64,000 nucleotides of DNA from Candidatus Multivoradales bacterium (lineage in GTDB: Bacteria; Acidobacteriota; Thermoanaerobaculia; Multivoradales; Multivoraceae): contig CBDCWI010000002.1 of assembly GCA_965223325.1 (NCBI GenBank), forward strand, positions 704,001 to 768,000. Direction: 5' to 3'. The notes below the pieces were generated by a model, which was not told the origin of the DNA, ran no database searches, and saw only the letters and a list, made by a program, of their open reading frames with translations. Shown piece after piece: positions 1 through 64,000 of this stretch. The first letter of the stretch is position 1, and each line of letters begins with the position of its first letter. The translations under genes were made by a program, and so were the position numbers.

Positions 1-785
1 CCGCCTGAACCGGTGTCGATCTCGAGCTCTCGAGTGCGGATCCCTGAGACCGACACCCGACCGCTGCCAGTGTCGACCTGCACATGCTGCCCGTCGACCG
101 AGACCGCGGTGACCTGGCCACTGCCGGTGTCGATCTCGAGCTCGCCGACGATCTCCGCCACCTCGACTTCGCCCGAACCGGTATCGATCATCACCCGCCC
201 TTCGATGTCCTCCGCTCGCACGACTCCAGCATGGGAGTCGAGCGTTATGTCACCGTCGACGTTGGCCGCCATGATGTCGCCGACACCGTGTAGCACCACG
301 AGCTCGGCGCCGCGCGGCACTTCGACCCGCACATCGGCCCACAGGTGCTTGCCACCCCCGTGTTTGGAGACCTTGATGCGCCCGCTACCGAACACAGCGT
401 CCATGAGCTCGGCAACAAGCCCCTTTTCCCGACGCTCCCAGTGTCGGAGTTCGAGGGTGGCGTTGCCCGCCGGGTAGACGTACCGACGGGTGTCCTTGGG
501 AAAGACGATGCCCAGGATGCCGCGCCGCTCATCGACCTCATAGTCGATCGCACCATCTCGGTAGTCCTTCCCACCAGGAGTCACGGTCACGACGAACTCC
601 GAGCCCGAACCGCCGGTGACGTTGATCTCGCCGATCAAGTTGCCGATCACCAGTCGGTCGCTACCGAAGCGGAACTCCTCAGCCGCGGCCGGGCCGGCGG
701 TCAACGCCAGGGCAACAACCAGAAAGAGAGAGGCGGTAAAGACGCGCGCGAGTGGAATGCCAGGAAACAGTGTGCTGCGGTTCAT
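1..785 (-). CDS. DUF4097 family beta-strand repeat (adhesin-like) exported protein, truncated by window edge
   Basis: Manual translation from ATG 785 (GGGAG upstream): signal peptide MNRSTLFPGIPLARVFTASLFLVVALALTAGPAAA, then repeated IDTGSGEV/IDTGSGQV/VDTGSGRV/IDTGSGG motifs. The frame stays open to position 1 and is absent from the ORF track. Confidence 0.8.
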   Translation of the reverse strand, partial: MNRSTLFPGIPLARVFTASLFLVVALALTAGPAAAEEFRFGSDRLVIGNLIGEINVTGGSGSEFVVTVTPGGKDYRDGAIDYEVDERRGILGIVFPKDTRRYVYPAGNATLELRHWERREKGLVAELMDAVFGSGRIKVSKHGGGKHLWADVRVEVPRGAELVVLHGVGDIMAANVDGDITLDSHAGVVRAEDIEGRVMIDTGSGEVEVAEIVGELEIDTGSGQVTAVSVDGQHVQVDTGSGRVSVSGIRTRELEIDTGSG

Positions 786-888
786 CTGAGGTCAGCTCCC
801 AGTGGGTGTTTGGTCTCGTTGGATCTATAGAGACGCCAGCGCCGCGGGTTTGTTTCACTACCCCGGCGACTCGACGGCCCGCGGCAGG

Positions 889-2046
889 TCAGAAGCCCGG
901 CCCGAGGGCCGTCTTGGACGCCGCGCCTTCCTCCTCGTAGACGAACCGCGGTACCAGATAGCCCGGCACCGTCGCCCGCAGGCGAGCCTCGAGAGCCCGC
1001 GCCTCCTGCCTCGGGACCTCGAAGTGGGCGGCTCCCTGAACCCGGTCGAGGAGGTGGAGGTAGTAGGGCTGCACCCCGACCTCGAGCAGGCGTTCCGACA
1101 ACCTTTTCTGGGTCTCCACCTCGTCATTGATCCCGCGCAGGAGGACCGCCTGATTGAGCAGAGTGATCCCGCGCGCGCGCAACGGCTCGAGCGCCCGCGC
1201 CACCCTGGGGCTGAGCTCGTGGGGATGGTTGGCGTGCAGGACCACCACGACCTGGAGCGGCGTACGGTCGACCCACTCGAGAAGCGCTTCGTCGACCCGC
1301 TCGGGGAGAACCACCGGGGTTCGGGTGTGGATCCGCAAGGTCTCGAGATGAGGAATGCGACCGAGCTTCTCGACCAGAGGCGCGAGCAGCTCATCGGGCA
1401 CCGTCAACGGGTCACCTCCACTCAGAATCACCTCACGCACGGACGGTGTCTCGGCGAGCGCTTCGAGCGCAGGCTCAGGATCAACGGCAAGACGGTGGTC
1501 GGCATAGGGAAAATGACGACGAAAACAGTAGCGACAGTGAACCGCGCAGGCGCCGGTCACCACCAGGAGCGCCCTGCCCGGGTACTTCCTCAGCACCCCG
1601 GGAGTCCCGTCGTGGGCGCCAGCGAGCTCACCCACCGGGTCGATGGTGAAACCAGCCACCGCCAACGTCTCCTCCTGGCGTGGCAACACCTGAAGCAGCA
1701 GCGGATCGTTCCGATCGCCCCCACGCATCTGGGCGACAAAGCCCCAGGGCACCCGCAGCGGGAAGCCATGCGAAGCAGCTGTGTCTTCCGGCAACGCCTC
1801 GAGACCGAGGGCGGTCAGCAGTTCACGCGGATTCTTGATCGCGCGTGCCAGCTCTTTCTGCCACTGACCGCGGGGCCACGAGGGCTCGGCACGGAAATCG
1901 TCACGCAGCGGGCTCGGGCGACGAACTCGAGGCGGTTTGACGGCCTCGGGGGGCCGCAGAGCCTTCTCGATGGCAGCTTCGAGAGCCGCGTCATCTTCGA
2001 AAGCCGGCGACGGCTCAGATGGCCTGTGGTTGGGAGCGGTTGACAT
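889..2046 (-). CDS. epmB: EF-P beta-lysylation protein EpmB (KamA-family radical SAM lysine 2,3-aminomutase)
   Basis: [15 protein letters not shown] radical SAM motif, [38 protein letters not shown]. Divergent from efp. Start uncertain (2046 or 2079). Confidence 0.92.
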
Positions 2047-2115
2047 GACTGGGTCTCGGGCGGCAGTGTACCGGCTCATCGTCTGGAACCCACTACCCTC
2101 CGCAGGGACTCCACC

Positions 2116-2682
2116 ATGGCTACCTACAACCACAATCAGTTTCGCGTCGGCCTCAAGGTCCTGATCGACAACGATCCGTGTGTCGTCACCGACTGCGACT
2201 TCATCAAGCCCGGCAAGGGTCAGGCCTTCACGCGCATCAAGTACAAGAACCTGCTCACCGGCCGGGTGCTCGAGCGCACCTTCAAGTCAGGCGAGACGGT
2301 CGAAGGCGCCGACGTCGTCGATACCGACATGCAGTTCCTCTACGGTGACGGTGAGACCTGGAACTTCATGAACCCGGAGTCCTATGAGCAGGTCGAAGCC
2401 AACGCCGAGACCGTGGGCGACGCTGCCCAGTGGATCAAGGAGCAGGACATCTGCCAGGTCACCCTGTGGCGCGGCAACCCGATTCTGGTCACCGCCCCGA
2501 ACTTCGTCGAGCTCGAGATCACCCAGGCCGACCCGGGCGTCAAGGGCGATACCGCGAGCGGTGGCACCAAGCCCGCTACCCTCGAAACCGGCGCGGTCGT
2601 CAAGGTCCCGCTGTTCGTCGAGCAGGGTGAGCGCATCAAGGTCGACACCCGAAACGGCGAGTACGTCTCACGCGCCAAGTAG
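2116..2682 (+). CDS. efp: Elongation factor P
   Basis: KPGKGQAF loop carrying the modifiable Lys, [35 protein letters not shown]. Confidence 0.98.
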
Positions 2683-2712
2683 GCGACGAGCGACTCCTCT
2701 GCCACCGGCAAC

Positions 2713-3732
2713 GTGACCGCCTCACCAGACGCAGCTGACGGGTGCGACTGGCGGCCGAGCGCCAGCCTCCTGACCCTCAGGCAGAGAGCCGAGGTCCGCA
2801 CCTTCGTACGCTCCTTCTTCGAGGACCGCGGCGTGCTCGAAGTCGAAACGCCGGCGCTCGGCCTGTGCGGCGGTACCGACCCCGATATCGAACCGCTCTG
2901 TACGGCGTTTCGTGGCCCGGGGTACGACCCGGCAGAGGAGCTCTTCCTGCAGACCTCGCCCGAGTTCGCTCATAAGCGCCTCCTGGCGGCCGGCTCAGGC
3001 CCGGTCTACGAACTCGCCCGCGTGTTCAGGAACGGCGAGCGCGGGGCACGCCACAGCCCAGAGTTCACCCTGCTCGAGTGGTACCGACCGGGCTACTCTC
3101 CTTCTGACTTGATGCGCGAGGTCGAAGAGCTGGTCGCCGGGGTCCTGGCGCTCGAGAGTTCACGCTTCGACCTGGCCGGGCCATCGGTCACCTTGACCTG
3201 GGCCGAGATCTTCGGGGAGTGTGTGGGGCTCGATCCTCATCGCGCCACGACCGCTGAGCTGGTGCGAGCGGCCGAGGAAACGGCCTCGACGACCCTCGAC
3301 GAGAAGACGGCAGGTCGCCGGACAGCTCTCCACCTGCTTTTGACCCACGTCGTCGAGCCGTCGTTTCCAAGACAGCGCATGGTGTTCTTGACCGACTATC
3401 CGGAATCCGAGAAGGCCCTTGCCCGTCTGCGCCTGGAACCCGACGGCATCGCGGTCGCCGAGCGCTTCGAGCTCTACCTCGGCGGCCTCGAACTCGCCAA
3501 CGGTTTCAACGAGCTGACCGACAGCTCAGAACAGCGCGCACGCTTCGAAGAAGACACCGCGACACGGCAAGCAGCAGGTCTCGCGACTCCGCCGATTGAC
3601 GAGCGCCTGCTGGCGGCCCTCGACGCCGGAATGCCAGCAACGTCGGGTGTCGCTCTGGGGTTCGACCGGCTGGTCATGTTGGCCACCGGCAGAAGCCGCA
3701 TCGAGGAGGTCCTGGCCTTCACTACCCCGTAG
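2713..3732 (+). CDS. epmA: EF-P lysine aminoacylase EpmA (GenX/PoxA)
   Basis: Truncated LysRS-like protein: VLEVETP, LQTSPEFAHKRLL, FRNGERGARHSPEFTLLEWYR, ELANGFNEL, GVALGFDRLVM. Confidence 0.95.
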   Translation: MTASPDAADGCDWRPSASLLTLRQRAEVRTFVRSFFEDRGVLEVETPALGLCGGTDPDIEPLCTAFRGPGYDPAEELFLQTSPEFAHKRLLAAGSGPVYELARVFRNGERGARHSPEFTLLEWYRPGYSPSDLMREVEELVAGVLALESSRFDLAGPSVTLTWAEIFGECVGLDPHRATTAELVRAAEETASTTLDEKTAGRRTALHLLLTHVVEPSFPRQRMVFLTDYPESEKALARLRLEPDGIAVAERFELYLGGLELANGFNELTDSSEQRARFEEDTATRQAAGLATPPIDERLLAALDAGMPATSGVALGFDRLVMLATGRSRIEEVLAFTTP

Positions 3733-3811
3733 AAACTACGAGGGCTGAGCCACCGGCGCCAGAGACGGCCCCACCGTTCAAACCGTCCTGGTGTCAAACC
3801 GTCTCGGTGCT

Positions 3812-4981
3812 CTAAGTGGCGCCGTTTGCTCTGGACCGGGCTTCGTCGACCAGGCGTGCGCCTGGGAAGAGCTCAGCCAGAAGCACTGTTGCGTAGCTAC
3901 CACGTTCGAGGGTGAAGTCGAGGGTCAGAAGAGTCGGCGCCCTTTCGGAAGACTCTCCTTCGGTTTCACCTTCCGTCGCGTGAACCGACACATCGCGCAC
4001 CCGAGCGCGCACCGGCCGCCGCGTTCCCGGCAGGCGGACTCCGCGCGGCAACCGCTTACGGTCGAGCTCAGGAAGGCCGAACTCTGCCATCGCCTGCTCT
4101 TCCTCCTTTGCGGCGTCGCCTCGTGGCCGACGCATCTTGACGCCCAACATCGGTCCGGTGGCCGAGACGAGGAACGCTGCCGCCTCTTCTGACAGGTCTT
4201 CATCGATGGCCACGGTGCGCACTCCTCCGCTGCGGTGTTCGTAGACCAGATCACCGCGGCGCACTCGATCGATCGGCACTCCTGCGGCCCTGCGAATCTC
4301 GAGCACTCTGTTGAACACCGCCGCTTGCAGGGCGTTGAGGAGAAAACTCCGCCGGCGACGATCGTCGACCCGCACCGCGCCACGCAAGAGCCCGAGCGCG
4401 CGGCTCGGGTTGTCGCCGCGGGTGCCGAAACGCTGGACGCCGAAGCGGTTCTCGAAGCCACGGCGTTCGAGCTCCCGAGCTCTCGTGCTGGTGCGCGCGA
4501 GAACGCTGTCGACACTTTCCTTCGTCTCGTTCTCTTGGGTGAGCTCGACGTCGATACCGAAACGGTTTCCACAGAGGTCGCCGGGGCGAAGAGCCTGGAA
4601 GTGGCGCCCGACCTCGAGCAGAGTGACATCGGGCACATCGAAAGCCGCTAGCCGACGTTCGACATCTGGACCACCGGGGAGAGAGAACCACTGGCGAGCC
4701 AGCGAGACTCGGTCTTTGCGTCCTGCCCACGACACCTCGCCCGGCGAGACCCCCGCCGCGCGAGCGAGGTCCTTCGCCACGTCGTTGGTGTTGCAATTAC
4801 GTTTCTCGACCCGGACCCACAGGAAAGATCCTTCTCCCGACGGCGGTCGCTCCGGTAGTTCCTCGACCCGAAAGCTCTCTGGCCGGTTCCGAAACGAGAC
4901 CCGAGCGATTCCTCTGCCCACTCTGTCTCCAGCGTCAGCGCTGTTGCGGGCCGGCGGGTCTGGCATCATCTGCTTCGCCAT
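3812..4981 (-). CDS. truD: tRNA pseudouridine(13) synthase TruD
   Basis: FRVEE, WAGRKDR catalytic Asp motif, GNRF, NRFGVQRFG, FTLERGSYAT. Confidence 0.9.
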   Translation of the reverse strand: MAKQMMPDPPARNSADAGDRVGRGIARVSFRNRPESFRVEELPERPPSGEGSFLWVRVEKRNCNTNDVAKDLARAAGVSPGEVSWAGRKDRVSLARQWFSLPGGPDVERRLAAFDVPDVTLLEVGRHFQALRPGDLCGNRFGIDVELTQENETKESVDSVLARTSTRARELERRGFENRFGVQRFGTRGDNPSRALGLLRGAVRVDDRRRRSFLLNALQAAVFNRVLEIRRAAGVPIDRVRRGDLVYEHRSGGVRTVAIDEDLSEEAAAFLVSATGPMLGVKMRRPRGDAAKEEEQAMAEFGLPELDRKRLPRGVRLPGTRRPVRARVRDVSVHATEGETEGESSERAPTLLTLDFTLERGSYATVLLAELFPGARLVDEARSRANGAT

Positions 4982-5038
4982 GAAGCAATTCCATCACGCC
5001 CACTGCCGAACAGTCCGCACCGAGAGCCCATCCCACCC

Positions 5039-5605
5039 ATGAAGTTCTCCGGTAACCCACCCTTTGACCTCGACGAGCTCTACGGGCTCTTCGGCGATCG
5101 CGCACCTGAAGGTCACGAAGTGCCGGCCGAAGAAATGCCGGCTTCTGCGCGCCGGCTCCTCGCGCACCACGACCACATGACGGTCACCCTCGAGCGTCAT
5201 CACGGTGGCCCGGTGGAACTCGACCCACTCGATGTCGTCGAAGAAGGCATGCTGTACGCGCGACGCATCCTGTTGCGGCGTCCCAGCGATCGGGTGGTGA
5301 TGTTCGGAGTGATGCGGTTCGACCTCTCGAGTATCGAAGCTTCGCTCTGCGAGCGCATTCGAAGCGGCACCACGCCGCTCGGGCGCCTGCTGATCGACGA
5401 CGGGCGTCTGCGCAGGATCGACACCCACACGCTGGTAACCATCGAAGTCGATCGCCAGCACCGGGACTGGATGAAGCTTCGTGCTGATGACGGTCCGCTT
5501 CCGAATCGAGCCTGGGGACGCCTGGCGACCCTATCGGTGGACGGCTCGCCTGCCGTCTCGTTGCTCGAAGTGGTCCCAGAAGACGCCTACTACGAAGCGA
5601 CCTGA
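5039..5605 (+). CDS. Chorismate lyase/UTRA-fold (UbiC/DUF98-like) protein
   Basis: LLAHHDHMTVTLE, YARRILL, IRSGTTPLGRLL pattern typical of the chorismate-lyase-like fold. Confidence 0.55.
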   Translation: MKFSGNPPFDLDELYGLFGDRAPEGHEVPAEEMPASARRLLAHHDHMTVTLERHHGGPVELDPLDVVEEGMLYARRILLRRPSDRVVMFGVMRFDLSSIEASLCERIRSGTTPLGRLLIDDGRLRRIDTHTLVTIEVDRQHRDWMKLRADDGPLPNRAWGRLATLSVDGSPAVSLLEVVPEDAYYEAT

Positions 5606-5630
5606 GCCTCGCAGAACCCCTCGCCGGCGC

Positions 5631-6779
5631 TCAGCTGCGGCGTTCGAGCTCGGCGACCAGCTCGTCGCCCACCACCGCCCGGCGCCAGCCGCGAAGTTCC
5701 TCGGGCAGCCACTCGTCCTCGCCGGCGCGTGATCGCGCGATGAGTTCGGAAAGCAGGCGGCGCTGGGCGAGAAACGAAGCCGGAAGGTCATGCTCCTCGG
5801 CGGCTTTCTCGACGATCTTCTTGAGCGCCTCGATGGTGCCCTTGGCCTGGCCCGAGGCGAGACCCCTCGGAGTGCGCTTCTCGAGCGGATCCTTCATGCC
5901 CTGTGCGACCGCATCGAGAATCGCCCTGCCGCCGCGCGCGCGCTCGCTGCGACGCAGACCGCGCACCTCCTTGAGCGCCGCCAGATTGGTCGGTCGAGCA
6001 CGGGCGAGATGGATGAGCACTTCGTCAGAGGCCACGAAGTGACGCGGTAGGTCGCGGTGGCGTGCCACCTCTTCGCGCCAGTCCGAGAGCCGACGCAGCA
6101 CAGTGCACTGACGGGCCGTCAGGCGGCCCTTCTTGAGGCGTTCGAAACCCCAGGCGGGATCGAGTCGCGCTTCGGCGGTGCGACTTTGACGCTCGAACTC
6201 TTCGCGAGCCCAGGCAGTCCTACCCAGAACGTCGAGCCGTTCGGCCAGGTACTCATAGATTGGCAACAGGTAGGCGACATCGAGCCCGGCGTACTCCATT
6301 TGCGATTTCCTGAGCGGCCGAGAGAGCCAGTTCGAACGCGTTTCCCCTTTCGGGATGGCGATCCCGAAGACCTCCTTGACCAGCGCCTGATAGCCGAGCG
6401 AGTAACCGAGCCCGACCAGCGCCGCCGCAATCTGGGTGTCGAAAACGGGTCCCGGGAAGACCTCGAGGCGGTTGTGCAACACCTCGAGATCTTCACTCGC
6501 TGAGTGCAGAACCTTGACCGTTCCCGGGTCGGTCATCACCTCACCGAACGGCCGCCAATCGTCGATCTCGAGAACATCGATCAACCAGCAATCTTGTTCG
6601 TCGCCCACTTGCAGCAACCCGAGACGGGCAAAGAAGGTGCGAGTGCGCACGAACTCGGTGTCGAGTCCTATCGCCGCACTGGTACGCCAGCGTTCGCAAA
6701 GCGCGCTGCACTGCGCGTTTTCTGCCACCAACCGTGGCTTCGGCGGCGGCGGGAGTGGCGGGATGGAAGGACCACTCAC
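5631..6779 (-). CDS. rnd: Ribonuclease D
   Basis: DEDDy motifs GLDTEFVRTRTF, KVLHSASEDL, FDTQIAA, SNWLSRPL, YAGLDV, followed by an HRDC domain. Start is approximate (GTG 6779); the ORF-track start at 7184 overlaps the next gene. Confidence 0.9.
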   Translation of the reverse strand: MSGPSIPPLPPPPKPRLVAENAQCSALCERWRTSAAIGLDTEFVRTRTFFARLGLLQVGDEQDCWLIDVLEIDDWRPFGEVMTDPGTVKVLHSASEDLEVLHNRLEVFPGPVFDTQIAAALVGLGYSLGYQALVKEVFGIAIPKGETRSNWLSRPLRKSQMEYAGLDVAYLLPIYEYLAERLDVLGRTAWAREEFERQSRTAEARLDPAWGFERLKKGRLTARQCTVLRRLSDWREEVARHRDLPRHFVASDEVLIHLARARPTNLAALKEVRGLRRSERARGGRAILDAVAQGMKDPLEKRTPRGLASGQAKGTIEALKKIVEKAAEEHDLPASFLAQRRLLSELIARSRAGEDEWLPEELRGWRRAVVGDELVAELERRS

Positions 6780-7044
6780 AGGAGGAGGTTTCGCAAGGGA
6801 GGATGGAGCGCCAGAGAGAGATGGAGGGCACGAATCTTTGGAACCCGAGGTTCTGGTGCCGGGGTCGATCACCGACAAGGCCGCCACCGGTCCCGATTCG
6901 AAGGTGTCCCGGCGAGCGGCCAGGGTCACCGGGAGGCACTTCGCATCGTACAATAGGCGCTGCCCCCGACAGAAAACTCGAGTCCCTTGAGAGAAGCTCC
7001 GATGCGCAGGCGATCTGCGCCTCGACCGAGCTTGCCGAGAACCC

Positions 7045-8013
7045 ATGAAGCCCCCTATCCCACTCGTCATCCTCGGTGGTTCCGACACCGCCCCAGGACC
7101 GCGGCCGGCCTCGCCGGAGACCTCTGGGGAGGCCACCGGCCCGCGCCCCCTGACCGGTTGCAAGGGCGTCGACGTGCGGATCAACGGCCGCTGCCTGGCC
7201 GATCTGTTGATCGAACGGCTGCGCGGTCTCGGCGCCTTCGACCCAATCTGCGTCGCCGGCCCAGCCGCTGCCTATCGCGTCCTCGAGCAGCCGGTGACCC
7301 TCATCGATACCGATGCCGGCTTTGGCAAGAACATCGAGGCCGGCATCACCTGGGTGCAAGAGGAGTTTGGCAGTCGGCCGATGGCGATCGCCACCTGCGA
7401 CATCGTTCCCGACGCCGCCGAACTCGAGGCAGTGTGGCAGGACTGGCTCGACAGCCAGCCCACCGACTTGTGGTTTCCGATCATCGAGGCGCCCCACGAT
7501 CGAGACGAGCTCGGCGCTTCGGCCTGGAAACCGCGCTACCGTGTGCTACCCGAAGATGGCGGCGAGCTGGTGCCGGTCCTTCCGAGCCACCTGACCGTCT
7601 TCGACCCGGCCGGCCTACGACTCGGGTTTCTCTACAAGTTGATGGACGTTGCCTATCGCACTCGCAACCGCTCGATCACCTACCGTCGCGCGACCTTGTT
7701 TCGCGAACTCGCGTGGAACATCTTTCTCGACGACCTCAGGAAGCTGGCGACGTTTCAGGTCCCTGGCCTGTTTCTCGACATCGTGGTGTCGGGCTCGCGC
7801 GCAGCCGGGCAGCTGCGCGACCAGACCATCACTCGCGCCGGGCTCGAGAACGCACTCCGCCGCATGTTCGTCACGCGCGCCCATCGCAAGGCCTATCCCG
7901 ATCGACGCATTCGCCTGCCGATCCTGCCGGGGCTCTCACTGGCCCGCGACATCGACACTCACGAAGAAGCCGAGGCGCTGCGCCAGGTCGCAGTCGCCGG
8001 GGCCAGCAGCTGA
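7045..8013 (+). CDS. Nucleotidyltransferase (MobA-like NTP transferase) family protein
   Basis: N-terminal VILGGSD...CKGVDVRINGR, ATCDI, C-terminal DIDTHEE. Confidence 0.6.
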   Translation: MKPPIPLVILGGSDTAPGPRPASPETSGEATGPRPLTGCKGVDVRINGRCLADLLIERLRGLGAFDPICVAGPAAAYRVLEQPVTLIDTDAGFGKNIEAGITWVQEEFGSRPMAIATCDIVPDAAELEAVWQDWLDSQPTDLWFPIIEAPHDRDELGASAWKPRYRVLPEDGGELVPVLPSHLTVFDPAGLRLGFLYKLMDVAYRTRNRSITYRRATLFRELAWNIFLDDLRKLATFQVPGLFLDIVVSGSRAAGQLRDQTITRAGLENALRRMFVTRAHRKAYPDRRIRLPILPGLSLARDIDTHEEAEALRQVAVAGASS

Positions 8014-8048
8014 GACACCGAGTCACCCACCCACCAACGAGTCTTCCC

Positions 8049-9433
8049 ATGGTCATCCCACAACAGCCCAGCCCGTATCTGCGTCGATTCCCCGCGCTTC
8101 TCGTTCTCCTGACGCTCGCCTGGGGCGGAGCGGCAGCTCTTGCGTCAGAGCCGCCGCAGCATGTTCTGTTGATCACCGCCGACACCCTACGCGCCGACGC
8201 CCTCACTCCCTACAACGAAGCGAAGCGCACACCTCAGATCAGCGAGCTCGCCGCAGAGGGCGTCGTCTTCGACGACGTGTTGACCACGATCGGCAAGACC
8301 GGGCCCGCCATCTCGTCGCTGTTCACCTCGCACTATCCGCCATCTCACGGTGCACGTCGCAACGGCATCCCCATGCGTCAAGACCTGCCGACCCTGGCCG
8401 GTGTCCTGAGCGAGCACGGCTTCTCTACCGCCGCCTTCATCTCCAACTGGACCCTGCGTTCGAACCTCTCCGGCAACCATCGGGGTTTCGACCACTACGA
8501 CCAGGAGTTCACCCACAAGCGCTACGGCGTTGGGCGCATGGCGGAACGCGAGGCCTCCGACGTCGTGACCTCGGCGGTCGAGTTCTACGCCGGCGACAAG
8601 GGCGCTTCTAGTACCACTGAACGGCGCTTCTTGTGGATTCACTTCTCCGAACCGCACAGCCCCTACGAGCTGCACCGGGGCCACATTCCGCGCCCGGAAG
8701 ACGCCAGTCCCGCCAGTCGCAAACGCCAGGCCTACGCCAGCGAGGTGCGGCTCGTCGATCACTGGACCGGCCGTGCGCTCGAACGCCTGGCACCCTGGTT
8801 CCCGCCCGACCAGACCCTTGTCATCTTCACTGCCGACCATGGCGAGAGCCTCGGTGAACACGACTACTGGGGTCACGGCAAGAACACCCACTGGCCCAAC
8901 CTCCAGATTCCGCTGGTGCTCAGAGGCCCCGGCCTGCCAGCCGGCCAACGCCGCAACGCTCCCGCTTCGATTCTCGATGTGCTACCGACGACCCTCGGTC
9001 TGCTCGGCATCGAGGCACCCGGGAACTGGAGGGGGTCGACCTCACCGAGGTCGCCACCGGTGGTCACCATCAGTTGGACAAACGCACCCGCCACGCCTTC
9101 GCCGACCGCGGAGCAGCGCTCTCGACGAGCGCCGCCACCGGCGACCCGCTCGAAATCGCCCAGGTCGTCGGTCAACGCGGCGCAGGTGCGATCAAAACGG
9201 TCTACGACTTCACCAGCCGAACGGTCGCTCACTACGATCTCGATCGTGACCCCGGCGAGACCGAACCTCTCCGCCGCGCTCCGATCGAAGTCGAGCCCCC
9301 CTTACGCCGCCAGTTGGCCAGCTGGTACCGCGGCCTTTCGACGTTCGAACACGACGAACGCAACACGCTCTCGGACGCGGACCGTAACGAGCTCGAAGCA
9401 CTCGGTTACATCGAACCGAGCGAAGGTCGCTAG
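8049..9433 (+). pseudogene. Exported sulfatase-like (alkaline phosphatase superfamily) protein with an apparent frameshift at the G-run 9031-9035
   Basis: HVLLITADTLRAD, FLWIHFSEPHSPY and TADHGESLGEH lie in one frame. The canonical C-terminus (YDLDRDPGE...LEALGYI) lies in ORF 9074..9433. One extra G restores NWRGVDLTEV. May be a sequencing error. Confidence 0.8.
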
Positions 9434-9452
9434 GGTCTTACTGAAGAATCCC

Positions 9453-10730
9453 TCAGGCCTCCTGCCTGCGGCGCACCTCTTCGAGAGCGCCCGGGCCAAA
9501 GCGGAGAATGTAGCGACCGAAGAACAAGGCGCCTCCCGCCACCAGGGTCCCGCCTGCGACCAGCACCAGGCGCTCGCCGAAACGGTCTGCCACCGCTCCG
9601 GCGGCGATGCCGGCGATCGGAAAGAAACCGAGAAACACCGTCGTGTGAATTGCCATCACCCGACCCCTCAAGCCCTCTGGGGCGATCGTCTGAAGAAGCG
9701 TGTTGGTCGTCGCCAGCTGCACCATGAAACAGAACCCGAGGAGCACCAGCGCCGGCAGGGCCATCACCAGCGTTCGGCTCTGTGCGAACACCACCAGCAG
9801 CACCCCGAACCCGAAGCCTGCGCCAACGACCCAGCGCTCGAGACCGCTGACCAGCCGCCGGGCGGCGAGGAGCAAGGCACCCACCAGTGCCCCGCTTCCC
9901 ACTGCGGCCTGTAGGTAGCCGAAGGTGTCCGGTCCGCCACCCAGCTGGCGCTCGGCGAACGACGGCAGCAACACGCCGTAGGGCATGCCAAAGATCGAGG
10001 TGACCAACAGGCAGCCGAGCAAGGCCAGAAGAGTCGGCTCACCTACAACGTAGAGAATCCCATCCCGGAGCTCCGCCAACACCGACGTGCGACCTGCGAC
10101 ATCGGGCTCATGGGCCGCAAGGCGCATGGCGATGAGCGCCAACACCACCGCCAGGTAGGCCAGGGCGTTGGCGAGAAAACACCATCCCTCACCGACCCAT
10201 GGAATCAAGAGACCAGCCACCGCCGGGCCGATCAAGCGCGCGCCGTTGAAGACCGCCGAGTTGAGTGCGATGGCGTTGGCGAGATCGTCCAGCCCTACCA
10301 GCTCAGGCAAAAAGGCCTGCCGGGTCGGGATCTCGAAGGCACGGGCGACTCCCGCCACCAAGGCGCACAGAAGAATGTGCCAGGGCAGCACCTGGCCGCT
10401 CAAGGTGAGAAGACCCAGCGCCAGGGCGGGAGCCATCGCCGACGACTGGGTGACGACCAGCATCCGACGCTTCTCGTGACGGTCCGCAAGCACTCCGGCA
10501 AACGGACTGAGTACCAACCCGGGACCCTGAATCGCCAGGGTCACGAGACCGACCCAGGCCGCCGACTCCGTCAGCCGAAAGACCAGCCAGGAAAGGGCCG
10601 TCCACTGCAGCCACAAACCCGTCAGTGAGACCGCCTGCCCGCCAATGAAGAGCCTGAAGTTGCGATGGCGAAGCGCGCGCAGCAGGTGGCGGCCACCACC
10701 CGGGGGTGGGGTTTCTTGTGACTTCGACAT
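9453..10730 (-). CDS. MFS transporter (MFS_3 / H+ antiporter-like)
   Basis: ALRHRNFRLF, GVLADRHEKRR, LRGRVMA, about 12 hydrophobic segments. Confidence 0.88.
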   Translation of the reverse strand: MSKSQETPPPGGGRHLLRALRHRNFRLFIGGQAVSLTGLWLQWTALSWLVFRLTESAAWVGLVTLAIQGPGLVLSPFAGVLADRHEKRRMLVVTQSSAMAPALALGLLTLSGQVLPWHILLCALVAGVARAFEIPTRQAFLPELVGLDDLANAIALNSAVFNGARLIGPAVAGLLIPWVGEGWCFLANALAYLAVVLALIAMRLAAHEPDVAGRTSVLAELRDGILYVVGEPTLLALLGCLLVTSIFGMPYGVLLPSFAERQLGGGPDTFGYLQAAVGSGALVGALLLAARRLVSGLERWVVGAGFGFGVLLVVFAQSRTLVMALPALVLLGFCFMVQLATTNTLLQTIAPEGLRGRVMAIHTTVFLGFFPIAGIAAGAVADRFGERLVLVAGGTLVAGGALFFGRYILRFGPGALEEVRRRQEA

Positions 10731-10826
10731 ACCCGGGCATCCTTTCAGGTCTCTGAGCCTCGGAAGGAGCGGCACGGGAGCCGGCAGTTGGCCGGCACTG
10801 CGGAGTAGGCTGGCTCCCCGGTGAAC

Positions 10827-10864
10827 CCCCTCTGAAGACCCCTTTGAAGACCCCTCTGAAGACC
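10827..10864. repeat. 12-bp tandem repeat x3 (CCCCTYTGAAGA) in the divergent MFS/rarD intergenic region
   Basis: CCCCTCTGAAGA (10827), CCCCTTTGAAGA (10839), CCCCTCTGAAGA (10851), read directly from the sequence. Confidence 0.85.
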
Positions 10865-10869
10865 GCTGT

Positions 10870-11787
10870 GTGACGACCACCGTGAACACCACTCGCATCT
10901 CTCGCCCTGGCGCCCTCTTCGCGCTCCTTGCCTACGTCGGCTGGGGCATCGCTCCCCTGTTCTGGAAGCTGATCGCCGACCTCCCCGCCGTTTCGATGTT
11001 GGCGCAGCGGGTCCTCTGGGCGATGTTGGTTTTCTGGATCATCACGATGGTCTCGCGGCGCACGAGGGAAGTGCGCGATTGCCTCACCGCCCGTCGCCTC
11101 GCCCCCCTGATCGCCAGCGCCGTCCTGTTGTCGATCAACTGGTTCACCTTCCTCTGGTGCGTGATCACCGAGCGGGTGCTCGAAGCCAGCCTGGGCTACT
11201 TCCTGACTCCGCTGGTCAACGTTGCCTTCGGAATGATCTTTCTCGGCGAGCGTCTACGCACCGCCCAATGGCTGGCGGTGGCCTTGGCGGCGACCGGGGT
11301 CTTCATTTTCGCCACTCAGGCAGCCGATCCACCCTGGCTGGCCCTGGTCCTGGCAGTCAGCTTCGGTCTCTACGGCCTGATCCGCAAGTCCGTCGCCACC
11401 GAAACCCTGGCAGCCGGAACCATCGAAACGACTCTCATGCTGCCGGTCGCCGCAGTCCTCCTGGTGGCCGGCGAACGCCTCGGTCTGGCCTCAGCCTGGG
11501 CTTCGGCAACCAGCTTTCAACAGTTCCTCCTGGTGGTCAGCGGCCTGGTGACCGCCCTCCCCCTCCTCTGGTTCGCCGCCGCAGCCCGCCGCCTACCACT
11601 CTCCACCCTCGGCTTCTTCCAGTACATCGCCCCGACCTCTCAGTTTCTCCTCGCCGTCCTGGTTTTCGGCGAAGCCTTCGGCCGCGTTCAACTCACCTGT
11701 TTCCTCTTCATCTGGAGCGCAGTCCTCGTCTTCGCCGCCGACACCCAGATCGCCGAACGCCGCTCCGCCACCATGGCCGCCATCTAG
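10870..11787 (+). CDS. rarD: EamA family transporter RarD
   Basis: AYVGWGIAPLFWK, EASLGYFLTPLVNV, SFGLYGLIRK, LSTLGFFQYIAPT. Confidence 0.9.
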   Translation: MTTTVNTTRISRPGALFALLAYVGWGIAPLFWKLIADLPAVSMLAQRVLWAMLVFWIITMVSRRTREVRDCLTARRLAPLIASAVLLSINWFTFLWCVITERVLEASLGYFLTPLVNVAFGMIFLGERLRTAQWLAVALAATGVFIFATQAADPPWLALVLAVSFGLYGLIRKSVATETLAAGTIETTLMLPVAAVLLVAGERLGLASAWASATSFQQFLLVVSGLVTALPLLWFAAAARRLPLSTLGFFQYIAPTSQFLLAVLVFGEAFGRVQLTCFLFIWSAVLVFAADTQIAERRSATMAAI

Positions 11788-11909
11788 CCAACCACCTCCA
11801 CTCCACCGCACCCTCCGTCACGCCAACGCCCAGGTCGCGAGGACACGCCAGAGCCTCTCCCCGAGGTGACCGACCGCGAGTTCTAGAGGGACGGAGCGTC
11901 CTTCCATAT

Positions 11910-11961
11910 GACAGGCTCCTGTCTTCTTGACAGCTCTCTGTCATTTCGACATACTTCTGTC
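11910..11961 (+). promoter_or_regulatory. Three palindromic GACAG-N4-CTGTC operator boxes (19-bp period) overlapping a sigma70-like promoter of marR
   Basis: Boxes start at 11910, 11929 and 11948. TTGACA 11927-11932, 17-bp spacer, CATACT 11950-11955, ATG 7 nt further on. Confidence 0.75.
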
Positions 11962-11962
11962 C

Positions 11963-12508
11963 ATGACGGACGCACGACCCCTCAGCGCCCCCCGCCGGGC
12001 TGTCGCCGATCCCACGATCGGCTCGCTGATGCGTGAGACCTCCAGCCTCAACGGCCGCTTCCAGGAAGCCTCCGAGCGCGCCGGCCGACTCGGCGGCCTC
12101 AGCTTCGCCCACTGGCAAGTCGTCGCCGAGGTCGCGCCCCGCCCCTACACCGTCGCCCAGGTCGCCAGGCGCCTCAACCTCGCCCGTCAAAGCGTCCAGC
12201 GCACCGTCGACCTCCTGGTGCGCGACGGCTACCTCGAGCTCCGCCCCAACCCCGACCACCGCACCTCGCTCCTCGTCACCCCCACTGAAACCGGCCGTCT
12301 GGCCCTCGACACCGCAGCCCATGCCCAGGTCGAGTGGACTCGCCAGCTCGCCGAAACCGTCAACCCACCAGAAGTCGAGGCGGCCGTCGATCTGATGCGG
12401 CAGATCAGCCATCGCCTCGACCAGATCGAGATCGAGCTCGCGCTCCCCGAAAACGACCTCGCCGACCCGACCTCGAACGACGAAAGAACGTCGCAAGGAG
12501 ATAAGTAG
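11963..12508 (+). CDS. MarR family transcriptional regulator
   Basis: TVAQVARRLNLARQSVQRTVDLLVRDGYLELRPNPDHR winged HTH. Confidence 0.88.
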   Translation: MTDARPLSAPRRAVADPTIGSLMRETSSLNGRFQEASERAGRLGGLSFAHWQVVAEVAPRPYTVAQVARRLNLARQSVQRTVDLLVRDGYLELRPNPDHRTSLLVTPTETGRLALDTAAHAQVEWTRQLAETVNPPEVEAAVDLMRQISHRLDQIEIELALPENDLADPTSNDERTSQGDK

Positions 12509-12874
12509 ATGTCACGAGTGACCCTGATCAACCCGTTCGAAGTCGAGGCGAGTCGCGAACTCGAGTTCCTCGGCTACTGGCAACAGGCGATGAACTTCCT
12601 CAAACGTCGCCCCGGCTTTCTCGAGTCGGAACTCGTTCGAGCGCGTGACCCCCACGCCCGCTTTCGGTTCACCAGTCTGCAGACCTGGAACTCAGCAGAT
12701 GACTTTCACCGTGCCATCCAGCACCCGGACTTCGTGACCATCCTCGATCGGATGCCCTTCCCCCACTACGCCACTCTCTACGAACCCTTCCTCAAAGCCC
12801 ACCCCGACCCGGGACCGCTTCGCCCGCCAGTCTCCGACCAGGCAGCCAGCGCTTCCGCCCATCCCCCAGCCTGA
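12509..12874 (+). CDS. Antibiotic biosynthesis monooxygenase (ABM) family protein
   Basis: VTLINPFEV, RRPGF, WNSADDFHRA. Abuts the marR stop codon. Confidence 0.8.
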   Translation: MSRVTLINPFEVEASRELEFLGYWQQAMNFLKRRPGFLESELVRARDPHARFRFTSLQTWNSADDFHRAIQHPDFVTILDRMPFPHYATLYEPFLKAHPDPGPLRPPVSDQAASASAHPPA

Positions 12875-12961
12875 GGCTCCCACCCCCTTGCAGCACCCGA
12901 TCTAGAACCAGACCCGCTACGCGCTCGTTGGGCACCCAGAGCCGCGTACACGATCCCCTTG

Positions 12962-12997
12962 CCCCCGCTGGCCATCGTGGCCACGGGGGTTTCTTTT
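12962..12997 (+). terminator. Rho-independent terminator
   Basis: CCCCCG(C)TGGCCA-tcg-TGGCCACGGGGG followed by TTTCTTTT, between convergent genes. Confidence 0.65.
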
Positions 12998-13017
12998 CTC
13001 GCGCCACCCGACAAGCG

Positions 13018-14586
13018 CTAGGAACGCGCAGCGCCGCGCAGCTCGCGGCGCAGAATCTTGCCCACCCCGCTCTTGGGCAGCGCGTCCACGAACTGAATGG
13101 CGGAAGGTGCCTTGAAGGGCATGGTGTGCTCCTTCACGAACCCGACGAGCTCGGCCTCTGTCGCTTGGGCGCCGCCCTTGAGGGCCACGAAGCCCACGAC
13201 CTTTTCACCATAGGTCTCATCCGGCGCGCCGACAATGGCAGCCTCGGCGACCGCGGGATGCTGATAGAGAATGCTTTCGAGCTCGGCCGGGTAGATGTTC
13301 TCGCCGCCTTTGATGATCATGTCCTTCTTGCGGTCAACGATGAACAGAAAACCTTCTTCGTCGAGATACCCCACGTCGCCGGTGTGCAGCCAGCCGCCCT
13401 GAATGGCCTCGGCTGTCGCCTCGGGACGGTTCATGTACCCCATCATGACGGTCGGCCCCTTGAGAACCACTTCACCACGCTCCCCCGCCGGCAGGACCGC
13501 GCCAGAATCGTCGACGATGCGAAGTTCAGTCTCCGAGTACGCGCGCCCCGCCGAGCCGGGCCTGTACGCGTCGGACGGGCGATTGGCGCTCGCGATGCCG
13601 GCGCTTTCGGTCATGCCATAGATCTCACGCAACCGGCAGCCGTAGCGCGCGGCGAAGGCGTTGGCCAGTTCCACCGGCAACGGCGCCGCCCCGCAAACGA
13701 CCTCTTCAAGACTCGACAGGTCGTACTCGGCGTTCTTCGGATGGTTGAGAATCAGCGCCAGCATCGTCGGCACCGCCGGCATCGAACTGCAGCGGTGCTC
13801 CTCGACGAGGGCCATGAAACGCTCGGGCTCGAACCAGCTCATTTGCACCATGTAGCCATCTGCCAGACGCTCGGGCACCAGGTAGCCACCGTTCATCACC
13901 CCGACTCCGAAGATGTGGGCCATCGGCATCGCAGAGATGCTGATGCGCGGAGCCTCGAGCGTCTCGAGCTCGGCAGCATCGGCCGACTGACGCGCAGAAG
14001 CGATCAGGTTTCCATGCGACAGCATGGCGCCCTTCGGTCGGCCCGTGGTGCCCGAGGTGTACAGCATGAGCGCGAGATCGTCTTCGGGAATCTCCGGCAG
14101 CTCGGTGCGCGGTTGGTGAGCGAGGAGCTCGGCCAGCGAAACTTCCGTCACTGCCCGGGCCAGGGACTCTCCGCCGTCACTCGTGACGTTCTTGGCATCG
14201 CGGATCACGATCAGCTCGATCGCGGGAAGCTCCTGGGCCACCTGACGCACCTTCTCCAGGTTCGCCGCATCGGTGAACACGCAACGGGCTCGCGTGTCGT
14301 CGAGAATGAACTGCAACTCTGGCGGCGCCAGCTGTGGCATCACCGGCAGCGCCGCGGCACCGGTGCGAAAGACACCCTGGAAGACCGGGTAGACGTCCGG
14401 GTGGTTCGTCAGACACAACGCCGCGATATCGCCGCGGCCAATGCCCCGTTCCGCGAGACCGGCGTGCAGCCGCCGTGCACGCTCCAGGAACTGCTTGTTG
14501 GAGTAACTCTCGCCCTCGAAGACCAACGTTCGGCGTTCTCCGAGGCGCTCGAGCGAGCTTTCGGCGAGCGTCGCCAGATTGTTCAT
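13018..14586 (-). CDS. Long-chain acyl-CoA synthetase (AMP-binding)
   Basis: YTSGTTGRPKG, YGMTES, WLHTGD, DRKKDMIIKGGENIYPAE, PKSGVGKI. ATGA overlap with the upstream gene. Confidence 0.92.
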   Translation of the reverse strand: MNNLATLAESSLERLGERRTLVFEGESYSNKQFLERARRLHAGLAERGIGRGDIAALCLTNHPDVYPVFQGVFRTGAAALPVMPQLAPPELQFILDDTRARCVFTDAANLEKVRQVAQELPAIELIVIRDAKNVTSDGGESLARAVTEVSLAELLAHQPRTELPEIPEDDLALMLYTSGTTGRPKGAMLSHGNLIASARQSADAAELETLEAPRISISAMPMAHIFGVGVMNGGYLVPERLADGYMVQMSWFEPERFMALVEEHRCSSMPAVPTMLALILNHPKNAEYDLSSLEEVVCGAAPLPVELANAFAARYGCRLREIYGMTESAGIASANRPSDAYRPGSAGRAYSETELRIVDDSGAVLPAGERGEVVLKGPTVMMGYMNRPEATAEAIQGGWLHTGDVGYLDEEGFLFIVDRKKDMIIKGGENIYPAELESILYQHPAVAEAAIVGAPDETYGEKVVGFVALKGGAQATEAELVGFVKEHTMPFKAPSAIQFVDALPKSGVGKILRRELRGAARS

Positions 14587-16220
14587 GGGCCAGCTGCCTC
14601 GGCGAGCGCGGGGGCGTCTTTGGCTACCCAATTGCCATGGAACCCGAGTGGAAAGTGGTTGCCCGTCCACACCCGGGCGGCAAAATCGAGTGTTTCTGCG
14701 TCGCGAATCTCGAGAAAGTTCTCATCGCGCGGCGCGTCATAGCCCTGCACCAGGAGCCAGCCGTCGACTTCATCCTTGGCGCTCTGGCGTGCAACGAAAA
14801 CCGTCTCGCCAAACGCACGTCCCGAACCAGCTTCGACCCGGTCGGCGCTCTTCTTGTGCAGGTCATGACGCACCAAAGCGGTCAAAGCGAACTGATCGTC
14901 TGGAATGGTGCTCTCCATCGTGTAGAGATAGCGCGCATCCTGACCGACGTGCCGGGTGTTGAAGCGTGGGAACTCCTGATCGTTCTCGAGCTCGGTACGG
15001 CTCGCGACCTGACCGCTCTCGAGGTCGAGCTCGAGACGTGTCAAGCGGGGTTCATCCGCCGGCGGTAGCTTGTCGTTGGCAAACGAGTGCAGGAGCTCGA
15101 GCACGCTGTCGTCGCGGGTCAGAATGGTGTCGACCACCAGGAGGCGCTCGCGCTCGAAGGCATTGCCATTGTGGAACACCATGTTGGCCGGCTGCTCGAA
15201 GACCTGCGGCTCACCAGTCCCGTCGCGCCGCAGCACCAGGAAGCGAGTCGGTTCCTGCTCGAGGTATCGCAGCGCGTCGGCGACGTTGGTCTTGCCGGCC
15301 AGGAGCACCGGCAGGTCGAAACTCACCGGCGGAATGACGAACACGATGTGGTTCTTGGTCAAGAGCATGTCGTGGATCATGAAGTAGCGCGACTGGGGCA
15401 CCGAGTGGAGTGTCTCGAGAGTGCCGTCGGGCTTCATCTTGAAGACCGTCAAGGAGAAGCCTGGCCCCTGCGCGATGCCGTAACCGTAAGTCTCGCCGGT
15501 GGTCGGGTCGTGTTTCGGATGGGCGGTGAAGGGGATGTAGGGCGGCAAGGTGCCGTGAAAATCCCATCGACCCTGGAAGGCGAAGGTCTCTGGGTCGATC
15601 GCCGTCGGATGGCCGCCTTCGGAGAGACCCAGCAGGCGGCCGTCCCAGGCGATGACATTGACGTTGGGCTGGTTCTTGAACAGCACCCGCTCCATCGGAC
15701 GGGCTGGCTCCTGGGAGCCAGTGGCGGCTTCGACCCGTGCTGCGGGTGGGAGAGTGCCGAACTCGGCGTACAACATCTCGCCCGCCTCGAGCTCGGCCTG
15801 GCGCTCGGGTGTGGGTACAAAACCGGCGCGCAGGGAGACCTTGCCGTCCTCGATCTTGAAAGCGGACACGAAGGGATCGCCGTCGAAGAGGTGCTGCAGC
15901 TCGGTGCCATGGTTCTCGCTCTGGCCGGGCGCGATACGAAACAGGGTGCCGGCGAGATCGGTCGGCACACGGCCCTCGACCTCACTGAGCTGCCATCGGC
16001 CTTCGGCACCGGCAGTGCGGTTGGCCATCCAACTCAGGCGACGGGGACTCTCTGCCAGGGCTCGGGTGACGAACTGCGGGTCGAGACAGCCCAGCGCACC
16101 GAGCACCGAAACCAGACCGGCGAAATCGCGGCGCGTCATGCCGGAGGTGCTCTGGGTCCGACACGAGGGAAAGGGAATGGACCGACGGTGCCCGATGTTG
16201 AAGGATTCGTTACGCGGCAT
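14583..16220 (-). CDS. Carotenoid oxygenase (RPE65/CCD) family protein with twin-arginine signal
   Basis: HLFDGD; four Fe-ligand His motifs FTAHPK, FMIHD, VFHNGNA, LGFHG; EFPR; N-terminal TRRDF...ALA. Confidence 0.88.
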   Translation of the reverse strand: MPRNESFNIGHRRSIPFPSCRTQSTSGMTRRDFAGLVSVLGALGCLDPQFVTRALAESPRRLSWMANRTAGAEGRWQLSEVEGRVPTDLAGTLFRIAPGQSENHGTELQHLFDGDPFVSAFKIEDGKVSLRAGFVPTPERQAELEAGEMLYAEFGTLPPAARVEAATGSQEPARPMERVLFKNQPNVNVIAWDGRLLGLSEGGHPTAIDPETFAFQGRWDFHGTLPPYIPFTAHPKHDPTTGETYGYGIAQGPGFSLTVFKMKPDGTLETLHSVPQSRYFMIHDMLLTKNHIVFVIPPVSFDLPVLLAGKTNVADALRYLEQEPTRFLVLRRDGTGEPQVFEQPANMVFHNGNAFERERLLVVDTILTRDDSVLELLHSFANDKLPPADEPRLTRLELDLESGQVASRTELENDQEFPRFNTRHVGQDARYLYTMESTIPDDQFALTALVRHDLHKKSADRVEAGSGRAFGETVFVARQSAKDEVDGWLLVQGYDAPRDENFLEIRDAETLDFAARVWTGNHFPLGFHGNWVAKDAPALAEAAGP

Positions 16221-16389
16221 GCTGCCTCCTTTGTCCGGCTGAAAGAAACCTGCTGATCGAAAAGCACTGCCGACTGACGGACGGTGCGGCCGGCCAACGG
16301 TTAGAGTCGGCTCGATCCCGAGAGGGCCTACGCACCCCTCGCGACCCAAACAGTCTCTCACCCCTCGCAAGATAGCTGGAGTTTCTCAG

Positions 16390-16638
16390 ATGGTCCGACT
16401 CTACTTCGATCGTTCTTGTCCCTTCTGCCAACGCGTGTTGCGCTACCTCGACTCCACCGAGATCGAGTGGGAGGCGCGCGAGCTTTCGACCCGTCAGGAC
16501 TCCGACAACCGCAACGAGCTCATCGAGCTCGGCGGGAAATCTCAGGTGCCGTTTCTGGTCGACGACAGCCGCGACGTCAAGATGTACGAGAGCGGCGACA
16601 TCATCGACTACCTCGAAGAGCACTACGCCGCCGCTTGA
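16390..16638 (+). CDS. Glutaredoxin / GST N-terminal domain protein
   Basis: CPFC, GGKSQVPFLVD, MYESGDIIDYL. Confidence 0.85.
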   Translation: MVRLYFDRSCPFCQRVLRYLDSTEIEWEARELSTRQDSDNRNELIELGGKSQVPFLVDDSRDVKMYESGDIIDYLEEHYAAA

Positions 16639-16788
16639 GGGCAGAACCGCCCGCACCACGCGGGGCTGTGGGGTGGGCTACACTGCCGATCCCTTTGTGA
16701 CCGACTGATTGCGCAGAGCACACTGCCTACCAGGCCGCCGCACGGCTGCCTCGAGGGCCATCGTGTGCATGCTGGAAGGAGCTTTTCG

Positions 16789-17787
16789 ATGACCAGAACC
16801 CGCCAGGTCCACCTCGCCGCCCGCCCCGAAGGCCGTCCCGATCCGAGCCACTTCAAAGTCGTCGAGATGGACTTGCCCGAACCGGGCGACGGCGAATTCC
16901 TGGTCGAGAACGAGTTCATGACGGTCGATCCGTACATGCGAGGCCGCATGCGGGACGTCAAATCGTACGTGCCACCCTTCCAGATCGACGAAGTCCTCGA
17001 CGGCGGCTCGGTGGGGCGCATTGTCAGTTCCAACAACCCCGACTGGAAAGAGGGCGAGTGGGTTCTCGGAGGCCAGGGCTGGCGCGAGCACTACATCAGT
17101 GACGGCACCGGCCAGCGCAAGATCGATCCGGAGATCGCTCCCCCTTCGGCCTACCTGGGCGTTCTGGGAATGCCGGGCATGACGGCCTACATCGGCCTGC
17201 TCGACCTCGGTGAGCCCAAAGAAGGCGAAACGGTCTTCGTCTCCGGCGCCGCCGGTGCGGTCGGCAGCGTCGTCGGCCAGATCGCCAAGATCAAGGGTTG
17301 CCACGTTGCCGGTAGCGCCGGCTCGGCTGACAAGGTCAAACACCTCATCGACGATCTCGGCTTCGACAGTGCCTTCAACTACAAAGACGGCGATCTGCAC
17401 AAACAGCTCGCCACCGCCTGCCCCAATGGCATCGACATCTACTTCGAAAACGTCGGCGGGCCGATGCTCGAAGCGGTGCTGATGCACATGAAGCCCTTCG
17501 GTCGAATCCCGGTGTGCGGAATGATCTCGCAGTACAACGCGACCGAGCCGGTCCCCGGGCCGAAGACCATCATTCAGGTCATTCCCAACCGCCTCAAGAT
17601 CCAGGGCTTCATCGTCTCCGACCATTTTGACCGGCTCCCTGAGTTCACCCGCGATGTCGCCGGCTGGATCAGGGAAGGCAAGATCAAGGCCCGCGAGACC
17701 ACCTTCGAAGGCATCGAGAAGGCACCCGATGCCTTCATCGGCCTGTTCTCCGGGGAGAACCTGGGGAAGATGCTCGTCAAGTTGTAG
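16789..17787 (+). CDS. NADP-dependent oxidoreductase (PTGR/CurA-like MDR family)
   Basis: VDPYMRGRM, GMPGMTAY, VSGAAGAVGS, YFENVGG, CGMISQYN, GENLGK. GGAAGGAG RBS. Confidence 0.9.
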   Translation: MTRTRQVHLAARPEGRPDPSHFKVVEMDLPEPGDGEFLVENEFMTVDPYMRGRMRDVKSYVPPFQIDEVLDGGSVGRIVSSNNPDWKEGEWVLGGQGWREHYISDGTGQRKIDPEIAPPSAYLGVLGMPGMTAYIGLLDLGEPKEGETVFVSGAAGAVGSVVGQIAKIKGCHVAGSAGSADKVKHLIDDLGFDSAFNYKDGDLHKQLATACPNGIDIYFENVGGPMLEAVLMHMKPFGRIPVCGMISQYNATEPVPGPKTIIQVIPNRLKIQGFIVSDHFDRLPEFTRDVAGWIREGKIKARETTFEGIEKAPDAFIGLFSGENLGKMLVKL

Positions 17788-18363
17788 CGAGGGGCGCGGT
17801 CGTCAACGATTTGGTCGTCGGTTGGCGTACCTCGAGCAAGATGCATGGTTGGCGTTCGTACCACACCCCTCGCTACAGTCACCCTTGCGGCGATCGCGGT
17901 CCGGTGTGTCGGCCGCCTTCGTGGGCGCTCGCCCTGCAGGTGCGTCTTTGGACTTTGAAGGTCCGGCGCGCGCCGCGGATTCTTGGCTTCGTTGCCGCGC
18001 TCTACGCGTCCGGAAATGGAGTCCTTTCGCATCGTGCCTGCTGACCTTGAGGGAACAGTGCGCGTCGCGGGTTCTGGCCTTCGTTGCCACGCTCTGCGCG
18101 TCCGGACATGGAGTCCTTGTGCATCGCAAATGAAGGAGTGCGTTCGGGGCAACTAACCAACCCGGCCGCGGCGGCGGGCAGCACACTCCGGCGAAAAGGT
18201 GTCAACCGGCCGTTCGCCAGGAAACCCATGCTCCCTACGCGTTCTCACGATCCACGTTTCATCGAAGGCAAGAATCCGCGGCGCGCGCTCGAACCCTCGA
18301 ACGCCAAAGACGCGCCGGCAGGGCGAGCGCCCACAAAGGCCGCCCCCACAACGGACCGCTTGG
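17783..18363. repeat. Composite REP/BIME-like element: GTAG hairpin, about 115-bp inverted arms and a 69-bp direct repeat; the right arm continues after the intron at 20273-20287
   Basis: 18-bp inverted repeat 17783-17800/17860-17877. Arm 17878-17991 is the reverse complement of 18263-18359 plus 20270-20287. Direct repeat 17966-18034/18058-18126. Confidence 0.8.
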
Positions 18364-20272
18364 ATACGCCGGGATAAACCGGCATGGAGAAAGGAATGAG
18401 AGAGTCCCACCCTCGAAGGGGTAGCGACCCAGAGGGTCCCCGAGTCATGCGCCGGCTCCCGCGAGGGTGCGGTGAAGCGTTGACAGGGGCACACACAGGC
18501 CGGGTATTGAGCCGCGAAATAAGAATTTGGGAGTGCCGACGCTGTCAAGCGAAGCGGAAGGCGAGACTCCGTAGCGCGCTATCGCGAGCTCTGCGGCGAC
18601 TCCCCGCGGTCGTAGACCCTGTGCATGTGTGGAATCTCCATGCGCGAGAACCGGGAGATCCGCGATCTGGCCAGTTGGGTATCTGGTCCGCATCGGGAAG
18701 GCTAGAGGCCGTAAGCCGATGACGCACGGATGGCGGAAGTCAGACAGGCCCGTAGTACCTGCGAAGTCGTCGAACAACGGTGGGAGACCAGCGGCGGAGG
18801 CGGTGGAGGGAAGGGGCCTGGCCAAGGGGAACACGGGCAAGCAAAACGCACCCCGGACACAGAGCCGGATGGAGAGTGCGAGCAATGCGCTGGGTCGTGT
18901 ACGAGAAGCCGCCCGCAGGGGCAAGGAAGTGAAGTTCACAGCGCTTCTTCACCACATCACGGTCGAGCGACTCCGGAGCGCATTTGACGTGTTGCACCGA
19001 GACGCAGCGGCAGGAGTGGACGGAGTGTCATGGAGCGAGTACGCAGAATCTTTGCTGAGCAATCTCGAGGACCTGCACTCTCGTGTCCACCGTGGGAGCT
19101 ACCGGGCGAGTGCGACTCGTCGCGTCTACATCGAGAAATCGGATGGGCGGTTCCGACCGCTTGGCATCGCCACGTTGGAGGACAAGATCCTTCAGCGCGC
19201 CGTCGTCTCGGTGTTGGATGCGATCTACGAGGAAGACTTTCTCGGGTACTCATACGGATTCAGGCGAGGCCGCAGCCAGCACGATGCTTTGGATGCGCTA
19301 TTCGTTGGAATCACAAAGCGGAAGGTGAACTGGGTGCTCGACGCAGACATTCGTGGGTTCTTCGATGCCCTGGACCACGAGTGGCTGGTGAAGTTTCTCG
19401 AGCACCGTATCGGAGACCGTAGGATCCTTCGCCTCATCCAGAAATGGCTGAGGTCCGGAGTGATGGAAGACGGTAAGTGGCACGCGAGCACGCGGGGGAC
19501 TCCTCAGGGGGCGACGATTTCGCCTCTCCTCGGGAACGTGTACCTGCACTACGTGCTCGATCTCTGGGTCCAGCAGTGGAGGAAACGCAACGCGCTTGGG
19601 GACATGATCTTCGTGCGCTACGCGGATGACTTCATCGTTGGATTTGAGAGGCAGGAGGAGGCAGAACGATTCCTCGAGGAACTGAACCTGCGACTCCGTG
19701 ACTTCTCGTTGGAGATCCAACCCGAGAAGACGCGCCTGCTGGAGTTTGGCCGCTTTGCGGCCTACAACCGACGCGCGCGAGGTCTCGGGCGGCCGGAGAC
19801 CTTCGAGTTTCTAGGCTTTACGCACTGCTGTGCGCAGTCTAGTCGAGGGAGGTTCTTGCTGAAGCGCATCACGAGCCGCCACCGAATCCGCAGGACACTG
19901 AAGGCTGTCGGTACGGCCCTTCTGGGACACCGACACTCGCCGCTACCAGAGCAAGGTCTCTGGCTGGGATCCGTGGTGCGAGGCTTCAATGCCTACTACG
20001 GCGTACCCGGCAACTCAGCGGCGTTGAACGCCTTTCGACAGGAGGTCATTCGGCACTGGATGCGCGCTCTGCGCCGACGCAGTGACAAAGACCGCACGTC
20101 CTGGAAACGGATGTGGGCCCTGGTGGCCCACTACCTACCCAAAGCCCGAGTCCAACATCCCTGGCCTGATGAGCGACTTGTCGTCAATACCTGAGGCAGG
20201 AGCCCAGTGCATTAGCAGTGCACGCTGGGATCTGTGCGGGGGGCGCCGGGCAACCGGCGCTCCTACCGCGAT
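18364..20272 (+). mobile_element. Group II intron (IIB, probably bacterial class E), full length
   Basis: Domain V GAGCCCAGTGC...GCACGCTGGGATC at 20200-20232. Domain VI with bulged A20265, 8 nt from the 3' AT end. EBS1 loop TCAAGCG (18545-18551) is complementary to exon CGCTTGG (18357-18363). RT ORF lies internally. Confidence 0.9.
18719..20194 (+). CDS. ltrA: Group II intron reverse transcriptase/maturase (no endonuclease domain)
   Basis: AAGVDG, RPLGIATLEDK, SYGFRRGRSQHDA, DADIRGFFD, GTPQGATISPLLGN, RYADD, FEFLGF, domain X (YYGVPGN). Ends without an HNH domain. Alternative start 18869. Confidence 0.95.
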   Translation: MTHGWRKSDRPVVPAKSSNNGGRPAAEAVEGRGLAKGNTGKQNAPRTQSRMESASNALGRVREAARRGKEVKFTALLHHITVERLRSAFDVLHRDAAAGVDGVSWSEYAESLLSNLEDLHSRVHRGSYRASATRRVYIEKSDGRFRPLGIATLEDKILQRAVVSVLDAIYEEDFLGYSYGFRRGRSQHDALDALFVGITKRKVNWVLDADIRGFFDALDHEWLVKFLEHRIGDRRILRLIQKWLRSGVMEDGKWHASTRGTPQGATISPLLGNVYLHYVLDLWVQQWRKRNALGDMIFVRYADDFIVGFERQEEAERFLEELNLRLRDFSLEIQPEKTRLLEFGRFAAYNRRARGLGRPETFEFLGFTHCCAQSSRGRFLLKRITSRHRIRRTLKAVGTALLGHRHSPLPEQGLWLGSVVRGFNAYYGVPGNSAALNAFRQEVIRHWMRALRRRSDKDRTSWKRMWALVAHYLPKARVQHPWPDERLVVNT

Positions 20273-20288
20273 CGCCGCAAAGGTGACG

Positions 20289-20326
20289 CTCGTAGGGCCC
20301 GTGGTAAGAAGCACGGGCCCTACGAG
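20289..20326. repeat. Perfect 15-bp hairpin (GTAG-type REP-like; may also terminate transcription)
   Basis: CTCGTAGGGCCCGTG-gtaagaag-CACGGGCCCTACGAG. Confidence 0.8.
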
Positions 20327-20491
20327 ACCTGAGTGAAACCTACTCAGGGAATATCCCGTATCAGGTGCGGGTTTTCTCAGTCCGTCGATGAAGATTCGCC
20401 GAAGTTGGCCTAGATTTGCTAGATTTCGGTTGCCGATACACCTTCCGTGGCCCTTCGAGGGGCGGAAGCAGCCCCTGGAAGGGAGCACACT

Positions 20492-22954
20492 TTGAGCGAA
20501 AACAAGAAGTTCACCATTCCCCTGGTTGCCCTTCGGCAGCTGGTCCTGCTGCCGGGAGTGACCCTGCCGGTCGTGGCAGGTCGTCCACGCACCCTGCGGG
20601 CAATCGACGCCGCGACGTCAGATTCCGACAACAACCCCGACCAGCTCATCTTTTGCGTGCTGCAGCGTGAAAACTCCGATGAGATCGATCCCGGCGCGCT
20701 GCACACCATCGGCACGCTCGCTCGCATCGACCAGATCCAGCGCGGTCTCGGTGGCGCACAACTCCTGGTCAGTGGCCTGAAGCGCGCCATCGCACTGCGC
20801 ATCGAAGACAAGGACGGTCACTACGAGGCCACCGTTACCGGGGCCGAGGAGATGATGCCGCAGGATGACAAGGACCTGGCCTTCGTCGCCTTGCACAAAG
20901 AGGCGCGTCAGCGGGCCAGTGAGCTCGGGCAGAAGACTGGCCTGCCGTCTGAGATCACCGAGCAGGTGCTCTCATCGGTCGATCATCCGGGACGCTTCGC
21001 CGACATGGTCGCGGGCTACCTCGATGTCGACGTCAGCGAACGACAGCGCATCCTCGAGACTCTCGATATCGAAGAGCGCCTGCGACGCATCCTGATGCTG
21101 ATCGGGCGCCAGCTGGGTGTCCTCGAAGCGCAGCAGGACATCAAGAGCGCCGTCCAGGAAGAGCTCGGTGACCGACAGCGCGAGATGTATCTGCGCGAGC
21201 AGCTCAAGGCGATTCAGCGCGAGCTCGGCGATGATGACGGCTCCGACGATGACCTAGAAGAGCTGCGTGAACGCCTCCAGGCTCTCGATCTCGAGCCGGC
21301 GGCGCGCAAGGAGGTCGACCGTGAGCTCGGCCGTCTCGGTCGCATGAACCGTGAATCGATGGAGACTCAGGTCATTCGTTCCTTCCTCGAGACGGTGGCC
21401 GAACTGCCATGGAACGAGCGCTCCGTGGATGCCCTCGACCTCCTCGCAGCGAGCGAGATCCTCGACGAAGATCACCACGGCCTCGACGACGTCAAGGATC
21501 GGGTGCTCGAGTTCATGGCGGTACGCCAAATGCGCCAACGTCGCGGCGCAGCAGAACAGGACACCGACAGCGAAAACGGCGCCCAAAGCCAGAAGCGCGC
21601 CGAAGGTCGCAGCCCGATCCTGCTCTTCTCGGGGCCTCCGGGAGTTGGCAAGACATCGCTGGCGCGCTCGATTGCACGCGCAATGGGCCGTGAGTACGTG
21701 CGCATTTCGCTCGGTGGTGTACGCGACGAAGCGGACATTCGTGGCCATCGGCGGACCTACGTTGGCGCGATGCCCGGGCGCATCATCAAGGGCATGAAGG
21801 AGGCGGGGACGCGCAATCCGGTCTTCCTGCTCGACGAAGTCGACAAGCTGGGTGCGTCCATGCACGGTGATCCGGCCGCCGGCCTGCTCGAGGTCCTCGA
21901 CCCAGCGCAGAACGACAGCTTTACCGACCACTACCTGGGTATCCCCTTCGATCTTTCCGAAGTGATGTTCATCGCGACCGCAAACTTCGTCCAGAACATC
22001 CCCGGACCGCTGCTCGATCGCATGGAAGCCATCGACTTCTCCGGCTACACCGAGGGCGAGAAGCTCGAGATCGCGCGCCGCTATCTGCTCCCGCGTCAGC
22101 TCGAAGAAGGTGGCCTGACCAGCGCGCAGCTCGAGGTCGGAGACGACGCTCTACAGGCAATCATCGCGCGCTACACCCGCGAGGCCGGCGTCAGGCAGCT
22201 CGAGCGCGAGCTCGGTCGAGTGGTGCGCAAGGTGGCCCGCAAGCTCTCGACCTCGGCACCGGAAACGTCGATCCGTCTCGATGCGGAAAGCCTCACCGAG
22301 TTGCTCGGTCGCGAGAAGGTCCACCCTGAGCGCGCCGCCGAAGCCAGCGCAGTCGGCATCGCAACCGGGATGTACTACACCCCGGTCGGGGGCGACATCA
22401 TGTTTGTCGAAGTTTCGACCATGTCGGGCAAAGGTGAGCTGGTGCTCACCGGGCAGCTCGGCGACGTGATGAAGGAGTCGGCGCGCGCCGCCTGGAGTTG
22501 GGCACGCGCAAATGCCGACCGTCTCGGGATTCCAGCCGAGCGCTTCGAAAGCGACGTGCACATCCACTGCCCCGCAGGAGCGATTCCCAAGGACGGTCCC
22601 TCCGCCGGCGTAACCATGGCCACCGCCCTGGTTTCCGCACTCAGCGGCCGCACTGCGCGTCATGACCTCGCCATGACCGGCGAGATCACGCTCTCGGGTC
22701 GAGTACTTCCGATTGGCGGCGTCAAAGAGAAGCTGCTGGGTGCTCTGCGCGCCGGAATCGACGAGGTCGTGATCCCGAAGGAGAACGAGAAGGATCTCGA
22801 CGACCTCAGCGACGACGTACGCAGTCGCCTGGAGATCACTCTCGCCGGCACCCTGGACGAGGTCCTCGACGCAGCGCTCAGCGGACCGGTCGACGCGCCT
22901 GTCCTGCATGAAGACCCGGCGGGTGGCGACGAACTGCCCGGCGAAGCGAACTGA
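20492..22954 (+). CDS. lon: ATP-dependent protease La (Lon)
   Basis: LON N-domain, [46 protein letters not shown] start after GGGAG. Confidence 0.96.
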
Positions 22955-23024
22955 GCTGAGCTGGCTGGCTCCACGGCCAGCCTACTGAGAGACGAGGCTC
23001 CGGCGCACCCCGGAGCCTCGGCGC

Positions 23025-23462
23025 TTGACCCTGGCGCCCTGGGAGCCAGAGAATGCTGCGGTGAATCCCGACTCTGTCTCGCCCGTGGAGCACTCGACAG
23101 CAACAGTCTCGACGGCTGAGGATACGCTCGGCAAGAGCGGCTACGGCAACCTTCGCGACCTCGCCCTTCCGGTCCTGGTCTCGTCGTGTAGCAACATCGT
23201 GCTGGCGTGGCTCTACCTGCGTTCAGGCTGCCTAGGACTCGTCCTGACCGGTCCTATGGTCCTGCTCGCCGTCCAGGAGTTTCTGTACTTTGGGCACCTA
23301 CCCCGAGAGGGGTACGAAGAGTTGAAGCGGCGCGGTCGCCTGATCGGGCTGTTCGAGCTCGGGATCGGGGTCTTCAACCCCGTGGCGTTCGTTTGCGGCG
23401 TCCTGCTTCTACTCGCCCTGCGGCGGAGGGCTCGGTCAGCCCAGCCAGCGTCGGCAACCTAG
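23025..23462 (+). CDS. Hypothetical membrane protein
   Basis: Fills the gap after lon and has 3-4 hydrophobic segments. Start uncertain. Confidence 0.5.
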
Positions 23463-23623
23463 TACCCCGTACCATTGGAACGGATAGTGGCTGAGTGGAT
23501 GATCGTGCTCGATATCAAGGCGTCACGACGCAGGCATATTGGTCTTCTGTCGAGGAGTGACAACGCAGAGATCGAGTGCGAGGAACGCTCAGACGCTGTG
23601 CGGTTCAATGGTACGGGGTACTA

Positions 23624-23783
23624 GTGCATCGTCCCCGAAGTTCGGGCACGACAGCGGAAGTCAGTTTCGTTCGTTGTCCAGGCGCCAGGAGGCAGGAATA
23701 CTGGGAATCTGTCGACGACCGGCAACGACGGCAGGGGGCGAAAGAGGCCGCGGGGTGGTGCGCGAACTTCGGAAACGATGCAC
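23624..23783. repeat. 29-bp imperfect inverted repeat pair with about 100-bp spacer (MITE/REPIN-like or structured RNA)
   Basis: GTGCATCGTCCCCGAAGTTCGGGCACGAC (23624-23652) vs the reverse complement of 23755-23783: 25 of 29 identical. Confidence 0.7.
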
Positions 23784-23830
23784 CAGACCCGGGCTGCTAG
23801 AGTCTCCTCGCGCAAGAGCGGCCTGGACCT

Positions 23831-26116
23831 ATGCAGCGGCCACCAGCTGAGAACGCTCGTCGCCATTCCCCCATGCTTCCCTCCGCTCTTCGATGGGCGC
23901 GTTCAGGTCTCGAGTTGACCTGCGCCGCCGCTACCACCCTCGGCCTGCTTGCCGCCTTGTGTTCACCCGTCTCCGCTGCCGGCCTCGGCAGCCGGCAGAG
24001 TCCAATGAGCGCGCCGCCGAGCATCGCCGCTCTGCACACAGAAGACGACCTGCGCGTCGACGGTGTCTTTGACGAAGCCGCCTGGAGCACCGCAATGGCC
24101 GGCGGTGGCTTTGTCCAGCACGATCCCTACGACGGTGTACCCGCCACCGAGGATACCGAGATCCGCGTGCTGTACACGTCCTCGACGCTCTACGTCGCGG
24201 TCATCGCCCACGACTCTAAGCCGGAAGCAATCACGGCGCGCGAAATGTCGCGCGACGGGGCACTGCGGCGCGACGACAGCATCATCCTTTTACTCGACAC
24301 GTTCCACGACGGCCGCAATGCCTACTTCTTCGAAACCAATCCCAACGGCGCCCGCGGTGATGCTCTGATCACTGACGAAGGTCGCGACGTGAACTTCGAG
24401 TGGGACGGCATCTGGGCGGTGGCATCACGCACCACTGCCACCGGCTGGCAGGCCGAGTTCGCGATTCCCTTCTCTACCCTGCGCTACGAACCCGGCCTCG
24501 AAACCTGGGGTCTCCAGGTGTCACGCCAGGTTCAGCGCTTGCGCGAGGAGAGCTTCTGGGCACCGGCGCCGCGCGAGGCCGACGTCTTCCGCATGTCACT
24601 GGCCGGAGACCTGACGGGTATCGACTTGCGCTCGCCCTCGCGACAGCTCGATGTCAAGCCGTACATCGTTGCCGCGGCTCGCCAGGACGAGGAAACGGAC
24701 ACCTCGAGCGAAGACGCCGATCTCGGCCTCGACATCAAATGGGGAATCACCCGAGGACTCACCCTCGATCTGACCTACAACACCGACTTCGCGGAGGTCG
24801 AAGTCGACGACCAGCGCGTCAACCTGACGCGTTTCTCCCTCTTCTTTCCCGAGAAGCGTGAGTTCTTCCTCGAGAACGCCGGCATCTTCGAGTTTGGCCA
24901 GCGCAGCGGTCGCCGGAGCTTTGGTTCACCACTGCTCAAGATCTTCTTCTCTCGCCGTATCGGTCTGGTCGACGGCGAACGGGTTCCCATCGAGTGGGGT
25001 ACCCGACTCACCGGCCGAATGGGCGAGTGGAGTCTCGGGGTACTGGACGTACAGACCGACAGTCTGGTGACCGAGGAGCTCGATATCTTCGGCGAAACCA
25101 ACTTCGGCGTCGTGCGAGTCAAGCGCAACCTCGGTGAGCGCTCGAGTATTGGTGCGATCTACACCCGTCGCTCCGAACGTGGCGCCGCAGACAACCAGGT
25201 CTACGGCATCGACGCCGACTGGAACCCCACCGATCGCATCAATGTCAACGGTTTCTTCGCCCAGAGCGACGACGACGACCTCCGCACCAGCGACGACACC
25301 GCGGTTGGTGCGAAGGCGAGCTTCGAGGGCCGTGAGCTCACTGCTGGGCTCGAGGTGCAACAGATCGAGGGTGACTTCAACCCCGAGGTGGGCTTTCTCT
25401 TGCGCGAAGACATCAGGCGCTACAAACCGCAGATCGAGTGGAACCCGCGGATCGAGAAAGCCGGCATCAGGTCCCTCTCTTTCGAGATCCAATCCGAGTA
25501 CGTCGAGAAGATCGACGGACCGCTCGAGTCTCACAACCTAGAACTCACATACTTCGGCGTACGCACCTTCAAGAACGACGGCTTCCGCCTGCGCATCGAG
25601 CGTGACGACGAGCGCCTCTTCGAAGAGTTCGAGATCTCGGACGGAGTCATCATTGCGCCCGGCCGCTACACGTCCGATCCGCGGTTCGGCATCTTCGGTT
25701 TCACCAGCGAGGCGCGGCTCTTTTCCATGCGCGGAGGCCTCGAGCGTGGTGGCTTCCTGAGCGGTGACCGCGACAGCGTGTTCCTGCGTCTCGCCGCCCG
25801 GCCTTCGAAGTTCTTCCGCGCCTCCACTGGCTACTCCTACAACATGGTGGATCTTCCAGAAGGCCAGTTCAGCACCCACGTCGTCAACCAACGGTTCGAC
25901 GTGTCGTTCACGCCCGACCTCTTGTGGAACAGTACCGTGCAGTGGAACGATGCGAACGACACGCTGGGAATCAACCTGCGCTTGAACTGGATCTATCGCC
26001 CAGGAGCCGACCTGTTCGTCGTCTACAACCAGACCTGGGACACCCCAGCCGGTGCCACCACCACAACGCGTGATCGCGCCTTCCTGGTGAAGTTCACCTA
26101 TCTGTTCCGCGGCTAG
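23831..26116 (+). CDS. CBM9-like / DUF5916 domain outer-membrane protein
   Basis: VDGVFDEAAW, DTFHDGRNAYFF, WQAEFAIPFSTLRY, NTDFAEVEVD, NLTRFSLFFPEKREFFLE, C-terminal KFTYLF. Confidence 0.85.
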   Translation: MQRPPAENARRHSPMLPSALRWARSGLELTCAAATTLGLLAALCSPVSAAGLGSRQSPMSAPPSIAALHTEDDLRVDGVFDEAAWSTAMAGGGFVQHDPYDGVPATEDTEIRVLYTSSTLYVAVIAHDSKPEAITAREMSRDGALRRDDSIILLLDTFHDGRNAYFFETNPNGARGDALITDEGRDVNFEWDGIWAVASRTTATGWQAEFAIPFSTLRYEPGLETWGLQVSRQVQRLREESFWAPAPREADVFRMSLAGDLTGIDLRSPSRQLDVKPYIVAAARQDEETDTSSEDADLGLDIKWGITRGLTLDLTYNTDFAEVEVDDQRVNLTRFSLFFPEKREFFLENAGIFEFGQRSGRRSFGSPLLKIFFSRRIGLVDGERVPIEWGTRLTGRMGEWSLGVLDVQTDSLVTEELDIFGETNFGVVRVKRNLGERSSIGAIYTRRSERGAADNQVYGIDADWNPTDRINVNGFFAQSDDDDLRTSDDTAVGAKASFEGRELTAGLEVQQIEGDFNPEVGFLLREDIRRYKPQIEWNPRIEKAGIRSLSFEIQSEYVEKIDGPLESHNLELTYFGVRTFKNDGFRLRIERDDERLFEEFEISDGVIIAPGRYTSDPRFGIFGFTSEARLFSMRGGLERGGFLSGDRDSVFLRLAARPSKFFRASTGYSYNMVDLPEGQFSTHVVNQRFDVSFTPDLLWNSTVQWNDANDTLGINLRLNWIYRPGADLFVVYNQTWDTPAGATTTTRDRAFLVKFTYLFRG

Positions 26117-26910
26117 CCACTCAGTACCGCGGAGAGAAAGGCGTCGCCGCCCTCGGTGTGTACGTTGTGGCCAACGCCCGCGAGCACCACCAGGCGCGCG
26201 TTCGGAAAGTAGCGGCGAGCCGCCGCAAAGCCCTCGTCGGTGATGTAGTCCGAGTCACCACCGGCGATGAACTGACATGGCCCCAGGTAGCGATCGTCAT
26301 CGTCGAGGGGGTTCTCGAAGATCGCCGCCGGTCTCTCTTTCAGAATCTCGAGTGGAATCGACCACCGGTAGCCGTCTCCCGAGCGCGCCAGGTTGGTGAG
26401 GAGAAACAGCCGCGTGGCACGGTCTGGAATCGCCTCCAGTAGCTGTTCCTCAGCATCGCTGCGGGTTCTGACCTTGGTCAGATCGACGGCCAGGAGAGCG
26501 TCGAGGATCTCGGTACCCACCACATAGTCCACCGGTGCAATGTCGAGCACCGAGAGGTCAGCGATGCGTTCCCCGACGTCAGAGGCCAGCCGCATGGCGG
26601 TTTTGCCACCCATCGAATGCCCAATCAGACGCACTCTTTCGAGGCCCGACCCATCGAGGTAGCGGAGCACGTCAGCAGCCATTGCCCGGTAGTCGTGTGG
26701 CCGGGCGTGCGGAGAGCGACCGTGGTTTCGCAGGTCGAGAACATGGACCGGACCGCCGGAAGCCAGCTTGCGCGCCACCGCAACCCAGCTCCGCGACGAG
26801 CCGTAGAGCCCGTGCAGCACGACGATGGGCAGGGCGTCGGCGGGCGCATCGGGCGCCGCCTCGAAGGTTCGCCCGACCAGCTCGACCGGAACGGAACCAG
26901 CCTCAGTCAC
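26113..26910 (-). CDS. Alpha/beta hydrolase (YbfF-like esterase)
   Basis: LHGLYGS, DLRNHGRSP, GHSMGGK, DIAP, GHNVH. GTGA overlap with the SDR stop. Confidence 0.88.
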   Translation of the reverse strand: MTEAGSVPVELVGRTFEAAPDAPADALPIVVLHGLYGSSRSWVAVARKLASGGPVHVLDLRNHGRSPHARPHDYRAMAADVLRYLDGSGLERVRLIGHSMGGKTAMRLASDVGERIADLSVLDIAPVDYVVGTEILDALLAVDLTKVRTRSDAEEQLLEAIPDRATRLFLLTNLARSGDGYRWSIPLEILKERPAAIFENPLDDDDRYLGPCQFIAGGDSDYITDEGFAAARRYFPNARLVVLAGVGHNVHTEGGDAFLSAVLSG

Positions 26911-27734
26911 TGGCTCATGTGCCAGCCGCCGTTGGGCGATAGCACCTGGCCGGTGACGAACCGGGCCTCTTCGGAGGCCAGATAGACGGCTGCCCAGGCG
27001 ATGTCGTCGGCGTCGCCGAAGCGGAGCATGGGCGTCTGGGCGGCGATCAGGGCGCGGGCGTCTTTGAGCACCCGAGTCATGTCGGTATCGATCCAGCCTG
27101 GCGCGATGGCATTGACCCGAATACCGCGGCTCGCCGTTTCGCGCGCCACCGCTCGGGTAAAGCCGAGAATCGCCGCCTTGGCTGCACAGTAGTGACTCGA
27201 CCCACTGCCGCCCGCCGTCCCCATGATCGAGCCGAGATTGATGACCGAACCACTGCCCGCCGGAGCCATCACCCGTAGCGCCGCCCGCGTGCAGTAGAAC
27301 GTCCCGTTGACATGCACATCGAACATGTGGAGCCACTCGTCGTCAGTGAGCTCGATCGTTCTGTCGTCATGGTCGGTGATGTGGCCCAGAGTGGCAACCT
27401 GCTCGGCACGCTGCATCATCGCCTGGAGCCGCTCCTCGACCCACCGCTCGCTCTTGTTCTCGAGACCGTTGATCCCGGCGTTGTTGACCAGAATGTCGAG
27501 GCCGTTCCAGTGAGACGCGGCTTCCTCGATCGCCCGGTCGACCCCCGCTCGATCGGTGACGTCGAGGGTTTGCGCCACTCCGTCGATCTCCTGGGCAACA
27601 CGCGCGGCACCCTCGCCGTCCCGGTCAGTGACCACGACCCGTGCACCCTCCTCGGCGAAGCGCCGGGCAATCGCCTCTCCCAGGCCGCGCGCGGCCCCCG
27701 TGATCAGGGCTGTCTTGCCGAACAGACGATCCAT
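26907..27734 (-). CDS. SDR family oxidoreductase (FabG-like)
   Basis: TGAARGLG, NNAG, YCAAK, NAIAPGWIDT. Confidence 0.92.
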   Translation of the reverse strand: MDRLFGKTALITGAARGLGEAIARRFAEEGARVVVTDRDGEGAARVAQEIDGVAQTLDVTDRAGVDRAIEEAASHWNGLDILVNNAGINGLENKSERWVEERLQAMMQRAEQVATLGHITDHDDRTIELTDDEWLHMFDVHVNGTFYCTRAALRVMAPAGSGSVINLGSIMGTAGGSGSSHYCAAKAAILGFTRAVARETASRGIRVNAIAPGWIDTDMTRVLKDARALIAAQTPMLRFGDADDIAWAAVYLASEEARFVTGQVLSPNGGWHMSQ

Positions 27735-27746
27735 CCTCTTCTTCTC

Positions 27747-29315
27747 CTACCGCGGTTCGTTGAGTAGCGCCTCGGCGCCTCCCAGACCCGGCAACCCCGT
27801 GACCCCCCCACCGGGGTGGACGCCTGCGCCGCAGAAGTAGAGGCCCTCGAAGGGTGAGCTGAAATGACCGGCGCCACGCCACGGCCGCAAGACGAAGGAA
27901 CGCTCGAGCACGACTTCCCCGTGATCGATGTGGCCGCCGCTCACTCCCCAGGTGTCCTGCCATTCACCGGGGAGGTGGAGTCGGCGATGCTCGATCAGAT
28001 CGACGACTCCAGGAGCACTCTCCTCGAGCCGTTTCAACAACCGACCGACGACCTGACGCGCATCGACTTCTGCATCGTGAGGAACGTGTTGCGCAACGTA
28101 GCTGAGAAGGTAGCGATCGTGCGGCCCTGGGGCCGCGACCTTCTCGACGGTGGCCGTGCCGTCGAGAGTCTTCGACTCGCGACCACGACGGGCGTCGATC
28201 GCCGCGAGCTCGAGGTCGGTCGTCGTCCCGGCGATGACGATCGACCCGGTCAGTTCGCTCGAACTCGACTGGCCGCGAAACCGTGGTCGCGCCCGCAGGA
28301 GCAAGTCGAGCCGAACGACGGTGCCATGCGGTTTAGTGGCACGTAGGCGCCGGCCAACGTCAATCGGCAGGTAGCGATCGCCAACCAGGCGCTCGAGAGT
28401 CATGAAGGGATCGGTTGAGGCCAACACAGATTGGGTTTCGACGAACTGTGCCGGCGAGTCGGGAGGCGCACCGAGTGGACGCACCTCGACACCGCGAACG
28501 CGACCGTCGCCGAGCACGATGCGGTCGACCCGTGAAGCGAGAGCGATGCGACCTCCGCGTCGTTCGACCGCCGCCACCAGGCCAGCGACGAAATCTGCCA
28601 TCCCGCCCGCCGGTCGGCGCACCGGCGCCAGGCCTCGAGCGCTGGTCCCCCAGCTGCGATAGAAGAAAGGGTAGCTCGAACCGGGCGAGAACGGCCCAGT
28701 GCGCGTGCCGAGGAGTGCCCGCATGGTGAGCATTCCCTGCAGCCTGGGGCTCTCGAACCACTCCCCGAGAAGTGATGCCAGGGGCATCGACAGCGCGCGC
28801 AGAAGCGCTGGCGCCTGGGCCAGCCTCCCGGTTGCCTGCCAGCGGTCGATCTCGGCTCCGGGACCACCGGCGCGCAAGAGAGGCTCGAGCTCACCACAGC
28901 GCTCCCCAACCCAGTGAACGAAGTCGGGCCAGCGCGCCGCATCGCGTTGATGGTGCCGAGCGATCGCCGCCGCCGTTTGGGCGACATCGGGATAGAGCGC
29001 GAGCGCCGGGCCCCTACGGTCTTCGGGAGCGAAGGCGACCACCGGCGCGTCGACCATCACCGGACCGCCCCCATCTGCCCCGGGAAAGCCGATGAGCTCG
29101 CTTACGTCGTCGCGCAGAAGGGAGGTGTCGGAGGCGCCGCGCGGTGCCATGACGACATCGGAGGCGCCAGGGAAGGCAGCATGGACGCCGGTCATTCCGC
29201 CCGCGGTCTCCGCTTGCTCGATCACCAGCACCGAGCGCCCCTCATCGAGGACGCGTGTGGCAGCAATCAGGCCGTTGTGGCCAGCGCCAATGACGACGCA
29301 GTCGACGCGCCTCAT
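27747..29315 (-). CDS. Phytoene dehydrogenase-like FAD oxidoreductase (divergent copy)
   Basis: VIGAGHNGL, GGHIDHGE, LYFCGAGVHPGGGVTGLPG. ATGA-coupled to the upstream paralog. Confidence 0.82.
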   Translation of the reverse strand: MRRVDCVVIGAGHNGLIAATRVLDEGRSVLVIEQAETAGGMTGVHAAFPGASDVVMAPRGASDTSLLRDDVSELIGFPGADGGGPVMVDAPVVAFAPEDRRGPALALYPDVAQTAAAIARHHQRDAARWPDFVHWVGERCGELEPLLRAGGPGAEIDRWQATGRLAQAPALLRALSMPLASLLGEWFESPRLQGMLTMRALLGTRTGPFSPGSSYPFFYRSWGTSARGLAPVRRPAGGMADFVAGLVAAVERRGGRIALASRVDRIVLGDGRVRGVEVRPLGAPPDSPAQFVETQSVLASTDPFMTLERLVGDRYLPIDVGRRLRATKPHGTVVRLDLLLRARPRFRGQSSSSELTGSIVIAGTTTDLELAAIDARRGRESKTLDGTATVEKVAAPGPHDRYLLSYVAQHVPHDAEVDARQVVGRLLKRLEESAPGVVDLIEHRRLHLPGEWQDTWGVSGGHIDHGEVVLERSFVLRPWRGAGHFSSPFEGLYFCGAGVHPGGGVTGLPGLGGAEALLNEPR

Positions 29316-30988
29316 GGCGAGGCTCCCGCTGCATCGCCTCTTGCGAGCGAGGCCAGGACCCGGCGGGCCGCGAGCCGTCCCGGACCGCCCGAGATTCCGC
29401 CGCCCGGATGAGACCCCGAGCCGCACAGCCAGTAGCCATCCAACGGCGTCTGGAAACCCGAGAGGTCGCTCCCCGGCCGTAGGGTGAACAGCTGCGAGAG
29501 TCGGATCTCGCCGTGAAAGATGTTGCCACCGGGAATACCGATCTCCTGCTCGACGTCGTCGGGCGTGAGCACCTGCCGGTCAAGAGTGATTTCGTCGAGG
29601 TTGGTCACGTACTGGCGCAGGACCGCCATCACAGCGTCACCTAGAGCGTCGCGCTGGTCGGACCAGGTGCCGTGGGCGAGCTGGTACGGCGCGTACTGAA
29701 CGAAGCACGACATGACGTGTCCGCCAGGCGGCGCCATGCCCGGATCGATGACCGATGGCACCACGAGGTCGAGGAACGGTTCGCGCGAAAAGTTCCCGGC
29801 GCGCGCATCGGCGTAGGCACGTTCGATGTAGTCGACACTGGGGGCAATACTCGTGCCACCAGCGAGATGCGCGTGTGGATCCGGTCTCACCCTGAAGCGC
29901 GGCAGATCGCCGAGCGACAGGTTGACCTTGGCCGAGCATCCTTCGGTCTGCCAACTGTTCGCAGCTGCGACGGTCTCAGGCGGGAGCGCCCCGTGGGGAA
30001 TGAGCCTGTCGATACTGAGCTGCGGCGCAAGGCTCGAGAGCACGACGTCGGCGTCGATCTCCTCGCCATCGTCGAGCACCACCCCGTCGACCCGCCCATC
30101 CGCCAGGCGCAGCTCCGAGACGGTCGCCGCGGTTCGAATGACGGCCCCAGCCTCGCGGGCAGCGAGCGAAATCGCCCGCGCGACCGCCCCAGTCCCCCCA
30201 CACGGGAAACCCCACGCGCGGTACTCGCCATCGATCTCGCCCATGTAGTGATGCAACAAAACGTAGGCCGAGCCCGGGGTGCGCGGTGAAAGGAACGAAC
30301 CGATGATGCTCGATGTCGAAAGTGCGGCCTTGAGTGCATCGGTCTCGAACCACTCATCGAGCAGATCCGCGGCGCTACCGACCATCATCTGCGCCAGCAT
30401 GTCGCAGTGGTCACGGGGGGCACTCGCGAAGTGACCTGCGACTTCCGCCCAGGCCGTGGCAGGGTCACTATCTTGGGAAGCGGCGCGGCTCACCGGCGGC
30501 GGCGTCACGCGCTGCAGAGCATGCACCAACTGTGCGACCTGACTCATCAAGAGCTTGAAGCGTGAGTAGGCCTCGGCGTCCTTCTTCGAGAAGCGGGCGA
30601 TGTTGTGGTAGGTGCGTGCGGGACACGCTTCGCGATAGAGGAAGCGACCGTCGGGGAGTGGGTTGAACGTGCTCTCGAGGGGAACGATCACCAGACCGTG
30701 TCGCACCAGTTCCAATTCCTGAACCACCTCGTGGTGCAGAAGGCTCACCAGATACGAGTAGCGACTGTGGAGGAAGGTGCCGTTCTTGCCCACCACCGAA
30801 ACCTCACCGGTGCGCGTTGCGCCGCCAATGATCTCGTCGCGCTCCAGCACCGTGACCCGATGCCCGGCGCGGGCGAGATAGGCCGCCGCCACCAGGCCGT
30901 TGTGGCCCGCACCGATGACCACCGCACGGAGGCGCGTACCCGCGCTGCCTTTTCCATCGCGGCCCTTTCGCTCGCGCACGAGGGTCAC
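29312..30988 (-). CDS. Phytoene dehydrogenase-like FAD oxidoreductase (PYROXD2-like)
   Basis: VIGAGHNGLVAAAYLA, YSYLVSL, AYVLLHHYMGE, GGNIFHGE, CGSGSHPGGG. GTGA overlap. Confidence 0.88.
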   Translation of the reverse strand: MTLVRERKGRDGKGSAGTRLRAVVIGAGHNGLVAAAYLARAGHRVTVLERDEIIGGATRTGEVSVVGKNGTFLHSRYSYLVSLLHHEVVQELELVRHGLVIVPLESTFNPLPDGRFLYREACPARTYHNIARFSKKDAEAYSRFKLLMSQVAQLVHALQRVTPPPVSRAASQDSDPATAWAEVAGHFASAPRDHCDMLAQMMVGSAADLLDEWFETDALKAALSTSSIIGSFLSPRTPGSAYVLLHHYMGEIDGEYRAWGFPCGGTGAVARAISLAAREAGAVIRTAATVSELRLADGRVDGVVLDDGEEIDADVVLSSLAPQLSIDRLIPHGALPPETVAAANSWQTEGCSAKVNLSLGDLPRFRVRPDPHAHLAGGTSIAPSVDYIERAYADARAGNFSREPFLDLVVPSVIDPGMAPPGGHVMSCFVQYAPYQLAHGTWSDQRDALGDAVMAVLRQYVTNLDEITLDRQVLTPDDVEQEIGIPGGNIFHGEIRLSQLFTLRPGSDLSGFQTPLDGYWLCGSGSHPGGGISGGPGRLAARRVLASLARGDAAGASP

Positions 30989-32250
30989 CGCCTTCTCCCT
31001 TTCGGGCGCCGCTTGCGAACTGCGCGCTTGCGCTTGGGGTTGAAGAACGGCAACCCGACGATGCGCGCCGGAGCCAGCCGGCGCTCGTACTCCACGGTCA
31101 TCTCGACCTCGACCGTCGAGCCCAGCTGCGCGAAGTCGCTGTCGATAGACGCCAGTGCGATCTGCTTGCGAATCAACGGCGAGAAGACGTGACTGGTGGC
31201 CTGCCCCACCTGCCGAGAACCGCAGTAGACCGGCACCGGGGTGCGGCAGGCTGGGTGCCCAGGGGTATCGGGACGCACTCCATGCACCCCGTAGACTTCT
31301 TCGAGGTTCGCCCACTCGATCACCAGGCCAACGTAAGAGAGGTCGGTGTGGGGTGCAGCATCGTTGGCGGCACGCTTCCCAAAAGACGAGTTGGCAAAGC
31401 GTTTCTCGAGCGCAGGGCGGCCGAGAAAGTCGTTGTCGGGCACCATCTCGACCGTCCAGCCCATGCCCACTTCGTGAGGCAACACCCGACGCGCCAGCGG
31501 CCAAGCCAGGTCGGCAGGGATCCAGTCGACACCGATCAACGGCAGACCGGCTTCGATACGAGCGACATCGAGCGCTTCGAGACCGGCCGGCAGGAGCGCG
31601 TGGCCTCTACCGGAATCGTAAAGCGCATCCCACACCATCGTCGCGAGCTCAGCCTGGACCACGAGCTCGTAGCCCAGGTCGCCGGTGAACCCCGTGCGCG
31701 TGATCGTGACCGGCGCTCCCCCGACACGAGCGGAAGCGGCACTGAAGTAGCGCAGCCGATCGAGGTCTGCCCCGGTGGTTACGGCGCTCAGAATCGCCCG
31801 TGACCGGGGGCCCTGAAGCGCCAGCATCGCGTACCGCTCCGAGCGCTCGCTGACCTCGACGTCGAAGCCGCGCGCGCAGTCAGAGAGCCAGCGCATCACC
31901 GGCTCCGCCGCCGTCAGCCGAAAGGTCTCGTCGTCGAGGCACACCAGATTGCCGTCCTGGAGCAGGTAGCCGTCGTCATCGAGCCAGGCCGAATAGGCCA
32001 CCCTGCCAGGCGCGAGCTTCGAGATATCGCGGGTGAGGAATCGGTTGAGGGCAAAGCGCGCCTCGGGCCCGGTGACTTCGAGCTTGAACATCGGCGACAT
32101 ATCGAACAGCGCCGCACTGGTTCGGATCGCCCAGTACTCCCGCAGATGACTCTGCAGATAGGAAGCGGCCGCCGAGTAGCCGGCCCAGTCATTCCAACGC
32201 TGGGCAACCGAGAGACGGGAACTGCGACTGTGGAGAGCGGTTGGACGCAC
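30985..32250 (-). CDS. Aminomethyltransferase (GcvT/DmdA/LigM-like folate-binding) family protein
   Basis: ALFDMSPM, LALQGPRS, TRTGFTGDLGYEL, ARIEAG, C-terminal PFFNP. Confidence 0.88.
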   Translation of the reverse strand: MRPTALHSRSSRLSVAQRWNDWAGYSAAASYLQSHLREYWAIRTSAALFDMSPMFKLEVTGPEARFALNRFLTRDISKLAPGRVAYSAWLDDDGYLLQDGNLVCLDDETFRLTAAEPVMRWLSDCARGFDVEVSERSERYAMLALQGPRSRAILSAVTTGADLDRLRYFSAASARVGGAPVTITRTGFTGDLGYELVVQAELATMVWDALYDSGRGHALLPAGLEALDVARIEAGLPLIGVDWIPADLAWPLARRVLPHEVGMGWTVEMVPDNDFLGRPALEKRFANSSFGKRAANDAAPHTDLSYVGLVIEWANLEEVYGVHGVRPDTPGHPACRTPVPVYCGSRQVGQATSHVFSPLIRKQIALASIDSDFAQLGSTVEVEMTVEYERRLAPARIVGLPFFNPKRKRAVRKRRPKGRRR

Positions 32251-32252
32251 GA

Positions 32253-32633
32253 CTACCCTTTAGAGCGTGGCCGCTCGATCCCGATCATGCGGCCCAGCGG
32301 TGACCCGGCGAACAGATGCAAGTGGAGGTGCGGCACTTCCTGGTAGGCGTTCGGGCCACAGTTCGACAGCACCCGATAGCCCCCGTCGACCACGCCGAGC
32401 TGCCGCGCAACCTCGCCCGCGGCGCGCACCCAAGCGGCGATCTCCGCGTCACTCGCCCGGGCAGAAAAGTCCTCGAGCGAAACGTACGGACCCTTCGGAA
32501 TGATCAGCACATGAACAGGCGCCTGGGGGTTGATGTCGCGAAAGGCGAGCACGTGCTCGTTCTCGAAGACCTTGTCGCACGGCAGCTCACCACGCAGGAT
32601 GCGCGCGAAGATGTTGTTGTCGTCGTAGTTCAA
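32253..32633 (-). CDS. Histidine triad (HIT) nucleotide-binding protein
   Basis: NIFARILRGELP, DINPQAPVHVL, QEVPHLHLH. Confidence 0.92.
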   Translation of the reverse strand: MNYDDNNIFARILRGELPCDKVFENEHVLAFRDINPQAPVHVLIIPKGPYVSLEDFSARASDAEIAAWVRAAGEVARQLGVVDGGYRVLSNCGPNAYQEVPHLHLHLFAGSPLGRMIGIERPRSKG

Positions 32634-32641
32634 GGATTCGC

Positions 32642-33748
32642 CTACCGTCCGATCACGGTGAGTTCGCGCTCGAAGGTCGTCAAGCTCTCGTTGCCGGTTT
32701 CGCCGATCCAGAGATCGTCCTCGATGCGTACGCCGCCAAACCCTTCGAGGTAGAGCCCGGGCTCGACCGTGATGACCGTACCGACGCCGAGGGGCTGATG
32801 GTTACCCTCCATCACCGACGGTGGCTCGTGGATATCGACTCCGAGACCGTGACCGGTGCGGTGAGTCATGAACGAAGCGAAGCGAGCCTCGTGGAGGCCC
32901 GCCTGCGCTCTAGTGTGGACCTCGTGTGCGGTCGCCGTCGCAGAGGCCGCGGCACATCCCGCGCGGTTGCCCGCCAGGACGGCCTCGTAGACCTCACGCT
33001 GGCGATCGGAGGGTTCGCCGCCAACGAAGAACGTGCGCGTGATGTCGCTGTGATAGCCGTGGTGGGAGGTGCCGAAGTCGATCAGCAGAAAGTCACCGGC
33101 CGCCAGCTCGTAGTCTCCTGGTTCCCCGTGCGGCAAGGCGCTCTTCGGCCCACCGAGCACGATCGGACCGAACGAGATGCCCTCGCCGCCGCCGAGCAGC
33201 AGGCAACTGGAGAGCTTGCCCGCAATCGCGCGCTCAGAAGCGCCAACCCGTACTTCAGCGATCGTTGCCCTGAGGGCCTCTTCGGAGATCGCAATGGCAC
33301 GGCGGAGCGCCGCGGCCTCTTGCTCGGACTTGGCCATGCGAAGCGGTGAAATGATCGGATCGGCCGACTCGAACTGAGCCCCGGTCAGATGACGTGCCAG
33401 GACCGAGTACTCCATGTAGCGCATCGCCAGCGGTTCGATGCCGACCCGCTCCACCGAGTCGAAGCGTGCACAAGCCTGGCGCACCGCGTCTTCGGGACCG
33501 TCTTTGTCGTCCCAGGTGAAGATCGCGTCGACCGCTGGAACGGCATCGGAGAAATTGCCCCGCTCGAGCAGCGGCAACACTGCGACTGGCGGGCCGGTCC
33601 CCGGGACCAGCAGTACGAACAGCCGCTCGTGAGAGGTGAATTCGTGGCCAGCCAGCCAGGTGAACGTCGGCGAGGGGAGGAGCGCCACCAGGTCCAGGCC
33701 GGCCGCCTGTATGCCGTCCTGCAGCGCCGTCAATCTGTCGTTAGCCAT
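32642..33748 (-). CDS. Xaa-Pro peptidase (M24B)
   Basis: SALPHG, IDFG...YHSDITRT, HRTGHGLGVDIHE, VEPGLY, GVRIEDD. Confidence 0.92.
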   Translation of the reverse strand: MANDRLTALQDGIQAAGLDLVALLPSPTFTWLAGHEFTSHERLFVLLVPGTGPPVAVLPLLERGNFSDAVPAVDAIFTWDDKDGPEDAVRQACARFDSVERVGIEPLAMRYMEYSVLARHLTGAQFESADPIISPLRMAKSEQEAAALRRAIAISEEALRATIAEVRVGASERAIAGKLSSCLLLGGGEGISFGPIVLGGPKSALPHGEPGDYELAAGDFLLIDFGTSHHGYHSDITRTFFVGGEPSDRQREVYEAVLAGNRAGCAAASATATAHEVHTRAQAGLHEARFASFMTHRTGHGLGVDIHEPPSVMEGNHQPLGVGTVITVEPGLYLEGFGGVRIEDDLWIGETGNESLTTFERELTVIGR

Positions 33749-33899
33749 GCCCCTACCCTACCGCGGAGCTGGGGTTGATGAAGGCGGAGTTTCGACCCGT
33801 CCGACCTTCGGAAGACTTTCGGTCAGTGCTCCTCGGACGAGCGCTCGCCAGGCCTCTCGGCGAGCGACCTTGCGGTTCGTGACAGCATGCTTTCCCGCC

Positions 33900-34919
33900 A
33901 TGAGCTACTTCTCCTTGCGCTTCTCGTCCAACCCAACGGCAGCGACCCTGATGATCGCCCTCTGCCTCCCTGGGTGCCTCCCACGGGACTCCGCACCGAC
34001 CGAGACCGCCGACCTGATCGAGAACCGCGGCGAAGGCAAAGACAGCTGGTGGCAGGATCTGCCGCGCCCGGCCTGGCAGGCAGTCGAGGCGCTAGGCGAG
34101 CGTCAGGGTTGGTTCGAGGTCTACCGAGCAGCCCCTGGGGTGTTCGCGATTCATGAACCGGGTCAGTTCGAAGAGGTCACCTCCTACCTGATCACGGGTG
34201 ACGAACGAGCACTGCTCTTCGATACCGGTCTCGGGATCGCCGACATCGAAGCCGTCGTCCGTGAACTCACCGACCTGCCGATCGTGGTGGTCAATTCACA
34301 CACCCACTACGACCACGTCGGCGGCAATCACGCCTTCGACTTCGTCTATGGCGTAGACACCGAGTTCACCCGTCGCCACGCCGCCGGACGCTCGCACCAG
34401 GAAGTCGAGGAGGCGGTGGGTGAAGGCTGGATCTGGAAGGCGACCCCCGAGGGCTTCTCGCCCGCAGACTTCGTAGGCCGACCATTCGAGATCAGCGAGC
34501 AGCTGGTCGACGGTCAGCGCATCGATCTCGGCGGACGCCAGATCGAAGTGCTCTTGACACCAGGCCACGCACCCGACGCGCTCTGCCTACTCGACCTCGC
34601 GGCCGGCCTTTTGTTTACCGGCGACACCTACTACCCGGCGACACTCTACGCCCACCTCGACGGGTCGGATCTCCTCGAGTACCAGGCGAGTGCTCGTCGT
34701 CTGGCGACCCTCGTCCCCGAGCTCAACCTTGTCCTGCCAGCCCACAACGAACCTCTCGCCGCACCCGAGGTCCTGGAACGACTGGCACAGCTGCTCGACG
34801 CGGTCGTCCAGGGCGAGGTCCGCTGGTCGCCCAGCGACGGCAACCGTTTGTACCAGGGTTTCGACCTCGAGATCCTGGTCGCCGAAACTGCTCCTGGTAG
34901 AGATTCACTTCCCCAGTAG
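33900..34919 (+). CDS. MBL-fold metallo-hydrolase, probably exported
   Basis: NSHTHYDHVGG, TPGH, FTGD, PAHN. Start uncertain. Confidence 0.85.
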   Translation: MSYFSLRFSSNPTAATLMIALCLPGCLPRDSAPTETADLIENRGEGKDSWWQDLPRPAWQAVEALGERQGWFEVYRAAPGVFAIHEPGQFEEVTSYLITGDERALLFDTGLGIADIEAVVRELTDLPIVVVNSHTHYDHVGGNHAFDFVYGVDTEFTRRHAAGRSHQEVEEAVGEGWIWKATPEGFSPADFVGRPFEISEQLVDGQRIDLGGRQIEVLLTPGHAPDALCLLDLAAGLLFTGDTYYPATLYAHLDGSDLLEYQASARRLATLVPELNLVLPAHNEPLAAPEVLERLAQLLDAVVQGEVRWSPSDGNRLYQGFDLEILVAETAPGRDSLPQ

Positions 34920-36881
34920 CTGCGGCGGCCGCAGGAGCATGCACGCCCGCTCCACGGCCGCATGATCGCCGACCAGCACCAGGTCGTCTCCGACCTCCAG
35001 CTCCATGAGTGGGTCGGGGTTGGCGTGTGATTCCGTATCGCGAACCACCGCGATCACGGCCGCGCCCGATCGCCGACGCAGATCGAGGCCGCGCAGGGTC
35101 GCGCCGGCCGCCTGACTGCCATCGAGAACGCGTACGATCTCACTGGTCCCCTCGGTGAGGGCATCGAGCACTGCCTGATTGACGCCGGCACCCATCCGCG
35201 CAGCCCGCAACATGCTGTAGTCCTCACCGCGTAGCGCCCTGGTCTGTGCACGAATCACGTTGCGTGGCACATGATAGGCCTCGAGAGTCTCGTGCAACAC
35301 CTCGAGCGCGCTCTCGAAGTCCGACGCCACGATGCGATCGGCACCCAGGCGCTTCAGCGCTTCGACTTCGAGAACATCGTGCACGACTGCAAAGATCTTG
35401 AGGTTCGGGTTCAGGCCCCGGGCAAGCTTGACGATCCGCCGCTCGGCCCGCGGATCGGCCAGTGGCAAGATCAACACCCGGGCGTTCTCGACGCCCAGGG
35501 CCTCGAGGATCGCCACCCGGGTGGCGTCGCCGAACAGCACGTCGTAGTGGGCTTCGCGCGCCGCATCGAGCGCCCCCTTGTTCATCTCGACGATTTTGAA
35601 GTCGATGTGGGCCCGGTCGAGAACCTGCGCGATCGTTCTGCCAATCAACCCAAAGCCCACCAGGATCGTGTGGTTCTCGAGCTCGCCGCCGGAGCGCTCA
35701 TCGGAGCCGTCTCCGAGCGACAGCCGGCGGGCCAGCCCGGGTGCGATCTGAATGGCAAGCGGAGTCAACAGCAGCGATACCACTGCCGCGGCCAGCAGAA
35801 CGTTGACGACCTCCTCAGGCAGCAACTGAACCCGAAGACCAATGGCCAGCAGGAGGAAAGAGAACTCGCCGAGTTGCGCCAGGCCGAGAGCGGCCATCAG
35901 CGCGGGGCGCCTCGCAAAGCCGGTGAGGCGAATCGCCAGAAAGGTCGCCAGCGCCTTCGCCGCCATCATCAACAGTGCGACGGCCAGGATCGTGACTGCA
36001 TCGAGCACCGTTTCCGGGAGCACCACCAGCATGCCAATCGAGATGAAGAATAGGCTGGTGAAGACGTCGCGGAAGGGTCCTACGTCGGCCATCAATTGGT
36101 GGTGATAGGGCGACTCTGCGGCCGCTACGCCGCCGAGGAAAGCGCCCAGAGCAGGCGAAAGTCCGAGCACCCCCGTCAGGTAGGCCATGCCGAGCCCGAG
36201 GAAGAGGGCGCTCAAGAGGAAAGCCTCGCGCGCGCCGGCGCCGGCCAGTGCCGCCAACGTCGGAGGCAGGATGATGCGCGCCAGAACAAAGGCCGCGGTT
36301 GCTGCAACGACCGCCCCACCGAGCCGAAAACCGAGCTGGCTCAGCGTTTCACCGCCGGCGCCGGCGAGAAGCGGCGTCACCACGACCATAGGCACCAGGA
36401 GTAGGTCCTGGAACAGGAGGATTCCAAGCGACAGTTCGCCGTGCACGGTGCGCATCTCCCGGCGCTCGTTGTAGAGCTTGAGGACCACTGCGGTACTCGA
36501 GAGGATGACGAGAAAGGCGATGAAGAGGCCTTCTGAGTAGCTGAACCCGAGCATCAAAGTCGCTAAAAGGGTCAGCGCACCGACAAACAGCGCCTGCAGC
36601 GGTCCACCGACCGCAAACGCGCGACGCGCCCGCGCCAGCTTCTCGAGCGAAAGCTCGAGGCCAATCGTGAACAACAAGAGCACCACGCCGACCTCGGCGA
36701 ACAACTCGACCATCTCGCGCTCTTTGACCAGCGCGGTGCCGGCCGGACCGATCAGAAGGCCGCTCAGAATCAGGCCGACCACCGGCGGAATGCGTAGCCG
36801 CGAACAGGCCACCAGAACAGCGATCGCGGCTCCTAGAACGACCAGGATCTCGTAGAGAGCATGCGCCAGGTGTTCGTTCAT
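34905..36881 (-). CDS. CPA2 cation:proton antiporter with TrkA-N and TrkA-C domains (Kef/YbaL-like)
   Basis: LLFTIGLE, LSSTAVV, LLFQD, LAQLGEFSF, VGFGLIG, FGDA, C-terminal RCK-C domain. Confidence 0.9.
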   Translation of the reverse strand: MNEHLAHALYEILVVLGAAIAVLVACSRLRIPPVVGLILSGLLIGPAGTALVKEREMVELFAEVGVVLLLFTIGLELSLEKLARARRAFAVGGPLQALFVGALTLLATLMLGFSYSEGLFIAFLVILSSTAVVLKLYNERREMRTVHGELSLGILLFQDLLLVPMVVVTPLLAGAGGETLSQLGFRLGGAVVAATAAFVLARIILPPTLAALAGAGAREAFLLSALFLGLGMAYLTGVLGLSPALGAFLGGVAAAESPYHHQLMADVGPFRDVFTSLFFISIGMLVVLPETVLDAVTILAVALLMMAAKALATFLAIRLTGFARRPALMAALGLAQLGEFSFLLLAIGLRVQLLPEEVVNVLLAAAVVSLLLTPLAIQIAPGLARRLSLGDGSDERSGGELENHTILVGFGLIGRTIAQVLDRAHIDFKIVEMNKGALDAAREAHYDVLFGDATRVAILEALGVENARVLILPLADPRAERRIVKLARGLNPNLKIFAVVHDVLEVEALKRLGADRIVASDFESALEVLHETLEAYHVPRNVIRAQTRALRGEDYSMLRAARMGAGVNQAVLDALTEGTSEIVRVLDGSQAAGATLRGLDLRRRSGAAVIAVVRDTESHANPDPLMELEVGDDLVLVGDHAAVERACMLLRPPQLLGK

Positions 36882-37489
36882 GCGCGGTCACCCGACCGCA
36901 CCGGCTGACGCGCAAACAGCGCCACCCCGGTATCCCAGTTCATCTCGATGCCGACGAAGTCGGAGCGTCTACTTAGGGCCTGGCGCAACCGCACAACGTT
37001 GTGCTCGTGACCCTCGGGCCAGTTCGGCTGGGGCAGGAGATCGTCAATGACGTAGAGACCACCTGGCGCCACCAGATCGAGCGCAGGATCGAGATGGCTG
37101 ATCTTGCCCGGCCAGGCATCGGCAAAGACGAGATCGAAACCACCCGGTGCGCGCGCGGCCAGAGCGCCTCCTTCGAGCAACTCCGCGCCGTCACCAACGA
37201 GAAACTCAACGCGTGGATCGTCGCCGACGACCTCGCGAGCGCTCGCCGACAGCCGCTGATCGATCTCTACGGTGACCAGAGACGACACCTCGCACATGCC
37301 AGCCAACAGGCACACCGCGGCCGAGCCCAGCCCGGTGCCGAGCTCGAGAAAACGACCCTCGGGTCGGGCGGCCGCGAGGACCATCAAGAGATCACCGGTG
37401 GCTGGACTCGAGACCATGTCGAAGTCACGCTCTTTCGCCCGCCTCGAGATCTCGTCCAGGCATCCTCTGCGGTCGCTCTCTCGAATCAA
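36878..37489 (-). CDS. Class I SAM-dependent O-methyltransferase
   Basis: LELGTGLG, FDLVFADAWPGK, IDDLLPQPNWP. Confidence 0.85.
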   Translation of the reverse strand: MIRESDRRGCLDEISRRAKERDFDMVSSPATGDLLMVLAAARPEGRFLELGTGLGSAAVCLLAGMCEVSSLVTVEIDQRLSASAREVVGDDPRVEFLVGDGAELLEGGALAARAPGGFDLVFADAWPGKISHLDPALDLVAPGGLYVIDDLLPQPNWPEGHEHNVVRLRQALSRRSDFVGIEMNWDTGVALFARQPVRSGDRA

Positions 37490-38220
37490 GGCGAGGTTTT
37501 CTCTCGCAACTCAGCGTTGAGGCACCAGGAAAGCTCAGACAGCCGTTCGAAGTGCGCTGTCCAACCGTGCTCTTCGAGTGCTATCTGATCGAGCTCGACC
37601 TGCCAGAAGAACTCCTCGCAGACTTCATCAGCCAGTGCGGCTCTCCCGTCGCCTCGATAACCGGCCAGGATCTCCTTTTCGGCCAAGAGGTTCTCGAACA
37701 TCAGGTCGCCAACCAGGAAACGACCACCCGGGCGGACCAGTCTGGCCAGTGCGCCAAACAGGGCATCACGCTCGTCCGGCATCAGGTGATGAATCGCATA
37801 GGTACTGACAGCGGCGTCGAACCTGCGCTCTGGTGTTCTAGAGGCCGCGCGATCAACGCAGAACTCGAGGAGATCCTGCGAGCACCACTCAACCGTCACC
37901 GCACGCAACCCCGGGTGCTGCCCACTGCTCTCTAGCGCCTCGAGCTTGCGACGCGCGAGGTCGGTCATCGCGCGTGAAATATCCACCGCGACCACTCGCC
38001 CCTCCCCCGACATCCGGCGCGCCAGCTCGAGGGTCAGGTTGCCGGTCCCCGAGCCCAGTTCGAGGAGCTGACAGCCGTCGTGGGTCGGTGTTCGCGCGGC
38101 AACCCATTCGAGGACCAGGGGGTAGCCAGTGCGAATCGGATCGGCCGAGTTCAGGACGTCGACGTCGTAGCCGTCGGCATCTTCATCGTGATTGAAGCGA
38201 TCTACGTGCTGGGAGCGCAT
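37486..38220 (-). CDS. Class I SAM-dependent methyltransferase
   Basis: LELGSGTGNLT, VDIS, STYAIHHL, PGGRFLVGD. Confidence 0.85.
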   Translation of the reverse strand: MRSQHVDRFNHDEDADGYDVDVLNSADPIRTGYPLVLEWVAARTPTHDGCQLLELGSGTGNLTLELARRMSGEGRVVAVDISRAMTDLARRKLEALESSGQHPGLRAVTVEWCSQDLLEFCVDRAASRTPERRFDAAVSTYAIHHLMPDERDALFGALARLVRPGGRFLVGDLMFENLLAEKEILAGYRGDGRAALADEVCEEFFWQVELDQIALEEHGWTAHFERLSELSWCLNAELREKTSP

Positions 38221-38245
38221 GTTTTTTTGGTTGCCTTTCCTGGCG

Positions 38246-38641
38246 TCACAGCGCCAGGCGATGGCCGACCCACACGGCGGCCATACCGAGGGCGAGGTGT
38301 AGCCCGATGTAGAGCGCAACCCTGCCCCCGCTGCCGGCCCCGGACCCGGCCTCGAGCAGTCTGAGGGTGTCGAGTGCGAAAGTCGAATAGGTAGTGAAGC
38401 CTCCCAGGACGCCGGTCACCGCAAAGGCTCGCAAGCGAGCGTGCTCGAGCCCGGTGCCATCGAGGTGCCCCACCAGCATCCCGATCGCCAGGCAGCCCAG
38501 GAGGTTCACCGTCAAGGTTCCCCAGGGCAGGAGTGCACCACCCGCAAACCGCGTCACCGCAAGGCCCACCAGGTAGCGCAACGCTGCTCCTACCCCGCCG
38601 CCAAGGGCGACCAGAACCACCATCAGACCCTGCACGCTCAT
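38246..38641 (-). CDS. crcB: Fluoride efflux channel CrcB/FluC
   Basis: GGGVGAALRY, PWGTLTVN, TGVLGGFTTYSTF. Confidence 0.92.
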   Translation of the reverse strand: MSVQGLMVVLVALGGGVGAALRYLVGLAVTRFAGGALLPWGTLTVNLLGCLAIGMLVGHLDGTGLEHARLRAFAVTGVLGGFTTYSTFALDTLRLLEAGSGAGSGGRVALYIGLHLALGMAAVWVGHRLAL

Positions 38642-38730
38642 AGGCGGAGGATAACGCCCCTGGCTCTTCGCCGTGATGCCGCTCGACGCTTCCTCCTGAC
38701 CCCTGGGCCTGCGCTACTCTACGAACCATC

Positions 38731-39909
38731 ATGGACCTGACCATCTCGAAGAAGTACGAGCCTCTCCGTAGCGAGATTCGCGAGTTCCTCGACGCCCACC
38801 AGAAGCAGGCAGTCTCCGACAACGTCGGCGCTGGCGACGAGGAGGCCGCCCGGGGTTGGCAGAAGCTGTTGTTCGACCACGGCTACGTCGGCCGCACGAT
38901 CCCCGCCGACTATGGCGGCGCCGGCCTCGAACCGGACCTCTTAGAAGCGATCGTGATCGAGGAGGAGTTCCGAAAGGCACGCGTATCGCTCGGCTTGCAC
39001 AACCAGGGCATCGACATGTTCGTGCCGACGGTTCTCCATTTCGGAACCGAAGAGCAGAAACGCGCCTACATCGGACCCACCATTCGCGGCGAGATGATCT
39101 GGTGCCAGGGCTACAGCGAGCCCGGCTCGGGCAGCGACCTGGCCTCGCTGACCACCCGTGGCGAGCTCGACGGAGACGAGTACGTCATCAACGGTCAGAA
39201 GATCTGGACCAGCACAGCCGCTCAAGCCGACATGATGTTCGGTCTCTTTCGCACCGAGAAGGACGCCGGCAAACACGCTGGCATCTCCTACATGGTGCTG
39301 TCGATGGACACCCCGGGCATCGACGTCCGGCCGCTCAAGACGATGAACGGCGACAAGACCTTCAACGAAGTGTTCTTCACCAACGTCCGGGTTCCGCGCA
39401 AGAACGTCATCGGTAACCCGGGACAAGGCTGGGAGATCGGCACCTACACACTGCGCCATGAGCGTCACATGCTGGGTCGACCGCAGGGCTCGCGGCGCTA
39501 CCTCGAGAGCGCCGTCTCTGTACTCACCGATACCGGCAAGATCGACGACCCTCTCTTCCGCGAGCGGCTGATCCGGCTCGAGGCCAAAGTGATGGCGCTC
39601 GAGTTCCACGCCATGCGGCTGGTGACCGACGACCTCCAGAAGCGTGACTCGGGCGTCGCCGGCCTGGTGGTCAAGCTCTACGGCTGCCAACTCAACTACG
39701 ACCTCTGCGCGCTGGCCATCGACGCCCTGGGCGAGCGCGGTCTGCTCAAGCCAGGCTCGCGCAACGTGCGTGACCACGGCGCCTGGCAGCAGAACTACAT
39801 GTACGCCCTCGGCCTCATCATCGGCGGCGGCACCGCCCAGATTCAAAAGAACATCATCAGCGAAGTAGGGCTCGGCATGCCCCGCGAACCCAAGGTTCGC
39901 GCCTCCTGA
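38731..39909 (+). CDS. Acyl-CoA dehydrogenase (catalytic-type subunit)
   Basis: WCQGYSEPGSGSDLASL, INGQKIWTS, FNEVFF, IGGGTAQIQKNII. Confidence 0.92.
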   Translation: MDLTISKKYEPLRSEIREFLDAHQKQAVSDNVGAGDEEAARGWQKLLFDHGYVGRTIPADYGGAGLEPDLLEAIVIEEEFRKARVSLGLHNQGIDMFVPTVLHFGTEEQKRAYIGPTIRGEMIWCQGYSEPGSGSDLASLTTRGELDGDEYVINGQKIWTSTAAQADMMFGLFRTEKDAGKHAGISYMVLSMDTPGIDVRPLKTMNGDKTFNEVFFTNVRVPRKNVIGNPGQGWEIGTYTLRHERHMLGRPQGSRRYLESAVSVLTDTGKIDDPLFRERLIRLEAKVMALEFHAMRLVTDDLQKRDSGVAGLVVKLYGCQLNYDLCALAIDALGERGLLKPGSRNVRDHGAWQQNYMYALGLIIGGGTAQIQKNIISEVGLGMPREPKVRAS

Positions 39910-39928
39910 GGCTTCTGGAGCAACACCA

Positions 39929-40981
39929 ATGGAATTCGGCCTCTCACAGCCTCAGACCATGCTGCGCGATGCGATCGCGCAGTACGTGGCCCAGGAAGTA
40001 CCGGTCTCGCGGGTGCGCGAGATCGCCCACGGCCCCGGCTTCGACTCGCGGTTGCTGGCCAGCCTCGGCAGCCAGGGCGTGCTCGGGCTTCTGATTCCAG
40101 AAGAGTACGGTGGCTCGGGCCTCGGCCTCTTCGAAGCTTGCATCGCCGCCCAGGAGCTTGGACGAGGCGTGACCCCGGTAGCCTTCGACCGCCTGGCGGT
40201 CACCACTCCACTGCTCCTGGCAGCCGGTGGTTCAATCGGCCAGAGGAAGACCTGGCTCCCTCGAATCGCCGCGGGAGAAGCAACCGTCGTCCCCGTTCTC
40301 GACGGTGATGTCACCGTCGAGAACGGACATCTCTCGGGCCGCGCGCTCTTTGTCCCACACGGCGCCGATGCCAGTGCGTTTCTGGTGGCCGACAACGAAG
40401 GCGGTGTACACCTGGCCCCGGCAGGTGCTGCCGGTCTCACCTGCCACGCGCTCGACAACATCGACGACACGCGGCGACTGGCCGAACTCGGATTCGATGG
40501 AGTTGCCGCCGAAGCGCTGGCCGGCGACGCGGCGATCGATCGTGCTCTGCAGGCGGCGCGCATCGCACTCGCCGCCGACACCCTGGGCGCGAGCCAGCAG
40601 GCGCTCGAGATCGCGCGCGACTACGCCCTCGAGCGTCAGCAATTCGGCCGCATCGTCGGCTCCTACCAGGCCGTCAAGCACATGTGTGCCGAGGTGGCTG
40701 CCGATTGCGAGCCGGTACAGGCGCTGGTCTGGTACGCCGCCCATGCCTGGGACGAAGACCTCGACCTGACCATCTGGCTAGCCCCGCTGGCCAAGGCACA
40801 CGCCACCGAGGTCGCCACCGAGGCGGTGGCCAAGACCACCCAGGTCTTCGGCGGTATGGGTTTCACCTGGGAGTGCGATATGCACCTCTACTTCAAACGC
40901 GTCGGTCAGAACCGGCAGCTGCTCGGGAGCCCCAGCGATCTGTTCCGCGAGGCCGCAGCGCTTCGCTATCCGGCGGCCTAG
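39929..40981 (+). CDS. Acyl-CoA dehydrogenase (short partner-type subunit)
   Basis: ERQQFGRIVGSYQAVKH, FGGMGFTWECDMHLYFKR. Lacks the N-terminal SEPG.GSD motif. Confidence 0.88.
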   Translation: MEFGLSQPQTMLRDAIAQYVAQEVPVSRVREIAHGPGFDSRLLASLGSQGVLGLLIPEEYGGSGLGLFEACIAAQELGRGVTPVAFDRLAVTTPLLLAAGGSIGQRKTWLPRIAAGEATVVPVLDGDVTVENGHLSGRALFVPHGADASAFLVADNEGGVHLAPAGAAGLTCHALDNIDDTRRLAELGFDGVAAEALAGDAAIDRALQAARIALAADTLGASQQALEIARDYALERQQFGRIVGSYQAVKHMCAEVAADCEPVQALVWYAAHAWDEDLDLTIWLAPLAKAHATEVATEAVAKTTQVFGGMGFTWECDMHLYFKRVGQNRQLLGSPSDLFREAAALRYPAA

Positions 40982-41505
40982 TCGAGGTCGACCAAGACGG
41001 GCGGATGGTCGATCGCCTCGAGGAACCGGACCAGATCGCCGCTGGTGATCGAGGTGGTCATCGTATTGGCCAGCGGATGAAAGTTGAGCGGCTCTTCTCC
41101 CAGGAGGGCGTGCTCGACGATCATCTCGACCAGGCGACCGTGATCGTTGATCAATGCCAACGGCGACACCGCCCCGGGACGCACGCCGAGCACCTCCATG
41201 AGTCGCTCCGGACTGGCGAACGAAAACCGCGACGCCGCAAGCGCGGCCGCCAGCGCTTTCAGGTTGACGGCCTGGCTGGCTCGGCACGAGTAGAGCACCA
41301 GGCGGCCCTTCTTCGTCGACAGGAGGAGGTTCTTGGTGTGGGCACCTGACAACTCACCCCACCGCTCGAGTGACTCGGCGACCGTCCAGATCGGCTCGTG
41401 CTCGACGGTGCCGACCACGATCCCCAGTTCATCGAAGAGACCGAAGAGCTCGTCGGGCCCGACCGGAAGCGAGCCATCCGCCAACCTGTACTCCACGTCC
41501 TTCAT
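40978..41505 (-). CDS. YbaK/ProX family aminoacyl-tRNA deacylase (prolyl-tRNA editing)
   Basis: HTKNLLL, FSFAS, LGVRPGAVSP, NFHPLANT. Confidence 0.88.
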   Translation of the reverse strand: MKDVEYRLADGSLPVGPDELFGLFDELGIVVGTVEHEPIWTVAESLERWGELSGAHTKNLLLSTKKGRLVLYSCRASQAVNLKALAAALAASRFSFASPERLMEVLGVRPGAVSPLALINDHGRLVEMIVEHALLGEEPLNFHPLANTMTTSITSGDLVRFLEAIDHPPVLVDLD

Positions 41506-41531
41506 CGACAGGAGGCGCGGCCGCTCGAACC

Positions 41532-42617
41532 TCAGTCGTCTGAGGTGCTACCCGACTTCTTCGCCAGCGCCTCACTCTCGAGCAGGCGAGCACCGCGCAG
41601 AATGCCGTCCATGGCGTAGTTGCCTTCGTGGCAGGCGTACTCGTAGACCTTCTCATCGCTGGTGCGCCAGACGTACTCACCACTCCACGGCGCCGTCCAC
41701 ACCGAGGGGTCGTCCATGGTGAAGCGATAGAGCAGATTGCCGTCCTCGAGGCGCGAGAAGCGCTCGGTCACAACCGCGTTCTCGGAGCCCCCACGCATCA
41801 GAGCGTCGGGCCGGAAGTTGGTGGTCTCGACGACCAGCGTGTCGCCTTCCCACCAACCAATCGAGTCACCGAGCCACGAAAGCGTCGCAGCCGGCGCGTG
41901 CTCCGAGTTCATGCGCACGATGCGTGCGTCGTGCACCATCTCGATGAGAATCATCACATGCGTATCGGTCTGGATGATGCGCTTGTAGTTGTTGTAGAGG
42001 CTCGGGAATGTCGGTGCAGCACCCGTGAAACCGAGAAGACAACGCTCGGCGATGCCCAGAGACTCTGGACCATCGTAGGGCCCCGGACCATCGAGCTCGA
42101 GCCACCAGGCGGTGCCATCGTTGGGGCGCCGGAGCTTGGCACGCTCCGCCATCCGCTCGATGGCAGCCTCGGTCGGCGGTGGCATGCGGCCGTCTTTCGG
42201 GTCGGTGATGATCGAGGTGCGGAACTTGCCGTCGACGGAGAACACCTCGGTTCCACGATCGGTCCAGAAGTTGTTGTAGCCGCCCACGTTGCCCGCACCA
42301 CTGACCTCGCGTGCCTCGTCGTCGTATCCGATCGGTGGCGCACCGCCAGCGGGAGGTGCTTCGTCTACCGGGCCGCGATTGCGCTCACGCCGAAGAACCC
42401 GCTGGCGCTCCTTCTCCATGATCTCTTCGGCCGCCTCGCGGGTGAGCTCGAGGTTGGTGCCGAACTCTCTGGGACGCTGAAGCGGCGTGAGGGTCGAGAC
42501 GTCGTAGGTGCCCGAGAGATCAGGACGCCCGTCGGCGGAGCGTGTGCCGGCCTCTTGCGCCTGACCAGGGAGTGCGAGCAAAAGGCCAGCGACCAGAACC
42601 ATCAAGGTGCGAAACAT
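41532..42617 (-). CDS. Conserved exported hypothetical protein (GRPDLSG...YEYACHEGN family)
   Basis: Signal peptide, GRPDLSG, ERCLLG, GDSIGWWEGDTLVVETTNF, YEYACHEGN. Confidence 0.8.
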   Translation of the reverse strand: MFRTLMVLVAGLLLALPGQAQEAGTRSADGRPDLSGTYDVSTLTPLQRPREFGTNLELTREAAEEIMEKERQRVLRRERNRGPVDEAPPAGGAPPIGYDDEAREVSGAGNVGGYNNFWTDRGTEVFSVDGKFRTSIITDPKDGRMPPPTEAAIERMAERAKLRRPNDGTAWWLELDGPGPYDGPESLGIAERCLLGFTGAAPTFPSLYNNYKRIIQTDTHVMILIEMVHDARIVRMNSEHAPAATLSWLGDSIGWWEGDTLVVETTNFRPDALMRGGSENAVVTERFSRLEDGNLLYRFTMDDPSVWTAPWSGEYVWRTSDEKVYEYACHEGNYAMDGILRGARLLESEALAKKSGSTSDD

Positions 42618-42702
42618 GTCAAGACCTCCGGTGTTTCGCTCATCCTAGACCAACAGTCATCAACGAGCCGAAGCGCTTCCACTTTGGCTCTTCAAGCAAC
42701 AG

Positions 42703-42745
42703 AAAACCCCGACCCGCGCCGACGAATCGCGGGCGAATCGGGGTT
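42703..42745 (-). terminator. Possible terminator hairpin downstream of the OmpA-domain gene
   Basis: AACCCCGA...TCGGGGTT imperfect stem with a T-run on the minus strand. Confidence 0.35.
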
Positions 42746-42769
42746 CCGTTGAAAAGACGGCGAAAGCCG

Positions 42770-43327
42770 TCAGCGACGGATGTGGACCTCGACGCGGCGC
42801 GCCTCTTCGAGATCACCACTGCCGGTGGTGAAGAGGGGCTTGCGCAAGTCGATACGGTCGGCCGGGACCCCGAGCGCGATGAGCTTGGAGCGCACCGAGA
42901 GCGCCCGGTTGCGCGCCAGCTCGTCGTTATGGGCGGCGTCACCGGTCGGGTCGTGATAGCCCGAGACTGCGGTGATGACGTCGTCGTGTTCGCCCATGTA
43001 GGCAACGATTTCCGCCAGCGTCGTGTCGACATCAGCCGGCAGGCTGAACTCGTCGACGTCGAAGTAGACGCGCGCCGTCGGAACCTCCTCGACATCCACC
43101 AGCCCGCGCAGCTTGTCAACGAACGACGGGCCTTCAGGCTCCGGTTCGGGAGCCGGCACGACGGCCGGTGCGGGCGCCGCGGCGACCGCGGTAGTGCCAC
43201 AGGTGGGACAGTTGCGGCCGCCTGGGCCGTGACCCATGAGCCAGAGGGCGAGGGTTAGTAGCGCCAGAAGAATGGCGACGGTGAGCCAGATGGTCCTGAA
43301 GGAACTGCCTTCTTGATGGTTACTCAT
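42770..43327 (-). CDS. OmpA/MotB C-terminal peptidoglycan-binding domain protein with N-terminal TM helix
   Basis: VYFDVD, SGYHDPTGDAAHNDELARNRALSV, ARRVEV. Confidence 0.85.
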   Translation of the reverse strand: MSNHQEGSSFRTIWLTVAILLALLTLALWLMGHGPGGRNCPTCGTTAVAAAPAPAVVPAPEPEPEGPSFVDKLRGLVDVEEVPTARVYFDVDEFSLPADVDTTLAEIVAYMGEHDDVITAVSGYHDPTGDAAHNDELARNRALSVRSKLIALGVPADRIDLRKPLFTTGSGDLEEARRVEVHIRR

Positions 43328-43345
43328 TTTTTTCCTTCCTAGCGA

Positions 43346-44029
43346 TCAGCGGCGCACGCCGCCATCGAGCACATCCTGGAGGATCTTCAGAGCCTTCCAC
43401 CGGTTGTAGGCCGCGAGCATCGCCTGCTCCGGCCACGTACCTGGATCCGCGAGTTTGAAGTTCGGTCCCGCGGCGTCGAGAACCCGCTGCAAGCGTGGAA
43501 TCTCGGCCCGGGAAAGTTCCATGAACGTCTTCACACCGTCCTCGTTGAGGAGCTCCTCGATCTTCGGGCCGATTCCCTCGATGATCTTGAGGTCATCGGG
43601 GCCCATGATCTCGAAGCCAGCAGCACGCGCCGCGGCCAGGTCGATGGTGGGTCCGAGCTCAAACGCCTTGAGGCGCGCTTCGAGCGCGGAGATTCTCGAC
43701 AGGTGCGCCGGGTTGTCGACCTCGACGGTCTTCTCGACGATCTTCTCAACCGTCTGCGGAGCACGTGCCTCGAGTTCGGCGATCTTGGCGACGAGCGCCG
43801 GGTTGTCGACCTCGACGACCTTCTCGACCTCGACGATCTTCTCAACGGTGTCGGGCGTACGAGCCTCGAGCTCGGCGATCTTCGCAATGTGGGCAGGGTT
43901 GTCGATCTCGACCTTTCGCTCGACGATCTTCTCCACCTCTATTTGGGGTCGCTTCAGCAAGCCGCTGAGCAACCACGCACCGAGCGCACCAGCAAGGTAC
44001 GGCCAGAGTGCGCAAAGAAAGGAAGCCAT
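43346..44029 (-). CDS. Membrane-anchored repeat protein with C-terminal helix-hairpin-helix (DUF4332-like) domain
   Basis: N-terminal TM helix, three VEKIVE...DNPA...IxxLEAR repeats, DDLKIIEGIGPKI, TWPEQA. GGAGG RBS. Confidence 0.8.
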   Translation of the reverse strand: MASFLCALWPYLAGALGAWLLSGLLKRPQIEVEKIVERKVEIDNPAHIAKIAELEARTPDTVEKIVEVEKVVEVDNPALVAKIAELEARAPQTVEKIVEKTVEVDNPAHLSRISALEARLKAFELGPTIDLAAARAAGFEIMGPDDLKIIEGIGPKIEELLNEDGVKTFMELSRAEIPRLQRVLDAAGPNFKLADPGTWPEQAMLAAYNRWKALKILQDVLDGGVRR

Positions 44030-44396
44030 AAATCCTCCATAGGACCCGTCACGATGGACGCACGGCGTTCGCTGCCGGTGAGCCCTCCGATCAGTCCTGG
44101 TCATAGGTTTTGGGGAAACAGACCTCGATGGTAGAGGGGAGCGGTACCCGAGGGCAAGCAAGCATGCTGCAGCCGGCCGCAGAGACAACCGCCCGAGGGC
44201 CGCAAGTCCTTTGGCCCCTTTGGCTTCGTGAGATCGAGCCGCCCATCTCCAGAGGTCAAGCAGAACCCCTCGTGTCAGGCAACAACCCTCACAGGCCGCC
44301 GGCAGCGGGAGTGCCCCAGCAAGGTTTGAGCCGCGTTTCGCGTCCTCTCAAGCGAGAGCCCAATGACGGGGAACCTCAAACAAGGGAGAACACGAC

Positions 44397-44933
44397 GTGG
44401 GAAAACAGCGAGGATTCGGCAGTCGGAAACTGGGGAGCAGCGCGCTTCGCAGAACCCTGAGAGAACAGCGGCGCCAACTCGACGAGATGGTCGAGGCACA
44501 GCGACGGGAACGAGAAGCGTGGCAGAAGCGGCGGGTGATCCACCCCGCAGGACCACTGGAGCCGCCCTGGGAGGACCAGGACATGTGGCGCGAGCTCGCG
44601 TACCAATTGCACCAGAACGAGGCCCAGTCGACCGACGACGACTGGGACGACGATCCCTTCGGGTTCGGCCCCGACGCGTGTCCAACGCTGCGCGAGTACG
44701 AGGTCCTCGAGATCTACGAGCACGAAGGGCTGCGGGTGATGGAAACCAGTTCTGACCCCGAACCCAAGTGTCGTTTGTGGATCCCCGAAGCCGCCGAGTG
44801 CTTCACCGTCGGCCAGCGCTTCAACCTGGGCTGGAACGACACTTCTGTCGGCGTCTGGCCGCCGGCTGGGGACGGGGTCACACCCACCGCACCGAGCGGT
44901 GTCGCGTTCCGCTGGGCACCCGGCAGTAGCTGA
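44397..44933 (+). CDS. Hypothetical protein
   Basis: GTG start after AAGGGAGA, host-like codon usage, no recognisable family. Confidence 0.6.
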   Translation: MGKQRGFGSRKLGSSALRRTLREQRRQLDEMVEAQRREREAWQKRRVIHPAGPLEPPWEDQDMWRELAYQLHQNEAQSTDDDWDDDPFGFGPDACPTLREYEVLEIYEHEGLRVMETSSDPEPKCRLWIPEAAECFTVGQRFNLGWNDTSVGVWPPAGDGVTPTAPSGVAFRWAPGSS

Positions 44934-44980
44934 CCGAGCAGGCAGGCGGCGGTTGGGGCCTCTGGCCCCTCCCCCGCGCC

Positions 44981-45166
44981 CTACGGCTTCATGTGTTCGT
45001 CGTACCAGGCGATCATGCACACCATGCGGCCTTCGATGGAACTCGGCACCGTGAGGCCGTGGAACTGGCCGTCGGGGCTGAACCTCGGGTGGCCCTCGCT
45101 TCCCTTCTTGGTGTGGGTCAGCAGCACCCGAGTCGGACCGTCCGGGCTCACCATGAAGAGATCACT
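44981..45166 (-). pseudogene. S9 family peptidase relic (N-terminal propeller piece fused directly to the extreme C-terminus)
   Basis: Manual translation: SDLFMVSPDGPTRVLLTHTKKGSEGHPRFSPDG|QFHGLTVPSSIEGRMVCMIAWYDEHMKP*. Confidence 0.6.
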
Positions 45167-45171
45167 GCTCG

Positions 45172-45247
45172 CTTCAACGAGATCTTCGATGATGGTTTCG
45201 AGAGCGGCGACTCCGACGCGTGGGACGTCATCTGCGACGGTTGCTAG
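45172..45247 (+). pseudogene. Orphan 3' gene fragment encoding an IFxDGFESGD C-terminal motif
   Basis: FNEIFDDGFESGDSDAWDVICDGC* with no credible upstream coding region. Confidence 0.5.
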
Positions 45248-46536
45248 AGACCGTATCTCGCCACGCTATATGCCACCCAAAGGATCTGGCTAAGGATCGC
45301 GAACAGGCCAGCAGCAACGAGAAGGCCACGCCGCCACTGAGGTGGGGGGTTGAAGCTTTGGGCTAAGAGCACCGCGACCCAGGGTGCCCAACCCCAGAAA
45401 TACCAGCCCCCCACAGCACCCCAAACGCCAAAAACCTTTCGCTTTCCAACAGCAAAGGCCACGAACCCGATCGCCGCTACGATCAGTCCCGCTATGTGCG
45501 GAATCGTTCCCGACGAAGGCCTAGGCCTTGCGAGAAAAAATAGCACCAGCGTGAGCACGGCGAAGAACACGACAAGCCAGCCGGGTGGACGGATACCACT
45601 CCAGCCGCCTAGCCAGAACGCCGTTTTGAAGAAGGTATACGCGCTATGAGCAAGGCCCTTCGCCACCACAAGTGCTGAGTCCGTGAGTACGACCGAAGAA
45701 TTCAGTTCTAGGGTCCCTCCCCACTGCCACCCTCTCCAAAGCTGAACGGGAAAAACCGCGGCCGTAGCAGCAACCCCAGCGGCGACCAATCGCCAAGAAC
45801 GATCGCGTATCCACTGAGTGATGACCACCGCAGCGACGGGAAGCGCTGTGAGCTTCAAGAGCGGACCCACGGCAAGGAGCGCCACCGCTAGCCATGCCCG
45901 CGTCGCCTTGGGCCGACGTCCCACAATGATCAGCACCACGAGTGCCCAGAAAAAGATTGGCGCATCGTTGGATACTCGAATGAGCGACTCTGACGCTCCT
46001 GGTAAGAGAAGAAGGGCGAGTAACACTGCTTCTGACCCGGGGTGTCGCCGTTCAAGCCGGGGTAACCCAACCCACAAGGCAAGAGCCATTCCCACCACTG
46101 CCGCGAGTCGGATGAGAAGCAGTTGAAGCTCGGGCGATGTTCCACCTGCACGGACAACCCCATAGGCCAACAGATAAGCGAGAGGCGGCTGGTGCGCCTG
46201 GTAGTTCGGATATTTCTCAAGCCTCGGTCCCTCAAGGATGGGCTCCGGACGGAGTAGGTTGAACCCCGACGGACTCTCTTTGTTGAACGGCGGGCAGCCA
46301 AACGCGGCGTTCATATCGGGACCACACGGTCGCGCTTCTAGCGTTGAGATGAGAAGGGGATCGAGGGCGTCTTCGGGGGTTCCCAGCGCTAGGGCACGTA
46401 CCCGCGCAAGATGAAACGGTTCGTCTGGGCCCTCAAAGGCCGGCACCGCCAACGCATGCATCACGAAGATCAGTAGCAAGACGATGCGAACGCCTATCTT
46501 CGTCCTCTCAAAGGTCTGTGGTTTGATTCGTTCCAC
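45244..46536 (-). CDS. Polytopic membrane protein, GT-C/DUF2142-like glycosyltransferase, lower GC than its neighbours
   Basis: PAFEGPDEPFH, NYQAHQPPLAY, VSND, KLTA, many TM segments. Visibly more A/T at third codon positions. Confidence 0.7.
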   Translation of the reverse strand: MERIKPQTFERTKIGVRIVLLLIFVMHALAVPAFEGPDEPFHLARVRALALGTPEDALDPLLISTLEARPCGPDMNAAFGCPPFNKESPSGFNLLRPEPILEGPRLEKYPNYQAHQPPLAYLLAYGVVRAGGTSPELQLLLIRLAAVVGMALALWVGLPRLERRHPGSEAVLLALLLLPGASESLIRVSNDAPIFFWALVVLIIVGRRPKATRAWLAVALLAVGPLLKLTALPVAAVVITQWIRDRSWRLVAAGVAATAAVFPVQLWRGWQWGGTLELNSSVVLTDSALVVAKGLAHSAYTFFKTAFWLGGWSGIRPPGWLVVFFAVLTLVLFFLARPRPSSGTIPHIAGLIVAAIGFVAFAVGKRKVFGVWGAVGGWYFWGWAPWVAVLLAQSFNPPPQWRRGLLVAAGLFAILSQILWVAYSVARYGL

Positions 46537-46637
46537 TATTCAGACCAGCCAAACGGTTTGCGATGGTTCAAGGGTAAAGGGAAGCTCACGAGGTAGATCA
46601 CCAGCCTAGGCGGAAGGATGCGGAGGTGACCAGTTTT

Positions 46638-46704
46638 CTCGGTCTTCAATGTGTCGAAGAAGCTCTCGACCACAGCATGATCCCAGCAGTCTCCTCGGCG
46701 ACTC
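46638..46704 (-). mobile_element. IS3-family transposase fragment
   Basis: [22 protein letters not shown] matches the IS3 integrase-core motif S..GNC.DNA..ESFF..LK.E. Confidence 0.75.
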
Positions 46705-46910
46705 GGAGCCGGTTCGAAGTCTGTTCTGGACTCCACGATCTCGCCCATCGGCGGTCCTGCCGACGTCCGTGTCGGCGCCCGGTCCATCTCACAGATGGAC
46801 CCGGCAGAACCTGACCATCGGGCCTGGCGATTCTCCCCGCCAGACGATCCTGAAGGTAGTTCCGAAGACGACGGTTGCTAGCCAGCTTCGACGGCTTTGG
46901 TCGTCGGGGA
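46699..46910 (-). mobile_element. IS30-family transposase fragment
   Basis: Manual translation [25 protein letters not shown]...[29 protein letters not shown]; WSPEQ is the IS30 signature. Confidence 0.75.
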
Positions 46911-47018
46911 CGGCTCGAAGGGGCGACCTTCGGCAGCCAGCGGCGTCGCCAGAAGCGTGGCCGCTACGGCAGTCGCCGCCAGGGCGATCGTCAGTGTAGT
47001 TCTCATGGACGCATTCAT
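46911..47018 (-). pseudogene. 5' relic (signal peptide + RPFEP) of an exported protein, probably the S9 peptidase
   Basis: MNASMRTTLTIALAATAVAATLLATPLAAEGRPFEP. ATGA-coupled to the upstream gene and runs into IS30 DNA (stop at 46878). Confidence 0.55.
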
Positions 47019-48883
47019 TGCCCTTCTCCTTCGAGCAGCCAGCCTTCGGTCAGCGCAGCATGGTGAATCACTTTTCGCGCTCCCTCGTGCTGGCTGTAGG
47101 TGAGATGAATCGTGCCATCGGGCCCCTGATATGACGACGGATAGTGGAAGCGAGCACTCTCGGGTGGCGCCTCGGCAATCGTTCTCCTGGCGCTCCAGGT
47201 GCGGCCCTCGTCTTCAGACAGCGAGGCCGCGAGAAGATGCCGACCATCGGCGAGAGCGTTGTGAAACAGGATCCAGCGACCGCTCTCGAGCTCGAGCAAG
47301 TCGACTCCCGCGCCTGATTCCGGCAGGCCCGGTACGTCATGGGCGATCGTCCAGGTACCGCCGCGGTCGCTCGACTCGGCGGTCAGAACGAGCTTTGGCG
47401 GCGGCCCGTTGTCACGCATGTAGGCAACGACGGTGCCGTCGTCGCGCTGTCCGAACGAGGGCTGCACGGCGCCGCCGCCGATGATCGGCTCGGACATCGT
47501 CCAGGTCAAGCCGCCGTCGTCGCTGGCGCTTGCCGCAGCGAACGAGAAGCCATCGGAGTAGAGCCCCACCAGGAGGCGCCCGTTGTCGAGCTCCACCGGA
47601 TGGGCGCGGGTGAACCAGCCCAGTCGACGGGTCAGTTTGTCGCTGGCCTGGCTGAGGTTGCGAGCGAGCCACGAAGCAGCCGGCTCGGGCGGGTTCTCTG
47701 GGTCGAGGCCGAGGCTTTCGAAGTACTGAAACGTCTTGGCTTCGACCACCGCGGCAAAGTCTTCTCCGGGTTTACCGGGAAGAACACCGGCACGCGACCA
47801 CACCGGCGGCCCCTCGCCAATGGACCAGCCGGAGTCGGCAACGCGGTACTGCAAGAGAGCGCTTTCCCACAGGTTGGCCAGAATCACCGGCCAGAACAAG
47901 AACAGCCGGCCGTCGCCATCGACCATCAGAGTGCAGTTGGTGTCGGGGAAGTCGGGCGTGTCGGCGAGAACGAACGGCTCGCTCCAACCGCTTCTGGCAG
48001 ACCGCTCGGCTCCGAGTCGCGAGGCCAGGATGCGCGTGTCGTCGGCGCGCCGCTCGCCCGAGCCACTGAACCAACTGACCATCAGCGCTCCGTCAGGCGC
48101 CGAGACCACCGACGAACCGTGATTGTGCACGCCAGCCAGCTCGCTCGCAGGCGAGAACACGTCGCGATCGGTGCGCCAGGCAACGTGGCGGCGCAGGATC
48201 TCACCCCACAGGAAGTACCCCGCGTCGCTCAGGTGCAAGCCATCCTGGACAAACAACCCGGCGCGCGGTTTTCCATCGCTCCCCAGCATGGGCGTATCGA
48301 TGTCGACGTAGACCAGCCGAGACTCGCCCTCTGCACGCGCGCTCACACCCTGGTTCACGGCGCGCATCGGCTCGATGAGCTCCCAGCGGGCCAGGCTCGG
48401 CTTGATCGCCACGAAGAAGAGACGGGTGCCTGGAAAGTCAGTCCACAGGCGGGCGGTGAAAGCGTCGAAGTCTGCCAACACCCGTTGCGGAGTCTTCCCC
48501 GCCGCGATGTCGTTGTCTCCGGCGTAGAACACCACCTCACGCGGCGCGTGTGGCACGACCAGCGTGTCGAACCATTCGACCGAATCGGCGATCTCTGAAC
48601 CGCCGAACCCCCTGTTGGTCGCCGGCCAGTCAGGGAAGAAACGCGGCAGGTCCCAGAATCGAATACTCGAGGAACCGAGGAAGAGGACTCCTCCCGGTAC
48701 GGGCGGCTCGGCTCGGTCCTGGGCCTTGAACGCGTCCATCGCCTTCTGCCAGCGCGACGCCGGAGAGGTCACCTGGGTCGGAGATGCGGAGGCGCGGCTG
48801 GACGAAATCGCTGTGGCCGCACCGGCTACTGCAACGAGCGCCACCACCAGTCCCACCGCCTGTCCCTTCGTGCGTCTTGCCAT
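47015..48883 (-). CDS. Exported SGNH/GDSL esterase fused to a BNR-repeat sialidase-like domain
   Basis: FLGSSSIRFW, NRGFGGS, YAGDND and DGLH, then Asp-boxes SDDGGLTW, SSDRGGTW, SEDEGRTW and FHYPS. Confidence 0.85.
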   Translation of the reverse strand: MARRTKGQAVGLVVALVAVAGAATAISSSRASASPTQVTSPASRWQKAMDAFKAQDRAEPPVPGGVLFLGSSSIRFWDLPRFFPDWPATNRGFGGSEIADSVEWFDTLVVPHAPREVVFYAGDNDIAAGKTPQRVLADFDAFTARLWTDFPGTRLFFVAIKPSLARWELIEPMRAVNQGVSARAEGESRLVYVDIDTPMLGSDGKPRAGLFVQDGLHLSDAGYFLWGEILRRHVAWRTDRDVFSPASELAGVHNHGSSVVSAPDGALMVSWFSGSGERRADDTRILASRLGAERSARSGWSEPFVLADTPDFPDTNCTLMVDGDGRLFLFWPVILANLWESALLQYRVADSGWSIGEGPPVWSRAGVLPGKPGEDFAAVVEAKTFQYFESLGLDPENPPEPAASWLARNLSQASDKLTRRLGWFTRAHPVELDNGRLLVGLYSDGFSFAAASASDDGGLTWTMSEPIIGGGAVQPSFGQRDDGTVVAYMRDNGPPPKLVLTAESSDRGGTWTIAHDVPGLPESGAGVDLLELESGRWILFHNALADGRHLLAASLSEDEGRTWSARRTIAEAPPESARFHYPSSYQGPDGTIHLTYSQHEGARKVIHHAALTEGWLLEGEGQ

Positions 48884-49188
48884 CTCCAGTCACCTCGCCA
48901 TTGAAGGCGCCCTTGAAGACGCCATTGGAATCGTGGCCGCGATCCTCTCACGCCCTCATTCTGGGAACGAGGCGCCAAGGGACCGAGGCGATGCCCAGCC
49001 GGCCCGTGAGGGCGCGCACCGGTCGAAGACGCCGGAACTCCAGCCGGGGAGGCTCAGGCCCATCGCGCTCCCCAGCCAGACCGCGGTGACGTAGACTCCC
49101 CGGGCACACTTTCGATACATCCACGATGATCGGTAGCAGAGGCGCTGGAGATCTGCGCCCCGCTGCTTCACCGATGCGGAGAAACATC

Positions 49189-49623
49189 ATGCGCACACAG
49201 AGAGCTGTCATCCTTTCGCTAGCCATCCTCGGTCTACTCTTCAACGTCGCCTGCGCGTCGACTGGCGGTGGTGGTGCTGCGGCCATACCGCCAGAGCAGC
49301 AGATTGAAAGCCTGCTCGACAGCATCACCACGGCCCTGTCCGGTGCCGACATCGAAACCATGATGTCGTACTACTCGGACGACTTCATGTCTGACCAGGG
49401 TCAGGACAAGGCAGCGACCACCACCTTCCTGTCGACGGTCGCCGAACAGGGCTTCCTCGAAGGTGTCGAGATCGACAACACGTCGCGCACCATCGCCGTT
49501 GACGGCGATACGGCAACCGTCGAAGGCGTTGGCCTTTCGGGTGCCTTCGGCGTTCTCACCCTGGGCTTCAAGCTCGAGAACCGCGACGGCAACTGGGTGG
49601 TCACCTACCAGTCCCAGCAGTAG
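49189..49623 (+). CDS. NTF2/SnoaL-like lipoprotein
   Basis: Lipobox-like NVAC, DIETMMSYYSDDF, C-terminal DGNWVV. GGAGA RBS. Confidence 0.7.
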   Translation: MRTQRAVILSLAILGLLFNVACASTGGGGAAAIPPEQQIESLLDSITTALSGADIETMMSYYSDDFMSDQGQDKAATTTFLSTVAEQGFLEGVEIDNTSRTIAVDGDTATVEGVGLSGAFGVLTLGFKLENRDGNWVVTYQSQQ

Positions 49624-49644
49624 ACCGAGAGACAGCGGTCGAAG

Positions 49645-49683
49645 GAAGGGCGGCAGGGGTCACTCTGTCGCCCCCTTCTTTTT
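49645..49683 (+). terminator. Rho-independent terminator
   Basis: GAAGGGCGGCAGGG-gtca-CTCTGTCGCCCCCTTC followed by TTTTT. Confidence 0.6.
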
Positions 49684-49745
49684 GGAGTCCTTCTTCTTGG
49701 CGCCGATTCTCCCGGCGACTCTGCGATGGCGGCCGCTCCTCCCGG

Positions 49746-51173
49746 TCACGCCAGCGTTCGCAGGTGGTTCGAGGCGCAGCGGTAGCCACCGTTTCTGATC
49801 ACGCTTTCAGACAGCGGTGGCATGAGTTCGAGGGCATAACCGAATCGCCTGAAAGCCAGAGTTGCCAGCTCATCCCCGGCCGGCAGACCGGAGGCAAAGC
49901 CCACCGCAACTCTCTTTCGGTCCAAGACCTCGAGCACTGTGTTGTTCCAACCCAGGAGGAAGCGAGCGGTGAGTCCTCTGCCGAGCGGTGGTGGTAGAAG
50001 CGCGAGAGGCAGGCGCCCCACCTCGAGACCGAGGCGGGCCAGGTGCTTGGCGATCGAGTCCAGGAAGACCTCGAGCCCGCGGCCTGCAACGCCACCGGCA
50101 GCTTCTACAGCCTCCGCCACCAGGCGCGTGCCAGAGGCGAGGTGAAACGTACGCGCGAGCTCCGCAACAGCCTCCGGCGGCTGACTGGCCAGCAAGTCAC
50201 TGCCCGCTTCCAGGCTGCCAACCAGCGCCGCGGGGAGGGCATGCGCACGCGGCAGAATCGTCACCAGCGAGTCCAGGTCATGACCGGCGCCTTGCCCGAG
50301 GGCGAGAATCTCCCGCACACGCCCCTGCGAAGAGCCCGCGCCTGGAAGACCGTGCACGAACCGAATCGGCCGCCCCAGCGCGGTACCGAGCTCAGCCGCC
50401 GCCCGAGAAACCGCCACCAGATAGCGGCGCAGTCCCGCCGCGGTCTGCAGTGCAGCCAGTGGAATACGCGGCTCGCCCAGGAGCTGCAGCACGCGGCGTT
50501 CGAGGCTGTGCAGCGAGACCCAGGCCGCGCCATCGGCGAGCAGGATCTGGCCGTTGTGAAATGGCGTCGGTGCCGTCGACCACAGCGGGCGACCGAGCCG
50601 CTCCCACATCCGCGATGGCAGTCGGTCGATCAAGAAGGGGGCCATTCTCGAGTCGGCAGCACGACCACGCTGGCGGTTCGGCCGCACCAGAAAGTGCGGC
50701 CGACCGTCCATCGTGAACAGAAAGGTCATCGCGTCGCGCGGCCAGGGCGAGAAACCCTCGGCGGTACTGTCGAGCGGAACCAACTCCAACTCCCCGGCAA
50801 GCGCCTGAAGCTGCGCAAGCAGAGCGCCGTTGGTGAGAACGATCAGCGAGCGCTCGCCAATCGAGGCCTCGCGGACTCGCCGCAACAGATCTTCGGCCCG
50901 CCGGGCGCTGACGAAGCCGTGCGGAAACGAGAACACCGACGCGACGATCGGTTCTGTGTCGGCACTCAAAACCCGTCCGGGTGGCGGCCATACCGCTGGC
51001 TCGTCACTGCGCGAGGGGCGAGACGCCATTTGGGTCATTCGGATGATCTCCGCGGCACCTCCCGCGTTGGCCAGCGTCAGGCAGCCGACCGCTGCGGAAC
51101 CCAGGAACCTTCGGCGACTCGCCGAGGCTGATCCCGCTGGCGAGCATGCTGCCCTCGCTCGGCTCCCGGACAC
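49746..51173 (-). CDS. Amidinotransferase/deiminase (pentein) fold protein with Tat-like signal
   Basis: SRRRFLG signal, PWPRD, HDLDS, WNN, C-terminal GGYRCAS. GTG start is inferred. Confidence 0.55.
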   Translation of the reverse strand: MSGSRARAACSPAGSASASRRRFLGSAAVGCLTLANAGGAAEIIRMTQMASRPSRSDEPAVWPPPGRVLSADTEPIVASVFSFPHGFVSARRAEDLLRRVREASIGERSLIVLTNGALLAQLQALAGELELVPLDSTAEGFSPWPRDAMTFLFTMDGRPHFLVRPNRQRGRAADSRMAPFLIDRLPSRMWERLGRPLWSTAPTPFHNGQILLADGAAWVSLHSLERRVLQLLGEPRIPLAALQTAAGLRRYLVAVSRAAAELGTALGRPIRFVHGLPGAGSSQGRVREILALGQGAGHDLDSLVTILPRAHALPAALVGSLEAGSDLLASQPPEAVAELARTFHLASGTRLVAEAVEAAGGVAGRGLEVFLDSIAKHLARLGLEVGRLPLALLPPPLGRGLTARFLLGWNNTVLEVLDRKRVAVGFASGLPAGDELATLAFRRFGYALELMPPLSESVIRNGGYRCASNHLRTLA

Positions 51174-51340
51174 TCCTGGGTTTCCTATCTGACGCCGGAC
51201 GACCGCAACGACTCCAGGAAACAGTAGGAGGAGCAAGGAATGCAGCGCAAGGCAAGCGGTGCGAGGGCCGAACCCCTGCCTCGAACACGCAAGAGATAGG
51301 GATCGGATTCGATCCCGGGAAGAGAACCGCTGGCCTGCGC

Positions 51341-52456
51341 TCAGTCCCGAGGTTCTGAGTCGCAGTCCTCGCGGGCAACCAGCGCGGTGCCTGAGGAGTG
51401 CGGACCCCTGAGGATCTCGAACATGTCGATCTTGGTATCGCCGTCGTAGTCGAGCGTGACTGCGCCCATCGAGCCCCATGACGTGCGCGGAAACAGGGGT
51501 TCGGTCTTGTCAACGAATGTCTTGCCGGCCTGGTTCTCGTAGTAGTGGTCGTCGCCTTGCATGTTGAGGAGGAACACGTCGGGATACCGGTCGCGGTTCC
51601 AGTCGACGATGAGCGCATCGCCCGACCAGCTGCCGTCGACGAAGCTGACCTGTTCGGAGACCTCTTCGAACCGCCAACCGCCGAGGTTCTTGTAGAGCCG
51701 CGACCGCTCCGTGCGTTCGGGGTAGCGATGACCGGAGAAGGCGTCTTCGCGCCCGATGTGGTAGCCGCCCGCACCGCGGTTCTCGGTCGTATAGGAGCCT
51801 ACGACCACCGACAGAATGTCCAGCTGGCCGTCGAGATCGAAGTCGAAGAGAACCGGCGCCGATGCGTGCCCAACGTAGTCGACTCCGGCCTCGGCTGCGC
51901 GTTCGCGGAACCTCCCTTCCCCGAGGTTTTCGAACAGCGCCGTCCCCTGGCGCACCGTCGTCACCTAGAGGTCAGGGTCTCCGTCGTTGTCGACGTCGCC
52001 AAAGGTCGCACTCACACTGATCCGCCCGGACATGTCCACACCGGCGCGAACCGTCCAGTTCTCGAAGCGTCCGTTTCCGCGGTTGTGCCACAACTCGTTC
52101 GACCCGATCTGGTTCACGAAGTAGAGATCGGGCAGCCCGTCACCATCGACATCGCCCGCCGCCAGGCCGTTGCCGTGGTCCCAGTGGCTCATCTTCCAGT
52201 ACAGCCCGCCGTCGTCGACGATGCGATGCACAAAGGAAATGCCACTCTCGTCGATTCGATCGGTAAAGGAAAACCCCGGGGCGATTGGGTTCTCCCGACG
52301 CGCGTCTTTCGCCCTCGCGGCAAGCGAGTCAGAAACTTTGTCGCCCTCGGGCACCCTCCATGTCTGCCAGTCCTGCTGCGCAGAAGCGGCATCGGCCGGC
52401 GCCAGAAAAAACGCCCCGGTCACCAACGCTGTCAGCAAAAGATCTCGCGCCCTCAC
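51341..52456 (-). pseudogene. CRTAC1/FG-GAP repeat protein with an in-frame amber stop (51965-51967) and truncated C-terminus
   Basis: GDVDGDGLPDLYF, GDVDNDGDPDL*VTT, FDFDLDGQLDI, DWNRDRYPDVF. Both ORFs are in one frame. No ASPIC/UnbV domain follows. Confidence 0.8.
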
Positions 52457-53196
52457 GGCCACTGCGCGCTGTTCTTGAGCATGTGCGCAGCGCCATGCGC
52501 GGCGTTGATCACAGCGTTCTCACCGAACAACCGCTCTTTCTGGCCGCCAAAAAGCTCCCGGTTGGCAGCCAGTGGGGCCAACTCGGTCGCTTTCTGCATC
52601 GTCGTGCTCTCGAGCTCCTCGAGGGCAGCGGTCTGCTGCACGAGCCCCGCAGCGAGGGCATCGGCCCCCGTCCAGCGACGCGCCATCTGCACCGTTTCAT
52701 AGAACACATCTGCTCGTAGCTTGTGGCGAAACAGGGCAAGCTCGGGGCTGGGTATGGTCAGCCCGAGTTGCATCTCGTTGGCGCATAGGAAGCCACGGTC
52801 GGCACGCATGATGCGCGTGTCGCAGCACAACGCCGCCATGAGACCGGCTCCGAAGGCGTGGCCGTTGATGGCGCAAACCGTCGGCACGGGGAACGTGATG
52901 ATGCGCCCCATGAGAGCCATGAACTCCGTTCCGAAGGTGTTTCGATCGCCGCCCTCGGGATGGTCATCCGGGGCCATCACCCAATCGAGGTCGAGCCCAT
53001 TCGAAAAGAACTTCGGATCATGCGAAGAAACAACCAGTGCCGCCGCACCCTCGGACGCCTCGACCGCGTCGAGAGCGGAGCTCCAGCGCCGCACGAACGT
53101 TGTATTCCAGCGATTCTGCCCGGCGACCATCGTCAGCTTGTAGACGGGGTCATGGTGTTCGAGATCGATCAATCTCGTCTCCTCGGCGCCAGGCAC
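52453..53196 (-). CDS. Enoyl-CoA hydratase/isomerase family (delta-isomerase-like)
   Basis: FFSNGLDL, AINGHAFGAG, FLCANE. Confidence 0.88.
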   Translation of the reverse strand: MPGAEETRLIDLEHHDPVYKLTMVAGQNRWNTTFVRRWSSALDAVEASEGAAALVVSSHDPKFFSNGLDLDWVMAPDDHPEGGDRNTFGTEFMALMGRIITFPVPTVCAINGHAFGAGLMAALCCDTRIMRADRGFLCANEMQLGLTIPSPELALFRHKLRADVFYETVQMARRWTGADALAAGLVQQTAALEELESTTMQKATELAPLAANRELFGGQKERLFGENAVINAAHGAAHMLKNSAQWP

Positions 53197-54471
53197 TTAC
53201 GGCTGCTTGATGCTGTAGAGGTTCTCGCGGCCACGCAGCAGAATGCGATCGCCAACCACAACCGGCGAAGCATCGAAGCGATCCTCGAGACGATTGCTTG
53301 CCAGGACTTTGAACTCGTCGGCGGCCTCGAGAACGACGGTTCCTCCCTGGCGACCGGCCATGTAGACCCGACCTGCGGCACCGACCGGTGAAGCGTAGAC
53401 ACCCTTGAGACCTTCAATACGCTGTGGACCGACCAGGTGCTTGCCGGTTGCGGCATCGAGGACGGTCAAGAGAGCGTTGTTGCTCTTGAAGAAATAGAGC
53501 CTGCCCTGGTAGAGCAAGGGCGACGGGACGTACGGCGTGTCGCGATCGAGCGTCCACAGAATGTGCTCGGAATCGGTGATGTCGCCTTTGGCGCCGGCAA
53601 GGCGAATGGCCATCAGGGCGTTGCCGCGGAAACCGCTCATCAAATAGACCGTGCCGTCCTGGGAAACCGGCGTGGGGATGGCGTTCAGGGTCATGCCACT
53701 GGCTTCCCAGATCTCCTCGCCGGCGGCCAGATCGTAGGACTTGATGCGCCTGGTTGCGCTCACGATGACCTGCGGGCGACCCTCGACTTCGACGATGTAG
53801 GGCGTCGACCAGGAAGTCAGCTCGTCGCGCGAACGCTCCCAGGCAATCTCGCCGGTTGCCGTATCGAGCGCCACGATCTTCGAGTCACCCTCGTGATCCC
53901 AGTTGATGACGATGCGGTCGCCGAAGAGCGCCGGCGAGCTGCCCTCGCCGAATGCCATCCGGGTCCGCATGTCGCCGAGGTCGATCTCCCACTGTTTCTC
54001 GCCGTCCATGTCATAGGCGAACAAGCCATACGAACCAAAGTAGGCGTAGATGCGTTCGCCATCGGTGAGTGACGAGGCCGAGGCCCAGGTTCCATCCGGA
54101 TGGGTGCCCTCGATCGGCGTCCCTTCGTAAACCACCTTGCGCCAGAGCTCCTCGCCCGACTCGAGATCGAAAGCCAGGAGCGCCCACTGGTGTTCGTCTT
54201 CCTTGTCGCCACCGCGACCGTCTTCGGAAGCGGTGTTGATCGCCGTGCTGAGGTAGATGCGACCCTGCCAAACGATGGGGGTTGAGCTTCCGAGGCCCTC
54301 GAGGGGGACCTTCCACTCGACGTTCTCCGACTCCGACCAGGTCACCGGCGGATCGCCCTCTGGGGCTTCGCCGGTCCCCAGCGGACCGCGCCATTGCGGC
54401 CAGTCGGATGACCAGGCGGGCACGATGGCGAGAACCACGATTGACAGTACAGAAAGGACCGGTTTGTGCAT
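53197..54471 (-). CDS. PQQ-binding-like beta-propeller repeat protein (BamB-like)
   Basis: DWPQWRGP, SSTPIVW, GEGSSP, SWSTP, YVPSP, YASPV. Confidence 0.88.
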   Translation of the reverse strand: MHKPVLSVLSIVVLAIVPAWSSDWPQWRGPLGTGEAPEGDPPVTWSESENVEWKVPLEGLGSSTPIVWQGRIYLSTAINTASEDGRGGDKEDEHQWALLAFDLESGEELWRKVVYEGTPIEGTHPDGTWASASSLTDGERIYAYFGSYGLFAYDMDGEKQWEIDLGDMRTRMAFGEGSSPALFGDRIVINWDHEGDSKIVALDTATGEIAWERSRDELTSWSTPYIVEVEGRPQVIVSATRRIKSYDLAAGEEIWEASGMTLNAIPTPVSQDGTVYLMSGFRGNALMAIRLAGAKGDITDSEHILWTLDRDTPYVPSPLLYQGRLYFFKSNNALLTVLDAATGKHLVGPQRIEGLKGVYASPVGAAGRVYMAGRQGGTVVLEAADEFKVLASNRLEDRFDASPVVVGDRILLRGRENLYSIKQP

Positions 54472-54667
54472 TGCTGGCTTCTCCGAAGGGTCAGGGAAGA
54501 GTTGGCCGGTGGTTCGCCGGCGAGTACTCGGGGAAGTCTAGCGGGCGCCGCGATGCGGCGAGGCCGCACGCCTCTTGCTTCTTGCCTCTTGGCTCTCGCC
54601 TCGCGCGTATAGGCTCTACCCTCCAAGCCCCTTCTTTCGGTCGACTCCTCTGTGAGGGCCTCACATC

Positions 54668-56112
<1,445 letters not shown>

Positions 56113-56113
<1 letters not shown>

Positions 56114-57318
56114 TGAGACGCCGATGCCACTGTCAACGTTCATCGTTTCTGGCAGCTCTTTACGGCGGCGCTCTGGCCGCTCTGCTCGCTGGCTGCAGCC
56201 CGGAAGCCGAGCCACCCTCCTCGGCTCTCGATCCCATCGAGGAAGCGCCTCCGGTCTCGATGATCGAGCCATTGGAGCTCGAGATCGGGCCACGTTTGCA
56301 GGCTGTTCAGCTTCTCCCGGGACCGCCGGGCGAACCGGTTGCCCTGTGGGCGAGCGGAATCGACAACCTCTGGCTGCGCCGCGTCGAAGACCAGGTTCGA
56401 GTGCGTGATAAGAAGGTCGCCGATACGTTCTTCGGCAGCGAGCCGGCGCTCCAGTTTCGTGACCTCCATGCCATCGACCCGGAGCGTGCCTGGCTTCTAG
56501 CCTCGGGTGAGGGTGCACTTTCGGCGATCTACTTCACCGCCGACGGTGGAGCGAGCTGGGACTTGCAGTTCCAGAACCAGGAACCTGCAGCCTTCTACGA
56601 CTGCTTCGCCTTCTGGAACGAGCGCACCGGCTTCGTCTTCAGCGATTCCATTCCTGACCCTGTCGACGACCAGAGCGCGCGGATGCTGCTGCGTCGGACC
56701 GTCGACGGGGAGGAGTGGTCAGAGGTACCGGGTGCCTCGCTTCCCGCAGCCCAGCCCGGCGAAGGGGGCTTTGCGGCCTCGGGAGACTGCGCCGCCATCA
56801 TCGGTGACCCCAGTGAAGGCCGCGGGATCGTCGCCATGGGAAACGCACCGCGAGTGCGGGTCCTTCTGACCAGCGACTTCGGGGGCTCGTGGCGAGCTGT
56901 CGAAACAGGGCTCGAGGGTGGCTCGGCGATCGGCCTGACCGCGGTAGCGTTTCGACCCCCGACACCCGGCAAGAGGAGCGACTTCGGCGTCGCGGTCGGT
57001 GGAGTGATCGGCAATCCGGACTCCGAACCCTTCGTGGTGCTCACCAACGACGGTGGCGAGAGCTGGACCCCCGCCTCATCTCTCCCTCCCATCGCGGGCG
57101 CGCTCTACGGCGTTGCCATGGCCACGGCTGACGACGCGACGGGTGACCCACTGATCGTCGTCACCGGCCCCGGTGGCGCCGCGCTCTCAGGCAACCGGGC
57201 CAGGACCTGGGAGCTGATCTCCGCGCAGGACTTCTGGAGCGTCGACCTGTTACCCGACGGACGCGGTGCCCTGGTGGGTCCGGACCAGCGAATCAGCCTG
57301 GTCGCGCTCAGGCGCTAA
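56113..57318 (+). CDS. YCF48/BNR-repeat lipoprotein
   Basis: LAGC lipobox, TADGGASW, FYDC, GEGGFAASG, TSDFGGSW, TNDGGESW. TGATG overlap. Confidence 0.8.
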
Positions 57319-57407
57319 GGCCTATCGGGCGAACCCCGAAGAACAAAGTTCACGCTACGTGATCACCATCGGGATGGGGCAACGGCGCGGTCCTGATCGC
57401 TGCCGGA

Positions 57408-57788
57408 GTGTTCTTCTACCGCGCGCTTTCGGGGCATGAGGTCAAGGTGCCGCTCGAGAGGCCGCTCTACGCAAGGTGTGCCGTCTTTCTCAACTTGATG
57501 AACACGCGCCTGTACTGGGGGTTGATCTCAAGCGCAGCCGCCAGGAGACAGTACGAACAGGCCTGCCTCGCCAAGGGCACACATGCCGATCTCTATCGCC
57601 TGGCCCACGACCACTTTGGCGTCAGCCTGGCCACCATGGGCTTCGCTTTCATTTTGCTCTCAGCCTTGCCGCTCACCTGTGCCTGGCTCTACCAGGTCAA
57701 TCGTTCAGCGCTCCATGCGGCGGTGCGCAAGTACCTCCTGCAGCTCTCTGGCTGCTTTCCGCGACTTCCCCAGCCGACGCTTCTCTAG
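57408..57788 (+). pseudogene. Possible 5'-truncated membrane protein fragment
   Basis: Hydrophobic ORF without a clear RBS, filling a 470-bp gap. Upstream bases look like a shifted continuation. Weak call. Confidence 0.3.
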
Positions 57789-59392
57789 GGTGGAATCGGC
57801 ACCGGGAAGAGCGGGTTGTCGTCGGTTTCTCGTTCGAGAATCTCGACCCCCTGGCGCACCAGCTGCGGGTACTCAGCGGCCAGGTTGTGGAGCTCACCAG
57901 GATCTGCGGCAAGGTCGTAGAGTTCCCACCCGGCGCCCGCGCTGGGCAGATCGTCGAGACGCTGGTGCACGAGCTTGTAGTCGCCGAAGCGCACCGCCAC
58001 CTGGCCGCCATACTCGGGGAACACCCACACCATGGGGTTGCGCTCGGGACGTTCGGGTTCGCCCCGAAGCGTCGGCAACAGGCTGATGCCGTCGCCGCTT
58101 GCGAGGGGGCTCCCCAGCAGCTCGGCGAAGGTCGCGAACCAATCGGGGAAGTAGGTCACGTAATGGTTGGTCACGTTGGCGTCGACCTCCCCGGGCCAGC
58201 GCACGATCAATGGAACGCGCAGGCCGCCTTCGTAGACGCTCCCTTTGAAGCCGCGCAGGCTGGCGGTGTCGCTGTAGGCAGTGCTCCTGAAGAAGGGCGC
58301 GTCGACGCCGCCCACTCCGAAGTCCGCATCGCGATCGCTCCCGTGGGTGGTGCCGTTGTCGCTGGTGAAAACCACCAGGGTCTCATCGCTCAGGCCAAGC
58401 TCGTCGAGTTTTCTGAGCACCAACCCGACGTGTTCGTCGAGGTCACTGACCATCGCCGCGTAGCCTGCCCGCGGGCGCGGGTGTGGCGTGTAGCCGGCGG
58501 CGCCACGATAGACCTTCCGGTCCCAGTCCTCGGGATAACGCTCGACCCACTCTTTCGGAGGCTGCATCGCGACATGCGGCTCGACGAAGGGCAGATAGAG
58601 AAAGAACGGCTGCGCGCGATGCTCGTCCAGGAAGTCGAGCGCGGCTTCGACGATCAAGTCCGGTGCGTACTGGTCGGCGAACCAGTCCTCCATGCGCACC
58701 GGACCTTCGGGCTGTCTCATATGGCCCGGCACCGGCTCCTGGTTGATGCTCATCTTGTGGTCATCGACCCAGAGGTGCGGTGGGTAGTAGCTGTGGGCGA
58801 CACGCTGGCAGTTGTAGCCAACGAAACGGTCGAAGCCCTGAGCGTTCGGGTCGCCACTCGAACCCACCGGTCCCAGGCCCCACTTCCCCATCGCTCCAGT
58901 GACGTAGCCATGTTCGCCGAAGAGCTCCGCTAAGGTGTACGCCTCCTCGGGTATCGGCCACTGCCCTTCGACGCGCTCACCCTGGTCGTCGACCGCATCA
59001 AGGTTGCCGCGGATGGTCGTATGGCCCAGATGCTTGCCGGTCAACAACACGTTGCGCGACGGCGCACAAACCGGCGCCCCCGAATAGTTGTAGCTAAAGC
59101 GCATACCCTCCGCAGCGAGGCGGTCGAGGTTCGGCGTGCGGATCTTCTCCTGGCCGTAGCTTCCGAGCTCGCCGTAGCCAAGGTCGTCGGCGAGGATGAA
59201 GACGACGTTGGGTGGCCGCGTCGCTTCGCCGCCACGGCCGTTGGCTAGAGCAACCTTCGGGCCTGGGGAAGAAGAAGCGTCGCCGGTACAGCCGGCGCTC
59301 GCGGCCAGCAACAAGAGAGCGGCCGGCAAGCTCAACCGCTTTCGGTCGCAGAGGGTGCGAAACGATGACAACGAGAACGACGGTTGGAACAT
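57785..59392 (-). CDS. Arylsulfatase (Cys-type)
   Basis: PNVVFILADDLGYG, CAPSR, GKWGLG, FTSDNG, KGSVYEGGLRVP, ELYDLAADPGE. Confidence 0.92.
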   Translation of the reverse strand: MFQPSFSLSSFRTLCDRKRLSLPAALLLLAASAGCTGDASSSPGPKVALANGRGGEATRPPNVVFILADDLGYGELGSYGQEKIRTPNLDRLAAEGMRFSYNYSGAPVCAPSRNVLLTGKHLGHTTIRGNLDAVDDQGERVEGQWPIPEEAYTLAELFGEHGYVTGAMGKWGLGPVGSSGDPNAQGFDRFVGYNCQRVAHSYYPPHLWVDDHKMSINQEPVPGHMRQPEGPVRMEDWFADQYAPDLIVEAALDFLDEHRAQPFFLYLPFVEPHVAMQPPKEWVERYPEDWDRKVYRGAAGYTPHPRPRAGYAAMVSDLDEHVGLVLRKLDELGLSDETLVVFTSDNGTTHGSDRDADFGVGGVDAPFFRSTAYSDTASLRGFKGSVYEGGLRVPLIVRWPGEVDANVTNHYVTYFPDWFATFAELLGSPLASGDGISLLPTLRGEPERPERNPMVWVFPEYGGQVAVRFGDYKLVHQRLDDLPSAGAGWELYDLAADPGELHNLAAEYPQLVRQGVEILERETDDNPLFPVPIPP

Positions 59393-59396
59393 GGTT

Positions 59397-60272
59397 CTAG
59401 GACTCCTTCGACCTCCAGAGCTCGAAAGCCCAGGGGCCACTTTCTTCGCCGCGCTCGGCGCAGCCGACGATTTCGTGGGTCGCTCGGAGTGCCGACCGTG
59501 ACGGTAGCTCGCCAGCCTCCAGACTCGGGGGGAGGCGGCCACCTTGCCAGGACGAGAGAAGCAAGAGGTCGATCCGTGGTGGAACCGTATTCCACAACCA
59601 CCGGACCGACGATGGCCCGAGCTCGACGGTGGCACGCCGTCCTCCACCACCCGCTTCCACAAGTGCCGTGAGCGCGGTCTCGGGGTTTGCCGGCTCGAGG
59701 CATTCGACCTCGAGCTCGGTCGGGACCGGCCCGCGGTGCTTCGCGAACAGCGCCTGGAGTCGCCGTTCCCCAGCCCGGTCGGTGAGTACGGTGGTGGGCA
59801 ACCCAGTGCCTCCGTCGCCCTGCGCCAGGGCGGGATGGCGGAGGTCGAAACCACGACCCGACGTCAGCACACCGAGCCGAGGCCGGTTGCTTTTGTTCGC
59901 CGTCGGCAGGTGTTCTGCCCGCCAGGACGCGAGTAGAGACGCCGCAACCGGCGCACCTGCCAGGTCGTGGCGAACTTCTGGTTCGGCGCGCAGGATCGAA
60001 CCACTGGTGAGGATGCAGTCGGCGCGCGCGCGAGCAAGCCCGAGGATGAAGCCGTCCAGCACACTCGTCGGAGTTCTCTCGTCGATTGCCATCACCACGT
60101 TGCGTTCGTCGTTTCGCCAGACCGCCGCCACCTGAAGAATGGCGCCCGGATCCAGGAGAAGAGCCAGCGCTCGCTCACCCCACATCGAAGCGACCAGTTG
60201 GTCGACCGCTCGCCAGTCTCCTCTTCGTTCGAGATCGGCCAGGGGCCCCTTCTCCAGTTGCAGTCTCTTCAT
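59397..60272 (-). CDS. RibD C-terminal / dihydrofolate reductase-like protein
   Basis: DGFILGLARARADCILTSGSILRAE, VLTS, VELGP. Confidence 0.65.
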   Translation of the reverse strand: MKRLQLEKGPLADLERRGDWRAVDQLVASMWGERALALLLDPGAILQVAAVWRNDERNVVMAIDERTPTSVLDGFILGLARARADCILTSGSILRAEPEVRHDLAGAPVAASLLASWRAEHLPTANKSNRPRLGVLTSGRGFDLRHPALAQGDGGTGLPTTVLTDRAGERRLQALFAKHRGPVPTELEVECLEPANPETALTALVEAGGGGRRATVELGPSSVRWLWNTVPPRIDLLLLSSWQGGRLPPSLEAGELPSRSALRATHEIVGCAERGEESGPWAFELWRSKES

Positions 60273-60337
60273 GACCGGGACGCTACACTGCCGAGGGTAA
60301 GAGCCCTTGTCAGACTGAAACCGTAGAGGGGAAGCGC

Positions 60338-61573
60338 TTGGACTTCAACGACTCACCCGAACAGGCCGAGTTCCGCCGAGAGGCCAGGGAATGGTTGGCA
60401 GCACATGCACCGACCTTCGAAGTCCCAGCTCACCGCGACAACGCCGCCGTCAACTCCGAGGAAGAACTCGCGCACGCCAAGAAGTGGCAGGCGCAAAAAG
60501 CCGATGCAGGCTACGCCACGATGCATTGGCCCGAGCGTTTCGGCGGGCGCAATCTGCCCCGCATCTACAGCGTGATCTACGACCAGGAGGAAGCACGCTA
60601 CCGCGTACCGCGGGGCGCCTTCTTCAACATCGGCATCAACTTCGGTGGCCCCACCGTCATCGAGTACGGGTCACGTGAACTCCAGGAGCGTCTGCTACCA
60701 CGCCTGCGTCGCGCCGACGACATCTGGTGCCAGCTGTTCTCAGAACCCGGCGCAGGCTCCGACCTCGCTGGCCTGCGCACGCGCGCCGAGCGTGACGGCG
60801 ATGAGTGGGTGATCAATGGCCAGAAGATCTGGTCGACCTACGCGCAATACGCCGACTGGGGCATCCTGGTGACGCGCCACGACCCTGGCCTACCAAAGCA
60901 CAAGGGCCTCACCTACTTCCTGCTCGACATGAAGACCGAGGGCGTCGAACCGCGGCCCATCCAGCAGGCGTCGGGAGCGTCGCACTTCAACGAAGTCTTC
61001 TTGACCAACGTTCGCATCGCCGATGCCTACCGGCTCGGCGAGGTTGGAGCGGGCTGGCAGGTGGCGATCACCACGCTCATGAATGAACGCCTGGGCGCCA
61101 ACTCGGTAGAAGCACCGCCAACCTTCGAGCAGATCTTCCGGCTCACGCGAGCCGCCGAGCTCGAGAGCGGTCGCGCCATCGACGACCCTGCCGTGCGCTC
61201 CGAGCTCGCCGACTGGTACGTCAAGTTTCGCGGCCTCGAACTGGTCCAGCAGCGAACTCTGACGCGGCTGGCGCAGGGGAGACAGCCTGGGCCCGAAGCC
61301 TCGATTCGCAAGTTGGTCGCTGGCGACCTGCAGCAGGAGATCGCCAGCTTCGGCATGGACCTGTGCGAGATGACCGGCAGTAGAACCGACGATGCCGGCG
61401 GTCCCGGTGCGCTCTTCGCACGGGCGCTCCTCGGCTGCCCGGCAACGCGCATTGCCGGCGGTTCCGACGAGATCCTGCGCAACATTCTCGCCGAACGTGT
61501 GCTGGGGCTTCCGGGTGACATCCGGGTCGACCGCGACGTTGCATTCCGTGACATTCCCACCGGCCGGGCCTGA
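60338..61573 (+). CDS. Acyl-CoA dehydrogenase
   Basis: WCQLFSEPGAGSDLAGL, NGQKIWS, FNEVFL, IAGGSDEILRNI. Confidence 0.92.
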   Translation: MDFNDSPEQAEFRREAREWLAAHAPTFEVPAHRDNAAVNSEEELAHAKKWQAQKADAGYATMHWPERFGGRNLPRIYSVIYDQEEARYRVPRGAFFNIGINFGGPTVIEYGSRELQERLLPRLRRADDIWCQLFSEPGAGSDLAGLRTRAERDGDEWVINGQKIWSTYAQYADWGILVTRHDPGLPKHKGLTYFLLDMKTEGVEPRPIQQASGASHFNEVFLTNVRIADAYRLGEVGAGWQVAITTLMNERLGANSVEAPPTFEQIFRLTRAAELESGRAIDDPAVRSELADWYVKFRGLELVQQRTLTRLAQGRQPGPEASIRKLVAGDLQQEIASFGMDLCEMTGSRTDDAGGPGALFARALLGCPATRIAGGSDEILRNILAERVLGLPGDIRVDRDVAFRDIPTGRA

Positions 61574-61587
61574 CATTGGAGAGAACG

Positions 61588-62487
61588 ATGACTGAGTCCT
61601 TGACCCGTCGAGACCTGCTCAAGACCGCTTCGGCCGCCTCGGCTGCCGGAGTTCTCGCCGGCGGTGCCACCTCGGTGCTTTCGGCTCCGGTTTCCCCTGA
61701 AGAGACCGGCGCGATCGAGCGCGTTATCGAGAACGACCGCATCAAACAGTCGGTCTGTCGTTGGTGCTACATGCGCACGCCACTGCCGGAACTTGCGGCT
61801 GCCGCCAAAGCAATCGGCCTGCGCTCGATCGAGCTGGTAGGCCCGAACGACTTCGAGACCCTGCGCCAGTTCGGGCTTACCGCAGCGGTACTCAACACGC
61901 ACAGCATCGAGAAGGGTCTCAACGACCCTGCCCACCACGAGGCCTGCCTCAACGCGATCCGCACCAGCCTCGAAGCCGCAAAGGGCTTCGGCGCGCCCAA
62001 CGTGATCACCTTCTCGGGCAACCGGAACGGCAAGTCTGACGAGGAGGGCCTCGAAAACTGCACCAAGGCGCTCAAACAGGTCGTCGGCGAAGCCGAGAAG
62101 CTCGGCGTGACGATCGTGATGGAGCTCCTCAACAGCCGCGTCGATCATGCCGACTACCAGGCAGACAGCACACCTTTCGGTGTCGAGCTGGTCGAACGCG
62201 TTGGCTCAGAACGATTCAAACTGCTCTACGACATCTACCACCTGCAGATCATGGAAGGCGACGTCATTCGCACGATCCGCGACCACCACGAGGCCATTGG
62301 CCACTACCACACCGCTGGTGTTCCGGGTCGCCACGAGCTCGACGAGAATCAGGAACTGCAGTACCCGGCGATTGTGCGCGCCATCATCGACACCGGCTAC
62401 GAGGGCTACCTCGGCCAGGAGTTCATTCCCGCCGGCGACGACGCACTCCGCAGTCTGGCGCACGGCGTGCGGGTCTGCGACGTCTAG
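61588..62487 (+). CDS. Hydroxypyruvate isomerase-like TIM barrel with Tat signal
   Basis: TRRDLLK, KQSVCRWCY, ELLNSRVDH, LYDIYHLQIMEGD, HYHTAGVPGRHE. Confidence 0.88.
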   Translation: MTESLTRRDLLKTASAASAAGVLAGGATSVLSAPVSPEETGAIERVIENDRIKQSVCRWCYMRTPLPELAAAAKAIGLRSIELVGPNDFETLRQFGLTAAVLNTHSIEKGLNDPAHHEACLNAIRTSLEAAKGFGAPNVITFSGNRNGKSDEEGLENCTKALKQVVGEAEKLGVTIVMELLNSRVDHADYQADSTPFGVELVERVGSERFKLLYDIYHLQIMEGDVIRTIRDHHEAIGHYHTAGVPGRHELDENQELQYPAIVRAIIDTGYEGYLGQEFIPAGDDALRSLAHGVRVCDV

Positions 62488-62499
62488 AGAGCCGGTGGC

Positions 62500-63213
62500 T
62501 CAGGTTTCGTACTCGTCGTGGCGCTTGACCCACGACTGACCGAAGGCCAGGTCCGCCTCGTCGCGGCCCTTCGGCAGGAGATCGATGGTGTGGTACGCAC
62601 CGTTCAAACGGTCGAGTCCGCGGGCGTAGGTCGAGTAGGCGTGAAACACCCTCCCGTCGCGCGTTGCAAAGACCGAGACCCCAGGCCACTCTCCCGGCCG
62701 CTCGGCCCGTCGATAGTTGTACTGAACTTCGCCCGCTTCGATCTCCTCCGCGCTGAAGGTGACCCCATAGTCCTGGTTGAACGAAGAGCGGCCTGACGAC
62801 AGCCACGGGAAGCTCCAGCCCATGCGCTCACGGTACGCCAGCAGGGTCTCGAGTGGCGCAGTCGATATGGCGACAAAACGCGCGTCGCGTTGTTCGACAT
62901 GCACCCGAAAGGCGTCGAAGCCATCAGCCCAGAACGAACAGCTCGGGCACCCGGCTTGCCAGTCGGCACCGAACATGAAGTGCTGGACGATCAGCTGGCT
63001 CTTGTCGCCGAAGAGATCCGCAAGCGACACTTCGCCGTCTTCACCATCGAAAACGTAGGGTTCTGTCACCTCGACCCAGGGCAAGGCGCGCAGCTCGGCG
63101 GCAAGCGCGTCGCGCTGTCTGTCGAACGCCTTTTCTCTGACCAGCAGGGCACGCCGAGCGGCAAGCCATTCCTCGCGCGAGACGACGTTCGGGTGGTGGG
63201 GGGTTTTGGACAT
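62500..63213 (-). CDS. DUF899 family thioredoxin-like protein
   Basis: VSREEWLAAR, LPWV, HFMF, CPSCS, YSTYARG, PKGRDE. Confidence 0.9.
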   Translation of the reverse strand: MSKTPHHPNVVSREEWLAARRALLVREKAFDRQRDALAAELRALPWVEVTEPYVFDGEDGEVSLADLFGDKSQLIVQHFMFGADWQAGCPSCSFWADGFDAFRVHVEQRDARFVAISTAPLETLLAYRERMGWSFPWLSSGRSSFNQDYGVTFSAEEIEAGEVQYNYRRAERPGEWPGVSVFATRDGRVFHAYSTYARGLDRLNGAYHTIDLLPKGRDEADLAFGQSWVKRHDEYET

Positions 63214-63329
63214 CTCACTTCTCCTCGTTGACATGAAGACGGTCGGGGCGATGCCTCTCCTCAGTCATGACGAACGACAACAAGAGCACTCGACAGCAGG
63301 CGGCGACATTCCTTCCAGCCGCCTTTGAC

Positions 63330-64000
63330 TCAGGCGACCTCCTTGTCGTAGCCCGTCTCGTCGCGAAAAAAGGCCGCAAACCCGAGCATGGTGACGAGCG
63401 CAGCAACCGACAACGCCCCCCACAGGCCGGTGTAGTTGACCGGCAGACCACCGGTGCCCGGGAACATGTCGACCAGTACCTTGACCGCCAGGCTGGCGGC
63501 CACCGGCCCGACACCGAGGATGATGATGCCGAAGACGGTCTGTGCCGAAGCGCGCACGTCTTCGGGCGCGATGCGATCGACGTAGATGAAAGCGGCGGCA
63601 AAGAAGCAGGCATAGCAGAGACCGTGCAGGGCCTGGCTGGCGACAATCACTTCGGCCGGCAGGGAGCTGGCAAAGATGGCGTAACGCACCACATACGCCA
63701 GGCAGCCGAGGGCAATCACCCAGCGGAACCCGAGCCGGCGCAGCAGCCAGCCGGTCGCGACCATGACCGCAATCTCGGCGAACTGGCCAATGGTCATCGC
63801 CGGACCGATCTGAGAGTCTCGGAGGCCGACGACGTTCGAGAAGAAGGGCGCCGTTTGCATGAAATAGACCTGGTGGATGATCGAGATCGGCAGACTGGCG
63901 AGCACCAGGACCAGCAGCGAGCGTTTGCGCAGCAGAGCAAAAGCCGCCTTCCACGCCAGCGGTTCCGCGGCATCGGTACGCGGTGGCGTGTGCGGCAGGA
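63330..64000 (-). CDS. MFS nucleoside:H+ symporter (NupG/XapB-like), 5' part outside the window
   Basis: LPHTPP, MTIGQFAE, LHGLCYACFF, RASAQ. Confidence 0.82.
   Translation of the reverse strand, partial: LPHTPPRTDAAEPLAWKAAFALLRKRSLLVLVLASLPISIIHQVYFMQTAPFFSNVVGLRDSQIGPAMTIGQFAEIAVMVATGWLLRRLGFRWVIALGCLAYVVRYAIFASSLPAEVIVASQALHGLCYACFFAAAFIYVDRIAPEDVRASAQTVFGIIILGVGPVAASLAVKVLVDMFPGTGGLPVNYTGLWGALSVAALVTMLGFAAFFRDETGYDKEVA

Follow-up and report, generated by a model that had tools for sequence, protein, structure and literature searches.

Why does a group II intron lie within one arm of an inverted repeat, in the spacer between an oxidoreductase gene and lon, with an intron-free arm only about 400 bp away? 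The window analysed here is a 64,000-nucleotide stretch of Candidatus Multivoradales bacterium DNA, and a first-pass annotation of it suggested that the intron uses a dispersed REP/BIME-like repeat as a homing target. Our analysis makes it very probable that the insert is a recently acquired and recently active group II intron that homes into the conserved block of a species-restricted non-coding repeat. All positions below are those of the window, and the features concerned are collected in Table 1.

The insert and its ends

The annotation of the insert at 18363-20272 of the forward strand (1910 nt, GAUACG...CCGCGAU) as a group II intron is borne out by its match to the Rfam model RF02005 (180.6 bits; gathering score 49), by its D5 and D6, and by its RT/maturase gene, for which the TIGR04416 cutoff is 300 bits. 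Its extent required a small correction: the ends had been placed at about 18364 and 20269, and we set them at 18363 and 20272 because about 100 empty repeat units read CGCTTG|CGCC or near variants of it, because a contig of another run joins 18362 to 20273 (below), and because the 3' end CCUACCGCGAY is conserved in relatives. Sixteen related introns have this 3' end and an identical form of D5 and D6. D5 (approximately 20200-20232, GAGCC...GGGAUC) contains the triad AGC, the G of which stands opposite an A (G.A) throughout the lineage, and D6 (approximately 20236-20268) has its bulged A at 20265, 7 nt from the intron 3' end. The Rfam D5-D6 model, RF00029, gave no match at E<=1 in 17700-20500 or in three further stretches with repeat arrays. 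The 5' end, GAUACG, departs from the GUGYG consensus, and relatives read GUGCG, GUACG, GUAGCG or GAAUCG at the same aligned column. Of the traits of a bacterial ORF-containing group II intron, domains 1-4, D5/D6, a 3' AY, an RT/maturase in domain 4 and EBS1-IBS1 pairing are present and GUGYG is absent. The RNA ahead of the ORF measures about 506 nt, which is IIB size. Relatives in the PDB did not separate the intron classes, and a sigma-70 promoter scan of 17600-20500 gave no site.

In the intron-encoded protein (IEP) Pfam recognises RVT_1 alone (8e-39), and alignments with its relatives span residues 1-6 through 441. The same-genus genome encodes no such protein. Across the taxonomic family (56 other genomes) the closest match was a 62% fragment, and the top match in all the genome contigs searched is about 65%; these figures argue for recent acquisition.

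A contig of the same organism from another sequencing run (X2) joins 18362 directly to 20273. The 1910 nt that are skipped have the ends GA..AT, the joined sequences have zero overlap, and the depth at the joint (20.1) equals that of the flanks. In contigs from runs X1 and X4 the unique flank continues into the intron. The record of run type is '?' for X1-X4, and an RNA origin of X2 would turn the joint into a splice junction; we read X2 as DNA because its depth is even over genes and spacers. The joint therefore reveals an empty allele of the window's site, at which the organism's sequenced samples differ, some having the intron and one lacking it.

Table 1. Positions of the intron, the repeat units and the neighbouring genes in the window
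Feature	Position	Strand	Evidence and details
Oxidoreductase gene	16765..17787	+	Pfam ADH_N_2 2.4e-40, ADH_zinc_N 2.7e-20; upstream context
Terminal hairpin of left unit	17783..17877	-	Outer arm 17783-17800, 59-nt loop, inner arm 17860-17877; 18 nt, 89% complementary
Left repeat unit core, intron-free	17855..17999	-	Best nhmmer match of family profile, E 2.1e-32
GAT replacing the family's TTG at the homing site	17893..17895	-	Probable intron-loss scar
Second unit, truncated (5' part only)	18043..18126	-	Direct repeat of 17951-18034; 84 nt, 82% identity, spacing 92
Right unit, 5' part (5' exon)	18253..18362	+	nhmmer, profile positions 3-108; P1 covariation
Group II intron	18363..20272	+	1910 nt, GAUACG...CCUACCGCGAU; 14 full genome copies; X2 contig joins 18362/20273
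Intron domain 1, part	18401..18619	+	Rfam group-II-D1D4-6 (RF02005) 180.6 bits, E 1.1e-53, full model 1-225
EBS1 CAAGCG in 9-nt terminal loop	18546..18551	+	Loop position in Rfam alignment; pairs with IBS1 CGCUUG
RT/maturase (IEP), 441 aa, without endonuclease domain	18869..20194	+	TIGR04416 342.9 bits, residues 37-404
D5 and D6	20200..20272	+	RNA fold of 20190-20275, z-score -3.29
Right unit, 3' part (3' exon)	20273..20326	+	nhmmer, profile positions 104-149; inverted-repeat pairs
lon protease gene	20447..22954	+	Pfam Lon_C 8.3e-83, LON_substr_bdg 1e-37; downstream context

The repeat family and its occupied units

The inverted arms described by the first-pass annotation are real: 17896-17965 is complementary to 18290-18359 (70 nt, 83%) and 17966-17994 to 18260-18288 (29 nt, 93%), and the match does resume beyond the intron, as 46 nt at 76% between 17855-17900 and 20265-20310, and as 17 of 18 nt between GATCGCCGCAAAGGTGAC (20270-20287) and the reverse complement of 17879-17896. 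Chance does not account for the resemblance, because both arms belong to a family with 173 profile matches in the genome. Nor is this a mere local duplication, as the annotation had considered, since the family comprises about 156 non-coding units in 57 loci. Units are 200-380 nt long with a conserved core of about 125-150 nt, and they form tandem arrays with a period of 199-377 nt (median 254) in which local units are nearly identical. The most conserved block of the unit is the homing site itself, ...CGGAC-CGCTTG|CGCC..., which is the 3' strand of a long-range helix, P1, and lies about 12 nt past an internal hairpin. P1 covaries, and it was the sole helix with real covariation in an unbiased scan of column pairs; the mean z-score of the folded units is only -0.7 relative to mononucleotide shuffles. 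In the right unit of the window the 5' strand of P1 occupies 18278-18287, and the 3' exon reads CGCCGCAAAGGTGAC followed by a hairpin (20289-20303 with 20312-20326; 15 nt, 100% complementary).

The unit ends in a hairpin with a 60-80-nt loop, which typically starts at the stop codon of a convergent gene, and hairpins of this architecture were found 52 times genome-wide. The stems vary between loci while their complementarity is kept, and the base of the hairpin reads (G/C/T)TAG with the TAG paired, or TGA or TAA at some loci. The stop of the best-GC3 frame falls within the outer arm in 35 of the 52 hairpins (TAG in 29), Pfam domains were found in 11 of 12 ORFs that end in this way, and the repeat is anchored on the stop codons of housekeeping genes. 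In the window, the left unit's terminal hairpin takes in, within its outer arm, the TAG of the oxidoreductase gene (17785-17787); the orthologue in a genome of the same genus (G001) also ends ...VVKL-TAG, with no repeat downstream. The label 'REP/BIME-like' fits the family in its tandem reiteration and its more than 100 extragenic copies, fits it less clearly in the stop-giving hairpins, and fails in the size of the unit, which is not 20-40 bp.

The family appears to be confined to this organism. Rfam returned nothing for the repeat at E<=1 in 17700-20500 and three further array stretches, and a two-block pattern of the repeat has 60 matches in this genome and 0 in 56 other genomes of the taxonomic family. 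Twenty-two metagenome contigs that match the two-block pattern were rejected as chance, since the family profile recognised none of them (best E 0.28). A BLAST search with a single unit in 40 relatives yielded only 4 short matches, three of them at unit positions 226-266, outside the core, and one weak (E 8e-4) at 103-148, in the homing-site region. The repeat is present in none of 78 loci of related introns. The transposase domain Y1_Tnp (PF01797) has 28 matches in the genome. The one 4-copy Y1 family examined gave no sign of a RAYT link to the repeat: it has its own inverted-repeat ends, unrelated to the repeat, and only one copy adjoins an array.

The genome carries 14 full copies of the intron, 12 of them identical in DNA and two with one SNP each, and the encoded proteins are 100% identical in all 14. 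Thirteen of these copies, and one 3' fragment as well, share a single insertion point in the repeat (CGCTTG|CGCC), which upholds the proposal that a dispersed intergenic family serves as a multi-copy homing target. Only one copy was found in unrelated sequence, an ectopic insertion in a GNAT gene that has in common with the repeat site only CGCTTG|C. Of the 1797 genomic occurrences of the heptamer CGCTTGC, 112 fall within empty repeat units, and 13 sites in repeat units are occupied versus one among approximately 1685 sites elsewhere. Each occupied locus has exactly one intron, and 9 of the 13 also hold empty CGCTTGC units; the full CGGACCGCTTG|C is present in 75 still-empty units. Since the introns are identical and their host units resemble one another by only about 70-80% across loci, the copies represent independent insertions rather than copied units. 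The repeat supplies about 125 intergenic sites with a core match, so the 13 repeat-borne copies were reachable without breaking genes. The 14 near-identical copies and the occupied/empty polymorphism between runs are only indirect signs of retromobility.

Recognition of the site and competing readings

IBS1 is CGCTTG at 18357-18362, and the sequence of the EBS1 loop changes in step with the 5' exon in at least seven relatives. The EBS1/IBS1 pairs are CAAGCG/CGCTTG in the window, TAAGCG/CGCTTA in L027 and L044, TATCCG/CGGATA in L025, TAACCC/GGGTTA in L030, TAACCG/CGGTTA in L062 and L060, and TGTAG/CTACA in L017. IBS1 had been annotated as CGCTTGG; its first six bases stand, its final G does not, and the corrected ligated junction, GGACCGCTTG|CGCCGC, is one G shorter. 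Splicing would thus be predicted, from sequence, to join the exons as ...GGACCGCTTG|CGCCGCAA....

The left arm had been described as an intron-free copy of the site. It is an intron-free unit, and it is not a usable target, as it reads CGC-GAT-CGCC. Where the family has ACCGC-TTG-CGCC the left arm has ACCGC-GAT-CGCC; GAT is unique among the empty units listed, GAT/GAC is the conserved 3' end of the intron lineage, and the 15-mer across the site, CCGCGATCGCCGCAA, occurs elsewhere only at 8 intron 3' junctions. Because this is the product expected of a deletion between two ACCGC microhomologies, the left arm is probably the scar of an intron deleted in that way, with the last three intron bases kept. 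We consider it unlikely that GAT is instead an ordinary variant of the repeat or a gene conversion from the right arm. Other units do differ in the site region (CATG, CCTG, TTGA), but TTG to GAT would require three simultaneous changes that reproduce the last three bases of the intron exactly, whereas the flanking ACCGC matches the intron's ...CUACCGC and a single 1910-nt deletion suffices; the restriction of the 15-mer to intron junctions also speaks against a chance variant. A donor for conversion does lie close by, in the right arm, whose junction reads ...CCGCGAT|CGCC and which is inverted and only about 400 bp off, but X2 carries the scar despite its empty right arm, and conversion from the present right-arm junction is unneeded. 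If the deletion reading is correct, the left arm, once a target, would have lost its intron and its match to EBS1, and should resist re-invasion.

How the remainder of the site is chosen is a separate matter, since specificity exceeds what the 7-nt core alone, with its 1797 sites, explains. A search for an EBS2 partner of positions -7 to -11, by hairpin-loop alignment and by exon-complementary 5-mers across 16 introns, pointed to no one consistent place; GGUCCG at 18685-18690, complementary to CGGACC (-11 to -6), is a candidate only. These two results, and the location of the site within a covarying helix shortly after the internal hairpin, might suggest that the repeat is recognised as a hairpin or cruciform in DNA, with only a short IBS1 in place of a long sequence-specific site, as in IIC introns, a reading we regard as quite unlikely. 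The EBS1-IBS1 pairing is 6 bp long and covaries among relatives whose exons are unrelated and share no hairpin (in L017 and L067, for instance, an IS630-like ORF), and nothing of the repeat's structure is present at the ectopic GNAT site. IIC introns have a CGC triad in D5, where this intron has AGC, and the RNA before its ORF is of IIB size.

Scarcely credible is the idea that a single insertion was multiplied by amplification or transposition of the repeat rather than by homing, for although the repeat amplifies locally as tandem near-identical units and is dispersed over many loci, the introns are identical in carrier units that differ strongly between loci, tandem duplication after insertion would have duplicated the intron as well and not left single introns beside empty units, one copy lies outside any repeat, and X2 shows the window's site without an intron and with precisely the junction of the family.

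In homing by base pairing, the reading we prefer, the spliced lariat with its bound protein would locate the site mainly through pairing of EBS1 (CAAGCG) with CGCTTG, plus further contacts, and would reverse-splice into the DNA strand bearing the repeat's sense. The inserted intron would then be copied to DNA from a primer that the host presumably supplies, since the intron protein is without a nuclease. Replication-strand bias was absent among the insertions (9 with the fork and 6 against, with units at 75 versus 81), so that, at this small n, the pathway primed from the lagging strand, as known for introns without an endonuclease, is unsupported here. Also at odds with this reading, IBS1 is base-paired within P1 if the unit folds, and folding would hinder rather than help its pairing with EBS1.

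Known systems and the meaning of the association

The RmInt1 intron of Sinorhizobium meliloti homes into the multi-copy ISRm2011-2, and its protein is without DNA-binding and endonuclease domains (PMC1802570, PMC4424553). As those papers describe it in the passages concerned, RmInt1 shares with the present intron an endonuclease-less protein, a cognate site repeated in the genome and many near-identical copies. Unlike that of RmInt1, the target here is a structured non-coding repeat of about 156 units after stop codons rather than a mobile-element gene, and the RmInt1-type lagging-strand-template bias is not seen in our small sample (9 versus 6). Class C (IIC) introns target integron attC sites or the DNA after intrinsic terminators; they too are without an endonuclease, and the places they enter are intergenic, structured and present in many copies, so that genes are spared (PMC4424553). 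The present intron differs from them in its 6-bp covarying IBS1 (versus a short one of 3-4 nt), in the AGC of D5, in its approximately 506 nt of pre-ORF RNA, in its insertion within a helix strand, where IIC introns insert directly 3' of a stem-loop, and in its hairpin-free ectopic site. B.c.I1 of the Bacillus cereus group, found at nine loci, is another intergenic intron (PMC2504315).

Repeats of the REP type are known landing sites as well, ISPpu9, ISPpu10 and IS1397 being IS elements that target them. In Pseudomonas putida KT2440 a group II intron is REP-associated in 2 of 9 copies, compared with 7 of 7 for ISPpu9 and ISPpu10 (Tobes and Pareja 2006, PMC1525189). Both there and here extragenic palindromic repeats receive mobile elements; unlike the KT2440 intron, for which the passages concerned give no fixed position, the present one lies at one nucleotide in 13 of 14 copies, as base-pairing explains. 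GTAG-tagged REPs have more than 100 extragenic copies and a (G/C)TAG-headed hairpin, their terminus often gives the TAG stop of the flanking ORF, and their clusters are reiterated in tandem with flanking DNA (Di Nocera, De Gregorio, Rocco 2013, PMC3733652). As far as that account goes, our family resembles them in copy number and tandem reiteration and, less clearly, in its TAG-headed hairpin and stop-codon supply. It is unlike these 20-40-bp repeats in its 200-380-nt unit, its conserved core of about 125 nt, its long-range covarying helix and its 60-80-nt hairpin loop, and also in that TAG is paired rather than an unpaired tag, that stems differ by locus, and that no RAYT was found flanked by units.

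We offer more tentatively, as a rather doubtful extension, the idea that the repeat is itself mobile, a structured single-strand element of a new kind, with the intron as its specialised parasite in a nested system. IS200/IS605 elements use guide sequences, and by analogy the inner arm of the hairpin, which mirrors the stop codon (TAG, TGA or TAA), might act similarly; the repeat would land exactly 3' of stop codons and then grow into tandem arrays. The intron would have specialised on the element's one invariant helix, whose conserved pairing would prevent drift of the homing site, while spread of the element would renew gene-safe sites and microhomology deletions would create intron-immune scars.

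According to a review, bacterial group II introns have three kinds of target: transcription terminators, attC sites of integrons, and cognate homing sites, most of which lie in genes or mobile elements (PMC4424553). A literature search, with most subscription journals outside its scope, found no homing-type intron that has a non-coding repeat family as its site. Here a homing-type intron with ordinary base-pair recognition uses a non-coding repeat of about 156 units as its cognate site. The repeat family is itself newly brought to light, with no Rfam match and no occurrence in 56 other genomes of the taxonomic family. To have reached 14 copies with one gene hit is a clean natural instance of proliferation by a 'safe harbour' route, and some 75 perfect sites remain unoccupied.

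Identity and limits of the insert

The first-pass annotation had read this locus as a group II intron lying in one arm of an inverted-repeat element, and both halves of that reading hold: a repeat search of the window returns three inverted pairs, one of which resumes past the insert, and the insert contains the whole of Rfam model RF02005. Against the NCBIfam equivalog for group II RT/maturase, the intron-encoded RT/maturase (IEP) scores 342.9 bits over residues 37–404, above the cutoff of 300. RVT_1 is its only Pfam domain, and no endonuclease domain was detected in the 441 residues, nor is there room for one, in agreement with the earlier view of an endonuclease-less intron.

Features of the repeat and intron region (positions are those of the window, G000:C2:704001–768000, unless a contig, C1 or C2, of the genome under study, G000, is named)
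Feature	Position	Strand	Details
ADH-type oxidoreductase gene	16765–17787		flanks repeat/intron region
Array-end hairpin	17783–17877		
Left repeat unit	17855–17999	-	intron-free
Right repeat unit	18253–18362 and 20273–20326	+	split by intron
Inverted pair	17896–17965 / 18290–18359		70 nt, 83% complementary
Inverted pair	17966–17994 / 18260–18288		29 nt, 93%
Inverted pair, past insert	17855–17900 / 20265–20310		46 nt, 76%
Insert by BLAST identity alone	18360–20269		
Group II intron	18363–20272		1910 nt
RF02005 (group-II-D1D4-6)	18401–18619		whole model, 180.6 bits, gathering score 49
Loop motif CAAGCG	18546–18551		
IEP reading frame	18869–20194		441 aa
Bulged A of D6	20265		7 nt from 20272
Terminator-like hairpin and T run	20355–20371	+	between right unit and lon
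lon	20447–22954		flanks repeat/intron region
Intron 3' fragment (L015)	G000:C2:4242250–4242485		234 nt, 97% identical
Isolated intron piece (L016)	G000:C1:1555086–1555121		36 nt, 100% identical to intron positions 1323–1358 (inside RT gene)

About 100 empty repeat units read CGCTTG/CGCC (slash at the insertion site) or close variants, so that TTG is exonic and GAT intronic, which gives the intron limits in the table; three independent results are concordant with them. Related introns end in CCUACCGCGAY and diverge directly beyond it; at the aligned 5' column the window intron has GAUACG and its relatives GUGCG, GUACG, GUAGCG or GAAUCG; and D5 and D6 fold in the 3' region. A contig from sequencing run X2, which shares its organism label with the other holders but comes from a different sample, joins 18362 straight to 20273, skipping 1910 nt with ends GA..AT and no ambiguity, at a depth (20.1) equal to that of its flanks. 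Contigs of runs X1 and X4 continue from unique sequence on the left into the intron. Depth that is even across genes and spacers favours a DNA run, in which case the X2 contig is an empty allele; if the run is RNA, the contig represents ligated exons. The junction is fixed under both readings, and the RT-PCR junction proposed earlier, GGACCGCTTGG/CGCC, has one G in excess. Several relatives also have non-GUGYG 5' ends (GAAUCG, GUAGCG, AUAGCG, AAAGCG), throughout the lineage (L017–L075) G stands opposite A at the central position of the D5 triad helix (GAGCC...GGGAUC), and two relatives from different genomes (L017 and L067) share their codon position in an IS630-like ORF (...KPFKWTY).

The repeat family and its stop-codon hairpin

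The repeat is no mere local duplication. A profile of its 150-nt core finds 173 pieces in the 6.69-Mb, two-contig genome, making up 156 units in 57 loci, of which 19 hold a single unit and the rest are arrays of 2 to 9 (period 199–377 nt, median 254). Units are nearly identical inside an array and differ by 20–30% between arrays. RNAalifold was run on 37 units, one per same-strand array (two of 39 representatives, with insertions, were excluded), and returned one long-range helix, P1, in which GCGGCGCGCG pairs with CGC-UU-GCGCCGC. Its cells are 98.6% paired and four pairs have changes in both partners, as where 26 rows have GC and 10 have CG; none of 500 shuffles matched these values, and pairing in slid controls drops to 23–52%. 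No block of the unit is better conserved than the 3' strand of P1, and this strand is the homing site. The repeat has no Rfam family match (repeat region of the window and three further array stretches), and was found neither elsewhere in the taxonomic family (56 further genomes) nor, in confirmed form, in metagenomes.

Each array is closed by a long hairpin in which (N)TAG-N8-10-CGTGGT and ACCACG-N8-10-CTA(N) enclose a loop of some 80 nt (at other loci about 60 nt or 4 nt); its stem sequence varies between loci with complementarity kept. Genome-wide, 35 of 52 good hairpins have the stop of the highest-GC3 frame on the opposite strand inside the outer arm; the hairpin starts 2 nt ahead of this stop, that of a genuine convergent gene, and 29 of the 35 stops are TAG. 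At TGA or TAA loci the inner arm carries the matching complement and thus mirrors the stop present. Eleven of 12 tested ORFs stopping in a hairpin have Pfam domains, including argininosuccinate synthase, IMP dehydrogenase and class II aminoacyl-tRNA synthetase. At none of the four loci compared does the same-genus genome G001 have the repeat, and three of its orthologues end in the same stop (oxidoreductase TAG, IMPDH TAG, aaRS TGA); that of argG is TGA there and TAG in G000. This registry, the inner-arm mirroring and the repeat-free G001 loci with the same stops suggest an element whose landing point is exactly 3' of stop codons. TAG accounts for 59 of 139 stops in a crudely drawn set of long high-GC3 ORFs, unusually high for a 64% GC genome.

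The annotation had called the repeat REP/BIME-like, which is partly apt. GTAG-tagged REPs, the nearest described kind, often supply a TAG stop from their termini and form clusters reiterated in tandem (Di Nocera et al. 2013, PMC3733652); the present repeat falls outside that family as defined there, by its unit size, its core and its paired TAG, and no RAYT linked to it was found in the one four-copy family examined. PF01797, the domain of Y1 transposases, has 28 matches in G000 (ORFs of about 175–410 aa), many clustered in two regions, with matches including G000:C2:4455510–4486968 and G000:C1:2126128–2143849. This four-copy Y1 family (338 aa) has inverted repeats of its own at its ends, GTCGGGGGGACTTTCCC, unrelated to the repeat, and one of its copies adjoins a repeat array at C1:1243820.

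Occupancy and recognition of the site

The 1910-nt intron has 14 full-length occurrences in G000, besides a 234-nt and a 36-nt piece. All 14 encode identical proteins; 12 are identical in DNA and two carry one SNP each, the window copy being one of them (T at 18895). Flanks are mutually alignable for 13 copies and the 3' fragment (...GCAGGGCG-hairpin-ACGGACCGCTTG / intron / CGCCGCAAGAGTGA-hairpin...). The prediction of a dispersed repeat family as homing target is thereby supported, and these insertions all lie at one nucleotide of the repeat. The fourteenth copy lies in sense orientation close to the start of a GNAT acetyltransferase gene (Acetyltransf_3, 7.6e-28) and has only CGCTTG/C in common with the other sites. 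The L015 fragment is preceded by low-GC sequence, neither intron nor repeat, and followed by a normal 3' half unit; it looks like a later rearrangement rather than a short cDNA. Another short repeat (G000:C1:1782153, C2:2017600 and C2:2019199), containing ...GGGTCATAGAAGCGGGCTTCT...CCCTACCGCGATCT..., has an 11-mer of the intron 3' end, by chance or by descent.

A 9-nt terminal loop in the Rfam alignment, GUCAAGCGA, includes CAAGCG, complementary to the last six exon bases, CGCUUG. Loop and 5' exon covary across related introns: TAAGCG with CGCTTA (L027, L044), TATCCG with CGGATA (L025), TAACCC with GGGTTA (L030), TAACCG with CGGTTA (L062, L060) and TGTAG with CTACA (L017). On this comparative evidence we assign the pairing as EBS1–IBS1. 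All 14 sites have C at position +1; EBS2 was not located by hairpin-loop alignment and an exon-complementary 5-mer search in 16 introns. Of 1797 genomic occurrences of CGCTTGC, 112 fall within empty units, yet repeat units account for 13 occupied sites against one elsewhere; recognition must, by these counts, draw on some contribution beyond the 7-nt core. The longer CGGACCGCTTGC occurs 83 times, 75 within units.

Site choice directed by structure, as in IIC introns, is unlikely given the 6-bp covarying EBS1–IBS1 and the unrelated exons of related introns, though as a contributing factor only it might still play a part. That the intron multiplied along with its repeat unit, not by homing, is highly improbable in view of identical introns within diverged units, one intron per occupied locus despite further empty sites in nine of 13 occupied loci, the ectopic GNAT copy and the probable empty allele of X2.

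Probable loss, arrival and spread of the intron

The nearby copy described as intron-free indeed holds no intron, but its site is altered: the left unit reads GGACCGC-GAT-CGCCGC where the family has GGACCGC-TTG-CGCCGC, leaving three mismatches to EBS1 (CGCGAT). GAT here is unique among the empty units listed, and the 15-mer CCGCGATCGCCGCAA is found only at eight intron 3' junctions and in this unit. An occupied site reads GG[ACCGC]TTG-intron...CU[ACCGC]GAU-CGCC, and deletion between the two ACCGC repeats would remove exactly 1910 nt and give the left-unit sequence. Most likely, therefore, the left arm once held the intron and lost it imprecisely. Since X2 has the scar with an empty right arm, the loss would predate the insertion that the window carries.

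The closest IEP relatives in genome_contigs are about 65% identical and scattered over Solirubrobacterales, Nannocystis, Myxococcales, Syntrophobacteraceae, Gammaproteobacteria and Rhizobium records. Among 57 genomes of the taxonomic family (G000 included), the IEP is absent from the same-genus genome and its best match outside G000 is a 62% fragment. Identical copies and distant, scattered relatives, with no match in the same-genus genome, point to recent acquisition by horizontal transfer and a subsequent burst.

By the family's known biology (PMC4424553), the intron would be transcribed, splice by branching and reverse-splice into DNA, with cDNA synthesis from a host-supplied primer, since its protein has no nuclease. 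The expected replication-strand bias was not seen in this small set (nine insertions with the fork and six against; units 75 and 81), with origin and terminus placed by GC skew near C2:3.5 Mb and C2:0.35 Mb, respectively. Cumulative skew makes the two contigs one replicon, with C1 in reverse orientation.

Homing into multi-copy targets is already known, as for RmInt1 in ISRm2011-2 (PMC1802570), as are intergenic structured targets for class C introns (PMC4424553) and B.c.I1 (PMC2504315), and a loose intron–REP association in KT2440 (two of nine copies; PMC1525189). A homing-type intron with a non-coding repeat family as its cognate site was not found in the literature searched, whose incomplete coverage makes this no proof of absence. 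The intron alone is of moderate interest, which would be greater if the repeat proves to be a mobile element that targets stop codons.
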